DNA from: an uncultured Candidatus Saccharibacteria bacterium
GTDB lineage: Bacteria > Patescibacteriota > Minisyncoccia > SW-4-49-11
DNA: 51,169 bases
Reading direction: 5' to 3'
Assembly (NCBI GenBank): GCA_964633865.1
Contig: CAZWIJ010000009.1
Location: 876-52,044 of the forward strand
This document shows, one piece after another, positions 1-51,169 of this stretch. The translations under genes and the position numbers were made by a program. The first letter of the stretch is position 1. Each line of letters starts with the position of its first letter. The notes under the pieces are model-generated. The model ran no database searches and had not been told where the DNA came from. It saw nothing but the letters and a program-made list of their open reading frames with translations.

Positions 1-612
1 TTAAATAGTGACGGAAGTCGAGATACAAGTTTTGATATAGGAACAGGATTTGATAATGAAGTAAGAGCTTTAGAAATACAAAATGATGGTAACATTATAG
101 CAGGAGGTAATTTTACAACTTATCAAGGAGTAGAGTCAAATTATGTAATCAGGTTAAATAGTGACGGAAGTCGAGATACAAGTTTTGATATAGGAACAGG
201 ATTTGATAGTGAAGTAAGAGCTCTAGAAATACAAAATGATGGTAAAATTATAGCAGGAGGATGGTTTACAAATTATCAAGGAGTAGAGTCAAATTATATA
301 ATCAGGTTAAATAGTGATGGAAGTCGAGATACAACTTTTGATATGGGAACAGGATTTGATAATAGAGTTTGGGCAATTGATATACAAAGTGATGGAAATA
401 TAGTTGCGGGAGGAGATTTTGTAACTTATCAAGGAATAGGAGCAAATAGAATAATCAGGTTAAATAGCGATGGAAGTCGAGACACAAGTTTTGATATGGG
501 AACAGGATTTGATAATAGAGTTTATACTACAAAGCTTCAAAGTGATGGAAAGATAATTGCAGGAGGAGATTTGAATAATTATAAAGGTATTACAGTGGGT
601 AAGCTTATTAGG
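1..612 (+). repeat. Four tandem 153-bp (51-codon) coding repeats
   Basis: ttaaatag(t/c)ga(c/t)ggaagtcgaga(t/c)aca recurs at 1, 154, 307 and 460, an exact 153-bp period. Confidence 0.95.
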
Positions 613-624
613 TTGGAGCCTTAA
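1..624 (+). CDS. C-terminal part of a delta-60 repeat (beta-propeller-type) surface protein; 5' end lies outside the window
   Basis: Frame +1 is open from base 1 (LNSDGSRDTSFDIGTGFDNEVRALEIQNDGNIIAGGNFTTYQG...) to TAA at 622-624. The 343 start in the ORF track is internal. The QxDGKIIAGGxF...IRLNSDGSRDTSF units match delta-60 repeats. Confidence 0.85.
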   Translation, partial: LNSDGSRDTSFDIGTGFDNEVRALEIQNDGNIIAGGNFTTYQGVESNYVIRLNSDGSRDTSFDIGTGFDSEVRALEIQNDGKIIAGGWFTNYQGVESNYIIRLNSDGSRDTTFDMGTGFDNRVWAIDIQSDGNIVAGGDFVTYQGIGANRIIRLNSDGSRDTSFDMGTGFDNRVYTTKLQSDGKIIAGGDLNNYKGITVGKLIRLEP

Positions 625-646
625 TATAAAAATTTAATTTCTATTT

Positions 647-685
647 AGAAATAAGAGTTATTTGTATCTCTTATTTCTTTTTTTT
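647..685 (+). terminator. Intrinsic terminator after the delta-60 gene
   Basis: agaaataagag (647-657) / ctcttatttct (668-678) perfect 11-bp stem followed by a T-run. Confidence 0.75.
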
Positions 686-715
686 ATGATATAATATTTT
701 TATTAAAATAAGTAT

Positions 716-1504
716 ATGAATTACAATAAATCTAATAGAAAAGAATTATCTCAAAATTTTATCAAAAATCCTTCTATAATAAGATATATTTTAGGTGTGA
801 TTGATATTCCAAAAAATTCGCTAGTATTGGATATTGGTGTTGGAGAAGGAATTATTAGTCAAGAGTTGGATAAATTGGGACATAGAGTAATTGGTATAGA
901 AAAAGATCCAGAATTAGTAGAAAATTTCAAACAAAATTTCCCAAATATCCAGATATTAGAACAGGATTTTCTAAAATATAATTTCCCGGAAGAAGAATTC
1001 TTTATAATATCAAATCCTCCATTTTCTATTTTTTCTCAAATTATAAAGAAGATTATTTATAAGCCAAATCAGAATCAAGGATTTCTTATTTTTGGTCAAG
1101 AAGAAGCTATAGAAAGAATTATTGGTATAGGAGGAGAATCAATATTATCTATTATTTTGAAATCTTTTTATCAAGTAGAAATAGTCCATAAATTTAATAA
1201 ATCAGATTTTTCTCCAAAACCTAATGTGGAAGTCTTACTATTAAGAGGAATTAAGATACCAACTAAATTACTAGACAATCAGCTAGATTATCTGAATTTT
1301 GTTAAATTCGGATTTAGTCAACAAAAATCAAGTTTAGGTAATAATCTCAAAAATATATTTACTTATAATCAGTGGAAAAGACTTTCTCAAACCTATAAAT
1401 TTGATATCAAAGTAGACCCATCTGACTTAAATATTAGTCAATGGAAAGCTTTATATACTTTTTATAAAAATAATGTTATTATAGAAAAACAAATTAAATA
1501 CTAA
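716..1504 (+). CDS. rRNA adenine N6-(di)methyltransferase, Erm/KsgA family, Erm-like
   Basis: N-terminal LSQNF, SAM motif LDIGVGEG, catalytic SNPPF, FSPKPNV, and C-terminal IFTYNQWKRL...SDLNISQW. TGATATAAT promoter at 687-695. Confidence 0.85.
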   Translation: MNYNKSNRKELSQNFIKNPSIIRYILGVIDIPKNSLVLDIGVGEGIISQELDKLGHRVIGIEKDPELVENFKQNFPNIQILEQDFLKYNFPEEEFFIISNPPFSIFSQIIKKIIYKPNQNQGFLIFGQEEAIERIIGIGGESILSIILKSFYQVEIVHKFNKSDFSPKPNVEVLLLRGIKIPTKLLDNQLDYLNFVKFGFSQQKSSLGNNLKNIFTYNQWKRLSQTYKFDIKVDPSDLNISQWKALYTFYKNNVIIEKQIKY

Positions 1505-1534
1505 AATACTATAACTGAGCATTATAGTATTTTA
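1502..1534. terminator. AT-rich hairpin after the methyltransferase
   Basis: taaaatactataa-ctgagca-ttatagtatttta, a perfect 13-bp inverted repeat. Confidence 0.5.
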
Positions 1535-1575
1535 TGTGGTATAATAAGTATTATAATAGTTTAATATAATTAAAT

Positions 1576-2091
1576 ATGACTAATAAAAAATCAATATCTA
1601 TAGTATTTGTTTTAGGAACATTATTTGGTTTATTTGTAAGTTCTATGATTATCTTATTTGGTAATCAAGATATAGAATTAAACTTTATTAATTCAAATAA
1701 GAATAATAATCCAAATAATATAACAGTAGAGGATTTAATACCAAATGTAAATACTATGAATACTCTTAATGTTACTTTAAAAACCAAGGTTTCAGATAAT
1801 GAGTTAATAGTTAATCTAAACGACAAAGAAATAAAAGTTATATTAGATGAAAATACTAATATTTATATGTCAGAAGTTAAAAGTACAGCTGAATTAAGGG
1901 TTGATAAAGAATATTATGATAGAAGAAAGAAAGAGAGTCCAGAAGATAATTCTATAATGCCAGAACTTCCTTTTAAATATATTGAAAAAAGCTTGACTGA
2001 TTTAGTAGAAGGCAACAAATTATCTATAGATGTAGAATCAAATGTTATAGGTAAATCAGAAGTAAAGGCAAAAAACATAAGAGTAAATTAA
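1576..2091 (+). CDS. Hypothetical membrane-anchored protein with possible OB-like beta domain
   Basis: N-terminal hydrophobic helix; C-terminal LTDLVEGNKLSIDV...VKAKNIRV pattern; TGGTATAAT at 1537-1545. Confidence 0.6.
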   Translation: MTNKKSISIVFVLGTLFGLFVSSMIILFGNQDIELNFINSNKNNNPNNITVEDLIPNVNTMNTLNVTLKTKVSDNELIVNLNDKEIKVILDENTNIYMSEVKSTAELRVDKEYYDRRKKESPEDNSIMPELPFKYIEKSLTDLVEGNKLSIDVESNVIGKSEVKAKNIRVN

Positions 2092-2094
2092 GAT

Positions 2095-2673
2095 ATGATA
2101 GCTAGTCTAACAGGTAGAATACAAGTAAAAAATGCTCAGAATATAGTTTTGGATGTTAATGGAGTTGGGTACCTTATTTGGGTTAATCTTACTACAGTTT
2201 CTAAGATAGGTGTTATAGGAGACAAATTAACTATAATAACTCATCTTGAGGTTAAAGAAGATAGCTTAACTTTGTTTGGTTTTTTGGATAATGATTCTTA
2301 TCTTTTATTTAAACTACTAACTTCTGTTTCGGGTGTTGGTGCTAAAAGTGGACTTAATATTCTTGACCTTGGAATGGCTTCAGATATAGCTAATGCAATT
2401 CGAGATGCTAATTTAGGAGTATTGACTTCCGTATCTGGAATAGGTAAAAAAACTGCTGAGAGAATAGTTCTTGAATTAAAAGATAAAGTTTTAGGATTTT
2501 CTTCTTCAGCCAATAGTTCGATAAGCTTAAATAAATCTTCAGACGATCTTGAGACAGCCCTTGAATCTCTTGGTTATAAACCAAATCAGGTTCAAAGAGT
2601 AATGCAAGAAATAGATTTTTCTAAAGATTTAGGAGAGCAAGTAAGAACAGCTCTCAAACTATTACAAAAATAA
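2095..2673 (+). CDS. ruvA: Holliday junction branch migration protein RuvA
   Basis: MIASLTG, LDVNGVGY, LFGF, LTSVSGVGAK and VSGIGKKTAERIVLELKDK HhH motifs, ALESLGY. Confidence 0.97.
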   Translation: MIASLTGRIQVKNAQNIVLDVNGVGYLIWVNLTTVSKIGVIGDKLTIITHLEVKEDSLTLFGFLDNDSYLLFKLLTSVSGVGAKSGLNILDLGMASDIANAIRDANLGVLTSVSGIGKKTAERIVLELKDKVLGFSSSANSSISLNKSSDDLETALESLGYKPNQVQRVMQEIDFSKDLGEQVRTALKLLQK

Positions 2674-2683
2674 TAAATATTAT

Positions 2684-3136
2684 ATGAAAGTTTATATTGG
2701 TTCAGATCACAAAGGTTATAATCTTAAAAATAAAATTATAGAGTTATACCAAAATAATCTAAATTATGAAATTATAGATTGTGGTAATGAAGTATTAGAT
2801 CAAAATGATGATTATGTAGATTATGCTTCTTTGGTGGCTAAAAATGTATCAAAAGATAAATATAGTCTTGGTATTCTAATTTGTGGAACAGGTTTTGGAA
2901 TGTGTATTTCGGCAAATAAAATAATAGGAATTAGAGCTATTTCATCACATAATAAAGATGAAATAAAGGTGGCAAGAAGTCATAATCAGATAAATATTTT
3001 ATGTCTTGGAGCTGATTATGTATCTAATGAAGATTTATCAGAATTATTACAATCTTTTTTTGAGACAGAAATTTATTCGGAAGAGAGACATCAGAGGAGA
3101 ATAAATAAAATTAGTAGTTTAGAAAAAGATTTGTAA
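2684..3136 (+). CDS. rpiB: Ribose-5-phosphate isomerase B (RpiB/LacAB family)
   Basis: IGSDHKG, DYVDYA, GILICGTGFGMCISANK, ARSHN, ERHQRRI. Confidence 0.95.
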   Translation: MKVYIGSDHKGYNLKNKIIELYQNNLNYEIIDCGNEVLDQNDDYVDYASLVAKNVSKDKYSLGILICGTGFGMCISANKIIGIRAISSHNKDEIKVARSHNQINILCLGADYVSNEDLSELLQSFFETEIYSEERHQRRINKISSLEKDL

Positions 3137-3285
3137 AAATATTAATTTGAATAAAAAAGGTATGAACTTGTGACAAGTTTTAAATAATATTACTGTATAA
3201 CCGTTCTCACTAATCTCTCTTTTATTTTATTTCTATCTAATTTCTTCATAACATGTCTTAGATCTCAGTATTATGTAAAAAAGTA

Positions 3286-3314
3286 TTGACAAATATTTCT
3301 TTCTTTGATAAACT
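3286..3314 (+). promoter_or_regulatory. Sigma70 promoter of orphan gene 3342
   Basis: TTGACA (3286-3291), 17-bp spacer, TG-a-TAAACT (3306-3314). Confidence 0.7.
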
Positions 3315-3341
3315 TGTGAGGTAAAAAGTACATTTAAAATT

Positions 3342-4187
3342 ATGAAAAAATTAACTAGATTCTTAAATAAGTATAACTCTTCTAAAGCTAAAAAGTCTTT
3401 AAAGACTCTTTTAGAAGAAAGAATGTATACATTGGCAGAAATATTGTCGTTTTTCGAGTCAATCGAGCAGAGGATAGCTTTTCTTTCTTCTGTACTATAC
3501 TATGATGTGCAGACAAAACAATTGACTTGTTTATACAATATAAGTAGTGTATTGTCTTATGAAGATCAATCAGATCTTTCAAAAGCGGTAGACGATTTGT
3601 ATACGGTTGAAGTTTTGGGTAAATTCTTTATGAATAGCCCAGGAGAGTATGTTGTACTTCAGTCAAAAGAGTTGGTATTGGTATCATCTTCTTCTACTAG
3701 TACTTTAGTAGAAACTTCAAAAGGAGAAATGCTAGCAATGGGTAATACTATTGCCAGTGTTGTCCAGAACTCTTTTATGGGGAAGAGGGACAAACATCCA
3801 TTTGACAACATTATAAATGCCTTAAATGATGGAGAGATTGATCTTCATCGTTGGGAGCAGTTCTTAATGATTGAAATCTCTTCCTTCTTTGGAAGTTGTT
3901 ATACGGTATTAGATATTATTAGTCTTATATTGGCTAATGGAGATTTTAGTCCAGAGTATACATATAATTTGCGGACAGGGCTTGACTATTCTGATCTTGT
4001 CGAGAAAGGTAAAGAGTTAATATCTAAATTCGAACAAGAAAAAGGATCTCAGGATGAGATCGATGCCGAAGTGGTTTTGTTTGATGATGATGACTTGATT
4101 AATGCTATTAATGGCTTATTTGATCAAGTGGAGCAAACATTTGCAATTAATATTCTCCTTGATGAAGAAGAGGATAATGATATTTAG
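3342..4187 (+). CDS. Hypothetical protein (basic N-terminus, very acidic C-terminus)
   Basis: 281-aa ORF with its own promoter and terminator; no family recognised. Confidence 0.7.
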   Translation: MKKLTRFLNKYNSSKAKKSLKTLLEERMYTLAEILSFFESIEQRIAFLSSVLYYDVQTKQLTCLYNISSVLSYEDQSDLSKAVDDLYTVEVLGKFFMNSPGEYVVLQSKELVLVSSSSTSTLVETSKGEMLAMGNTIASVVQNSFMGKRDKHPFDNIINALNDGEIDLHRWEQFLMIEISSFFGSCYTVLDIISLILANGDFSPEYTYNLRTGLDYSDLVEKGKELISKFEQEKGSQDEIDAEVVLFDDDDLINAINGLFDQVEQTFAINILLDEEEDNDI

Positions 4188-4197
4188 TTAAAAAAAT

Positions 4198-4228
4198 AAA
4201 AACCGAGAATAATTTTTCTCGGTTTTTT
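4198..4228. terminator. Bidirectional intrinsic terminator
   Basis: aaaaaccgagaa-taattt-ttctcggttttt, with an A-run before and a T-run after. Confidence 0.85.
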
Positions 4229-4239
4229 GCTATCTTATA

Positions 4240-4268
4240 TTGACATTAAGCATATATTTTGTTATATT
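4240..4268 (+). promoter_or_regulatory. Sigma70 promoter of orphan gene 4300
   Basis: TTGACA (4240-4245), 17-bp spacer, TG-t-TATATT (4260-4268). Confidence 0.65.
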
Positions 4269-4299
4269 AGATTTGCTCTATAATGATCTTTAATAAAAT

Positions 4300-5553
4300 A
4301 TGGATATACAGTCCGCAATTGTTACGAATGTTGAGAATGATGTTTGGTCATGTAAATTAGAAAAGAATGTTTATGATGTTAAAGATATTTTTTGTTCACT
4401 ACATGGAAGAGAAAAATTTTTAGTAATAGATACTATGACTACATTAGTATTTCGGTTTATATTGGTAGAGTGGGTGAGATTTCGTCTGCAAGGATTGCAA
4501 TTTCCTCAGGTTATACCTTTTTATAAACCAAATTCTGATACAGAAATGGATGCAGAGAATATTTTTAGCATATCTTTAAAAGAATATAAACACTGTTTTT
4601 TAGAAGTAAATTGGGAAGAGGTTTTTTCTTACCCATCTACTATTGATCAGAGGGATGTTTTTTGGAAGTATGCGAGTCAATTTCTTGATAAAGTATATAT
4701 TTTTCTTTCGATAGGAATTCAGAAACAAGGGTTTACTCAATTTATTTTGGAATATAAAGAATCCTTAGAAAATACTCCATTAAGTCGAGCAAGCGATGTA
4801 AAATCTCTCAGAAAACGGCTTGCGAACTTACATCCTGATCGATTTATGTTTGATCATGATACATGGATATCTCAATATGGTAAAGAGTATTCCGAACTCA
4901 AACAACAACTTGCTGTTGCAAGAGAAATACAAATAGAGTGCAATACTTCTGATGTGACAGAGGTATCCAATATTTTCAAGACATCACTTTGTGATATGTT
5001 TGAGAAATCAATTGATAAAAAAGGTCTAGGAGAGTTTGAAATTCACAAACCTAAAAAACAGGATACTTCATTGTATGAATTATTTGAGTCAACTCTCAGA
5101 GTTGGTCTCTATGAGTCAATAAAGTGGTCTCAATACTCTAGGGATCAAAAGTTAGTAATGCTTTCTAAAGAGTGGGAAGAATCTTTTATAAGATATTTTA
5201 TCAAAGAATATATTGATCACTTAGAACAATATATTAACTATTTAAAAGAATGTATTGAAATTTCTAGAGATAATCAAGAATATTCACTCAGTCAAGATGA
5301 GTTATTAGATCTAGAGAGAGTTTCTGATAAGATGGATTTTATACAAGGTCTTTCAGAGTTAGAAAAAAAACACTACTTTAAATCAGATGAAGTGCTCTCA
5401 AAGATGCTTTCATATGATGATAGAAATCTTCTTTATGGGATTGAATTAATTCTATCTCCCCTATATACCTATTCAGATACAAGTTTAGGTATTGATGTAG
5501 ATAAACCCATTAATTTTTATGAGATTTTTCTTAAATCTCAATTCTCAATCTAA
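4300..5553 (+). CDS. Hypothetical protein with internal J-domain-like HPD motif
   Basis: 417-aa ORF; ASDVKSLRKRLANLHPDRF around residue 178. Confidence 0.65.
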   Translation: MDIQSAIVTNVENDVWSCKLEKNVYDVKDIFCSLHGREKFLVIDTMTTLVFRFILVEWVRFRLQGLQFPQVIPFYKPNSDTEMDAENIFSISLKEYKHCFLEVNWEEVFSYPSTIDQRDVFWKYASQFLDKVYIFLSIGIQKQGFTQFILEYKESLENTPLSRASDVKSLRKRLANLHPDRFMFDHDTWISQYGKEYSELKQQLAVAREIQIECNTSDVTEVSNIFKTSLCDMFEKSIDKKGLGEFEIHKPKKQDTSLYELFESTLRVGLYESIKWSQYSRDQKLVMLSKEWEESFIRYFIKEYIDHLEQYINYLKECIEISRDNQEYSLSQDELLDLERVSDKMDFIQGLSELEKKHYFKSDEVLSKMLSYDDRNLLYGIELILSPLYTYSDTSLGIDVDKPINFYEIFLKSQFSI

Positions 5554-5623
5554 AATCAGAAAAGATAAAGAATAGGGGAGTATTCATTATCGATTAAAAG
5601 ACAAATATTTAATTTTTAACAAT

Positions 5624-5654
5624 AAGGCAAGCTTAACAATAGCTTGTCTTTTTT
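5624..5654 (+). terminator. Intrinsic terminator
   Basis: aaggcaagct-taacaat-agcttgtctt followed by a T-run. Confidence 0.75.
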
Positions 5655-5793
5655 CTTTTACCAGATATGTTTGTTTATCTAGAACTTTTTTAAAAACAAA
5701 GGTAGATTTCAAAAATTTAAACTTTATCTAAAAAATAAATCTATGATATAATATAAACATAATAAAATATAAGAATTAAGTTTAATAAAAAGT

Positions 5794-7641
5794 ATGCACG
5801 ACAAAGTAGACAAATTAAAACAATTATCCAAATTAGCTCAATACTGGATTTTACAGTCTACAACTAGAGCTGGTTCAGGTCATCCGACCTCTTCATTATC
5901 TTCTGTAGAATTAATGATTAGTTTGGTGTTTGGTGAGTATTTTAGATATAAATTAGATAATCCGAATTATATAAATAATGATAGATTGATTTTTTCTAAA
6001 GGTCATGCATCACCATTATTTTATTCTCTTTGGGCCTTAGCTGGAGTAATTACCAAAGAAGATTTGATGGAATTAAGACAATTTAATTCTAATTTGGAAG
6101 GGCATCCTACAATGAGATTTCCTTATACAGAATGTGCTACGGGTTCTCTTGGACAAGGGTTGTCTATTGGAGTGGGAATTGCTCTCAATGCTAAATATCT
6201 TGATAAATTAGATTACAAAACCTTTGTTTTACTGGGAGATAGTGAGATGGCTGAAGGTTCTATTTGGGAAGCTATGGATTCAGCAAATTATTATAATCTG
6301 GATAATCTGGTAGCTATTGTAGATGTAAATCGATTGGGTCAGAGAGGGGAGACTATGGTTGGTCATAATTTAGAAATTTATAAAAATAAAGCAGAAGCTT
6401 TTGGTTGGGAAGTATTTTTGATTGAAGATGGACATTCCGTAGAAAAAATTTTAGATGTTTATAATAAGTTAGAATCGCAAACTAGACCAATAATGATTTT
6501 AGCAAAAACTTTAAAAGGACATCCAATTTCATTCCTACAAGATAAAGAAGGATTTCATGGAAAAGCATTATCAGAAGAAGAGTTAAATATCGCTTTATTA
6601 GAATTAGGAAATGTAGATATTTCTCTCAGAGGTAATGTTTCTCATCCATTGGTAAAAGATCTTTCTCATCAAAAATTAAATTTACAAGAAAATCTTTATC
6701 CAAGATATGAATTAGGACAAAAAATCTCACCAAGAATGGCTTATGGAGATTCTTTAAAAATTTTGGCAACAGCTTATCGAGACTTGATTGTGCTTGATGC
6801 TGAAGTTTCAAACTCAACTTATGCAGGAAAAATAAAAGAAATAGATTCGAATAGATTTTTTGAAATGTTTATTGCTGAACAGAATATGGTTGGGGTAGCA
6901 GTTGGTTTGTCAAGGATGAGGAAAAAAGTTTTTGTATCAACTTTTGCAGCTTTTTTGACTAGAGCTTTTGATCAGATTAGAATGAGTCAATATAGTAATT
7001 CTAATATAACTTTTGTGGGAACACATTGTGGTGTATCTATAGGTCCAGATGGATCTTCTCAAATGGGTTTAGAAGATATCGCGATGTTTAGAACTTTACT
7101 TGATTCAGTTGTTGTGTATCCTTCAGATGCTGTATCTACTCTCAAATTAACAGAACAGGTATATTTACATAAAGGGTTATCTTATCTTAGAATTACAAGG
7201 GAAGATATGCCAGTTTTATATCCAGAAAATGAAACTTTTGTAATAGGAGGATCTAAAGTTTTGAGAAAATCAACTATGGATAAAATTACTCTTATTGGTG
7301 CTGGTATAACTTTGCATGAAATCTTGAAAGCTCATGATATCTTAAAAGAGAGTAATATTATCACAAGAGTAATTGATCTATATAGTATTAAACCATTAGA
7401 TATGGCGACTTTACATGAGGCAGGAAGAGAGACACACTTTTTACTTACGGTTGAGGATCATTCTATGGCTGGAGGGATAGGAGAAGCTGTGAGATCAGCT
7501 ATGGAACATACAGAAGCTAAAGTGTATAGTATGTGTGTAGAAAAAACACCAAGAAGTGGAACAATGGAAGAATTATTAAAGTATGAAAATATTGATTCAG
7601 ATGCTATAATAAAAAAGGTACATGATTTAATTAATCAATAA
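5794..7641 (+). CDS. tkt: Transketolase (single chain, ~615 aa)
   Basis: AGSGHPTS, SKGHA, LEGHP, TGSLGQG, TPP-binding LGDSEMAEGSIWEA...N, FIAEQNMVG, RAFDQIR, GPDGSSQ, TVEDH. Confidence 0.96.
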   Translation: MHDKVDKLKQLSKLAQYWILQSTTRAGSGHPTSSLSSVELMISLVFGEYFRYKLDNPNYINNDRLIFSKGHASPLFYSLWALAGVITKEDLMELRQFNSNLEGHPTMRFPYTECATGSLGQGLSIGVGIALNAKYLDKLDYKTFVLLGDSEMAEGSIWEAMDSANYYNLDNLVAIVDVNRLGQRGETMVGHNLEIYKNKAEAFGWEVFLIEDGHSVEKILDVYNKLESQTRPIMILAKTLKGHPISFLQDKEGFHGKALSEEELNIALLELGNVDISLRGNVSHPLVKDLSHQKLNLQENLYPRYELGQKISPRMAYGDSLKILATAYRDLIVLDAEVSNSTYAGKIKEIDSNRFFEMFIAEQNMVGVAVGLSRMRKKVFVSTFAAFLTRAFDQIRMSQYSNSNITFVGTHCGVSIGPDGSSQMGLEDIAMFRTLLDSVVVYPSDAVSTLKLTEQVYLHKGLSYLRITREDMPVLYPENETFVIGGSKVLRKSTMDKITLIGAGITLHEILKAHDILKESNIITRVIDLYSIKPLDMATLHEAGRETHFLLTVEDHSMAGGIGEAVRSAMEHTEAKVYSMCVEKTPRSGTMEELLKYENIDSDAIIKKVHDLINQ

Positions 7642-7653
7642 ATTTTAAAATAT

Positions 7654-8319
7654 ATGATAACTGTAAAAAATCTAAAAAGATATTATAAAATGAATTCAGA
7701 TACTACTGTGAAAGCTCTGGATGATATAAGTTTTGATGCAAATAATAAAGAAATTATAGCTATTGTTGGAACTTCTGGATCTGGGAAATCAACTTTATTG
7801 AATATTTTAGGTGGACTTGACTTAGAATATGAAGGAGAAGTTATTGTGGATAATAAAAATATTAAAGATTATAATCCAAATCTTTATAGGAGGCAAAAAG
7901 TAGGGACTATATTTCAACAATTCAATCTAATTAATACTCAATCTGTGTATGAAAATATTGTTTTACCAATTAAGTTTGGAAGACAAATGAATTCTAAAGA
8001 GATGAAAGAAAGAGCAGAATATTTATTAGATAGAGTGGGATTACTGGATAGAAAAAAGCATAGACCAACTGAGCTATCTGGAGGTCAGATGCAGAGAGTT
8101 GCAATCGCAAGAGCTTTAATGGTCAAACCAGAAATATTGTTAGCAGATGAACCAACAGGTAATTTGGATAGTAAGACAGGTAAAGAAATTATGCAATTAC
8201 TTAATAATTTAAATGAAGAAGAAGATATGACAGTCTTCATAGTTACTCATGATCTTAATTTGGTTAAAGAAATTGATAAAAAAATATTCCTACAAGATGG
8301 TAAGATTATAGATAAATAG
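7654..8319 (+). CDS. ABC transporter ATP-binding protein (LolD/MacB-like)
   Basis: GTSGSGKST, LSGGQMQRVAIARAL, LLADEPTGNLD, VTHD. Confidence 0.95.
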   Translation: MITVKNLKRYYKMNSDTTVKALDDISFDANNKEIIAIVGTSGSGKSTLLNILGGLDLEYEGEVIVDNKNIKDYNPNLYRRQKVGTIFQQFNLINTQSVYENIVLPIKFGRQMNSKEMKERAEYLLDRVGLLDRKKHRPTELSGGQMQRVAIARALMVKPEILLADEPTGNLDSKTGKEIMQLLNNLNEEEDMTVFIVTHDLNLVKEIDKKIFLQDGKIIDK

Positions 8320-8409
8320 AATCCTTTTTATAACAAACTATTCAAATATTTTAAGATTTAAGGTATAATTATTATGTATAACAAATATTTAATTTCTTAA
8401 AATAATATA

Positions 8410-9441
8410 ATGAAAAAAATTATAATAATATTGTCTGGATTTATTTTATTTATAGCTATATTATCTTATAGTAGTATAAAAAATATATTTAAACCTGAAG
8501 AGCAAGTATTCGCATCTATAGAAGAGAATACAGATAAAATAAACTTAAAAGAGGAAGAAATAGACAAGTCTAAAGGAATATATGTTCCTTTTCTTGCACA
8601 AAATCTTAGTAGTCCAGTTAAAGGTAGTAAAAATAAATTTGCTAATACTAATCAGTATTTTTTTAAACAAAAAAATGAACTACTTACTGAACTGAATTTA
8701 ACTGCAGAATCATATTATGTTGTAGATATAAAAACAAATCAAGTATTAGCTGAAAAAAATATTAGTGAATCAAGGCAGTTAGCTAGTATCACAAAAATAA
8801 TGACAGCAATGGTTGTTTTAGATGAATATAATATAGGTAAAGGAGATTATATAGAAATGACTGATACAGCTTTCGCAACTTACGGAGGAGATTCTCTTTT
8901 GGTTGGTGAAAAATTTAGAGTCGAAGATTTACTAAAAGCTACATTAATGGTTTCTAGTAATGATGCAGCAGCTTTATTGTCTGAACATTTTGGACCTGGT
9001 ACAGATTTATTTATGACGAAAATGAATAAAAAAGCTAAAGAAATAGGTATGTCTAATACTAATTTTGCTAATCCACATGGATTAGATTCTGGAGAAGATC
9101 ACTATAGTACATCTATTGATGTTATGAAAATGTTGATCTATTCTTTTGAAAAATATCCAGATATTTGGTCTATGTTACAGATAAAAGAAGAAACTATTAT
9201 CTCAGCTATGGGAAATCCTGTCAGAATAGGTAATACTAACTCTTTTATAGATATGTCATGGTCATTAGGAGGTAAAACTGGTCTTACGAACAAAGCTAAA
9301 GAAACTTTTGCTACTATATTTGATATACAAGGAAGAAAAGTGGGTATAGTAGTTCTTGGTTCTCGTGTTGGTGGATCGAGATTTGTGGATACAAGGAAAA
9401 TTAAAGAATGGGTAGAGATTAATTTCGAACAGAGAATATGA
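8410..9441 (+). CDS. D-alanyl-D-alanine carboxypeptidase (peptidase S11)
   Basis: SxxK (ASITK), SxN (SSND), FANPHGL, KTG triad; N-terminal anchor. Confidence 0.93.
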   Translation: MKKIIIILSGFILFIAILSYSSIKNIFKPEEQVFASIEENTDKINLKEEEIDKSKGIYVPFLAQNLSSPVKGSKNKFANTNQYFFKQKNELLTELNLTAESYYVVDIKTNQVLAEKNISESRQLASITKIMTAMVVLDEYNIGKGDYIEMTDTAFATYGGDSLLVGEKFRVEDLLKATLMVSSNDAAALLSEHFGPGTDLFMTKMNKKAKEIGMSNTNFANPHGLDSGEDHYSTSIDVMKMLIYSFEKYPDIWSMLQIKEETIISAMGNPVRIGNTNSFIDMSWSLGGKTGLTNKAKETFATIFDIQGRKVGIVVLGSRVGGSRFVDTRKIKEWVEINFEQRI

Positions 9442-10205
9442 TTATTACGGTAACAAATCAGAAAGGTGGAACAGGTAAGACTACAACTAGTATTAATCTA
9501 GCTGCTTATTTATCTTTGATGGGTAAAAAGATTTTATTAATAGATTTAGATCCACAAAGTAATGCTAGTAGTGGAATAGGATTTGATATTAATAATAAAA
9601 AAGGTTTATATGATTTGATGATAGAGGATAATATAGATATAAAAAAAGTACTTCATAAGACTAGATACAAAAACCTTGATATTGTCCCAGGTTCAAATGA
9701 TACAGCAGCCATAGGAGTAGAAATTATAAATTATCAAGATAGAGAATTTATTTTATATAATAAAATCCAATCTATGATACCTTTGTATGATTATATAATT
9801 ATAGATTCACCACCAAGTTTGGGTTTATTAACAATAAATGGATTAGTTGCAGGAGATAAGGTATTAATTCCAGTTCAATGTGAATATTATGCATTGGAAG
9901 GGTTGGGTCAATTATTGGAAACTGTAAAATTAATATCAAATAATCTTAAGCCAGATTTAGCTTTATTGGGAGCTGTATTAACAATGCATGATAAAAGAAA
10001 TAAATTGTCGCATCAAGTTTCAAAAGAAGTTCAGAAATATTTTCCAGGGTATGTTTTTGAGACTTTAATCCCAAGAAATGTTAGTCTTTCTGAAGCTCCA
10101 AGTTTTGGAAAAGCAATTCATGAATATGCTTTTTTATCAAGAGGAGCATTTGCATATAGATCCTTAGCAAATGAATTTATAAATTTATTAGAAAATAAAT
10201 CTTAA
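9438..10205 (+). CDS. parA: ParA/Soj family ATPase
   Basis: NQKGGTGKTT, IDLDPQ, IDSPPSLG, PVQCEYYALEG, IPRNVSLSEAPSFG. Confidence 0.95.
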   Translation: MIITVTNQKGGTGKTTTSINLAAYLSLMGKKILLIDLDPQSNASSGIGFDINNKKGLYDLMIEDNIDIKKVLHKTRYKNLDIVPGSNDTAAIGVEIINYQDREFILYNKIQSMIPLYDYIIIDSPPSLGLLTINGLVAGDKVLIPVQCEYYALEGLGQLLETVKLISNNLKPDLALLGAVLTMHDKRNKLSHQVSKEVQKYFPGYVFETLIPRNVSLSEAPSFGKAIHEYAFLSRGAFAYRSLANEFINLLENKS

Positions 10206-10209
10206 ATCT

Positions 10210-10599
10210 ATGTCTAGCATATTTACAAAAATTAGAAAAAAAGAAGTTGGAGGATATCTACTTGATGATAATGGAAGAGAATTTGCAATATTGGACATCA
10301 ATCCAAGCCAAATATGGCATACTCTAGTAATACCATATATAGAGACTGATTATATTTTTGATTTATCAGAGATTGAATATTTAAGTTTATGGCAATATGT
10401 GAAAAAAATTTCAGATAATTTAAAAATTATATCAGGTGCAAAAAGAATTGCAGTTTTTGTTGAGGGAATACAGGTACCTCATGTTCATATACATCTTGTT
10501 CCAATTAACAAAGAGTTTGATTTTACCCATAGAATTGATAAAAGCACATTGAATTTTGATGAACTAGTTTCTCAATATAAATCTAAATTTGTAAAATAA
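10210..10599 (+). CDS. HIT family hydrolase
   Basis: LDINP...HTLVIP and histidine triad VPHVHIHLVP. Confidence 0.9.
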   Translation: MSSIFTKIRKKEVGGYLLDDNGREFAILDINPSQIWHTLVIPYIETDYIFDLSEIEYLSLWQYVKKISDNLKIISGAKRIAVFVEGIQVPHVHIHLVPINKEFDFTHRIDKSTLNFDELVSQYKSKFVK

Positions 10600-12851
10600 T
10601 GGCTAAGAGAAAAAGTAATAAGAAACCAGAATTGATAAGTTCAGATGTAAAACAATCTATTTTAGCTTTGTTTATAATTTTAGTAGGAATTATAATTATA
10701 ATAGCTTTCAGTCAAGGAGGAGGAATTGTAGGTAAATTTACTTTGATGATCCTAAAAAACTTGTTTGGGGTAGGACAATATATTATTCCGGTATTCTTTA
10801 TTGTATTTGGAGGTACTCTTTTATTTAGAAGTACAAATACTAAAATTCTGTATATTAGATTAATTTTTATAACTTTAATAACAATTTCTTTTATCGGATT
10901 AATTCATTTATTACAATTTTCAACTATTCAAGATGGTATGGAAGCTTCTCGATTAGGTTTAGGAGGTGGATTATTAGGTCAACTTATATATTATTTGATA
11001 GGCTCTTTGTTGGGTAGAGTGGGAGCTATTATAATGTTAATAATTTTAATTATAGTCTTTGTATTAATTATATTTAATACAGCTATACATTTAGATTTTA
11101 TTTTAGATTTTATAAAAGATGTAATATTTAATAGAAATAATAAAGAAGTTATAGGAAATAATAATAATAAATCTCCTGTTACAAAAATGACTAAACAAGA
11201 GGTTGAAGCTTTAATGGAAAGTGAAAGTGTGTCTAATCTACCTAATAATTCATCTCTAAATCAAAGGATTTTTAAAAATAATGTTCCTTCCAATGATTCA
11301 AATAGTAAAGAAAATCCAGCTGAGATAAAAAATGATACTGAGATACGAGAAACAAAATTAAGTGCAACCAAAGATATGGAAATATTTAATTTACCAGAAT
11401 TGGAATTGTTAGATATTTCTGAAGATAAAGAAAAACCAAAAAGTGGTGATTTAAAGAAAAATGCAGAGATTATTAAAAGTACATTAGCAACTTTTGGAAT
11501 AGAAGTTGAAATGGGTAAAGTAGATGTTGGACCTAGTGTTACTAGATATATGTTAAGACCTTTTAATGGGGTGAAGTTATCTAGAATAACTTCTCTACAG
11601 AATGATTTAGCTCTAGCTTTAGCAGCACAATCAATTCGTATAGAAGCTCCAATTCCAGGAATGTCTTATGTTGGGATAGAAATTCCAAATGAAAAAAGAT
11701 CAATAGTTAGAATTAGAGATATATTTAATTCTAAAGAATTTCAAGAGAGTAAATTCCAATTACCTTTAGTTTTAGGTAAAAATGTTATGAATAAAGTAGT
11801 TGTTTTTCCTTTAGAAAAAATGCCTCATCTTTTAATTGCAGGAGCTACAGGAGCAGGGAAATCTATGGGATTAAATGCAATGATACTTTCTATGTTGTAT
11901 AGAAATCCACCTTCACAATTAAAATTACTTTTTGTTGATCCTAAGAGAGTTGAGTTATCTACTTATAATGGAATACCTCATTTATTAACTCCAGCAATAG
12001 TTAGTCCAGAGAAAGCAATGAACTCATTAAATTGGTGTGTATCAGAGATGGAAAGAAGATATGAAGTTTTATCTAAAGCTGGATCAAGAAATATATTTAC
12101 TTATAATGAATTAGTTGTAAAACAAAAAAATAATTTAGGTGATGTGGGAGTGGATGAAGATATTCTTGAATATATGCCTTTTATCGTAGTTGTAATTGAT
12201 GAATTAGCAGATCTTATGACAACACATAAAAAAGAAGTAGAAGGAGCTATAGTGAGAATTGCTCAAATGGCAAGAGCAGTTGGGATTCATCTAATATTGG
12301 CAACTCAAAGACCATCAACAGATGTTATTACTGGACTGATTAAAGCTAATCTTCCATCTAGAATAAGTTTTCAAGTAGCATCTCAGATAGATTCTAGAAC
12401 AATCCTAGATGCAATGGGAGCTGAAAAACTATTAGGAATGGGAGATATGCTTTTTGTGGGTGGTGATTTAGCTAAATCGCAAAGAATTCAAGGGCCATTC
12501 GTGCCAGAACATGAGGTGAAAGCAGTTGTTGAATATCTGAAAAATCAATCTATGGAGGAATATGATAATTCAATTACAGAGGCAAATGTTCCAAAAACTT
12601 TTTATCAAAAAGGAGGAGATCAAGCTTTAGAAGGAGCAGACAATTTATTTGAAGAAGCTAAAGATTTAGTTTTGCAAACAAAAAAAGGATCAGCCTCTCT
12701 TTTACAAAGAAGATTAAAAATAGGATATGCAAGAGCAGCGAGAATACTAGATGAATTAGAAGAAGCTGGAATAATTGGTCCAGCAGATGGTTCTAAACCA
12801 AGAGAAGTGTATGGAGATAATTACGATAACAACTCAGATGACCAAATCTAA
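10599..12851 (+). CDS. ftsK: DNA translocase FtsK
   Basis: Four N-terminal TM segments, IRIEAPIPG, HLLIAGATGAGKS, IDELADLM, ATQRPS, gamma domain LQRRLKIGYARAAR. Confidence 0.97.
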   Translation: MAKRKSNKKPELISSDVKQSILALFIILVGIIIIIAFSQGGGIVGKFTLMILKNLFGVGQYIIPVFFIVFGGTLLFRSTNTKILYIRLIFITLITISFIGLIHLLQFSTIQDGMEASRLGLGGGLLGQLIYYLIGSLLGRVGAIIMLIILIIVFVLIIFNTAIHLDFILDFIKDVIFNRNNKEVIGNNNNKSPVTKMTKQEVEALMESESVSNLPNNSSLNQRIFKNNVPSNDSNSKENPAEIKNDTEIRETKLSATKDMEIFNLPELELLDISEDKEKPKSGDLKKNAEIIKSTLATFGIEVEMGKVDVGPSVTRYMLRPFNGVKLSRITSLQNDLALALAAQSIRIEAPIPGMSYVGIEIPNEKRSIVRIRDIFNSKEFQESKFQLPLVLGKNVMNKVVVFPLEKMPHLLIAGATGAGKSMGLNAMILSMLYRNPPSQLKLLFVDPKRVELSTYNGIPHLLTPAIVSPEKAMNSLNWCVSEMERRYEVLSKAGSRNIFTYNELVVKQKNNLGDVGVDEDILEYMPFIVVVIDELADLMTTHKKEVEGAIVRIAQMARAVGIHLILATQRPSTDVITGLIKANLPSRISFQVASQIDSRTILDAMGAEKLLGMGDMLFVGGDLAKSQRIQGPFVPEHEVKAVVEYLKNQSMEEYDNSITEANVPKTFYQKGGDQALEGADNLFEEAKDLVLQTKKGSASLLQRRLKIGYARAARILDELEEAGIIGPADGSKPREVYGDNYDNNSDDQI

Positions 12852-13479
12852 TCCAAAACTATCTTACATTATTCAAAGATATAGGTATAAAAAAGGATAT
12901 ACTATAGAAAATCTAGCATCAATAGTTTCTGTAGATCCAAATTATATTAAATCTATAGAACTTGATAACTATAATAAAATAATTCCAAATAAAGAGATAA
13001 AATCAATTCTGAAGAAATTATGTTATGCTCTAAATTTAAAATATTATAAGATATTGAATTTATATGAAAAAGAAAAATTTGATCATATAAACATTTATTA
13101 TAAGAAAGACCACATTAAAAATTTAATTAACAATACTTCTATAAATAACCAAACAATAAGAGGTATGGTATTGTTTTTGGGAGCATTTTTAATTGTGAGT
13201 TATATAAGTTATCAAATTTATTTTTTTGTAAAGATTCCTAAAGTTAGTCTATCTAATTTAAATGAAATAGAATATGTAGAAAATGAAGAATATTATTTGA
13301 AAGGATCAACAGATCCAAATTCACAGTTGACTTTAAATGGTCAAAGAGTTAAAATTAATACAGATGGTGATTTTGATTTTAAACTAAATTTAAATAAAGG
13401 TGTGAATGTATTTAAATTTGTAGTTAGTAAAAATAATCGGTCTAAAGTCACTATATTAAAAAGGGTTTATTTAAAATAA
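12838..13479 (+). CDS. RodZ-like HTH protein with TM helix and C-terminal Ig-like domain
   Basis: Likely start ATG 12838 (MTKSNPK); XRE-like HTH (YTIENLASIVSVDPNYIKSIE), one TM, beta-rich C-terminus; downstream of ftsK as rodZ often is. Confidence 0.7.
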   Translation: MTKSNPKLSYIIQRYRYKKGYTIENLASIVSVDPNYIKSIELDNYNKIIPNKEIKSILKKLCYALNLKYYKILNLYEKEKFDHINIYYKKDHIKNLINNTSINNQTIRGMVLFLGAFLIVSYISYQIYFFVKIPKVSLSNLNEIEYVENEEYYLKGSTDPNSQLTLNGQRVKINTDGDFDFKLNLNKGVNVFKFVVSKNNRSKVTILKRVYLK

Positions 13480-13483
13480 TTTT

Positions 13484-14740
13484 ATGATTACTATAACAGA
13501 TATTTATGGATATGAAGTATTAGATTCTAGAGGGAATCCTACTACAGCAGCTAAAGTAACATTGTCAGATGGAACTGTGTCAAGAGCCTATGTTCCTTCT
13601 GGAGCATCCACGGGTATTCATGAGGCTTTGGAATTAAGAGATAAAGATAAAAATAGATTTCATGGTAAAGGAGTATTAAAAGCAGTAGAAAATATTAATA
13701 CAAAAATCAAATCTTCTCTAGTTGGAGTAGATCCTTTCAATCAAAAAAACATAGATCAAATTATGTTAGATTTAGATGGGACCTCTAATAAAGAAGTTTT
13801 GGGATCAAATGCAATTTTAGCAGTTTCATTAGCAGTGGCAAGAGCAGGTGCTATTTCAAAAGGAGTTCCTTTATATACTTATTTATATGATTTATATCAA
13901 GAATATGAAGAGACAACATTAATTATTCCTGAACCAGGATTTAATGTACTAAATGGTGGAGCCCATGCTGACTCAGGTTTAGATATTCAAGAATTTATGT
14001 TGATGCCTCAGTTAGGAAGTATTAAAGAAAATGTGAGAGCAGGTTCAGAAATCTATCATGCTTTGAAAGATTTATTATCAAAAGAAGGGTATACTGTTTC
14101 AGTTGGAGATGAAGGAGGATTTGCTCCACAATTACCAAATAATAAAGAGGCTTTAGTTTTGTTGAAAAAAGCAATTGAAAACTCAGGATATTTGCTAGGT
14201 AAAAATATTTTGTTGGCATTAGATGTTGCTGCAACTGAATTTTATAATAAAGAAAAAGATGTTTATACTTTAGGTGGGAGTGAAAAGAAGCCACAAGATT
14301 TGATTGATATGTATTTAGAATGGATCAAAGAATATTCGATTATTTCTATTGAAGATCCTTTTTCAGAAGATGACTTTACTTCTTGGAACAAATTTATGAC
14401 AACATTACCAGAAGGAGTAAGAGCAGTAGGAGATGACCTCTTAGTTACAAATGTAGAAAGAATAAATCTTTCCATAGAAAAAAATCTTTGTAATGCTGTT
14501 TTGATAAAACCAAATCAAATTGGTTCCCTAACAGAAACAATGCAGGCAATAGCATTAAGTCATAAAAATGGTATGTCAACAATGATATCTCATAGAAGTG
14601 GAGATACAAGTGATGATTTTATTGCGGATCTAGGAGTTGCAACCAGATGTGAATATATCAAATCAGGAGCATTATCAAGGTCAGAAAGAACAGCAAAATA
14701 TAATAGACTAATCGAAATAGAACAAGATTTAAGTTTATAA
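13484..14740 (+). CDS. eno: Enolase
   Basis: LDSRGNPT, VPSGASTG, NGGAHA, DIQEFM, GDEGG, LIKPNQIG, SHRSG, RSERTAKYN. Confidence 0.98.
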   Translation: MITITDIYGYEVLDSRGNPTTAAKVTLSDGTVSRAYVPSGASTGIHEALELRDKDKNRFHGKGVLKAVENINTKIKSSLVGVDPFNQKNIDQIMLDLDGTSNKEVLGSNAILAVSLAVARAGAISKGVPLYTYLYDLYQEYEETTLIIPEPGFNVLNGGAHADSGLDIQEFMLMPQLGSIKENVRAGSEIYHALKDLLSKEGYTVSVGDEGGFAPQLPNNKEALVLLKKAIENSGYLLGKNILLALDVAATEFYNKEKDVYTLGGSEKKPQDLIDMYLEWIKEYSIISIEDPFSEDDFTSWNKFMTTLPEGVRAVGDDLLVTNVERINLSIEKNLCNAVLIKPNQIGSLTETMQAIALSHKNGMSTMISHRSGDTSDDFIADLGVATRCEYIKSGALSRSERTAKYNRLIEIEQDLSL

Positions 14741-14763
14741 AAATTTTTAACCAATTAAATAAT

Positions 14764-15372
14764 ATGGAAAATGAAACAAAAAGAAAAACCTATAATATAT
14801 TGTTAGTAGAAGATGATATTAATACTAATAATATGTATGCTGAAAGAATAGGAAGAGAATTTGAGTTTAATGTAATTAAAACTTATGATGGACTCGAAGG
14901 GTTAAGGAAATTAAATTATCTTTCAAATGAAAATATTTCTGTAGACCTTATATTTACAGGAATAGAAATGCCAAATATGGGAGGATTTGAATTAATTGAA
15001 TCTATCCAAAAAAATCCTAAATTCTCTTCTATTCCCACTATGATATCTAGTCATTTAGGTAGAACATCAGATTTTGATAGAGCAAAAAGATTGGGAGTTC
15101 AGCATTTTATAGTTAGAGGAGAAACTACTCCAAATCAAGTAGTCAGAATTATTAAAGAAGTTCTATTAGAATCCCATAATTCAAGTTATAATCTAAAAAT
15201 TAACCCTAATTCAGAAGATTATAGAAAATTTGTAAAAGATCTTTTTGGTCTAGAGTGCTCTAATTGTAATAGAGATGATCAAATGCCAGTCAAGATATCT
15301 TTAGTTAAATCAGGAAAAACAAATTTATTTTCTATCGAACAAGATTGTAATCATTGTAAGAAAAAAATATGA
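14764..15372 (+). CDS. Atypical receiver-domain protein with C-terminal CxxC...CxxC
   Basis: ILLVEDD, DLIFTGIEMP (Gly at the phospho-acceptor Asp site), CSNC and CNHC at the C-terminus. Confidence 0.8.
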   Translation: MENETKRKTYNILLVEDDINTNNMYAERIGREFEFNVIKTYDGLEGLRKLNYLSNENISVDLIFTGIEMPNMGGFELIESIQKNPKFSSIPTMISSHLGRTSDFDRAKRLGVQHFIVRGETTPNQVVRIIKEVLLESHNSSYNLKINPNSEDYRKFVKDLFGLECSNCNRDDQMPVKISLVKSGKTNLFSIEQDCNHCKKKI

Positions 15373-17216
15373 AGAAAATAATCAAAGAATGGATCCTAAA
15401 AGAACCTATTTCAAGTGTTGAATTCTCAAAATACCCAGAGTTACCTGAAATTATAGTAAAGTTATTATATGATAGAGAAATATCAAAAAAAGATTCTATA
15501 GATAATTTTTTGAATCCAGATTATGCAGATTTATTGGATCCTTTTTTGATTAAAGATATGAGAAAAGCCATAGATAGAATATTTATGGCAGCATCTAAAA
15601 AACAAAAAATATTAATTTTTGGAGATTATGATGCAGATGGTATTAGTGGAGCCATGATATTATATCAATCTGTAGCTAAAGTATATCAGATAATGAATAG
15701 CTCTTCTACAATGACTTTCTCTAATGATATGAGTTCTGTCTCCCGTGAAAATTTGGATATATATATTCCAGATAGAGCAAAAGAAGGATATGGACTTAAT
15801 GATGAGACTTTGAACTCGGTATTACAAAAAAGCCCAAATTTAATTATTACAGTAGATTGTGGAGTCACAAGTGAAAGTCAGATCAAAATTTTACAAGAAC
15901 AGAATATAGATGTTATAGTAGTTGACCATCATTCAGTCCCAGAAGTAATGCCACCAGCACATTCTATTATTGTTCCTAAAAGAGTTCAAGATCCCTATCC
16001 ATTCAAAGATTTATGTGGAGCAGGATTGGCTTTCAAGGTAGGCTCAGCTTTAATAAAAGAATTACAGTTTCAAGGTTTTGGACATTTAATTCCAGAAGGA
16101 TTTGAAAAATGGTTATTAGATTTTGCGGCTATTGGTACAATTGCAGATATGGTACCTTTGAAAGGGGAAAATAGAATAATTGTAAAATATGGTTTATATG
16201 TTTTAGCTAAGACTAAAAATTTAGGTTTAAAAAAATTACTAGAAGTAAGTAAGATAAAAGCAGAAACTCTAGAATTATTTTCAGATGGAAAAAAAGATTC
16301 AGTCATAAGTGTTTATTCAGTAGGATTCCAAATAGCTCCAAGAATAAATTCAGCAGGCCGAATAGCTCATGCTAATATGGCGGTTGAGCTATTTAGATCA
16401 ACTAGTGAGACAGAAGCAAAACAACTGGCTATGGATCTCAACTTATTAAATGAAGATAGAAAGACATTGACCGAAGAAGTAATGAAACAAGTAGAACAAA
16501 GACTACAAAATTATGGAGAATTGTTTGATAGAATGAATTTAATTTTTGAAGGAGATGAGAATTGGCCATCAGGTATTTTGGGAATAGTAGCTGGGAGATT
16601 AATGGAAAAATATTATAAACCAGTCATATTATTTCAGAAAAAAAATCATCTTAATGTAGCCTCTGCTAGAAGTATAAAAGGATTTGATTTGGCTAAGACA
16701 ATACACTCTATAAAACCCTATTTAGAAGCTGGAGGAGGTCATGCACAGGCGGCAGGAATGTCATTCCAACCAAATAATACTCAACAAATCAAAGATATAT
16801 TTAAAGAAGAGATAGAAAAATCTTTAAATATAGATCAAATGAATCCAAAACTATTTATAGATGCAGAAATAAGTTCAAATGATATATCTTGGAAAACATA
16901 TGATTCATTAGTTAAGTTATCTCCATATGGAATTGCTAATCCAGAGCCAATCTTTATAGTGAAAAAAATGATGATAAAAAATTTTGAGTTGATAGGGCAA
17001 GATAAAAATCATATCAAAGTTTTCTTCCAACCAGAAGTAACAGCCGGATTAGTAACAACATACCAAGCGATAGGCTTTAATTTATCACATTTGATGGAAG
17101 AAATTTATGAAAAAGATATTGTTGATATAGTTTTTAAATTGGATGTTAATGAATGGAATGATAAAAGGGATTTACAGTTAAATTTATTAGATATGAGAAA
17201 GTCAGATAGAAGATAG
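15369..17216 (+). CDS. recJ: Single-stranded DNA exonuclease RecJ
   Basis: GDYDADG, EGYGL, ITVDCG, VDHH, DLCGAG, IGTIADMVPL, APRINSAGR, GGGHAQAAG. Confidence 0.97.
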   Translation: MKKIIKEWILKEPISSVEFSKYPELPEIIVKLLYDREISKKDSIDNFLNPDYADLLDPFLIKDMRKAIDRIFMAASKKQKILIFGDYDADGISGAMILYQSVAKVYQIMNSSSTMTFSNDMSSVSRENLDIYIPDRAKEGYGLNDETLNSVLQKSPNLIITVDCGVTSESQIKILQEQNIDVIVVDHHSVPEVMPPAHSIIVPKRVQDPYPFKDLCGAGLAFKVGSALIKELQFQGFGHLIPEGFEKWLLDFAAIGTIADMVPLKGENRIIVKYGLYVLAKTKNLGLKKLLEVSKIKAETLELFSDGKKDSVISVYSVGFQIAPRINSAGRIAHANMAVELFRSTSETEAKQLAMDLNLLNEDRKTLTEEVMKQVEQRLQNYGELFDRMNLIFEGDENWPSGILGIVAGRLMEKYYKPVILFQKKNHLNVASARSIKGFDLAKTIHSIKPYLEAGGGHAQAAGMSFQPNNTQQIKDIFKEEIEKSLNIDQMNPKLFIDAEISSNDISWKTYDSLVKLSPYGIANPEPIFIVKKMMIKNFELIGQDKNHIKVFFQPEVTAGLVTTYQAIGFNLSHLMEEIYEKDIVDIVFKLDVNEWNDKRDLQLNLLDMRKSDRR

Positions 17217-17440
17217 AAATAAATTTGAAATAATCAAATCGGATGATGATTTTTTGGAAAGGAGTTATATTTTTTTGTTAAAATGTTTTTTTATTTAATA
17301 ACAATAGTTTTTGGTTAAAAGTACTAAAATCTTTTTTAAAATAAAGGTTTTTCAGTAAGTTCTCACAGATATTTTAAGTTTTATTGAGATTTATCCGTAT
17401 GACATATTATATAATGTATGTTTTTTTCTTAATAAAGTTA

Positions 17441-18109
17441 TTAATTCCAGCCAAGAAAATAAACAATCCCAGCAATAATTATTCCACTAATTATTGTAGT
17501 AACTAAAGGGTGATTTGTTATAATCTTTATCAAATTAAACCATTTTCCTTTACTAGGTTGTGATTTGGTAGTTAGTTTTTTATCTATTGATTTTAAAGAT
17601 TCTATGATTTTTTTTCTGGTTTCTCCATTTGGGTCAAAGATTATTTTATTATATTTTTTATCTAAAACTTCAATTACCTTATCATCAGTAATTTCGAAAA
17701 TTTTTTTTAAACCTAATAATTCGGTGTATGCCCCTTCTATCCAATCTTTACATGAACCATCTGTATCTCCTCCTATTACATATATAGTGGTCGAAGAATA
17801 TTCAAAGCTTATGTTTATCCCGATTTGTTTATATTTATATCTATCTAATTCGAATAATGACTCACCCTCTCTTACACTAATTTTAACATTTGAAATAATG
17901 TCATTGTTAGATAAAATCAAGGAAACTTCTTTTGAGTATTCATCAAATGATTCACAAATTCTTGTATGACCTTCTTGTGACTCCAAAAGGATTTCTACAT
18001 TTGATTCTGGAAATCTTCGCACAAAAAATTCATAAAGTTTTTGTATGTCTAGGGAAGACACAATCCAATGATTAATTTCTATGTTTGGTTTACTATACTC
18101 GTTTCTCAT
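17441..18109 (-). CDS. Hypothetical protein with C-terminal membrane anchor
   Basis: 222-aa ORF ending HPLVTTIISGIIIAGIVYFLGWN; has its own promoter. Confidence 0.7.
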   Translation of the reverse strand: MRNEYSKPNIEINHWIVSSLDIQKLYEFFVRRFPESNVEILLESQEGHTRICESFDEYSKEVSLILSNNDIISNVKISVREGESLFELDRYKYKQIGINISFEYSSTTIYVIGGDTDGSCKDWIEGAYTELLGLKKIFEITDDKVIEVLDKKYNKIIFDPNGETRKKIIESLKSIDKKLTTKSQPSKGKWFNLIKIITNHPLVTTIISGIIIAGIVYFLGWN

Positions 18110-18127
18110 ATATTTAATTGTGTATAT

Positions 18128-18156
18128 ATTATATAATTTTTAAATGTAAAATGCAA
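18128..18156 (-). promoter_or_regulatory. Sigma70 promoter of gene 17441-18109
   Basis: Minus strand TTGCAT (18156-18151), 17-bp spacer, TATAAT (18133-18128). Confidence 0.65.
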
Positions 18157-18223
18157 GTTTGTAATAATCTACCTGCCTGAGCAGACTGGTGCATAAGCAT
18201 ATAATTGCTAAGTTTTTAAAAAT

Positions 18224-18257
18224 AAAAAAGCTCGATGATATAATTTATTATCGAGCT
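18224..18257 (-). terminator. Intrinsic terminator downstream of the adhesin-sortase unit
   Basis: agctcgatgata-taatt-tattatcgagct hairpin preceded on + by A6, which is a U-tract on the minus strand. Confidence 0.75.
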
Positions 18258-18375
18258 AAATTAGAAAAATAATACTTAAATCTTTCATTCTACCCCTGAA
18301 AATCAATTGCTCTTATAGTGAAAATCAAAATAAAAAGAATCAATATTAAGATAATATTTTGGATACAGAGAATAA

Positions 18376-18981
18376 TTATTTTTCTTCTTCGAATGGAATT
18401 GCGATTATGATATGTCTTTTGTGAGCTGTCCATATGGGTGTGCATGTATATAATGTTAATTTCTCAGTTTCTGATTTACCAATTAGTTCTATTTGGTCGG
18501 CTTCTGCTTCAAAACTCTCTGTTACTTTATAGAGATTCTCTTTTCCATTCCAGAAAATTTGAATTATTTCACCTACTTTTAAGCTAGGTAAGTGATAAAA
18601 GGAGTTATCTCCATTTTTGTAGCTGAATCTATGCCCTGCCATAACTATATTTCCTCCGGCTCCTGGAACTGTAGAGTTAGTATCATGCCAGATGTTCTTG
18701 TTAGTCAAACTGTTTCCACCTGACTTGATGGTTGAATTTACTCCAAGTGATGGAATTACAAGAGTGTTTTCTTCTGGTGGACTAAATGTGGGTTCTGTAT
18801 TTTTGGTTTGCTCTGGAGTTAGTATGTCTGATGAATATGGGAATAGGGGAGTATCTGGTATTGGATTAAAGATTCCATTTATGGCAGGAGCCAGTAGGAA
18901 ATAAACTAGAGTTAGAATAATTCCTACTGTTAGCATCCATTTGGATATTTGGAGGTATAAGATTAGTTCTTTATATTTCAT
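18376..18981 (-). CDS. Sortase (class D/E-like)
   Basis: N-terminal TM, LVIPSLGV, PGAGGNIVMAGHR (His), LTLYTC (Cys), KRHII (Arg). Confidence 0.93.
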   Translation of the reverse strand: MKYKELILYLQISKWMLTVGIILTLVYFLLAPAINGIFNPIPDTPLFPYSSDILTPEQTKNTEPTFSPPEENTLVIPSLGVNSTIKSGGNSLTNKNIWHDTNSTVPGAGGNIVMAGHRFSYKNGDNSFYHLPSLKVGEIIQIFWNGKENLYKVTESFEAEADQIELIGKSETEKLTLYTCTPIWTAHKRHIIIAIPFEEEK

Positions 18982-21900
18982 CTTTTAGGTGCTTTATCGG
19001 AAGAAATTTTTCAATCATAAATGTTAGGATCAGAGCGAAAGATGTTACTAAGGCGATTATAACTCTAACTTGGATTCCATTCCCTGCTTGATCTAGAGTT
19101 TCACTAACTTTAGGCTGTCTTTCCCAGACGGTAGAATCATTTCCTTCCATTGTCCTTGGGTCATTAGAAAGGCTTGCTATTTGTCCATACAAAATATCAT
19201 CCTCGAAGGTTCCGTTTCCATTTTCGTCCCAATGTGCTTTAGCTTGATTGGTTAGTTTTTGGATTTCTTCTGGTACAGTTGTACGGAATATTAATACTAC
19301 TTCGTTTAAGCCATCATCTTCATCTAATTTACCTGGATCAGGAGCAATCATTCCTTCCCATTCTACTCTATTTAGTTCAGGGTTGAAGTCACATCTAGTT
19401 GTGGTAGAATCACCTCTAGCATCACATTTGAAGCTATCTTGAACATAAGTGGTTCCTTCTGGTACATCATCAGTTAATAATACATTAAGAGCATCTGTAT
19501 TTCCATCATTTAGCCAGACCATTTTCCATTCGAATTCAGGTAATCCTCCGGCATTGAAGGTTTTTAGAGATGATGGGGGATCAAAGACGGATGTATAAAG
19601 TAGAGGTGTTATATCTGATGCAGTATTGTTACTCAAATTAATATCATCTCCATTTTTCTTATCATCTTCAATAGATACGGACAGGCTTAATGTTTCTAAA
19701 TCGGTTGGGGCATAGCCTATTACTTTTAATGTCAGTACAATTTCTTTTTCGGTTTCTTCTACTGGTAGGGATCCTACTTCAAAGATACACTCTCCTGGGT
19801 GCTTATTATCTGTACAAATCCATCCTGAAGTGCTGGTGTTAGGGAAGTATTCTGAAAATTCTGGTATTTTGGTTCTTATTACTACTCCGGTTGAGCCTTT
19901 TGTTCCTATATTTTGATAAGTAATTTTGTAATTTACTTTATCATCTGTGAAAGCTTGTAGTCCACCGTCATCTACTTTTATTTGGAGATCAGGTTGCCCC
20001 AATACAGTAACGCTAACAGTAGTCTGATTGTTTTCTGTTTCATCAAATCCTCTTGCTTGATTATCTGAGACAGAGCTGTCTGATTTTAGTGAATCAGTTC
20101 CTGCTGGCAGATTTTTGTCTATAATTACTCCAAAATTAATCTCAAAGTTTTTTGTTGGAGCTAGTTCTTGTGAATTAATATATGTACAGGTTGATCCTGC
20201 AACTCCTCCGTTGGTACAGGTCCATCCAGGTGTGCTTTGGGTAGGGGAGAAGGTGGTATTATTAGGAACAGTCTTGTTTATGGTTGGGTTTATTGCTCCT
20301 GCAGTACCGATATTCTCGGTTTTGATTGTATAAGTGACTAATTCTTGAGTATTGAATGTATCTTTGTTTACTTGCTCGGTTAATTTTAAATCAGGTTTGA
20401 TTACGATAAATGAATCTTCAGATTCTATCTCACCATCTGATGTTTCATCTCTTTCTTCTGAGTGGGAGTTTCCTGGCATAGAGGTTGCTTTGGTGACTAT
20501 AGATTTATTTGCTATTATTGTACCTTTGAATACAGTATTTTTAACTGATGCCTTGAAAGTCACTGTACAACTTTCGTTGATTGGTAGATGTTCTATGCTG
20601 ATTTCTAAACTATCTGCTGATTCTGTTAGGTTTGTTGTTTCAGTTACACCTGCGGTACAAATTAGTTCAGCAGAGTTAGTTGTATAGATTAGGCTGTCCG
20701 GAGTTAATTCTTCAAAAGTATTAATTAGTTCTAAATCATGCCCACCAGATGTTCCAGTATTTGTGACTGTATAGCTAAGATTTATTTCTTGGTTTGGAGT
20801 TGCTTCCGTTTCTGATATACTGTGTGTTATCTCTATATTTGGTTCAATTATACTCATTGTTATTGTTCCTGCATCTTGGATTGGATCAGAATCTTTTTGT
20901 CCAGTTGCTTGTGATTGGAAAGAAACAGAGTCTATATTGGAGGGGATATCTTTTACGGTAGCTATGACTTTTAATCCAATGAAATTATTAGGACCATTTC
21001 CATCAGTTGGGTTTAGTATATTGGTTAGGGTTACTTCAATATCATTTCTATCTCCAGCAATGGTTGAGATGGATGGGGTAATTGTTCCACCACCAAAATT
21101 TTGAGACATATATCCAAAAGAATCTGCTGAATTTGTGATTAGTTCTACATTATCTACGGTAAGATTTTCTGGTATTGAATCTCTTATTACATAACTGTTA
21201 GTTGTACCTTCTTCAAGATGTGCACGAATAAAGAATATGACTTGTTCTCCAACTGCCACTTTGATATCAGGGGTTTCTGGAGTAAATGTATTGTTTGAGG
21301 ATACGAAGAACTTAGTGATTTTATTGCTATCTGTAGTAACTGAGTTATCTAAGGAATTAATTGAATAGTCATTTAGATTTGTGGTACCAGTTTCTGATAT
21401 ATCGTAGGTTCCATCAGTCCCATTTCTTTCTCCACTGACATTTCCATTGAGGGAACTCCAAGTAATATTAACATTATTTTCTAGGGTTATATCAGGATTA
21501 ATGAACTCGTCAACATTAGTAACAAGTTCTATTGAGAGACTTGCTCCAAGTGGTAGATCAAAGGTTCCATCTGTGGAATTTGGAATTAATAAGTCCTTAT
21601 CATTGCTTATTTGGTAAGAAGGAGCTGTTATTCCAGTTGGAATGATTGTAACACTTTCTATACTTTCAAATTGATCAGTAAGAAAATCTGTGAGACTTAT
21701 ATCATAAGCATTAGCATCGCTTAAGGAATTATGAGAGACATTGATTGTATAAGTTATTTGTGAGTCTTTATTTACTATAGTAGGGAAGTTAGTTGCTAAT
21801 TTGGTTATATCTAAAATTGATTCAATTATACTTATTTGAGGAGCATTTGAAGCATTAATGGTTTCATCTAATAAGGTGTTTGGATTGGTAAAAATTAGTT

Positions 21901-24900
21901 CTGAACTATTGGTAAGAGTATCGCCTCTTTGGTTTCCTAGTTCATTGACTACTTTTGCTGTTAAAACAACTTTGAAGGTATTATTGCTTCCATCTCCATC
22001 TGCATTTACTGTTACATTTCCAAAATCAATATTTACATCTTCACCAGAACTACTTCCACCGGTAATAGTTGGTGAGGATGTTGCAGTTCCATTAAATCCT
22101 GTGGTATCAACGGTTGCATTCTGATATATAAGTCCTGTAGGTAATAAATCTTTTAGACTGACATTTTGTATTATCCCTTCTGGAAGGGTTGCAATAAGTT
22201 CATAGGTAATAGTTTCTCCGATAGTATAGTCGGAACTGCCTATTAGGTTAAGTTCATGAGTAGGGCCTGCGCTAGTGAAACTTTCTGAGGTTTTAGCCTG
22301 ATAATCATCTAATCCTGATGCACCTGATTCAGTCAGGTCATAATTATTATCATCATCTCCTGATCTTGAATTAGTTCCGCCACCATTTAGAGATTCCCAT
22401 TTAACGGTTACATTGTTGACAACATTTTTTATGGGGGCAATTTCACTATCTAAAGTGGCTTCATAGGTTGCCTCTAGTGTTGCTCCAAGTGGAAAGTCAA
22501 ATGTGTTTATTATTAGATTAGGATCACTTGTGGTTGAAGTATTTGGAGCGGTAAATCCAGTAGCATTTACTCCTATTACATTGATACTATCAAACTCAGC
22601 AGGCAAGAAATCATTAATATTTACATCAAAAGCGTCGGCATCGCTATTGGTATGATGACTTAATTCTATTTGGTATGTAACAATATCACCTCCGTCATAA
22701 GATGGTTGACTGGATATAATTGATTTAGAAACTTCTAGAATTGGTTCTACTATGGTCAAATTAGCTCCTCCATCCGTATCATTTACATTTACTGTTGATG
22801 GAATATCTGGTTCGGTAAATTGTAGTCTGGTAGTGCTTGAAAGAGAGTCTCCTTTCTGGTTCCCAATTTCATTAAGTAAAATTGCTGTTATTTGTACAAC
22901 AACAGATTCATCTGTTTCAGAGAGATTTGAAGGGATGGTTACATCTCCAAAATTAAATTCTACTTCTTCACCAGAACTACCTGAGGAAGTAACGGTTGGG
23001 CTTCCAATTGATCCAGAGAAATCATCGGTAAGTAAGGTTGAAGATAAATCTGTGGTTAGTAGATTATATCCTTGGTATTGCATACCAGTAGGTAAATCTA
23101 AGAATACTTTTAATCCTTTGGTTACTCCTTGGTTTAGGTTTACGAGTACATTATAGGTTACAGTATCTCCAATATTATAAGTGGTGTCCGAAAGAGTTTT
23201 TAGGTCTACAGTTGGTGAAATTGTACTGAAACTAGCTGTGTCTGAAGTGGTGCTAGTTCTCTCTATATCTCTATTACTTGGATCTAATCCAGGAGTATTT
23301 GATTCAGTTGGATTTCCTGTAGTTCCATTTCCTGGAAGAGAGGTTGAAATGGTTTGAGCATTATTTGTGACTGTCTCTTGTGCTTCAATTGTATCCGTTG
23401 TATTCCCTGTCACTTCTACAATTACAGAGTCACCAGGTCTTAGTTCATTTATAGTGAATTCTATATTGTTTCCTGATGAATTGTCAGTAAGTATTGCATA
23501 CCCGGGATTACTAATGATACTAGTAGATATGTTTTCAATTTTTCCGGATACGGTATCAGTAAAAGTATTATCAAAGGCAGTGGATTTATTGGTTCCACTT
23601 GGATTGGTCATAGTTATTCTATATGTAACAGTATCACCAGCTTCTTCGGGAGTTTCTGTAAGAATTTTATCAGTATTAATTTGAGATGATAATACTTGGA
23701 TTCTATTTTTTGCAAGGTTGGTAGAAGTAGTAATGTTAGTACCATTTACAATAATTCTAAATTGATTATTAAGTGTAAGCCCTTCGGTATTACCGCTAAC
23801 ATTAAGTAATAATGCATTAAATTCAATAATGATATATTCTTCATCAGAATCATTATCACTATTTATTATATCTCCCAATTTAAAATAAACATCATCTCCC
23901 CCCGCATATCCGTAATTATCAACATTTGAGGTGGCATTACTTGAGACGGCATCATCTGGAAGAGGACATTCAGGAGATAGTGTATTAAGATTACTTGCAT
24001 TCCCAAATAGATTTAAGTTAGGGTTTGCTCCACCATCACAAGCAATATTAGCTGGAATCAAGGTAGAAGAAGTGATTCCTGTATTATTACTTACAAAAGC
24101 TACTTTTGCTGTACCATCATTTAGGAATTGAACTCCATTTGGTATAAGATCTAAGAATTGAACATTGGTTGATGTTGTCTCAGCAACTCTAGTAACTAAT
24201 CTATACCTAACAATCTCCCCAATAGCTAATTGTTGAACTCCTCCGCTGTTCGTTGATGTATGACTTTCTGAGGTTGCAGATATGCTTTTATCTGGAACTG
24301 GAGTAAAGATAGTAAGATTAGCATTGGTTGTTTGGGTATATACTTCTTCAGTGGAGTCGGGACTATATATAGATTGTTGTCCTGGGTCTCCTGGAAGTGA
24401 ACTGTAAGAAACACTAAGAGTATTAGTAATTACTTGCCCAATAGACACACTATTATCAACTGTAACATTAAAAGTTATAGTCTCAGTAGTATTTGGAGCC
24501 ATTGATGAATATTGAGCAGTTATAGTCCCACTTGATTCTGAACAAGAAGTTTGGTTTCCAGTATCATTAGAGCATGCAAGATTACCAGCAAATGTTAGTC
24601 CGGCAGGTAGGATATCTGTTGCTTGTATATCATATCCTGTGGTTTCATTGGCACCATTGTCTTGACGAAGAGTAAGTGTAACACCTATTATATCGCCGGC
24701 ATCAGCAGTGTTAGGAGATAATGCTTTAGTAAGTACAAAATCAGGATAATGTATTCTTACATTTGGAGCAGCATCGGTAATTGTATTGATTGGAGATCCA
24801 GATATTGGTCCCCATCTAAAGCTAGCAGCATTGTTTTTATCTGAGCCTTTGACAGTATTCTCGTTTGAAACTACAACAGTATAAATCACAACAATAGTTT

Positions 24901-27900
24901 CATTCTTAGTATTGTCGGTATTATTATTTACTAAGGTTCCAAAGTTAAAATTGATATTTCTTGCATTTGGGGAGACTGTTGGATTAGTTGGGTCATTACA
25001 AATATTAGTATTAAAATCATTGGATCCATTACTTGTTATATCAGATGTTGGCACTCCATCACTAAATGTTTCTATGGAAGAACATTCTTGAAATATTAAT
25101 CCGTTGTCTAATGTGTCTTCCAAAATAGCATTCTGCATAGTTCCTTCTGGAATTGTTAGCTCAACTTGATAAGTAAGAATTTCTCCTTCTACGGCAGTAT
25201 TTCCACTGGTGGATGCAAGATTAGTTCCAAGAATATTCTTATTAATTTCGGGACTTGATATAGTAGCTTGGCTGTTATCTATAGTTTCTACATTAATATA
25301 ATTTGGTCCAGAGGCATCTCCCGAGAATCTAATTAATTCAGTTGTATTTTCAAAAGTTTGCTCGGGTTCAACTGTAGAATTCATCATTACATCATAAACA
25401 ATTACAGCAAGGTTAGTCCCAGAATTCTCATCGTAGGTAGATAGGGGATTATCAAGTCTAATACCGTCTTCAAATAAAGGATTGGTATTAGAGCCATTAA
25501 CAGCAGACCAACTAAGAATATTTCCATTCCCATCAGTTATACAAAGAGTCCCTGTTTGGTAGGTGTATTCTGCAGGAAGGATATCTTTTATGGTAACATC
25601 AAAGGCTCCTTGAGGGGCCCCACCAATATTTTCAGCTATCACCGCAAAAGAAAGAATATCATCAGAATCTATATTATCAAAATTCGCGGTAATAGGGTTT
25701 GTTTCGATTTTAGAACTAGTAATAGACCCTCCAGATGAGAATCTAGAGCAAGAACCTCCTGGAGCTGAGAAAACTACCCCAGTTGGGACTGGATTACTAA
25801 TCAGTACCATATCATCATCAACAAATGTAGAGTTAGGGTTGTTTGAGATGATAGCTCCTTTAGATATTTTTACATCTGGCATTTTTAGCTCAATTTGGGT
25901 TGTAGCTGATGTAGCAAAAGATGTTCCAAAAGTATTATCTATAGCAGAAGTTACTTGGTTTGTAATAAATAATCCATCTGCAAATTGGTTATTACTTACA
26001 GTTACTGTTATTAGTAGATCAATAACACTCTCGGAACTGATAGGATCGTCAAAATCGCCATAATTCATTGTAAGTTTATTTGAATTTAGGTCTATAGATA
26101 AAGTCGGTTGCAATCCTAATGGTCCGAGAACCCCTTGTGATATACTAAAAAATGTATCATCATTACTAAGTTGTATTACTCCAGGGGCAGGGGGATTATT
26201 GGAAGCATTAGTATCAAAAGACCATTCACTTAATCCATTTGCAGTCCCATCAGAATTTGGATTTGCTACATCAAACACTGGCAATGGGAAATAATCCTCA
26301 AGTACAAGTGATTCAAAGTCAGAGGAAGAAATAGGAAGTGAAATTTTATAGGTAACATCATCACCAGGAGAGATTTGGTATTCAGTAAAAGAAGAATTAC
26401 CATTAATAGCATAAACTTCTTTAGTGAGTCCAAAAAAATCTATAGTGCCTATCCAACTGCTAATGTCAGCTTGATTAAATCCTGTTAGACTTGATGCATC
26501 AGAAGTAGTTATAAGATTACCTTCAATAGTAACATTATTAGAGACATTATCACCGAGTCCAACATTTTGATTACCAACTACATCTGTAAAATTTTCTTGT
26601 ACAACAGCTCTAAAAGTAACTGTACCATTAGTAGAGCCTCCATTAAAAGTATCACAATTCATATTTCCACCTGTTCCTATTTGAGGGATACATCCTCCTA
26701 ATAAGATTCCATCAAGTGAATAAGAACTTTCAATAAGTTGATTTGAAATATCAAATATATAAGTTTGAGTACCATCAAGTGGGAGTATTTCTGGAGAACC
26801 ACCTGTAAAATTGTCTTGAATTGTAAGATTACCACCTCCAAAAGTAATATTCTCAGTTAAATTATTTTCAGTGATATTAAGGGTTGGAGTGAAGGTTTCA
26901 TCTATTCTTAGTCCATCAGAGAGAACATCAGTAACAACTATATCATCAAATCCAAAAAAGTCTGAAAGACTAAAGTCAAGAGTATACTCTATGACATCGC
27001 CAGGTGAAAGCCCAGCTGAACCTGAATTAGTAACAATATTACCTGATTTTCGAATAACTATGGATTTAGCTATTGATGTATCATCTATAGGAGTAATATC
27101 CAAATTAAAAATTTCGGTTGAGTCTCTTGTGTCTATAGGGATCCAAGCTGCAGATAGAGAAATATCATTAGTAAAGAGAACCTCATCTCCAGTAGTTGGA
27201 GAAATAACAGGATTGGAAGAATTGTCTTCATAATCTACAAAATATTGAAAACTTATAGAATGTGAACCTGCACCAAGAGAATCACAAGTAACTTCAAAAA
27301 TATTATCAGCTGGCAAAGTAGGGGTTGTAGTTACAGAACATCCAGTAGGTAAAGAGGCACTTCCTAGATAAGTAACTTTATCAGAAAGAGTATTGGTAAA
27401 GATAACATTATTACTTGGATTCCCAGATTCACCTATAGTTTGTCCAGAAGCCACTTGAATTTGAGAAGTATAAGTTTGTGGTGAATTCGGACCTGAAGGG
27501 ATCTCATTTTCTGGTGGGTTATCAAAGTTATTGACTGTAACCAAACTCGGACTAACAGAATGAGTAGCCCATTCTGATGGCTGAGGAAGAGATACATCAT
27601 AAGGAGTATAAATAGATGGATCTGTAGAAGGATTATTAAGTGAATCAGCACCAAATCTAAATCCACCAGTCGCAATAATATCAAGTGGAGTTGAGATATC
27701 TGCTAAGTTACTAATAGCAAGAGACAAATTTAGAGTTGATGTAGGCTGGTCTGAGACATAAGATCCAAATGGTAGAATAAATACTAAATAAATATCCCCA
27801 GCAGTACCACATACTGATCTAGGTGAATTAGAAGAATCTACAGCTAAAGGGTGATTGACACAACCTGTACCTGCTCCATCATCAGGAAAAGTTGTAGAAA

Positions 27901-28306
27901 GAACAGGTGTAGAGGATATACTATCAATAGTGGCTGAATTGAAAGTTATCCCATCAGCTTCAAATCCTGGATTATAAGGAAATACTCCATCAGAACCATT
28001 TCTAGGTAGAATGACATCAATAAATGGACCAAATCCAGCATCATTGCCAGCATTGTTAAATGAAATTTGAGTACTAAAAGTTTCTCCAATCAGAGGAGTG
28101 TTTGTTCCAGATATACTCACTTCAGGTATAGCAGCTGCTTGTATAAATTTATAACCTACAAAAGATACAAGAGTTAAGGTACCAATTATTAGAGGTGTGA
28201 TTATATAAGGTTTTTTTGTTTTTAGGAAGAGGCTTTTAAAATTAGATTTAAAAATATTAAGTAATTTTGATGTTTTTGAATGCCATTTTTTTGTTAATTT
28301 TGACAT
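18971..28306 (-). CDS. Giant surface protein/adhesin with repeated isopeptide-forming fimbrial (RrgB D2-like) and DUF11 Ig-like domains and a C-terminal sorting signal
   Basis: Likely start MSKLTKK at 28306 (ORF open from 28357). Signal peptide ends FIQAAA. Many K...GE/DxVTYxI...DxLPxG...N units. C-terminal LDQAG + hydrophobic helix + charged tail. Confidence 0.85.
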   Translation of the reverse strand: MSKLTKKWHSKTSKLLNIFKSNFKSLFLKTKKPYIITPLIIGTLTLVSFVGYKFIQAAAIPEVSISGTNTPLIGETFSTQISFNNAGNDAGFGPFIDVILPRNGSDGVFPYNPGFEADGITFNSATIDSISSTPVLSTTFPDDGAGTGCVNHPLAVDSSNSPRSVCGTAGDIYLVFILPFGSYVSDQPTSTLNLSLAISNLADISTPLDIIATGGFRFGADSLNNPSTDPSIYTPYDVSLPQPSEWATHSVSPSLVTVNNFDNPPENEIPSGPNSPQTYTSQIQVASGQTIGESGNPSNNVIFTNTLSDKVTYLGSASLPTGCSVTTTPTLPADNIFEVTCDSLGAGSHSISFQYFVDYEDNSSNPVISPTTGDEVLFTNDISLSAAWIPIDTRDSTEIFNLDITPIDDTSIAKSIVIRKSGNIVTNSGSAGLSPGDVIEYTLDFSLSDFFGFDDIVVTDVLSDGLRIDETFTPTLNITENNLTENITFGGGNLTIQDNFTGGSPEILPLDGTQTYIFDISNQLIESSYSLDGILLGGCIPQIGTGGNMNCDTFNGGSTNGTVTFRAVVQENFTDVVGNQNVGLGDNVSNNVTIEGNLITTSDASSLTGFNQADISSWIGTIDFFGLTKEVYAINGNSSFTEYQISPGDDVTYKISLPISSSDFESLVLEDYFPLPVFDVANPNSDGTANGLSEWSFDTNASNNPPAPGVIQLSNDDTFFSISQGVLGPLGLQPTLSIDLNSNKLTMNYGDFDDPISSESVIDLLITVTVSNNQFADGLFITNQVTSAIDNTFGTSFATSATTQIELKMPDVKISKGAIISNNPNSTFVDDDMVLISNPVPTGVVFSAPGGSCSRFSSGGSITSSKIETNPITANFDNIDSDDILSFAVIAENIGGAPQGAFDVTIKDILPAEYTYQTGTLCITDGNGNILSWSAVNGSNTNPLFEDGIRLDNPLSTYDENSGTNLAVIVYDVMMNSTVEPEQTFENTTELIRFSGDASGPNYINVETIDNSQATISSPEINKNILGTNLASTSGNTAVEGEILTYQVELTIPEGTMQNAILEDTLDNGLIFQECSSIETFSDGVPTSDITSNGSNDFNTNICNDPTNPTVSPNARNINFNFGTLVNNNTDNTKNETIVVIYTVVVSNENTVKGSDKNNAASFRWGPISGSPINTITDAAPNVRIHYPDFVLTKALSPNTADAGDIIGVTLTLRQDNGANETTGYDIQATDILPAGLTFAGNLACSNDTGNQTSCSESSGTITAQYSSMAPNTTETITFNVTVDNSVSIGQVITNTLSVSYSSLPGDPGQQSIYSPDSTEEVYTQTTNANLTIFTPVPDKSISATSESHTSTNSGGVQQLAIGEIVRYRLVTRVAETTSTNVQFLDLIPNGVQFLNDGTAKVAFVSNNTGITSSTLIPANIACDGGANPNLNLFGNASNLNTLSPECPLPDDAVSSNATSNVDNYGYAGGDDVYFKLGDIINSDNDSDEEYIIIEFNALLLNVSGNTEGLTLNNQFRIIVNGTNITTSTNLAKNRIQVLSSQINTDKILTETPEEAGDTVTYRITMTNPSGTNKSTAFDNTFTDTVSGKIENISTSIISNPGYAILTDNSSGNNIEFTINELRPGDSVIVEVTGNTTDTIEAQETVTNNAQTISTSLPGNGTTGNPTESNTPGLDPSNRDIERTSTTSDTASFSTISPTVDLKTLSDTTYNIGDTVTYNVLVNLNQGVTKGLKVFLDLPTGMQYQGYNLLTTDLSSTLLTDDFSGSIGSPTVTSSGSSGEEVEFNFGDVTIPSNLSETDESVVVQITAILLNEIGNQKGDSLSSTTRLQFTEPDIPSTVNVNDTDGGANLTIVEPILEVSKSIISSQPSYDGGDIVTYQIELSHHTNSDADAFDVNINDFLPAEFDSINVIGVNATGFTAPNTSTTSDPNLIINTFDFPLGATLEATYEATLDSEIAPIKNVVNNVTVKWESLNGGGTNSRSGDDDNNYDLTESGASGLDDYQAKTSESFTSAGPTHELNLIGSSDYTIGETITYELIATLPEGIIQNVSLKDLLPTGLIYQNATVDTTGFNGTATSSPTITGGSSSGEDVNIDFGNVTVNADGDGSNNTFKVVLTAKVVNELGNQRGDTLTNSSELIFTNPNTLLDETINASNAPQISIIESILDITKLATNFPTIVNKDSQITYTINVSHNSLSDANAYDISLTDFLTDQFESIESVTIIPTGITAPSYQISNDKDLLIPNSTDGTFDLPLGASLSIELVTNVDEFINPDITLENNVNITWSSLNGNVSGERNGTDGTYDISETGTTNLNDYSINSLDNSVTTDSNKITKFFVSSNNTFTPETPDIKVAVGEQVIFFIRAHLEEGTTNSYVIRDSIPENLTVDNVELITNSADSFGYMSQNFGGGTITPSISTIAGDRNDIEVTLTNILNPTDGNGPNNFIGLKVIATVKDIPSNIDSVSFQSQATGQKDSDPIQDAGTITMSIIEPNIEITHSISETEATPNQEINLSYTVTNTGTSGGHDLELINTFEELTPDSLIYTTNSAELICTAGVTETTNLTESADSLEISIEHLPINESCTVTFKASVKNTVFKGTIIANKSIVTKATSMPGNSHSEERDETSDGEIESEDSFIVIKPDLKLTEQVNKDTFNTQELVTYTIKTENIGTAGAINPTINKTVPNNTTFSPTQSTPGWTCTNGGVAGSTCTYINSQELAPTKNFEINFGVIIDKNLPAGTDSLKSDSSVSDNQARGFDETENNQTTVSVTVLGQPDLQIKVDDGGLQAFTDDKVNYKITYQNIGTKGSTGVVIRTKIPEFSEYFPNTSTSGWICTDNKHPGECIFEVGSLPVEETEKEIVLTLKVIGYAPTDLETLSLSVSIEDDKKNGDDINLSNNTASDITPLLYTSVFDPPSSLKTFNAGGLPEFEWKMVWLNDGNTDALNVLLTDDVPEGTTYVQDSFKCDARGDSTTTRCDFNPELNRVEWEGMIAPDPGKLDEDDGLNEVVLIFRTTVPEEIQKLTNQAKAHWDENGNGTFEDDILYGQIASLSNDPRTMEGNDSTVWERQPKVSETLDQAGNGIQVRVIIALVTSFALILTFMIEKFLPIKHLKDEI

Positions 28307-28347
28307 AAATTTTAAGATGTATTTAGTGTTTATAATTGTACATATTA

Positions 28348-28376
28348 ATTTTAGCATTATAAAATATAGAAGTCAA
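28348..28376 (-). promoter_or_regulatory. Sigma70 promoter of the adhesin-sortase unit
   Basis: Minus strand TTGACT (28376-28371), 17-bp spacer ending TG-c, TAAAAT (28353-28348). Confidence 0.65.
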
Positions 28377-28479
28377 AGCAAAATGTTTGTTTTTATCATT
28401 TATGAATTAGTATAATAAATTTAGTGTGACAAAGTGTAAATTTAGACCTTGTATATATAAGATTTTAGAGAATTAAATT

Positions 28480-29575
28480 TTAATCAATCAAAGCACTATT
28501 GAGAACATTTATTAAATATTCTTTATCCATATCAATCCCAATAAAAACAAGTTTTTGTTCACCCCAAAATTTACCATCATTATTTTTTTTGCCAAGTACC
28601 ATAAGGATCAAAGTTAACAATATTCCCAGAATGATTCCACATAATAGTAAGATCTTTCTAAGCATTAGTACAAGCAAATCCTCTAGATCTTATTATACAA
28701 GTTAATTTATTTGCATGTATAATATTAAGTAGTTTGGAATGATCAAAAATTTTATTTGAAGAAAAAACAAAACTTGAAATTCCATACTCTTCAGTTTCTG
28801 GAGTATGTTCTCCCATTAATTCTTTTAACCATCCAGGGTTCATTTCAGCTTCTGATAAGCTAAATAAATTTGTATTTAATATTTTATCAATACCAATTTC
28901 ACCATTTTTTATTTCATAAATTATTGCATTCGGATTTAGTTTTTGTATGATAGCTTTAATTTTACTTGTATTTTCTTTGGTGGGTAAATCAGTTTTAGAT
29001 AATAAAATCACATTGGTAAATTCGATTTGGTCAGTTATTAAGTGTGAAATATTTCTTGTATCTTCAGGTGAAAGACCAATATCTTTTTTAGCTAAAGTTT
29101 CTTCTGATTGATAATTATCAAAAAAATTTTTGCTATCAATTACGGTAACCATAGTATCAAGATTAGCTATATTCATAAGTTTCTGCCCAAATTCATCTTC
29201 AAAAGTAAATGTTTCAGCAACTGACAAAGGCTCAGAAATACCACTAGATTCAATTATTATGGCATCAAATTTACCTTCTAAAGCAAGTTTCGAAACTTCT
29301 TGTAATAAATCTTCTCTTAATGTACAGCAAATACAACCATTAGACATTTCTATTAATTTTTCTTCAGTTCGATCAAGGGAAACTTCATTGTTTTTTACTA
29401 ATTCTGAGTCGATATTAATTTCACTCATATCATTTACGATAACAGCTACCTTTAACCCCTTTCTATTTTTTAGAATATTATTTAAGACAGTTGTTTTTCC
29501 AGCACCCAAAAAGCCAGATAATACGGTTACAGGAATAGATTTTATTGTTTTATCTAGAGACACTGATGGATTCAT
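28480..29575 (-). pseudogene. COG0523/CobW-family (YciC-like) G3E GTPase metallochaperone with disrupted C-terminal domain
   Basis: LSGFLGAGKTT, IVNDMSEINID, SNGCICCTLR, IESSGISEP. In-frame TAG at 28660-28658, after which the CobW_C-like sequence continues (KDLTIMWNHSG...YGTW). A frameshift in an A8 run (28590-28583) leads into GEQKLVFIGIDMD...ALID. Confidence 0.8.
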
Positions 29576-29592
29576 ATTTATAAATTTATTAA

Positions 29593-29639
29593 TGCAAGTA
29601 ATATGCAATAATAATATAATATATTGTGAAAGTTGTCAA
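29593..29639 (-). promoter_or_regulatory. Promoter plus candidate Fur-family (Zur-like) operator of the COG0523 gene
   Basis: Minus strand TTGACA (29639-29634), 17 bp, TATTAT (29616-29611); TGCA-N7-TGCA imperfect palindrome at 29593-29607. Confidence 0.55.
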
Positions 29640-29643
29640 TTAA

Positions 29644-31509
29644 TTACCAACTACCACCGCCTCCTCCACCAGAACCGCCACCTGATGAACCTCCACCACT
29701 TGATCCAGAAGATGAAGATGTACTAGATTCTCTTATAGAACTAGATATTTTGGATAATCCAGAAGAGAATGAAACCATATTAAAAGCATTTTGAGACTCA
29801 TACCAGTCAGGATTATCCAATAACATATCATCAAAAGCTTTTGTCCATTTATCAACTACTCCTAATGCCATAGCATATGGTAACACATCAAAAAATATAT
29901 TTTCTTTTTCCTGAAATTCTAATCTTCTTTGTTCTGCCTCCACAATATATTTTTTATATCCTAAAATATGCATCCAAGCCTCTATCCCTCTTGGAGTTCT
30001 TCTTGGCATCAAACTTGCTAAGATCATTGATATTACTAAGATTATTATATGGATGACGAAAAATATTGGACTATATTCTAATGAAAATAGCATATAGAAA
30101 ATAATTCCTAAAATAAATATACCCAAATTTATCAAAATAAATAAACCCATATATTTTAATTTTATATTTTCTGGATTATTTTCAAATAGATTTTCTTGTT
30201 TAATTTTATCTTCTAATACTAATTTATCTAACACATTTTTAATTAATAGAAAAGATTTTTTAGCTTTTAATTCTAATATTGTAATTTCTTGAGACTCTTT
30301 AAATAAAGTTTTTAAAATTAGTTTCTCGTATTCTGATAAACTTTGGTCTGATTCAAAGTCAGGTTTTTGACAAATCAATTGATACTCTTTACTAGATAAC
30401 ATATTTAGGAACCGATTCTCTTTTTTATTATTCTCATTATTAGTATTTAAGTTGATAAAAGGTTTAATTTGAACTGCAATTTGCTCAATTGGATTTAGCT
30501 CTATTTCTTTTATATTTAGGAATCCTTTTACTGCTAGATCTAAAATTGTAGATGTAATCTCATCTATAGTGTAAAAATTAGTGTTTACTCTAGCAACTTC
30601 AGCTGGTTTCAAACCTAAAGGAGCATCATATTCTACCAAAATTCTATTTTTGTCTATTTTATCTCTTCCTTTTTTAAACCAAATTACTAACATTATTGTT
30701 ATAGAAAATATTTGTATCAAAAGTAAGAAAATATCAGCAAATAAATTTTGTTTAGGTTCTTTTACCGAACTAATATAATTCTCTGCAATAATCCCTCTAG
30801 GAAATCCTACAGCTATAGAAAGACCTTTTTGATTACCAAAAATTTCATTACTAGTGAAATTTATCTCAGAAAATTCATTATTCAAATTATTTGTATAAGT
30901 ACAATTCTGTTCCTTAGAATCAAATACTCCTGTATAGCAGGATATCTGTAATAGATTCTGATCTAATTTTGCTGGAAATATTAATTTTACAGAAACTTTT
31001 TTTATAGGAATATTCCAATCATTACCTATAGCATTCCAATAAATCTCATCTATATCTGGATTTATATTTGGATTATATCTAATAGCTCCACTACCACTCA
31101 CCGTATATTCTATCTCATAATTATATATTCCTGGATTTAGATAAACATTAGGATCACCGATTCTAATATTATAATTTTTGGAGTCTTCTGTAAGTTTGAA
31201 TGGATAATTATTTTTTCCATTCATTGATACATTAATATTTGTAATATCAATATCAAAAACATCTCCATCTATTGACCTCGGAGATTGTTTATTTATATCT
31301 CTGAATATACCTCTTTTAGTATTATCTGGCATATTATAGGTGATATTTTCTTTGACTGTCAGAGTTCTTTCAGGATTAACTTTTATTTCTACGGTATATT
31401 CTTTTATATATTCTGTATTTTCTATGGCTTGTGTATTCTGGAAAGGAATAAATAGAAAAATTAATAAGAATAATTTTGTAAAAAGTATAGAGAAGTAATT
31501 TTGTTTCAT
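29644..31509 (-). CDS. DUF2207 family membrane protein
   Basis: Likely start MKQNY at 31509; VKENITY...RGIFR, DEIYWNAIG.DW, TILDLAVKG, LPYAMALGV, terminal GGGSGGGGGGSW; TGCTATAAT promoter at 31558-31550. Confidence 0.9.
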   Translation of the reverse strand: MKQNYFSILFTKLFLLIFLFIPFQNTQAIENTEYIKEYTVEIKVNPERTLTVKENITYNMPDNTKRGIFRDINKQSPRSIDGDVFDIDITNINVSMNGKNNYPFKLTEDSKNYNIRIGDPNVYLNPGIYNYEIEYTVSGSGAIRYNPNINPDIDEIYWNAIGNDWNIPIKKVSVKLIFPAKLDQNLLQISCYTGVFDSKEQNCTYTNNLNNEFSEINFTSNEIFGNQKGLSIAVGFPRGIIAENYISSVKEPKQNLFADIFLLLIQIFSITIMLVIWFKKGRDKIDKNRILVEYDAPLGLKPAEVARVNTNFYTIDEITSTILDLAVKGFLNIKEIELNPIEQIAVQIKPFINLNTNNENNKKENRFLNMLSSKEYQLICQKPDFESDQSLSEYEKLILKTLFKESQEITILELKAKKSFLLIKNVLDKLVLEDKIKQENLFENNPENIKLKYMGLFILINLGIFILGIIFYMLFSLEYSPIFFVIHIIILVISMILASLMPRRTPRGIEAWMHILGYKKYIVEAEQRRLEFQEKENIFFDVLPYAMALGVVDKWTKAFDDMLLDNPDWYESQNAFNMVSFSSGLSKISSSIRESSTSSSSGSSGGGSSGGGSGGGGGGSW

Positions 31510-31664
31510 AGATTTAAGTTGCATTTATGTTTAAAAATTATATACATACATTATAGCATATATAGAATAAAATTATTTTTTGAGAGATGGTTTGTATATT
31601 CTCTTTACACACTAAAAATAAAAGCATATAATATTAATAGCAGTATACTTAAATCTATAAAAAT

Positions 31665-32555
31665 ATGTTAAAAATAATAAATCTAAGTAAGAATTTTGGT
31701 GAAAATAAAGTTTTAGACAATATAAATTTTGAAGTACCAGAAGGAACAATTTTTGGTTTATTAGGACCTAATGGAGCTGGAAAAACCACTTTATTAAGAA
31801 TAATAAATAGAATTTATTTAGCAAATGAAGGGAGAATTTTATGGAAAGATATAAAAATTTCAGATGAATTTATAGCAAAAAATACAGCTTACTTACCAGA
31901 AGAGAGAGGTCTATACCCAAAGATGACTGTGATTGATAATATAAAATATTTTGCTCAAATAAGAGGTCTTAAAAATGATAAGAATTTAGATAAAAAAATT
32001 CGGGAATTTATGGAAGATCTTAGTATTAGTGATAAAAATAACGTTCAGTTACAGAAATTATCTAAAGGAATGCAACAAAAAATTCAAATTATAGCTAGTC
32101 TATTACATAATCCGGATTTAATAATGTTAGACGAACCTTTTTCTGGCCTAGATCCAATTAATTCACAAAAATTAAAATTTATTTTGAAAGATCTAGCAAA
32201 AAAAGGTAAAACTGTTGTTTTTTCTTCTCATAGGATGGAACAAGTAGAAGAGTTGTGTCAAGAAATAGCATTGATTAATAAGGGAAAAGTAGTCCTTAAT
32301 GGTAAGGTAGATCAAATAAAAGAGAAGTATAAAGAAAGTGTTTATTATATAAAAACAAAACAGAATATTGACAATATTGATATAAATATAAAAATTTTAG
32401 AGAAATTAGATAATTCAATTAAATTTAAACTATTAGAAAATCAAGATTTAAATCAAACTTTAAGATATTTTTTTGATGAGTATCAAATATTAGAGTTTAG
32501 AGAAATTTTCCCAAGTATAGAAGAGATATTTGTAAAAGTAGTTAATAAAAAATAA
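31665..32555 (+). CDS. ABC-2 exporter ATP-binding subunit (NatA/YhaQ-like)
   Basis: GPNGAGKTT, YLPEERGLY, LSKGMQQK, LDEPFSGLDP, SSH. Confidence 0.93.
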   Translation: MLKIINLSKNFGENKVLDNINFEVPEGTIFGLLGPNGAGKTTLLRIINRIYLANEGRILWKDIKISDEFIAKNTAYLPEERGLYPKMTVIDNIKYFAQIRGLKNDKNLDKKIREFMEDLSISDKNNVQLQKLSKGMQQKIQIIASLLHNPDLIMLDEPFSGLDPINSQKLKFILKDLAKKGKTVVFSSHRMEQVEELCQEIALINKGKVVLNGKVDQIKEKYKESVYYIKTKQNIDNIDINIKILEKLDNSIKFKLLENQDLNQTLRYFFDEYQILEFREIFPSIEEIFVKVVNKK

Positions 32556-32556
32556 T

Positions 32557-33828
32557 ATGAATAATTTTTGGTTGGTATTTAAAAGAGAATATTTATTTAG
32601 AATAAAAAACAAATGGTTTTGGATCACGACTTTTATGATACCATTGGGAATTCTATTAATATATTTGATTCCAATTTTATTAATTTCATTTGGTGAACAA
32701 TCTAAAACAAAATTACTTTTACTTAATAGTGAGAAATATTTAAAAGAAGAACAAATTAAACCTCAATCTAAAAATTTAAGTGTAGATAAAGTTGAGGGTA
32801 GTTTAGATGAGGCTAAATCTAAAGTTAATAAAGAAGATTCAGATATTAATGCATTAGTGGATTTTGACACAATTAATCCTGAAGAAAATAACTATAATGT
32901 TAAAGTTTTGTCAAAAGATACTTTATCTCTTGGACAAGAGACAGATATAAAAATTTACTTAGATAGTGTATTACAACAACTTAAATTACAGAATGAAAAT
33001 ATACCCTTAGATCAAGCTATTAGATTAAATACTCCAATAAATCCAGTTTTTGAATCTTTGGAATCTAGTAATCCTACAGCTAATCAGGCCTATGTCTTAG
33101 CTTATGGTGCAGGATTTATAATGTATTTTATACTGATATATTATGGTACAAATGTAATGCAGAGTATCCAAGAGGAAAAAAGGAACAGAATAGTAGAAAT
33201 ATTATTAACAGCAATAAATCCAATGGACTTGTTATTTGGTAAGATTTTAGGAGTAATTTCTTTGGGAGTGACTCAAATTTTACTTTGGATATCATTTTTA
33301 ATTATTTCTATACCAGTTTTATCCATTATATTTAGATCCGAAGCAGATCAGATTTTAACTCAGAATACTGGTATAATAGATCAAATAAAATTAATATCAG
33401 AAAATTTAAATTTGATTACATTCTTACCTATATTCTTTATTTTTTTACTGTTAGGAGTGATTCTATATGCTGGATTATTTGCGATAATATCTGTCAGTGT
33501 AGATAATGAAGCTGATATGCAAGCATTTTCAGGTCTAGCAGTTATCCCAATTGTAATAGGATTTATGATGTCTCTTAGTATAGTTATGAACCCTAATACT
33601 AACTTAGCAATAATTTCTTCTATGATCCCATTTATTTCTCCTTTGACAATGATAGCTAGAATACCATTCGGAGTTCCTATTTGGCAAATAATTTTGTCAA
33701 TGATTATATTATTAATATCAGCTATATTTGCAATTTGGATAGCTTCTAAAATATATAAGATAGGAGTTTTACTTTATGGGGAAAAACTTTCTTGGAAGCA
33801 TATAAAAATTATTTTTAATAAACAATAG
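32557..33828 (+). CDS. ABC-2 exporter permease (NatB/YhaP-like)
   Basis: FKREY start, EEKRNRIVEILL, GKILG, six TM segments, IPFISPLTMIAR, KIYKIGVLLYG. Confidence 0.9.
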   Translation: MNNFWLVFKREYLFRIKNKWFWITTFMIPLGILLIYLIPILLISFGEQSKTKLLLLNSEKYLKEEQIKPQSKNLSVDKVEGSLDEAKSKVNKEDSDINALVDFDTINPEENNYNVKVLSKDTLSLGQETDIKIYLDSVLQQLKLQNENIPLDQAIRLNTPINPVFESLESSNPTANQAYVLAYGAGFIMYFILIYYGTNVMQSIQEEKRNRIVEILLTAINPMDLLFGKILGVISLGVTQILLWISFLIISIPVLSIIFRSEADQILTQNTGIIDQIKLISENLNLITFLPIFFIFLLLGVILYAGLFAIISVSVDNEADMQAFSGLAVIPIVIGFMMSLSIVMNPNTNLAIISSMIPFISPLTMIARIPFGVPIWQIILSMIILLISAIFAIWIASKIYKIGVLLYGEKLSWKHIKIIFNKQ

Positions 33829-33832
33829 AGAG

Positions 33833-33878
33833 TTTCTTGTCCGTGATAATTGACAAGAAATATATTTGGTGGTATGAT
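33833..33878 (+). promoter_or_regulatory. Promoter of gene 33914 with an inverted repeat overlapping its -35
   Basis: tttcttgtc (33833-33841) / gacaagaaa (33852-33860); TTGACA 33850-33855, 17 bp, TG-g-TATGAT 33870-33878. Confidence 0.6.
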
Positions 33879-33913
33879 TTTTTTGTAAAATAAAAACCAA
33901 AATTACAATTAGT

Positions 33914-34126
33914 ATGACAAAAAAATCTAAATCTGATCCAAAATTGGTTGAATTTTTCCTAAAACCAGAAACTCTTTTGGTTATAGGTATATTGCTAGCT
34001 GTGATTAGTCCAGCTTTGGCTTATATGGCTATTAATAATCTATTGATAGCACTTATGCCATTAATCTCTATATGTATTCCAATTTTATTTTTTTACTTTG
34101 TTTTTAAGTTGATTTTTAAAAAGTAA
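33914..34126 (+). CDS. Small two-TM membrane protein
   Basis: 70-aa ORF with two hydrophobic stretches, its own promoter and a terminator. Confidence 0.6.
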   Translation: MTKKSKSDPKLVEFFLKPETLLVIGILLAVISPALAYMAINNLLIALMPLISICIPILFFYFVFKLIFKK

Positions 34127-34137
34127 AGTAGAATCAT

Positions 34138-34172
34138 TATTCTCTATATTAATTTTATAGAGAATATTTTTT
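34138..34172 (+). terminator. Intrinsic terminator
   Basis: tattctctata-ttaattt-tatagagaata followed by T6. Confidence 0.75.
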
Positions 34173-34215
34173 ACTCAGTGTATAAAAATATGTTAATAGG
34201 TTTACAATAAAAAAG

Positions 34216-34244
34216 TTGATAATTCTTGAGATATGGTTTATAAT
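34216..34244 (+). promoter_or_regulatory. rnpB promoter
   Basis: TTGATA (34216-34221), 17 bp, TATAAT (34239-34244), a few bases before the P1 helix. Confidence 0.75.
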
Positions 34245-34249
34245 AAGTA

Positions 34250-34582
34250 AAGTCAAAGATTTAGATAGTTACATATAATCTTGTATTATATGAGGAAAGT
34301 CTGGACACCTCTTAAATAATTTAAGAAATGATAATGGGAGAGAGCCCCATCACTTATCTTATAGATAAGTAGGGGCAGTGTCGCAGAAACAAAACATTTT
34401 GGGGAGACCTAATCTAAGGTGAAAAGAGATAAACCCTATCAGGTGCAAGGTCGTGCTTCTTGCATAAAGAGAAGAGAACCGCAAAGAATATTTTGGTAAC
34501 AAAATATCAAGATAAATTACTATCGCTTAATAAAGTAACACATATATTAAGTACAGAATCCAGCTTATAAAATCTTTGACTT
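34250..34582 (+). ncRNA. rnpB: RNase P RNA (compact bacterial type, ~333 nt)
   Basis: P1 aagtcaaagattt/aaatctttgactt; CR-I GAGGAAAGTCTGG; CAGTGTCGCAGAAA; GTGAAA; TAAACCC...GTGCAAG; AGATAAAT; CR-V ACAGAATCCAGCTTA pairing with CR-I. Confidence 0.93.
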
Positions 34583-34604
34583 ATGTGTTATCTAATTAAA
34601 TAAT

Positions 34605-36014
34605 ATGAATAAATTTGAACTTAGCTTTAATATATTTAGAATCCCAGTTGACCTATTTACAATTTTTTTATCAGCTTGGATAGCTTTTATAATTAGAACA
34701 TCTGATACTCTAACTGATATTAGACCAATTCTCTATACATTAGAGATGCAAGAGTATATGTATTTTGTGATAATATTCAGTGCTATTACATTTGTAATGA
34801 TGGCAACTACTGGTTTATACTCAATTACTGTAGGAAAAGGCGTATTATCAGAATTGTACAGTATATTTAGCTCTATTTCTACCTCAATTCTAATAGTTAT
34901 TTTGTATTACTTTTTTTATTCTAGAGATGTTTTTTCATCTAGATTTTTTATTATAGCATTATGGTTCTTTACTATAGTTTTACTTTTTGTTAATAGAATG
35001 ATTATAAGGTATATTCAATCTATCTTTATAGAAAGATATAAATTAGGAATCAACAAAGTAGCTTTAATTCTTGGTAGTTCTTCAGGAGAATCACTTTATA
35101 ACTATATTATAGAAAACCCAGATACAGGTTATAAGGTTGTTTATCATGATAAAAAATTTGATCAAGCCAAATTGTCAGAACTAGCTAAATCTAAGAAAAT
35201 TAACACAGTTATCCTAACAAAACAAGATTATTCTTTATCTGAACAAATTCTTATTAATGATTTTTGTGATGAATATAAATTAGATTTTCAATATATTCCA
35301 AATACTTTTGATACATATAAAATTGACATTAGAACTTTAGCTGGAGTTATTTTATTTAGAGTTAAGAGAACTACTTTAGAGGGTTGGGGAAGTGTTATTA
35401 AAAGAATATTTGATATTGTATTTGCTATGATATTTATTATTGTTTTTTCTCCACTGTATATTTTAACAGCAATTTTAATAAAGTTGGAGTCAAAAGGACC
35501 TGTATTTTATAAGTCAATAAGAGTAGGTCCAAATAATAAAAATTTTGCAGTTTATAAATTTAGAAGTATGTATCAGGAGTTATGCACAGATGAGTCTGAT
35601 CCAAAGAGTATAGAGTTAGAACAAAAATTATTAAAAGAAAAAGGTACAAAATCAGGTCCTGTAAATAAAATTAAAGATGATCCCAGAGTTACCAAGGTAG
35701 GTAAATTTATAAGAAAAACAAGTATAGATGAATTACCTCAATTTTTTAATGTTTTAATTGGAAATATGAGTGTTGTTGGCCCAAGACCTCATCAGCCAAG
35801 AGAAGTTTCTCAATATGAAAAACATCATAAAAAAGTTTTGACAATAAAGCCAGGTATTACAGGAATGGCTCAGGTTAATGGTAGATCAGATCTTTCTTTT
35901 GATGAAGAAGTATTATATGATACTTTTTATATTGAGAACTGGAATATAATTTTAGATTTAATTATTATAATAAAAACACCTTTAGCAATATTTGGTGAAA
36001 GAAAAGCAGATTGA
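34605..36014 (+). CDS. Polyprenyl-phosphate glycosylphosphotransferase (WcaJ/WbaP-type priming transferase)
   Basis: Four N-terminal TM segments, KRIFDI, YKFRSM, DDPRVTKVGKFIRKTSIDELPQFFNVLIGNMSVVGPRP, KPGITGMAQV. Confidence 0.95.
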   Translation: MNKFELSFNIFRIPVDLFTIFLSAWIAFIIRTSDTLTDIRPILYTLEMQEYMYFVIIFSAITFVMMATTGLYSITVGKGVLSELYSIFSSISTSILIVILYYFFYSRDVFSSRFFIIALWFFTIVLLFVNRMIIRYIQSIFIERYKLGINKVALILGSSSGESLYNYIIENPDTGYKVVYHDKKFDQAKLSELAKSKKINTVILTKQDYSLSEQILINDFCDEYKLDFQYIPNTFDTYKIDIRTLAGVILFRVKRTTLEGWGSVIKRIFDIVFAMIFIIVFSPLYILTAILIKLESKGPVFYKSIRVGPNNKNFAVYKFRSMYQELCTDESDPKSIELEQKLLKEKGTKSGPVNKIKDDPRVTKVGKFIRKTSIDELPQFFNVLIGNMSVVGPRPHQPREVSQYEKHHKKVLTIKPGITGMAQVNGRSDLSFDEEVLYDTFYIENWNIILDLIIIIKTPLAIFGERKAD

Positions 36015-36077
36015 ATATTACAAAATAAAAAAATATGATATAATTATATTATTAACTACAGAATAAAATAGAAATTA

Positions 36078-37205
36078 ATGAATACAAGAATATCAACCAT
36101 AAGAAATGATAAATTTAATAGTGAAATAAATTCTTTAAATGAAGAAATAGATGAATTAGAAATTATTAGAGATGCTATTAGAGATTATAATTTATTATCT
36201 TATCAGTTAAAGAATTCTATTAATAAAAAATCAAAAGATATTCTGTATTATGAATATTTAGAGAAAAAAGTTTGGGATTTATTATCAAATTTAGCTAAAA
36301 AATATAATGCACATATAGATTCCTTAGATGATATTCATAAACTAGAATTTGATCTTGGTAAGATAAAAAGTAGATTAGAGATTGGAGCTGATGATCAAGT
36401 AACTCATGTTAAATTTAATAATGAAAAAATACCACTTTATAGTAACAGGAATAATTACAAATTATTTATAAATGGGCTTAGGCCTATGAAAGTTTTAATT
36501 GTAGATGATAAGCTAAAGAAAACGAAGATAGCTTATCCAATTTTGGGTATAAATATGGAAACACCTGAATTCATTCAGAACAGATTAAAAATGTCAAATT
36601 TAGAAAAAAAAGTATATGATGAGAATAATCTAGAAAAAGATGATATATCTAATAAAAAATCAATTAATCTTACAAAAACTAATAAAGGAATTAACAATAT
36701 TTTAAGATCTAGCTTTTTAAAATCTTCACTAATTGATTTAAAGAAGAAAAAGGTTGAACCTAAAATAGAAGAAATAGAGACAGTTAAAGAATTAGATATT
36801 AATTTAATTTTATCTAAAATTAATAATAATCCAATCAAAGTTGGTCCAAGACAAAAAATTTTAAGTGCACTAGAGATTTATTTGGATAATTTATTTGGTG
36901 AAAATCAATATCCTTCCTATTTGGCAAAAGAGATTTTAGATGATTATATTGTTCACAATAAATCTGGTCAAAAATGGCTTTATAACTTAATCTTAAATAA
37001 TAATTATAGTCTTGAAATTAGAAATTTACTTATTAAATATAATATCAGAAGCTCACTAGATATTAGAAATATTTTTATTACTAAGAATGGTAGTATCAAT
37101 ACTCAAATATTTTGGTTTAAGTTACATTCTCTAACATCTGGTACAATATTAGATAATATTTCAGATTCAATAACAAAAATAATTAAAAGAGAGTTTTTAG
37201 TATAA
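36078..37205 (+). CDS. Hypothetical soluble Lys/Asn/Ile-rich protein
   Basis: 375-aa ORF with TGATATAAT at 36036-36044; no family recognised. Confidence 0.6.
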   Translation: MNTRISTIRNDKFNSEINSLNEEIDELEIIRDAIRDYNLLSYQLKNSINKKSKDILYYEYLEKKVWDLLSNLAKKYNAHIDSLDDIHKLEFDLGKIKSRLEIGADDQVTHVKFNNEKIPLYSNRNNYKLFINGLRPMKVLIVDDKLKKTKIAYPILGINMETPEFIQNRLKMSNLEKKVYDENNLEKDDISNKKSINLTKTNKGINNILRSSFLKSSLIDLKKKKVEPKIEEIETVKELDINLILSKINNNPIKVGPRQKILSALEIYLDNLFGENQYPSYLAKEILDDYIVHNKSGQKWLYNLILNNNYSLEIRNLLIKYNIRSSLDIRNIFITKNGSINTQIFWFKLHSLTSGTILDNISDSITKIIKREFLV

Positions 37206-37227
37206 TCAAAGTAAAATATAAGCACCT

Positions 37228-37256
37228 TTGACAAAAATCATTATTTGTGATATAAT
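37228..37256 (+). promoter_or_regulatory. Consensus sigma70 promoter of the wzz-wzy genes
   Basis: TTGACA (37228-37233), 17 bp, TG-a-TATAAT (37248-37256). Confidence 0.8.
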
Positions 37257-37297
37257 CTTGACATATTTTGATTTATATTATTTAAGGGAATATTATT

Positions 37298-37963
37298 ATG
37301 ACTATAAGTACAACACAAGATTTTTTCGCTAAAATCCAAAAAAACATATCCAAAGTTATAATATACACTCTATTTTTTACTTTAATTTCTGTAGGTATTA
37401 CTTTGATTTTACCTAAGGAATATGTCTCAACTTCAACTTTATTATTAAAGCAGAACTTAGATTTAACTCAAGATCCTTACACATTAGAAAGATCTATTGA
37501 TAATAGAATTTCTACTTTAGAGAATTTATTATATACAGATTCAACTTATGCTATTTTAGTTGAAAATAATGGATTATTCAAAGATGAATTTAACATAACT
37601 GATATAGAAAAAAGACGAAAAGCTTTTCAAAAAGATATAAAATTTAAAGCTGAGGGTGGGGGATTTTTTTCAACTCTTGTTTATAATGAAGATCCCAAAA
37701 AATCACTTGAAATGAGCTATGCTCTAAATACAGTTTTGACTAGAATAGTTCAAGATAATATATCTAAAGATTTATCGCTTCAGATTGTGAATGCTCCTTT
37801 TACAAAGAAAGATTTAGGTAGGCCAAATATATTTTTGAATATATTTTCTGGAATGACTGTAGGATTTATTTTTGGAGTAATAGCGGTTGTTTTAGCTGAA
37901 ACTAAATCTAAGAAAGAGATAGAAGAATTTAATTTTAATGATTTAACTAAGATTGAAGAATAA
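37298..37963 (+). CDS. Polysaccharide chain-length determinant (Wzz/CapA-like)
   Basis: N-terminal TM followed by LPKEYVSTSTLLL; C-terminal RPNIFLNIFSG...TM. Confidence 0.75.
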   Translation: MTISTTQDFFAKIQKNISKVIIYTLFFTLISVGITLILPKEYVSTSTLLLKQNLDLTQDPYTLERSIDNRISTLENLLYTDSTYAILVENNGLFKDEFNITDIEKRRKAFQKDIKFKAEGGGFFSTLVYNEDPKKSLEMSYALNTVLTRIVQDNISKDLSLQIVNAPFTKKDLGRPNIFLNIFSGMTVGFIFGVIAVVLAETKSKKEIEEFNFNDLTKIEE

Positions 37964-37968
37964 TTTTG

Positions 37969-39342
37969 ATGACTAATATATTCAATATTAAAAATTTATT
38001 ACTAGTAGCTTTATTGGTAATTACTTTTATATCATTTTACTTTGAATATCAAAGTATTCTATTGATTAGTTTTTCTATTTTATTTATATTAATATTGATT
38101 TTTAATGTATCAATAAAGCAAAGTCTTTTAGGTCTCATAATGATTAGACCTTCCCTAGATATTTTAGGAGATTATAGTTTGGGTATTATTAATCTGGCTG
38201 GTTTAATGGCTATATTTTCGATAGGGATATCAATTATCATAATTTATAAAAATAAAAAACATCTTTTAAATATTCCGTTGACCTTACCTATATTAATTTT
38301 TATTGTAATTAATTTTCTATTTATTTTTAATAATGAAATTTTACTCATAGGATTTACAGAGTTTGTTAGAGTAATATCTTTTCTTTTGATGTATTTTGCT
38401 GTGTATCTTATTATAAAATCAAATGCAGATATTAAACATATTATAAGTACAGTTATTTTTTCATCTATCATACCTATGATTTATGCTGTTTTTGAGTGGG
38501 GGTTTGGATTAGGTATATATACTAATCCTGGTTTTGATAATAGAATTGCTGGTACTTTTGGTCACCCTAATGTTTTTGGTTATTTTCTTTTGATTATAAT
38601 ATCACTCATAATGTATATTTTATTAGAATATAAACTTAACAAAACTGATCAATATCTTATTATTTCATATAATGTGATATTATCTGTTTTACTGATTCTA
38701 ACTTATACTAGAGGAGCTTGGATAGGTTTATTTATATTATTATTGGGTATAGGTTTTGTTAAAATGCCAAAGATGTCTACATTTTTAGGTATTATTTTGG
38801 TTCCTGTGATATCATTGATTTTATTTATTTATGATTGGTTGCAAAAAAATATTTTAATTGGATATCCAGCTATAAAAAAAATTCCAATTATAAATAGAAT
38901 TACGGGTTTATTTGATGGTGATCCTAGTGATTCCATTCTTTGGAGAAGGCAGATGTGGGATGATATGATAAATAAAGGTTTAGAGAGTCCAATAATAGGT
39001 TATGGGACAGGATCAGTGACGACTATAACAGAGCAGGTAAGAGGGCTTAAGTTAGGGGCATTAGAAATTCATAATGATTATATTAAAGTTTTTGTTGAAA
39101 GTGGAGTCATAGGATTAGGTTTTTATTTATTTATGATTGTAAGTATTCTTGGTTTTGTTTTTTATAATTATGTTAAAACTAAGAATAATTATATCCTTAT
39201 AACTTTATTTATTAGTTTAGCGGTTTATTTATCTAGTTTATGGGATAATTTATTAAGACAAACTGCTGTTATGTGGATTTATTTTGTAATTTTGGCTATA
39301 TCTTTCAAAATAGTTGAGATTAGTAAAGAGGAAAAAATATAA
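37969..39342 (+). CDS. O-antigen ligase/Wzy polymerase family protein
   Basis: About 12 TM segments, RIAGTFGHPN, LTYTRGAW, SPIIGYGTG, IHNDYIKVFVESGVIG. ATG at 37969 (TTG at 37966). Confidence 0.88.
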   Translation: MTNIFNIKNLLLVALLVITFISFYFEYQSILLISFSILFILILIFNVSIKQSLLGLIMIRPSLDILGDYSLGIINLAGLMAIFSIGISIIIIYKNKKHLLNIPLTLPILIFIVINFLFIFNNEILLIGFTEFVRVISFLLMYFAVYLIIKSNADIKHIISTVIFSSIIPMIYAVFEWGFGLGIYTNPGFDNRIAGTFGHPNVFGYFLLIIISLIMYILLEYKLNKTDQYLIISYNVILSVLLILTYTRGAWIGLFILLLGIGFVKMPKMSTFLGIILVPVISLILFIYDWLQKNILIGYPAIKKIPIINRITGLFDGDPSDSILWRRQMWDDMINKGLESPIIGYGTGSVTTITEQVRGLKLGALEIHNDYIKVFVESGVIGLGFYLFMIVSILGFVFYNYVKTKNNYILITLFISLAVYLSSLWDNLLRQTAVMWIYFVILAISFKIVEISKEEKI

Positions 39343-39344
39343 TT

Positions 39345-40598
39345 TTAAAGGTATTCTTTAATTATTTTTTTCCAAATTTTAACTATTTTTTTATAATCAA
39401 ACTCTTGTATTCTCTCTTGACTAAGTTCTATATATGAATTTCTAAGATTATTATCTATAAGTAATTTTTCAATAGCTTGTTTCAGGAGTTTTTCGTCAGG
39501 GTTAAGGGTCTTTTTTGAATTTAGATAATTTGAGTTTTTAATTGGCTTTGTGAGTACTCCATATTTCGCATACTCTATTGAGTCTGTTGATATACTAATA
39601 TCTGTTTCTGGGGCTAATATTTCTCTTGGACCTGATTTTACATCCGTAGATATTATTGGAGTTCCACATATCAAACTTTCTATAATAACATTTGGTAATC
39701 CCTCATATTGTGAAGATAAAATATAGATTTTAGAATTAGCTATGAAATTGAATGGATTTTGGCTAAATCCCAAAAAATAAATATCATAACCTTCTTTTAT
39801 ATCTTGATTATCCCAAATTGTATATATTTTTAATTTTAATTTTTTAGCTAGATTAATATGATGTTCTCTTAGATCTCCATCACCTAATATGATATATCTA
39901 AGTTTTGGATTATTCTTTTTTATTTCTGCAAAAATCTTGATTGTATGGAAAACTCCTTTTTCCTTAGATAATCGAGCTACAGATATAATAACATCTTTTT
40001 TGAATATAGGTTTATATTGTCCTAATGGTATGGAAGCTTGTTTATGAATTTCTTTTATAAAGAATGGATTTGGTACAGTTTGAATTTTTCCCTTTGAGAG
40101 TCCCATTTCTATTAGATCAAATTCTACCCCTTTAGAAACAGGTAATAATAAATTAGCTTGATTATGAATAGTCCTAATCAAATTAGAGTATAGATAACTT
40201 CTAAAGGATCGATCCTTGTAGTTTGAGGATAAATTACTATGAATAATACAAATTGTTTTGTGTTTATATAAAAAATTAGATAAAATATTTATAAAATCAG
40301 CTCTTTCTAAATGACTAATACATAAAGTAATTTTTTCTTTTTTTAGGTATTTTGCTAAATTTATTAATAGTCTAGGGAATTGGGATAATTTTTGATACTT
40401 AGAATCTTTAATATCTGATTTTGATAAAAATATAATATCTAAGTCATCAGGTATTGTGTAATTTCCGCTTTTTTCTAATAAAATTAGTTTTACATCAAAG
40501 TTTTCTTCTCTCAAAGCTTTAGCTTGTGTTAAAGCTACTTTTTGAGCTCCACCTCCTTCAAAATTAGTAAGTAAGATAGCAATTTTTGTTTTATTCAT
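39345..40598 (-). CDS. Glycosyltransferase family 4
   Basis: GGGAQK, SVARLSKEKG, LGDG, SSQYEGLPNVIIESL (EX7E). Confidence 0.92.
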   Translation of the reverse strand: MNKTKIAILLTNFEGGGAQKVALTQAKALREENFDVKLILLEKSGNYTIPDDLDIIFLSKSDIKDSKYQKLSQFPRLLINLAKYLKKEKITLCISHLERADFINILSNFLYKHKTICIIHSNLSSNYKDRSFRSYLYSNLIRTIHNQANLLLPVSKGVEFDLIEMGLSKGKIQTVPNPFFIKEIHKQASIPLGQYKPIFKKDVIISVARLSKEKGVFHTIKIFAEIKKNNPKLRYIILGDGDLREHHINLAKKLKLKIYTIWDNQDIKEGYDIYFLGFSQNPFNFIANSKIYILSSQYEGLPNVIIESLICGTPIISTDVKSGPREILAPETDISISTDSIEYAKYGVLTKPIKNSNYLNSKKTLNPDEKLLKQAIEKLLIDNNLRNSYIELSQERIQEFDYKKIVKIWKKIIKEYL

Positions 40599-40627
40599 AA
40601 ATTTTTGTGTAAAAGTAGTATAAATAC

Positions 40628-40656
40628 TTGAATTTATTTAGGTATTTGGTTATAAT
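40628..40656 (+). promoter_or_regulatory. tRNA-Glu promoter
   Basis: TTGAAT (40628-40633), 17 bp, TATAAT (40651-40656). Confidence 0.7.
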
Positions 40657-40666
40657 GATTATGCAA

Positions 40667-40741
40667 GGCCATATCGTCTAGTCCGGTCTAGGACATCTCC
40701 CTCTCACGGAGGAAACTGGGGTTCGAATCCCCATATGGCTA
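40667..40741 (+). tRNA. tRNA-Glu (anticodon CTC); CCA not encoded
   Basis: Acceptor ggccata/tatggct, D arm gtct...ggac, anticodon stem tctcc/ggagg with loop ctCTCac, T arm tgggg-ttcgaat-cccca. Confidence 0.93.
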
Positions 40742-40763
40742 CTAATATTATACATTATTTTTT

Positions 40764-41393
40764 ATGAAATATATAGCTAAAATGTTTATTTGGTTAATTA
40801 TATTTATATCCATTATAGTTTTTTATGCATATAGAGAAATAGAAGTTAAGTCAGATGGACTCTTTTATTCTAATATATATGATGTTCCTGTCAAAAATGT
40901 AGCATTACTTTTAGGTACAAGTGAATATGTTTCTCGTGGTAATAAAAATATTTATTTTGTTAATAGAATCAATGCTACCGTTGATTTATATAAAAATGAG
41001 AAAATAAAAAAAATAATAGTTAGTGGGGATAATTCAGATATAAATTATAATGAGCCTAAAGCTATGCAGTTGGCCTTGATGGAGGCTGGTGTTTTGGAAG
41101 AAGATATATTCTTAGATTATGCTGGCTTTAGAACTTTAGATTCTGTAGTAAGAGCCAAAGAAATTTTTGGACAAGATGATCTTATAGTTATATCTCAAGA
41201 ATTTCATATAAGAAGAGCAATTTATATTTCTACATTTAAAGATATGAAAATGATTGGTTATGTAGCAAAAGGTGCTAATGTAGATTATAGAATGAGATTC
41301 AGAGAAGTTTTTTCTAGGGTTAAAGCTTGGTTGGATATAAATATTTTGAATACACAACCTAAATTTTTGGGTGATAAAATTATTATAGAATAG
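40764..41393 (+). CDS. sanA: SanA/YdcF (DUF218) family protein
   Basis: VALLLGT, YFVNRI, IIVSGDN, YNEP, DYAGFRTLDSVVRAKEIFG, SQEFHIRRA, REVFSRVKAWLD. Confidence 0.9.
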   Translation: MKYIAKMFIWLIIFISIIVFYAYREIEVKSDGLFYSNIYDVPVKNVALLLGTSEYVSRGNKNIYFVNRINATVDLYKNEKIKKIIVSGDNSDINYNEPKAMQLALMEAGVLEEDIFLDYAGFRTLDSVVRAKEIFGQDDLIVISQEFHIRRAIYISTFKDMKMIGYVAKGANVDYRMRFREVFSRVKAWLDINILNTQPKFLGDKIIIE

Positions 41394-41457
41394 TATTTAT
41401 TACAAAGATAAATATGATATGGTATAATAATTATATTAATATGTTATATTTATTTTT

Positions 41458-43128
41458 ATGAAAAATAATGTCTGGTTAAATTCATATCCAAAAGATTATA
41501 AATCAGAAATATTCTTTGATGAAGAAAAATCTATATTTGATTACTTATATAAAAGTAATCCTGATTTTGATATTAATAAACCAGCTATTACTTGTCTTGA
41601 TCATACTTTAAGCTATTCTGAACTTTGGGAGGAAGTTAATTTGATGGTAACATTTTTGAAAAGAAGATTTGGTTTAAAGAAAGGCTCTGTTGTATCTATA
41701 ATGTTACCGAATAGTATTCAATTTGTTGTTACTTATTTGGCCTGTTTAAAGATAGGTGCAATTATAAATACTATTAACCCTTTATATACAGAAAGAGAAC
41801 TAGAGTATCAGCTGAAAGATAGCCAAGCAAGAACAATTGTTATTTTAGATTTTATGATTGGTAAATTAGATAGAATAATATTAAATACAAATATTAATTC
41901 TGTTATAGTAGCATCTTTATCAGATTATATGCCATTTTGGAAAAGACCTTTATTTTTTCAGATTATGAAAAAACAAGGTAATACAGTTCCTTTAGTGTAT
42001 AATTTTGAATATGATTCATATAGGGAAATTATAATTAAAAATAAAGATTTGGCTCTTTTTCCTAAAGTAAATATAGATTATGATGATAAAGCATTATTAC
42101 AATACACAGGAGGAACAACAGGAGTTTCTAAAGGTGCTGAGCTTACTCATAAGAATATAATTTCTAATATTAAGCAGATAGAAAATGTTTTGGAATCTAA
42201 TTTAGAGTATGGTAAAGAAATTATGTTAGGAGCTTTGCCTTTGTATCATATATTTGCTATGAGTACAAGTTTTTTTGCTATGATAAAAATAAGAGCACAT
42301 ATTGTTTTATTACCAAAACCAATTCCTCTAGATGTGACAATAAAAGCTATTAAGAAGTATAAGCCAACTGTCTTTGTTGGTATAAACACACTATTTAATG
42401 GTTTGAATCAAAGAGAAGATTTTAAATCTATGGAAGAATATTCTTTCAAAGTTGTTGTAGCTGGAGGTATGACTTTACAAAAAGCTGTCGCTGATGAGTG
42501 GTTTAATATAACGGGTGTAAGGATTAAAGAAGGATATGGTCTTACAGAAGCTTCTCCTGTAACTCACATTAATCCATTACAATGTGAACCAAAAGAAAAT
42601 TCTATTGGTCTTCCAGTAGCTTCTACTTTAGCAAAAATAGTAGATCAAAATGGTGAGGAGGTTAAAATAGGAGAAATAGGAGAGCTTATTGTATCAGGGC
42701 CTCAAATTATGAAAGGTTATTGGAATAAAAAAGAGGAGACAGAAAAAGTTATAAAAAAAGGTTGGTTATATACAGGAGATTTAGCTTATATGGATAAGGA
42801 GGGATATTTTTTTATAGTAGATAGAAAAAAAGACATGATTATAGTTTCTGGATTTAATGTATATCCTACAGAGATAGAACAAGTAATTGTCGAAATCCCA
42901 GAGATATTAGAGGCAGGAGTAGTCGGAGTCCCATCAGATAAAACAGGAGAATTAGTCAAAGCATATTTAGTTCCAAAAGAAGGTAAAAATATAGATATTG
43001 AAAAGATAAAAGAGTATTGTTACAAACATTTGTCACGATATAAAGTTCCTAAGGAATTTGAAATTATCTCTGAGCTTCCAAAAACAAATGTCGGTAAGAT
43101 CCTAAGAAGACAATTGAGAGAATTATAA
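41458..43128 (+). CDS. fadD: Long-chain fatty acid-CoA ligase
   Basis: WLNSYP start, [67 protein letters not shown]. Confidence 0.9.
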
Positions 43129-43133
43129 AAACT

Positions 43134-43856
43134 ATGCAAGATAATAATAAAAATGGTAAAAGTAAAAATTTAGAATCATATATTAAAGATATTATTTATG
43201 GTGGTAGTGACGGAATTGTTACAACATTTGCTGTAGTAGCTGGTTTTACAGGGGCAAATTCTGTTACAGCTGAGACTATTCAACTTACAACTTCAGTGGT
43301 TATAATTTTTGGGTTGGCAAATTTATTAGCAGATTCTTTTTCAATGGGTTTAGGTGATTTTTTGTCTATAAGAGCAGAGAAAGATATGTACGAATCTATT
43401 TTATTACAAGAGAGAAATAATCTTAAAAATAATAGAGAAAATATGATGGTTCTTTCAGAAAAAGCTCTAGATAATATGGGAATCTTAAATCAAGATAAAG
43501 AAAATTTAATGGCTATATTCAAGAATAATCATGAATTTTGGTTAGATTGGTTTGTGCAAGAATATCATGGTTTTTCAAAAAAAGAGGTCAAAGCTTCTCT
43601 GTTAGGTCCATTATTTACTGCAATTTCTTTTATGGTGTTTGGTTTAATTCCTTTGATACCCTTCTTTATAATTAAATCTAATCCTGATCAAGCTTTTTTT
43701 ATTTCTTTAGTTGCTATGATAAGTGCATTGTTGTTGTTAGGGTTTTTTAGATGGAAAATTGTCAAACATAATTTATTAAGGTCAATAGGAGAAACATTGT
43801 TTGTAGGTATTTTATCCTCAAGTATTGCTTTTTTTGTAGGAATTTGGTTAAAATAA
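43134..43856 (+). CDS. VIT1/CCC1 family iron/manganese transporter
   Basis: [41 protein letters not shown]. Confidence 0.9.
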
Positions 43857-43860
43857 ATAA

Positions 43861-44694
43861 TTAAATTTGTTTTAATATCAATGCCCAAAATAATATAAAC
43901 CCTAAGGAAGAATTTATGATTGGAAAAAATTTATATATTTGAAATGCATTTTTTTCTCTTTTTAAATAAGTTAATATCATTAGAGAGATATACACTCCTC
44001 CAAATAAATGAGATATAATCCCTAAATAAGGTATACTTAGAATATAAGATATTGTATACAATGTAAAGCAGTAAAGTGTAGTTAATTTGAATCCAAGTAG
44101 GGTTGCAATAGTATGGGTGAGAGCTTGCTTATCAGATTTTATATCTGGAATTGCTGAATATGAATGCATAGCCATACTCCAAAAAAAGCTAGCTAATATA
44201 ATTTTAATATCCAAATTATTATTTTGAATCAAAAAATAACCAAATATAGCAGGCATAATATATAAGATATTAAAAATAGAATCTAATATAGGTATAGCCT
44301 TTGCTCGTATTGGTTTTGCTGAGTATTGAATTGAAAAGAACAGAAATAAACCTAAGAAAATTATTGATTTTAAGTTTATTTGAGTTAGTAGTAATAAAAA
44401 TGGTAAATTAGTGATTAATATTATTTGCCATAATTTTTTATGTTCTTTTTTATTTACGAAAGCTTCATATTTAATTTTCTTAGGATTTAATTTATCAGTT
44501 TCATAATCAAATATGTCATTAATTCCATATATAAGGATATTAGCAGGAAAAGTAAAATAAATAAAGAATAACCAAAAATAAATATTTTGTATAGCTAAAG
44601 TATAATTTTGTAGAGTCGATCCAATTAAAAATGGACCTAAAATATATATCCAGAATCTAGGACGAGAAATCTTTAATATTTTTTGTAGAGACAT
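43861..44694 (-). CDS. UbiA-family prenyltransferase, lycopene elongase/hydratase-like (CrtEb/LyeJ)
   Basis: SRPRFWIY, FTFPANILIYGINDIFDYETDKLNPKK, YSAKPIRAK, WSMAMHSYSAIPDI..D; divergent from GGPP synthase-crtB. Confidence 0.75.
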   Translation of the reverse strand: MSLQKILKISRPRFWIYILGPFLIGSTLQNYTLAIQNIYFWLFFIYFTFPANILIYGINDIFDYETDKLNPKKIKYEAFVNKKEHKKLWQIILITNLPFLLLLTQINLKSIIFLGLFLFFSIQYSAKPIRAKAIPILDSIFNILYIMPAIFGYFLIQNNNLDIKIILASFFWSMAMHSYSAIPDIKSDKQALTHTIATLLGFKLTTLYCFTLYTISYILSIPYLGIISHLFGGVYISLMILTYLKREKNAFQIYKFFPIINSSLGFILFWALILKQI

Positions 44695-44881
44695 AAATTT
44701 GTAATTATTTTATATGAATTAATTATAGATTATTAACTTATTTTAAGCAAATAACAAATTTAATATTGATGAAAATTTAAATATAAAAGCAATTGTAAAT
44801 GAAATATACAAAAAATATTTTATATGATATAATTATTTACGATAAAGTAATACACAATTATATAAAATTTATTTTAAGAAT

Positions 44882-45940
44882 ATGCATATTAGTGAGTTTA
44901 AATCGGAGTTTTCTCAATATTTGAATAGAGCAGTAGATCAAAAACTAAATACTTATAATGAATATACTAGTGACTCTGAGATTCTTGATATCATACAATA
45001 TACAAAAAAAATAGTAGGAGGAGGCAAAAATATAAGACCTTATATGGCATACCAAATGTATAAAGCTTTGGGTGGAAATGATAAGGATCAGATAATGGAT
45101 TTATTGGTTTCTATAGAAATTTTTCACACATTTGCATTGATTCATGATGATGTAATTGATAATGGTGATACTAGACATAATAATTTAACACTACATAATT
45201 ATGTAAAGCAGTCCTTGATAAAAAATAATAGAGTAGCTAAAAATTTTGAGCATATAGGAACTTCTCAAGCTATTCTCGTTGGAGACATTTTGTTAGCTTG
45301 GTCTATGGAGAGATTTCAAAATTTTCTGTATTTACCTTACTTCAAAGAGGCTTGGGGTATTTTTGTTACTATGATTGATGAGGTTGTAATTGGACAGATG
45401 ATAGATGTGGATATTATGACTAGGGAAAAGGTTGAGACTAATTTGATAGAAACAAAAATGAGACTAAAAACAGCAGGTTATACATTTGTTAAACCGATGT
45501 TGATAGGAGCTTCTCTTGCTGGTAAATTATATGAAATGGAAAGTTTCTGTAATGAATTTGGGAATTCTATTGGGGTAGCTTTTCAGATACAAGATGATTT
45601 ATTTGATATAGTAGCTGATCCTAATATTATAAAAAAGTCAATTTTGTCAGATATTAAAGATCATCAACACACATATTTGACACAGTATATCTTTGAAAAT
45701 GGAACAGAATCAGATATTGCAGAGTTAAAATCTTTTTGGGGTAGAGATATTTTAGATGATGATCAGGTAAAAATTATTAATTTATTTGAAAAAACTGGAG
45801 CAATTGTTTATGCAAAAGAGATGGTATCTAGTTATTTAGCAAGAGCCAAGCAAAGCTTTCTTCAAGAAGAACATTTATCAAAAGAAGGACAGTTAGAATT
45901 AGAAACTTTAATAAAATATATCCAAAATAGAAATTATTAA
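44882..45940 (+). CDS. Polyprenyl diphosphate synthase, probably GGPP synthase (CrtE/IdsA-like)
   Basis: GGKNIRP, FARM FALIHDDVID with Phe five residues before the first Asp, GQMID, KTAGY, SARM FQIQDDLFD. Confidence 0.88.
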   Translation: MHISEFKSEFSQYLNRAVDQKLNTYNEYTSDSEILDIIQYTKKIVGGGKNIRPYMAYQMYKALGGNDKDQIMDLLVSIEIFHTFALIHDDVIDNGDTRHNNLTLHNYVKQSLIKNNRVAKNFEHIGTSQAILVGDILLAWSMERFQNFLYLPYFKEAWGIFVTMIDEVVIGQMIDVDIMTREKVETNLIETKMRLKTAGYTFVKPMLIGASLAGKLYEMESFCNEFGNSIGVAFQIQDDLFDIVADPNIIKKSILSDIKDHQHTYLTQYIFENGTESDIAELKSFWGRDILDDDQVKIINLFEKTGAIVYAKEMVSSYLARAKQSFLQEEHLSKEGQLELETLIKYIQNRNY

Positions 45941-45942
45941 AT

Positions 45943-46809
45943 ATGGATACTAAATATAAAGAATATTATAAAATAGCTAAAGAAATAACTAAAAAATTTG
46001 GTACAAGTTATTATTTTTCAACTAAATTTTTTCCAGAAGAGATGAAATTAGATACATATTCTTTATATGCTTTTTTCAGACTTCCAGATGAGATTGTAGA
46101 TAATCCTAAAAAAGATAAATTAAAACAACAAGTTTCTGATGAGTTGGATGAATGGATTTCTAAATGGGAAAGGATTTATTATGGTTCAGATGATAAAGAA
46201 CCTATATTGGAACTAACAAAATATACTTTTCATAAGTATAAAATCCCATATCAACTAAGCATAGATTTCTTGTTGGCTATGAAACAAGATTTAGTTAAAG
46301 AAAGATATGCTACTTATCAAGATTTAAAAAAATATATGTATGGTTCAGCTTCTGTAGTGGGCTTGATGATGAGTTATGTTATAGGATTCAAAGATCCTGC
46401 TTTAGGTTATGCTCCAATGTTAGGAGAAGCTATGCAGATGACAAATTTTCTTCGTGATATAAGCGAAGATTATTTTGATAGAAATAGAATTTATATTCCA
46501 AAAGAAGATTTAGATAAATTTGGAATTACAGAAAAATATTTTCAGAACAAAATATATGACAAAAATTTCGTAAATCTAATGAAATTTGAAATACAAAGAA
46601 CTCGAGATCTTTATAAAGAATCATATAAAGGAATTAAATATTTGAATCAGGAAGGGAGATTTGCAATTTTGATGGCAGGAAAATTATACGAAGCTATATT
46701 AGATAAAATAGAACAGGTTGATTATAATATTTGGAAAGGAAGAGTAAGAACAAAAAAAAGAGAAAAGTTGTATATCTTAGGAAAAGAAATTATTAAAAAA
46801 ATTAATTAA
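45943..46809 (+). CDS. crtB: Phytoene synthase
   Basis: TSYYF, LYAFFRLPDEIVD, YMYGSASVVG, LGEAMQMTNFLRDISED, RIYIP. Confidence 0.9.
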   Translation: MDTKYKEYYKIAKEITKKFGTSYYFSTKFFPEEMKLDTYSLYAFFRLPDEIVDNPKKDKLKQQVSDELDEWISKWERIYYGSDDKEPILELTKYTFHKYKIPYQLSIDFLLAMKQDLVKERYATYQDLKKYMYGSASVVGLMMSYVIGFKDPALGYAPMLGEAMQMTNFLRDISEDYFDRNRIYIPKEDLDKFGITEKYFQNKIYDKNFVNLMKFEIQRTRDLYKESYKGIKYLNQEGRFAILMAGKLYEAILDKIEQVDYNIWKGRVRTKKREKLYILGKEIIKKIN

Positions 46810-46816
46810 TATTATA

Positions 46817-49351
46817 ATGAAAAAAGAAATATCTTATATAGAAATATCAAAACAAAATCAAGAAGACATCTTTCAAGATTTAGAATCTAGTGATAGAGGT
46901 TTAGCAAAAAAAGATATTCAAAATAGAATTAATCTTTATGGAGACAATAATCTAAAACATCTAACAAAAACTCCACTTATAGTTAAATTTTTATCCAAAT
47001 TTACAGACCCTATAACTTTAACCTTACTTTTTGCAACTATTATAGCTTATATAATGGGTGAAGCTTTGAATGCAATTATTATAGGAGTTATTTTATTAGT
47101 GGGTGTTTTATTAGATTTTTATCAGGAGTATTCAGCAGATAAAAGTTTATCTAAATTATTAGCATCTATAAAATCTGAGTCTAAAGTTATAAGAGATGAT
47201 GTTCTTATAAAAGTTGAGGTTTCTAATATTGTGATTGGTGATGTTTTAGTATTAAGTGCTGGAGATTTAATTCCTGCTGATGCTAGAATAATCGAAGCAG
47301 ATGATTTTTTTGTTAATCAATCAGCAATTACAGGTGAATCTTTTCCAGTTCAAAAAATAAACACAATAAATTCTCAAAATAGTACTTCATTATTGGATTT
47401 AGAAAATATCATTTTTAGAGGAACTAATGTTATTAGTGGTAGTGCTAAAGCTATTGTTTTTAAAACTGGAGTTAATACTGAATTTGGTAAAATAGCTAAA
47501 ACTTTATATAAAGATAATGAAAAAAGTGATTTTGAGATGAATATAAATAAATTTGGACATTTTTTAATGAAGATAGTTTTTGTATTAGTGGTATTTATTT
47601 TTATAATTAATGCTTTATTTAAAAATGATCTATTAGAGTCATTTATGTTTGCAATAGCTATTGCAGTTGGAGTTACACCTGAGTTTTTACCAGTTATTTT
47701 ATCTGTTACAATGACAGCAGGGTCAATAAAAATGTCTAAAAAAGGTGTTATTGTTAAAACTTTGTCCACAATTCCAAATCTTGGAACAATGAATATTTTT
47801 TGTACTGATAAGACTGGAACTTTGACTCAAGATAAAATTTCATTAGTGAAATACACAGATTCTTTTGGTAATGAAGACGAAGGTATTTATAAACTATCTT
47901 ATATAAATAGTTATTTTCAAAAAGGTATCGCAAATCCTTTAGATGATGCTATTTTGAAATTTAAAAAGATTAACATAAAAGGTTATCATAAAGTAGATGA
48001 AATTCCTTATGATTTTTTTCGTAAAATGCTTACTATAATAGTAAAAAAAGACGATGATAATTTGTTAGTAACAAAAGGGGCTCCAGAAAATGTTTTAGAA
48101 AAATGTAAATTTATTAGGAAAGAAGGTAAAATATTAAAATTAACTAAATTAGAAAAAGAAAAAGCTATCTCAACATATCATTCACTGAGTGAAGAAGGTT
48201 ATAGAGTTTTGATGGTTGGAACTAAAGAAATAAAGTCAGACAAAATTTATAATAAAAAAGATGAATCAAATCTTATTATGGAAGGTTTTGTTGCTTTCTT
48301 GGACTTACCAAAAACTGATGTTAAGAAAGTGATTGGTGAAATGCAAAAGTTAGGTGTAGAGATCAAAATAATTACAGGAGATAATCATTTAGTTACAAGA
48401 AAAATTTGTAGTGAAGTAAATTTAGATATAAAAGGTATCATGACGGGATCAGATTTAAAATCTTTGACTGATGATGCTTTGAAGATTAAAGTAGAGCAAA
48501 ATACAATTTTTGCAAGATGTTCACCCGATGAGAAAAATAGAATAATTAATGCTCTTAGGTCAAATCAAAATATTGTTGGATATATGGGTGATGGTATCAA
48601 TGATGCTCCATCATTAAAAACTGCAGATGTAGGGATTTCTGTAAACTCAGGAGTAGATATAGCTAAGGAGTCAGCAGATATTATTTTGTTAAATAAAAGT
48701 TTGGAGGCAGTTGTAGATGGAATAAAAGAAGGTAGAAGAACTTTTGCTAATACAATGAAATATCTTATGATGATACTTAGTTCTAACTTAGGTAATATGG
48801 TTAGTGCAGCTTCAGCAGCTGTTTTTTTACCTTTCTTACCTATGCTACCAACACAAGTTGTTCTTAATGATTTATTATATGATATGTCACAACTATCCAT
48901 TTCATCAGATAATGTTGACTCTGATTGGGTGGATAAACCTCGTAAATGGGATTTAAATTTTATTAAGAAATTTATGTTCACATTTGGTCCAGTAAGTTCA
49001 ATTTTTGATATTACTACATTTGTTATACTTTATTTCATTTTGGGAGTTGGAGAATCAACTTTCCAGACAGCTTGGTTTATGCAATCTGTAGCTACTCAAA
49101 CTTTTGTTATTCATATAATTAGAACTAAAAAAATACCTTTTATACAAAGTAGGCCTAGTAAATTGATGTTAGTAAGTAGTATAATCTTTGTCACATTGGG
49201 TTGGATAATACCATATACAGGATTATTTAGATTTATGGGATTGAATCCAGTTCCACTAAATATCACATTAATTTTAGTTGGAACAACATTTATTTATTTG
49301 GTATTAGTGCATATTGTGAAAAATATTTTTTATAGTAAGGTTAAATTTTAA
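46817..49351 (+). CDS. mgtA: Magnesium-transporting P-type ATPase
   Basis: TGES, AVGVTPEFLP, CTDKTGTLT, KGAPE, TGD, MGDGINDAP, SSNLGNM, HIIRT. Confidence 0.9.
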   Translation: MKKEISYIEISKQNQEDIFQDLESSDRGLAKKDIQNRINLYGDNNLKHLTKTPLIVKFLSKFTDPITLTLLFATIIAYIMGEALNAIIIGVILLVGVLLDFYQEYSADKSLSKLLASIKSESKVIRDDVLIKVEVSNIVIGDVLVLSAGDLIPADARIIEADDFFVNQSAITGESFPVQKINTINSQNSTSLLDLENIIFRGTNVISGSAKAIVFKTGVNTEFGKIAKTLYKDNEKSDFEMNINKFGHFLMKIVFVLVVFIFIINALFKNDLLESFMFAIAIAVGVTPEFLPVILSVTMTAGSIKMSKKGVIVKTLSTIPNLGTMNIFCTDKTGTLTQDKISLVKYTDSFGNEDEGIYKLSYINSYFQKGIANPLDDAILKFKKINIKGYHKVDEIPYDFFRKMLTIIVKKDDDNLLVTKGAPENVLEKCKFIRKEGKILKLTKLEKEKAISTYHSLSEEGYRVLMVGTKEIKSDKIYNKKDESNLIMEGFVAFLDLPKTDVKKVIGEMQKLGVEIKIITGDNHLVTRKICSEVNLDIKGIMTGSDLKSLTDDALKIKVEQNTIFARCSPDEKNRIINALRSNQNIVGYMGDGINDAPSLKTADVGISVNSGVDIAKESADIILLNKSLEAVVDGIKEGRRTFANTMKYLMMILSSNLGNMVSAASAAVFLPFLPMLPTQVVLNDLLYDMSQLSISSDNVDSDWVDKPRKWDLNFIKKFMFTFGPVSSIFDITTFVILYFILGVGESTFQTAWFMQSVATQTFVIHIIRTKKIPFIQSRPSKLMLVSSIIFVTLGWIIPYTGLFRFMGLNPVPLNITLILVGTTFIYLVLVHIVKNIFYSKVKF

Positions 49352-49401
49352 AATTAAAAAAGATATGATATAATATAAGATAATAAATAATAATTAAAAA
49401 T

Positions 49402-51169
49402 ATGATAAATAAAACAGAAAAAAAAGGGTTTACGATAATAGAGATATTAATAACAATAGTATTAATAGGGTTAGTATTAGGAATAGCAATATATCTAATT
49501 AACCCAGAAAAGCAGTTTGCAAGAGGAAGAAATTTAGAGAGAATGAGTGAAATAAAGGTTATATACTCAGCAATAGAAAGATATAATTTAGTAAACAAAA
49601 AATATCCAGATGATGTATTAGAGATGGGGAAAGGTATAAATAGTGTAAAAGAAATTTGTGCAACAGGAAAGATAGAGCAAGGACAGCCACTAGGAGAAAT
49701 AAATTGTGAAGGAAAATTAGATTTAAGAGTATTAGTACCAACATATGTAAGTGAAATACCATCAGATAGTAGAAGTAAAAATGAAACAGAAGTAGAAGGA
49801 TCAGGATATGTGTTGTATGGGACAGGATACATGGCAATCAAAAAAAATGATGGTAATTTAGGTTTATATGCAAAAGTGCCAGAGAATGGAGCATTCTTAG
49901 GAATAGGAATAACAGAAGAAGAAATGCAAGAACCTCCAGAACCAACAGAGCCATCAAATATAATGGATTTAACAGCCACAGTAAATAATGGAGAAATAAT
50001 ATTAACATGGACAGAGCCATTTAATGGAAACAGTGAAATAATAGAATATCAATTAAACTATATTGTAGGGGCATTAGGATTTGAAATAATATTAAATCCA
50101 GCTAATTTGAGTTATGATATAGGAGCTAGAGAATATACATATACAGTAGGAAGTAGTGTAGAAGATGCAGGAATAAAAGATTTTATAAAAAGTATAGTAG
50201 ACCAAGGAGCAGAAATAAACTATATAGCGACATTAATATCAAAGAACGGAATAGGAGAAAGCCAAGAAAGTAACCAAATAGAAGTAAAAATAGGAATCCC
50301 AGACACAATAGAGAATTATCAGGCAAATATCACAGGATCAGAAGCATCAATAACATGGGAAAAGCCAAATATGAATGCAGGAGAATTTGTAGCATATAAG
50401 ATCAGATATAGTTATGATAACTTTGAAAGTTATCAGGAGATAGTATTAGGAGATGTTTCATCTCATAATTTTAATATAAATCAAAATGGAGAAATAAAAT
50501 TCGTAATAATAGCAGAGAATGAGTATGGAGAGAGCACAAATCCAACAAATATAATAACAAGAACAGTCTGTGCAGTAAATTGTGTAGATAATGGAGGAGC
50601 AAATATAACAATAGGAACAAATACAACATTTACAGAAGACCAACTAAATATAGGAACATTAACAATAAATAGTGGGGTAAGTATAAATACAGATAAAAAA
50701 ATACAAGCAAATAATATAACCTTAGGAGGAAGTATAACAAGTCCAGTAGGAACAGGATTAGATCTAAAAGTGACAGATAGTCTAGTATTATTAGCAACAG
50801 GAAGTATCAATGTAGATGGTAAAGGGTACCAAGGAGGATATAATGGTAATGTACAATATAGTGGAATTGGACCAGGAGCTGGAGCAGGAGGACCAGGAAC
50901 ATATGATGGATCAGGAGGAGGACATGGAGGAATAGGAGGATCAGGAGGACAAGTAGGAGGGACACAATATGGAAGTATAGAGAATCCAGAAGAGATGGGA
51001 AGCGGAGGAGGAAGAAATCCATATGGGATAGGAGGGAATGGAGGAGGATTAATAAGCCTAGTAATAGGAGGAAATGCAAATATAGTGGGAAATATAACAG
51101 CAAATGGACAGAATGGAGGAGGAGCCGGAGGAAGTATAAATATTGAGATAGGAGGAGCAATGAGTGGAA
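49402..51169 (+). CDS. Type IV pilin-like N-terminus fused to FN3 domains and a glycine-rich repeat domain; runs off the window and is missing from the ORF track
   Basis: ATG 49402: MINKTEKKG|FTIIEILITIVLIGLVLGIAIYLINP (class III signal, E5). Pilin Cys pair; FN3-like LTWTEP...IIEYQL and ITWEKP...YKIRY; then GSINVDGKGY...GGGHGG...YGS...MGSGGG. Frame +1 is open to the end; TGATATAAT at 49366-49374. Confidence 0.88.
   Translation, partial: MINKTEKKGFTIIEILITIVLIGLVLGIAIYLINPEKQFARGRNLERMSEIKVIYSAIERYNLVNKKYPDDVLEMGKGINSVKEICATGKIEQGQPLGEINCEGKLDLRVLVPTYVSEIPSDSRSKNETEVEGSGYVLYGTGYMAIKKNDGNLGLYAKVPENGAFLGIGITEEEMQEPPEPTEPSNIMDLTATVNNGEIILTWTEPFNGNSEIIEYQLNYIVGALGFEIILNPANLSYDIGAREYTYTVGSSVEDAGIKDFIKSIVDQGAEINYIATLISKNGIGESQESNQIEVKIGIPDTIENYQANITGSEASITWEKPNMNAGEFVAYKIRYSYDNFESYQEIVLGDVSSHNFNINQNGEIKFVIIAENEYGESTNPTNIITRTVCAVNCVDNGGANITIGTNTTFTEDQLNIGTLTINSGVSINTDKKIQANNITLGGSITSPVGTGLDLKVTDSLVLLATGSINVDGKGYQGGYNGNVQYSGIGPGAGAGGPGTYDGSGGGHGGIGGSGGQVGGTQYGSIENPEEMGSGGGRNPYGIGGNGGGLISLVIGGNANIVGNITANGQNGGGAGGSINIEIGGAMSG

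Follow-up and report, generated by a model that had tools for sequence, protein, structure and literature searches.

A life attached to other cells is generally assumed for Patescibacteria, but, type IV pili aside, their means of attachment are poorly understood. The locus described here raises the question whether a very large surface protein and the sortase encoded directly behind it could form a tether bound covalently to the cell wall, and whether its sorting signal, LDQAG, points to a new sortase specificity, as was proposed in a preliminary description of the DNA. The window, i.e., the whole stretch that was analysed, comprises 51,169 nucleotides and belongs to a genome of 1.09 Mb from a member of the Patescibacteria (Paceibacteria/Parcubacteria-type); the source bacterium, an ultra-small one, is from an aquifer or groundwater habitat, and genes of the MraY type and for PBPs, which function in wall synthesis, are present in its genome.

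According to the listing of open reading frames, the giant protein has 3128 aa when read from its first ATG (Table 1). The end coordinate given previously, 28306, matches the second in-frame ATG (residue 18), which yields 3111 aa, whereas the first ATG gives 28357. The stop codon of the giant gene is at 18973-18971 and the sortase ATG at 18981-18979, within the last codons of the giant gene. Downstream, 119 nt 3' of the sortase stop, an 8-bp stem (AGCTCGAT/ATCGAGCT, 18257-18229) is followed by a T-run to about 18218; only 1 of 200 shuffled sequences folded as well, and the hairpin was overlooked by an automatic terminator scan because its loop has 13 nt. Since the genes overlap and a terminator follows, they are regarded as one unit, in agreement with the preliminary description. 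The single promoter proposed there exists as a pair of hexamers, but such matches in this AT-rich DNA were no more frequent than expected by chance (65 found versus 59.0 ± 5.8 in shuffles), and a second candidate is present upstream at 28440-28412; the hexamers are therefore listed as a candidate promoter only. Bridging contigs of two other sequencing runs, both possibly from one sampling campaign, showed 0 differences across the gene junction and the motif.

Table 1. Features of the two-gene unit (positions refer to the window; nt, nucleotides; aa, amino acids)
Feature	Position	Strand	Remarks
Giant surface protein gene	18971..28357	(-)	DUF11, TIGR04226 and TIGR01451 above curated cut-offs; collinear with Marinicella protein
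Sortase gene, 201 aa	18376..18981	(-)	N-terminal membrane helix, His117/Cys180/Arg189; start overlaps end of giant gene by 11 nt
Promoter-like TTGACT-17-TAAAAT with TG extension	28348..28376	(-)	Candidate; use would force second ATG (28306)
Signal-peptide-like N-terminus: basic region, hydrophobic PYIITPLIIGTLTLVSFVGY, AAA/IPE	28133..28306	(-)	Leaders of relatives end likewise
Conserved N-terminal region, residues 76-440, possible binding tip	27038..28132	(-)	Model shows all-beta Ig-like domains in tandem
Stalk of tandem DUF11/CLIPPER and RrgB-D2-type (CnaA-like) domains	19598..27037	(-)	HMM chunk matches, windowed BLAST
Last divergent DUF11-type domain, VFDPP...WKMVWLNDGN...HWDENGNG, directly before sorting signal	19133..19597	(-)	DUF11 24.0 bits (cut-off 24.6), TIGR01451 28.2 bits (cut-off 24)
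Pentapeptide L-D-Q-A-G, residues 3088-3092, candidate sortase cleavage motif	19082..19096	(-)	LEQAG in ortholog
C-terminal hydrophobic helix VIIALVTSFALILTFMI, residues 3099-3115, 17 residues	19013..19063	(-)	Translation
Cytoplasmic tail EKFLPIKHLKDEI, 13 residues	18974..19012	(-)	3 Lys, 1 His, 3 acidic residues
Intrinsic-terminator-like hairpin and T-run, closing the unit	18218..18257	(-)	-11.3 kcal/mol, z -3.88

Genes for RecJ, a CobW-type GTPase and a DUF2207 protein flank the unit. Of 16 further genomes in the family, 9 contained the CobW-type gene; in six fetched stretches of 19 kb it was the only match to genes of the window, apart from weak ABC-ATPase matches in four. Gene order around the locus is not conserved in these six stretches and bears neither for nor against an insertion of the unit. 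The G+C content of the unit is 0.35 versus 0.24-0.32, with the excess at codon position 2 (0.423); the values at position 3 are 0.186 for the giant gene, which is inside the range of the neighbours, and 0.267 for the sortase gene. Horizontal transfer, as might be read from the higher G+C of the unit, was rejected, since the excess at position 2 reflects amino-acid composition.

The giant protein carries a signal-peptide-like leader, as had been described, with a basic N-region and a hydrophobic stretch of 20 residues followed by AAA/IPEVS, which aligns with AAA/DPS and AAA/VPS of relatives; cleavage would be expected at this site. The conserved N-terminal region showed 38-46% identity with relatives (alignment A3), and no Pfam or NCBIfam match was obtained for it in a chunk search. 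Its model (pLDDT 79.5) contains Ig-like domains only, and fold matches were at low TM (0.20-0.32), among them integrin legs, AgI/II C-domains, Cna and ClfA; a recognisable ligand-binding tip was not found in these 365 residues. DUF11-like neighbours of residues 75-440 in the ESM Atlas, at 0.94-0.95, fall under the usual mark for recognition and serve as leads only.

For the stalk, the HMM scan bore out the proposed domain content. The whole protein scored 115.9 bits with DUF11 (PF01345; cut-off 24.6, four stretches), 102.5 bits with TIGR01451 (cut-off 24) and 111.8 bits with TIGR04226, RrgB_K2N_iso_D2 (cut-off 30, three stretches). DUF11 was detected in 7 of 10 overlapping chunks of 400 aa, and TIGR04226 matched chunks at 49.0, 46.4, 36.6 and 51.3 bits, with one more at 25.4, under the cut-off; all DUF11 matches of the genome (7/7) fall in this gene. 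Internal repeats were mapped by windowed BLAST, a whole-protein self-BLAST having given nothing useful, and include a two-domain unit of about 315 aa repeated around residues 1660-2470. The last DUF11-type domain is common to relatives of varied architecture. With the whole giant as query, phmmer found nothing among PDB sequences (0 matches); a profile of six of its domains matched the solved structures of GhpA (9FLP, 1.1e-9), EbpB (9LJ6) and CLIPPER (9IFR).

DUF11 is an experimentally demonstrated isopeptide domain of fibrillar adhesins, and DUF11 and RrgB-D2 are CnaA-like, with a Lys-Asn bond and a catalytic Asp, not CnaB (PMC12617251). The isopeptide-type stalk of the preliminary description thus stands with respect to domain type, but its assignment to CnaB does not. 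Of six aligned DUF11 domains, only three (1203-1330, 1870-1992 and 2178-2303) have the Lys/Asp/Asn triad positions, with Lys expected on the first strand and Asn on the penultimate one. Their Lys corresponds in the alignment to the first-strand Lys of 9IFR; in domains 2503-2640, 2652-2786 and 2787-2920 triad residues are absent or replaced. Domains for this alignment were picked with a crude regular expression, which served no other purpose. Isopeptide bonds are accordingly a prediction from sequence for some stalk domains.

At the extreme C-terminus the translation of 18974-19111(-) reads KVSET-LDQAG-NGIQVR-VIIALVTSFALILTFMI-EKFLPIKHLKDEI, which confirms the placement of LDQAG and shows a tripartite layout with 6 residues between pentapeptide and helix. 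The tail contains basic residues, as claimed, but is hardly basic overall: K, K, H and K are offset by E, D and E, resulting in a net charge of about zero; the end of the ortholog, DRFIPLKVPKR, is more basic. LDQAG does not conform to the LPXTG consensus, having Asp for Pro and Ala for Thr, and NCBIfam models gave no match to the last 69 residues at E ≤ 5.

Only one close ortholog pair was found (locus L025). It was not recovered in a metagenome scan with the sortase (P0002), which confirmed no relative, but in a second scan with P0074. Identity is 78% over the last 570 residues of the giant and 78% for the sortase; the gene pair is kept, with an overlap of 4 nt, and the motif reads LEQAGNG while the flanking helix and linker have diverged. 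In the giant's family, twelve members have a sorting signal; all twelve show [LV]xx[TA]G in the corresponding position, ahead of a helix and basic tail, with T in 10 and A in 2. The alignment of homologs thus upheld the pentapeptide as a conserved element: LxxTG stands at its place in ten other relatives, and L(D/E)QAG is confined to the one ortholog pair, on which the conservation of Ala is based.

The neighbouring protein scored 73.7 bits with PF04203 (cut-off 26.6) and 46.6 with TIGR01076 (cut-off 39.35). Its AF2 model (pLDDT 81.5) consists of a helix (2-38) and eight strands, and Foldseek returned 139 PDB matches (E ≤ 0.001), of which those at the head of the list are without exception sortases, with a probability of 1.00. 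An alignment of 22 sequences (A1) shows no variation at H117, C180 (in TLYTC) or R189, which are also 100% conserved across the clade. The scan for the sortase class was successful at the level of the superfamily, but no model of classes A-F or GN reached its cut-off (scores/cut-offs: D 48.9/165, SrtD 48.3/140, E 42.7/160, C 36.7/160, GN 35.6/158.25, F 27.4/166), and no class A or B model was among the matches at E ≤ 0.01. Class assignment by fold search was also discarded, as structures of classes C, D, A and E all matched at 19-27% identity; the best profile match among solved structures was 4D70 (1e-19). In the model the protein ends 5 residues after its last strand (188-196), and there is no C-terminal helix.

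A CPR-type sortase family, fam000526, has been reported from over half of CPR genomes (PMC6744442). P0002 lies inside a clade of 118 rows of CPR sortases (SH-aLRT 99) and shares its common motifs GHRFSY and TLYTCTPIWT, but differs by a long branch: together with its ortholog it forms a pair with 100% support, apart from the two other sortases of the genome, with a stem that measures 1.65 substitutions per site, versus a median end branch of 0.42. In the pair, 11 of 40 columns conserved at ≥80% are changed, including G96N, P101T, E167I and L190H, the last of which adjoins the catalytic Arg. The term "dedicated" in the preliminary description is backed by adjacency and weakened by the presence of three sortases in the genome. 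Credible sorting signals genome-wide were, by judgement, those of three frames, LHDTG, LEDTG and LDQAG, and LHDTG also adjoins a sortase.

These data suggest that the locus is probably a two-gene operon for a fibrillar surface protein and the sortase most likely to process it, the product being a covalently wall-bound tether. The precursor of about 3,100 residues would be exported via Sec and its CnaA-like DUF11/CLIPPER and RrgB-D2 stalk would fold outside the cell, where some domains may crosslink themselves by Lys-Asn isopeptide bonds, while the precursor itself would be retained in the membrane by its C-terminal helix and tail. The sortase, which is also membrane-anchored and presumably coupled translationally through the 11-nt overlap, could then cut within L(D/E)QAG, between Ala and Gly, and transfer the giant to a peptidoglycan precursor, yielding a tether perhaps hundreds of nanometres long. 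A large substrate directly beside a sortase recurs at other CPR loci (L077, L082, L095, L105 and L051).

The ligand of such a fibre would be a cell or a surface. Attachment of an episymbiont to its host, as put forward originally, is suggested by what is generally said of the phylum; the fibre could instead bind mineral or biofilm surfaces, or act as a protective or spacing coat, which we regard as a serious if lesser possibility. The Ig-like make-up of the N-terminal region, the aquifer or groundwater habitat and the occurrence of the same protein family in free-living Anaerolineae and a Marinicella species are in line with these other roles. Against them speak the best solved match of the stalk, the prey-catching grappling-hook protein GhpA, and the attached life on host cells of cultivated members of the phylum (PMC11623550), neither of which is a test of function.

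A new specificity had been deduced from the missing Pro and from Ala in place of Thr. The first point was not sustained: of 43 distinct C-terminal signals at CPR-type sortase loci, 29 have a residue other than Pro at position 2, and so do LHDTG and LEDTG of the same genome. This census followed a looser rule, which includes doubtful rows (MAIAG, VQPAG, VTETG, three xPSG, LPDSG) and misses L082, L092 and L105; it is quoted instead of a stricter automatic census, which lost true cases and kept false ones. Ala at position 4 is rare, but not unique. LPQAG adjoins an unrelated CPR sortase of a different clade (L011), and LPxAG substrates are known in S. aureus (PMC3436756) and S. uberis (PMC2657157). 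Private specificity of P0002 for LDQAG is plausible in view of the long branch and the changed columns, but it is not needed, because of LPQAG at L011 and the LPxAG substrates of ordinary SrtA; moreover, a long branch is divergence and no proof of changed specificity. That L(D/E)QAG and the fast-evolving sortase form a private orthogonal pair in an unclassified CPR clade, retuned to a signal without Pro and Thr, is a doubtful proposition, to be held tentatively.

It is unlikely that one of the two housekeeping-type sortases (C1, C6) acts on the giant, with the adjacent enzyme redundant or engaged in another task and L(D/E)QAG a tolerated variant. Positions 2 and 3 are very loose in signals near CPR sortases, S. 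aureus SrtA accepts LPxAG proteins (PMC3436756) and there are three sortases to choose from, besides the LPQAG next to a sortase of another clade; yet overlap and terminator bind the two genes into one unit, the pairing is kept in the ortholog, and the triad of P0002 is intact despite fast divergence, a sign that a specialised function has been retained. Members of the protein family can do without such pairing, since three relatives of the giant from another CPR family (L132-L134) have no sortase in the 6-8 kb fetched downstream, a point that fits the use of a housekeeping enzyme.

Still less probable is a giant that escapes sortase processing and stays membrane-anchored by its C-terminal helix, the pentapeptide being the decayed remnant of an LxxTG signal. 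The signal lacks both hallmark residues, Pro and Thr, the tail carries no net positive charge and the NCBIfam search of the C-terminus was negative; however, L(D/E)QAGNG was kept in the ortholog while its surroundings changed, the sortase gene is intact and overlapped in both copies, and Leu, Gly and the spacing are unlikely to persist in a decayed signal.

Finally, a pilus-type (class C-like) ligase joining the giant to a lysine of, e.g., an LxDTG protein, with subsequent anchoring by a housekeeping sortase and the giant as tip of a two-part fibre, is very improbable, for although the locus resembles pilus loci, where a specialised sortase stands beside its substrate alongside housekeeping sortases, the closest solved structures include class C enzymes (21-24% identity) and the TIGR04226 model derives from the pilin RrgB, no second pilin-like gene was found in the two-gene unit or among the flanking genes named above, the class C score is far under its cut-off, structures of classes D and A match about equally, and P0002, as modelled, appears to lack the membrane helix that class C enzymes usually have at their C-terminus.

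The preferred reading, a wall-bound tether with its adjacent sortase, has counterparts among specialised sortases. SrtB of S. aureus reads NPQTN. A Bacillus class D sortase is labelled LPxTATN-specific by NCBIfam (NF058671), and 4D70 is SrtD of C. perfringens; there, likewise, one divergent sortase stands beside one substrate with a motif unlike the others of the genome. P0002 differs in its identity of only about 21-26%, in class D scores of 48-49 bits versus cut-offs of 140-165, and in that its specificity is predicted.

The giant belongs with the NCBI family "isopeptide-forming domain-containing fimbrial protein" (Anaerolineae, Marinicella gelatinilytica), with which it shares the mature N-terminal region GYGPFIDL... 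and the collinear stalk; the match with a Marinicella protein of 3124 aa extends over >2200 residues at 26% identity. Anchors differ between lineages: LxxTG or L(D/E)QAG with a helix in CPR members; another signal, made up of a hydrophobic helix and an Arg-rich tail, at the end of the Marinicella protein and other relatives; and a sortase domain fused after LPxTGFAP in Chloroflexi-like members. In the case of GhpA of Aureispira, a giant surface protein of 5898 aa from a Gram-negative predator, we know of no sortase involved. It shares a DUF11-type domain with the stalk, but only one domain matches. Closer in design are the Gram-positive fibrillar adhesins with isopeptide stalks (9IFR; PMC12617251), which likewise have a signal peptide, tandem CnaA-like Ig domains with Lys/Asp/Asn positions, a C-terminal pentapeptide with helix and charged tail, wall-synthesis genes and sortases; here, by contrast, Pro and Thr are missing from the signal, L(D/E)QAG, the tail has only a weakly basic character, the triad is present in some domains only, and the genome is that of a member of the Patescibacteria.

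LDQAG is thus a real, conserved and modest variation on a well-known system of wall anchoring. Signals beside CPR-type sortases are mostly [LI]xxTG without proline, a pattern that was not found stated in the literature searched; predictors based on LPXTG therefore miss most CPR surface proteins. Without a preference of P0002 for L(D/E)QAG, the locus would count as an ordinary example of the sortase-adhesin theme; with such a preference, there would be a new specificity and a naturally orthogonal tool for protein ligation. With a private pair, the giant tether might be routed apart from the two LxDTG proteins, e.g., to another wall acceptor, site or time. For the question how Patescibacteria hold on, the locus offers a concrete candidate, one giant fibre that may be anchored covalently, together with its own enzyme.

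The gene for the giant surface protein and that for the adjoining sortase, P0002, had been described as a two-gene unit, and this arrangement was recovered: the sortase ATG lies within the last codons of the giant ORF (11-nt overlap), and a terminator-like element, consisting of an 8-bp G+C-containing hairpin and a T-run, follows about 119 nt past the sortase stop. The hairpin (-11.3 kcal/mol, z -3.88) was equalled by 1 of 200 shuffles; it had been overlooked by the automatic terminator scan because of its loop of 13 nt. Contigs of two other sequencing runs bridge gene junction and motif with 0 differences. A promoter had been placed at 28376-28348; a promoter-like site is present there, but in DNA as AT-rich as this, such matches are no commoner than expected by chance (65 vs 59.0 ± 5.8 in shuffles). 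If this site is used, the giant would start at the second ATG, 28306. The closest relative, L025, is a metagenome contig of 2.3 kb with the same gene pair (4-nt overlap), and shows 78% identity over the last 570 residues of the giant and likewise 78% for the sortase.

The genes on either side have housekeeping roles and are unrelated to the unit; they encode RecJ, a 222-aa protein without an assigned family, a CobW-type GTPase, a DUF2207 membrane protein and an ABC transporter. Horizontal transfer was considered on account of the higher G+C of the unit and was rejected, since the excess stems from codon position 2. The gene for the 222-aa protein (17441-18109, minus strand; no Pfam family, single C-terminal hydrophobic helix), downstream of the terminator, seems to be transcribed as a unit of its own.

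Features of the window and sorting signals in relatives of the giant protein
Feature	Position	Strand	Description
Giant ORF, 3128 aa	18971-28357	minus	ORF call
Sortase P0002 ORF, 201 aa	18376-18981	minus	ORF call; 3' neighbour of giant
RNase P RNA	34253-34583	plus	bacterial class A, 105.2 bits (gathering score 100); ordinary
tRNA-Glu(CTC)	40667-40742	plus	ordinary
LLPTG			signal of P0005, P0008
LAQTG			signal of P0016
VVRTG			signal of P0014, L134
LIRTG			signal of P0018 (= L133)
LSKTG			signal of L132
LAETG			signal of P0112
LENTG			signal of P0113
LASTG			signal of P0115

P0002 scored above the cut-offs of general sortase models but reached no class model, the best being class D with 48.9 bits (cut-off 165), so that the class scan suggested in the preliminary description confirmed a sortase without assigning it. 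His117, Cys180 and Arg189 are invariant in the alignment. The structure is predicted as a barrel of the sortase type preceded by an N-terminal helix; its matches to class C, D, A and E structures are of similar quality, with identities of 19-27%. A quick IQ-TREE analysis of 140 sortase domains joined P0002 to the L025 sortase with 100% support; the stem of this pair, 1.65 substitutions per site long, is nested within a clade of 118 rows from the CPR (support 99). P0002 deviates at 11 of 40 columns conserved at ≥80%, including G96N (99% conserved), E167I and L190H, the latter next to the catalytic Arg; judged from the sequence, this divergence would fit a retuned enzyme. The genome encodes three sortases, and the two paralogs of P0002, at C1:19680-20480 and C6:6808-7464, group with the other sortases of the family, whose neighbouring signals are LHDTG, LQDTG and LQSTG. 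In another CPR family, no sortase was found in the 6-8 kb examined downstream of those three relatives of the giant whose C-terminus is complete (L132-L134). Processing of the giant by a housekeeping sortase instead of P0002 would fit such separate genes, and the overlapping pair in both the window and L025 speaks for the neighbour; we regard the housekeeping enzyme as unlikely.

The C-terminus of the giant reads ...KVSET-LDQAG-NGIQVR-VIIALVTSFALILTFMI-EKFLPIKHLKDEI, and that of its L025 ortholog ...KTTEK-LEQAG-NGIHLR-IIISYIALLAVVITLMI-DRFIPLKVPKR. The layout of pentapeptide, helix and tail thus fits the sortase-type signal that had been claimed, but the tail, taken to be basic, has no positive net charge. 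NCBIfam models gave no match to the last 69 residues at E ≤ 5. Since LDQAGNG stands in the window and LEQAGNG in L025, L(D/E)QAGNG was retained while the helix diverged; for this one ortholog pair, the proposed alignment of homologous C-termini bore out a conserved motif before the helix, next to a sortase gene. That the giant is not processed at all, as the charge of its tail might suggest, is improbable beside this retention, even more so than the use of a housekeeping enzyme. Among 12 signal-bearing members of the family, the signal has Thr-Gly in ten and Ala-Gly in two, the window gene and its L025 ortholog. In the L133 locus, a 633-aa frame adjoining the relative of the giant (12259-14160, minus strand) stops at ...PGLVRTGGY with no helix or tail beyond LVRTG, possibly a sorting signal that was cut short or shifted out of frame. 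The last domain before the signal of the giant (19133-19597, minus strand; VFDPP...W.MVWINDGN...WDENG...) is borderline DUF11 (24.0 bits vs cut-off 24.6). It is common to P0112, P0113, P0115 and P0116; its carriers differ widely in their N-terminal parts, e.g., beta-helix or SpaA/SdrD domains, and its position is always directly N-terminal to a sortase motif or a fused sortase.

According to PMC6744442, more than half of the CPR genomes have sortases. In the open-access passages covered, reports on CPR sortases were confined to their presence, and no description of CPR sorting motifs was found. A CPR sortase profile search of species-representative genomes yielded 288 loci; the best 80 of these carried mostly Saccharibacteria labels, the rest being labelled Dojkabacteria, Roizmanbacteria, Parcubacteria or Paceibacteria, with some other or no taxon label. 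A rule-based scan of 101 loci for C-terminal [LIVM]xx[TAS]G with helix and Lys/Arg gave 43 distinct signals, a list which includes a few doubtful rows and omits three true cases. Position 2 was Pro in 14 and another residue in 29; position 4 was Thr in 34, Ser in 5 and Ala in 4. Of the two features for which the motif had been called unusual, the lack of Pro is therefore the norm here, whereas Ala for Thr is rare. The four Ala signals are LEQAG of L025, LPQAG of locus L011 and two doubtful short frames. LPQAG, followed by a helix, stands at the C-terminus of a 403-aa protein whose gene lies 58 nt from that of a sortase belonging to another CPR clade (G024:C22), and is a second, independent case. 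Substrates with LPxAG have been described from S. aureus and S. uberis (PMC3436756 and PMC2657157). In the genome of the window, the frames judged to be credible substrates carry LHDTG (218 aa, adjoining the C6 sortase), LEDTG (677 aa) and LDQAG. Contig C2 encodes a pair of paralogs, each of about 250 aa (18322-19071 and 20217-20972, minus strand) ending in ...PIWPLILGIVLL.IGLGVFIYFRIKKK, with a C-terminal helix and basic tail and no sortase-type pentapeptide. Three small paralogous genes in tandem at C1:30476-32179 have a common C-terminal F.YATAGGDE... followed by a hydrophobic helix and resemble a family of small proteins that are secreted or membrane-bound.

The expected stalk families were readily found in the giant, all far above cut-offs (DUF11, 115.9 bits; TIGR04226, RrgB_K2N_iso_D2, 111.8 bits; TIGR01451, 102.5 bits). 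When ten overlapping chunks of 400 aa were scanned, DUF11 was present in seven and TIGR04226 in five (one of them below cut-off); only the first chunk lacked a family match. Windowed self-comparison showed a two-domain unit of about 315 aa repeated around residues 1660-2470 and DUF11 repeats of about 134 aa near the C-terminus. DUF11 has been renamed CLIPPER; crystallography reported in PMC12617251 showed it to be CnaA-like, with Asp catalysing a Lys-Asn bond, and some members were found to lack the isopeptide residues. In the giant, Lys, Asp and Asn positions are kept in three of six aligned DUF11 domains; the C-terminal three are without the triad, and two of these have a Cys pair instead. 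A profile of the six domains matched the grappling-hook protein GhpA (9FLP, 1.1e-9), the pilus subunit EbpB (9LJ6) and the CLIPPER structure 9IFR (0.004), with which its first-strand Lys aligns. Pilus-like ligation of the giant to another protein is the least probable of the alternatives for its processing.

At the N-terminus, a basic stretch is accompanied by a hydrophobic segment of 20 residues and by AAA-IPE, in alignment with the ends of the leaders in relatives. In six relatives, residues 76-440 are conserved at 38-46% identity; they had no family match, and the model shows all-beta Ig-like domains in tandem (pLDDT 79.5), with low-TM matches only, to integrin legs, AgI/II C-domains, Cna and ClfA; neither family scans nor this model identified a distinct tip domain.

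The genome (1.09 Mb, 19 contigs, 100% complete) has five contigs (C13, C14, C17, C18, C19) with 40-44% G+C, compared with 26-29% in the other 14; possible sources of the five are contamination, a mobile element or DNA of another organism. DNA of the window is present in aquifer and groundwater metagenomes. The last 259 residues of the giant had no match among 400 other genomes of the class; its N-terminal region matched 6 of 400 other genomes sampled phylum-wide, all of one family (6 of its 23 genomes). Beyond the CPR, members of the family are encoded in Anaerolineae and Marinicella gelatinilytica. Over more than 2200 residues the protein from Marinicella is collinear with the giant, but it and several other relatives have a non-sortase-type end, a hydrophobic helix with an Arg-rich tail, and in several Chloroflexi-like relatives a sortase domain is fused after LPxTGFAP. 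In P0009, P0042, P0053, P0064, P0116 and P0117 the catalytic domain follows an LPxTGFAP-type motif directly and in frame, with no membrane helix between, and one polypeptide comprises substrate signal and enzyme. The anchor type thus varies by lineage in this family.

We consider it reasonably probable that the giant is a wall-linked fibrillar protein. It would be exported to the surface, its fibre partly stabilised by isopeptide bonds, and be held by the C-terminal helix until it is cut between Ala and Gly of L(D/E)QAG and linked to the wall by a sortase, most probably its co-translated neighbour P0002; MraY-type and PBP genes are present, and a wall acceptor is therefore plausible. The new element is the specific L(D/E)QAG signal together with the long-branch sortase.
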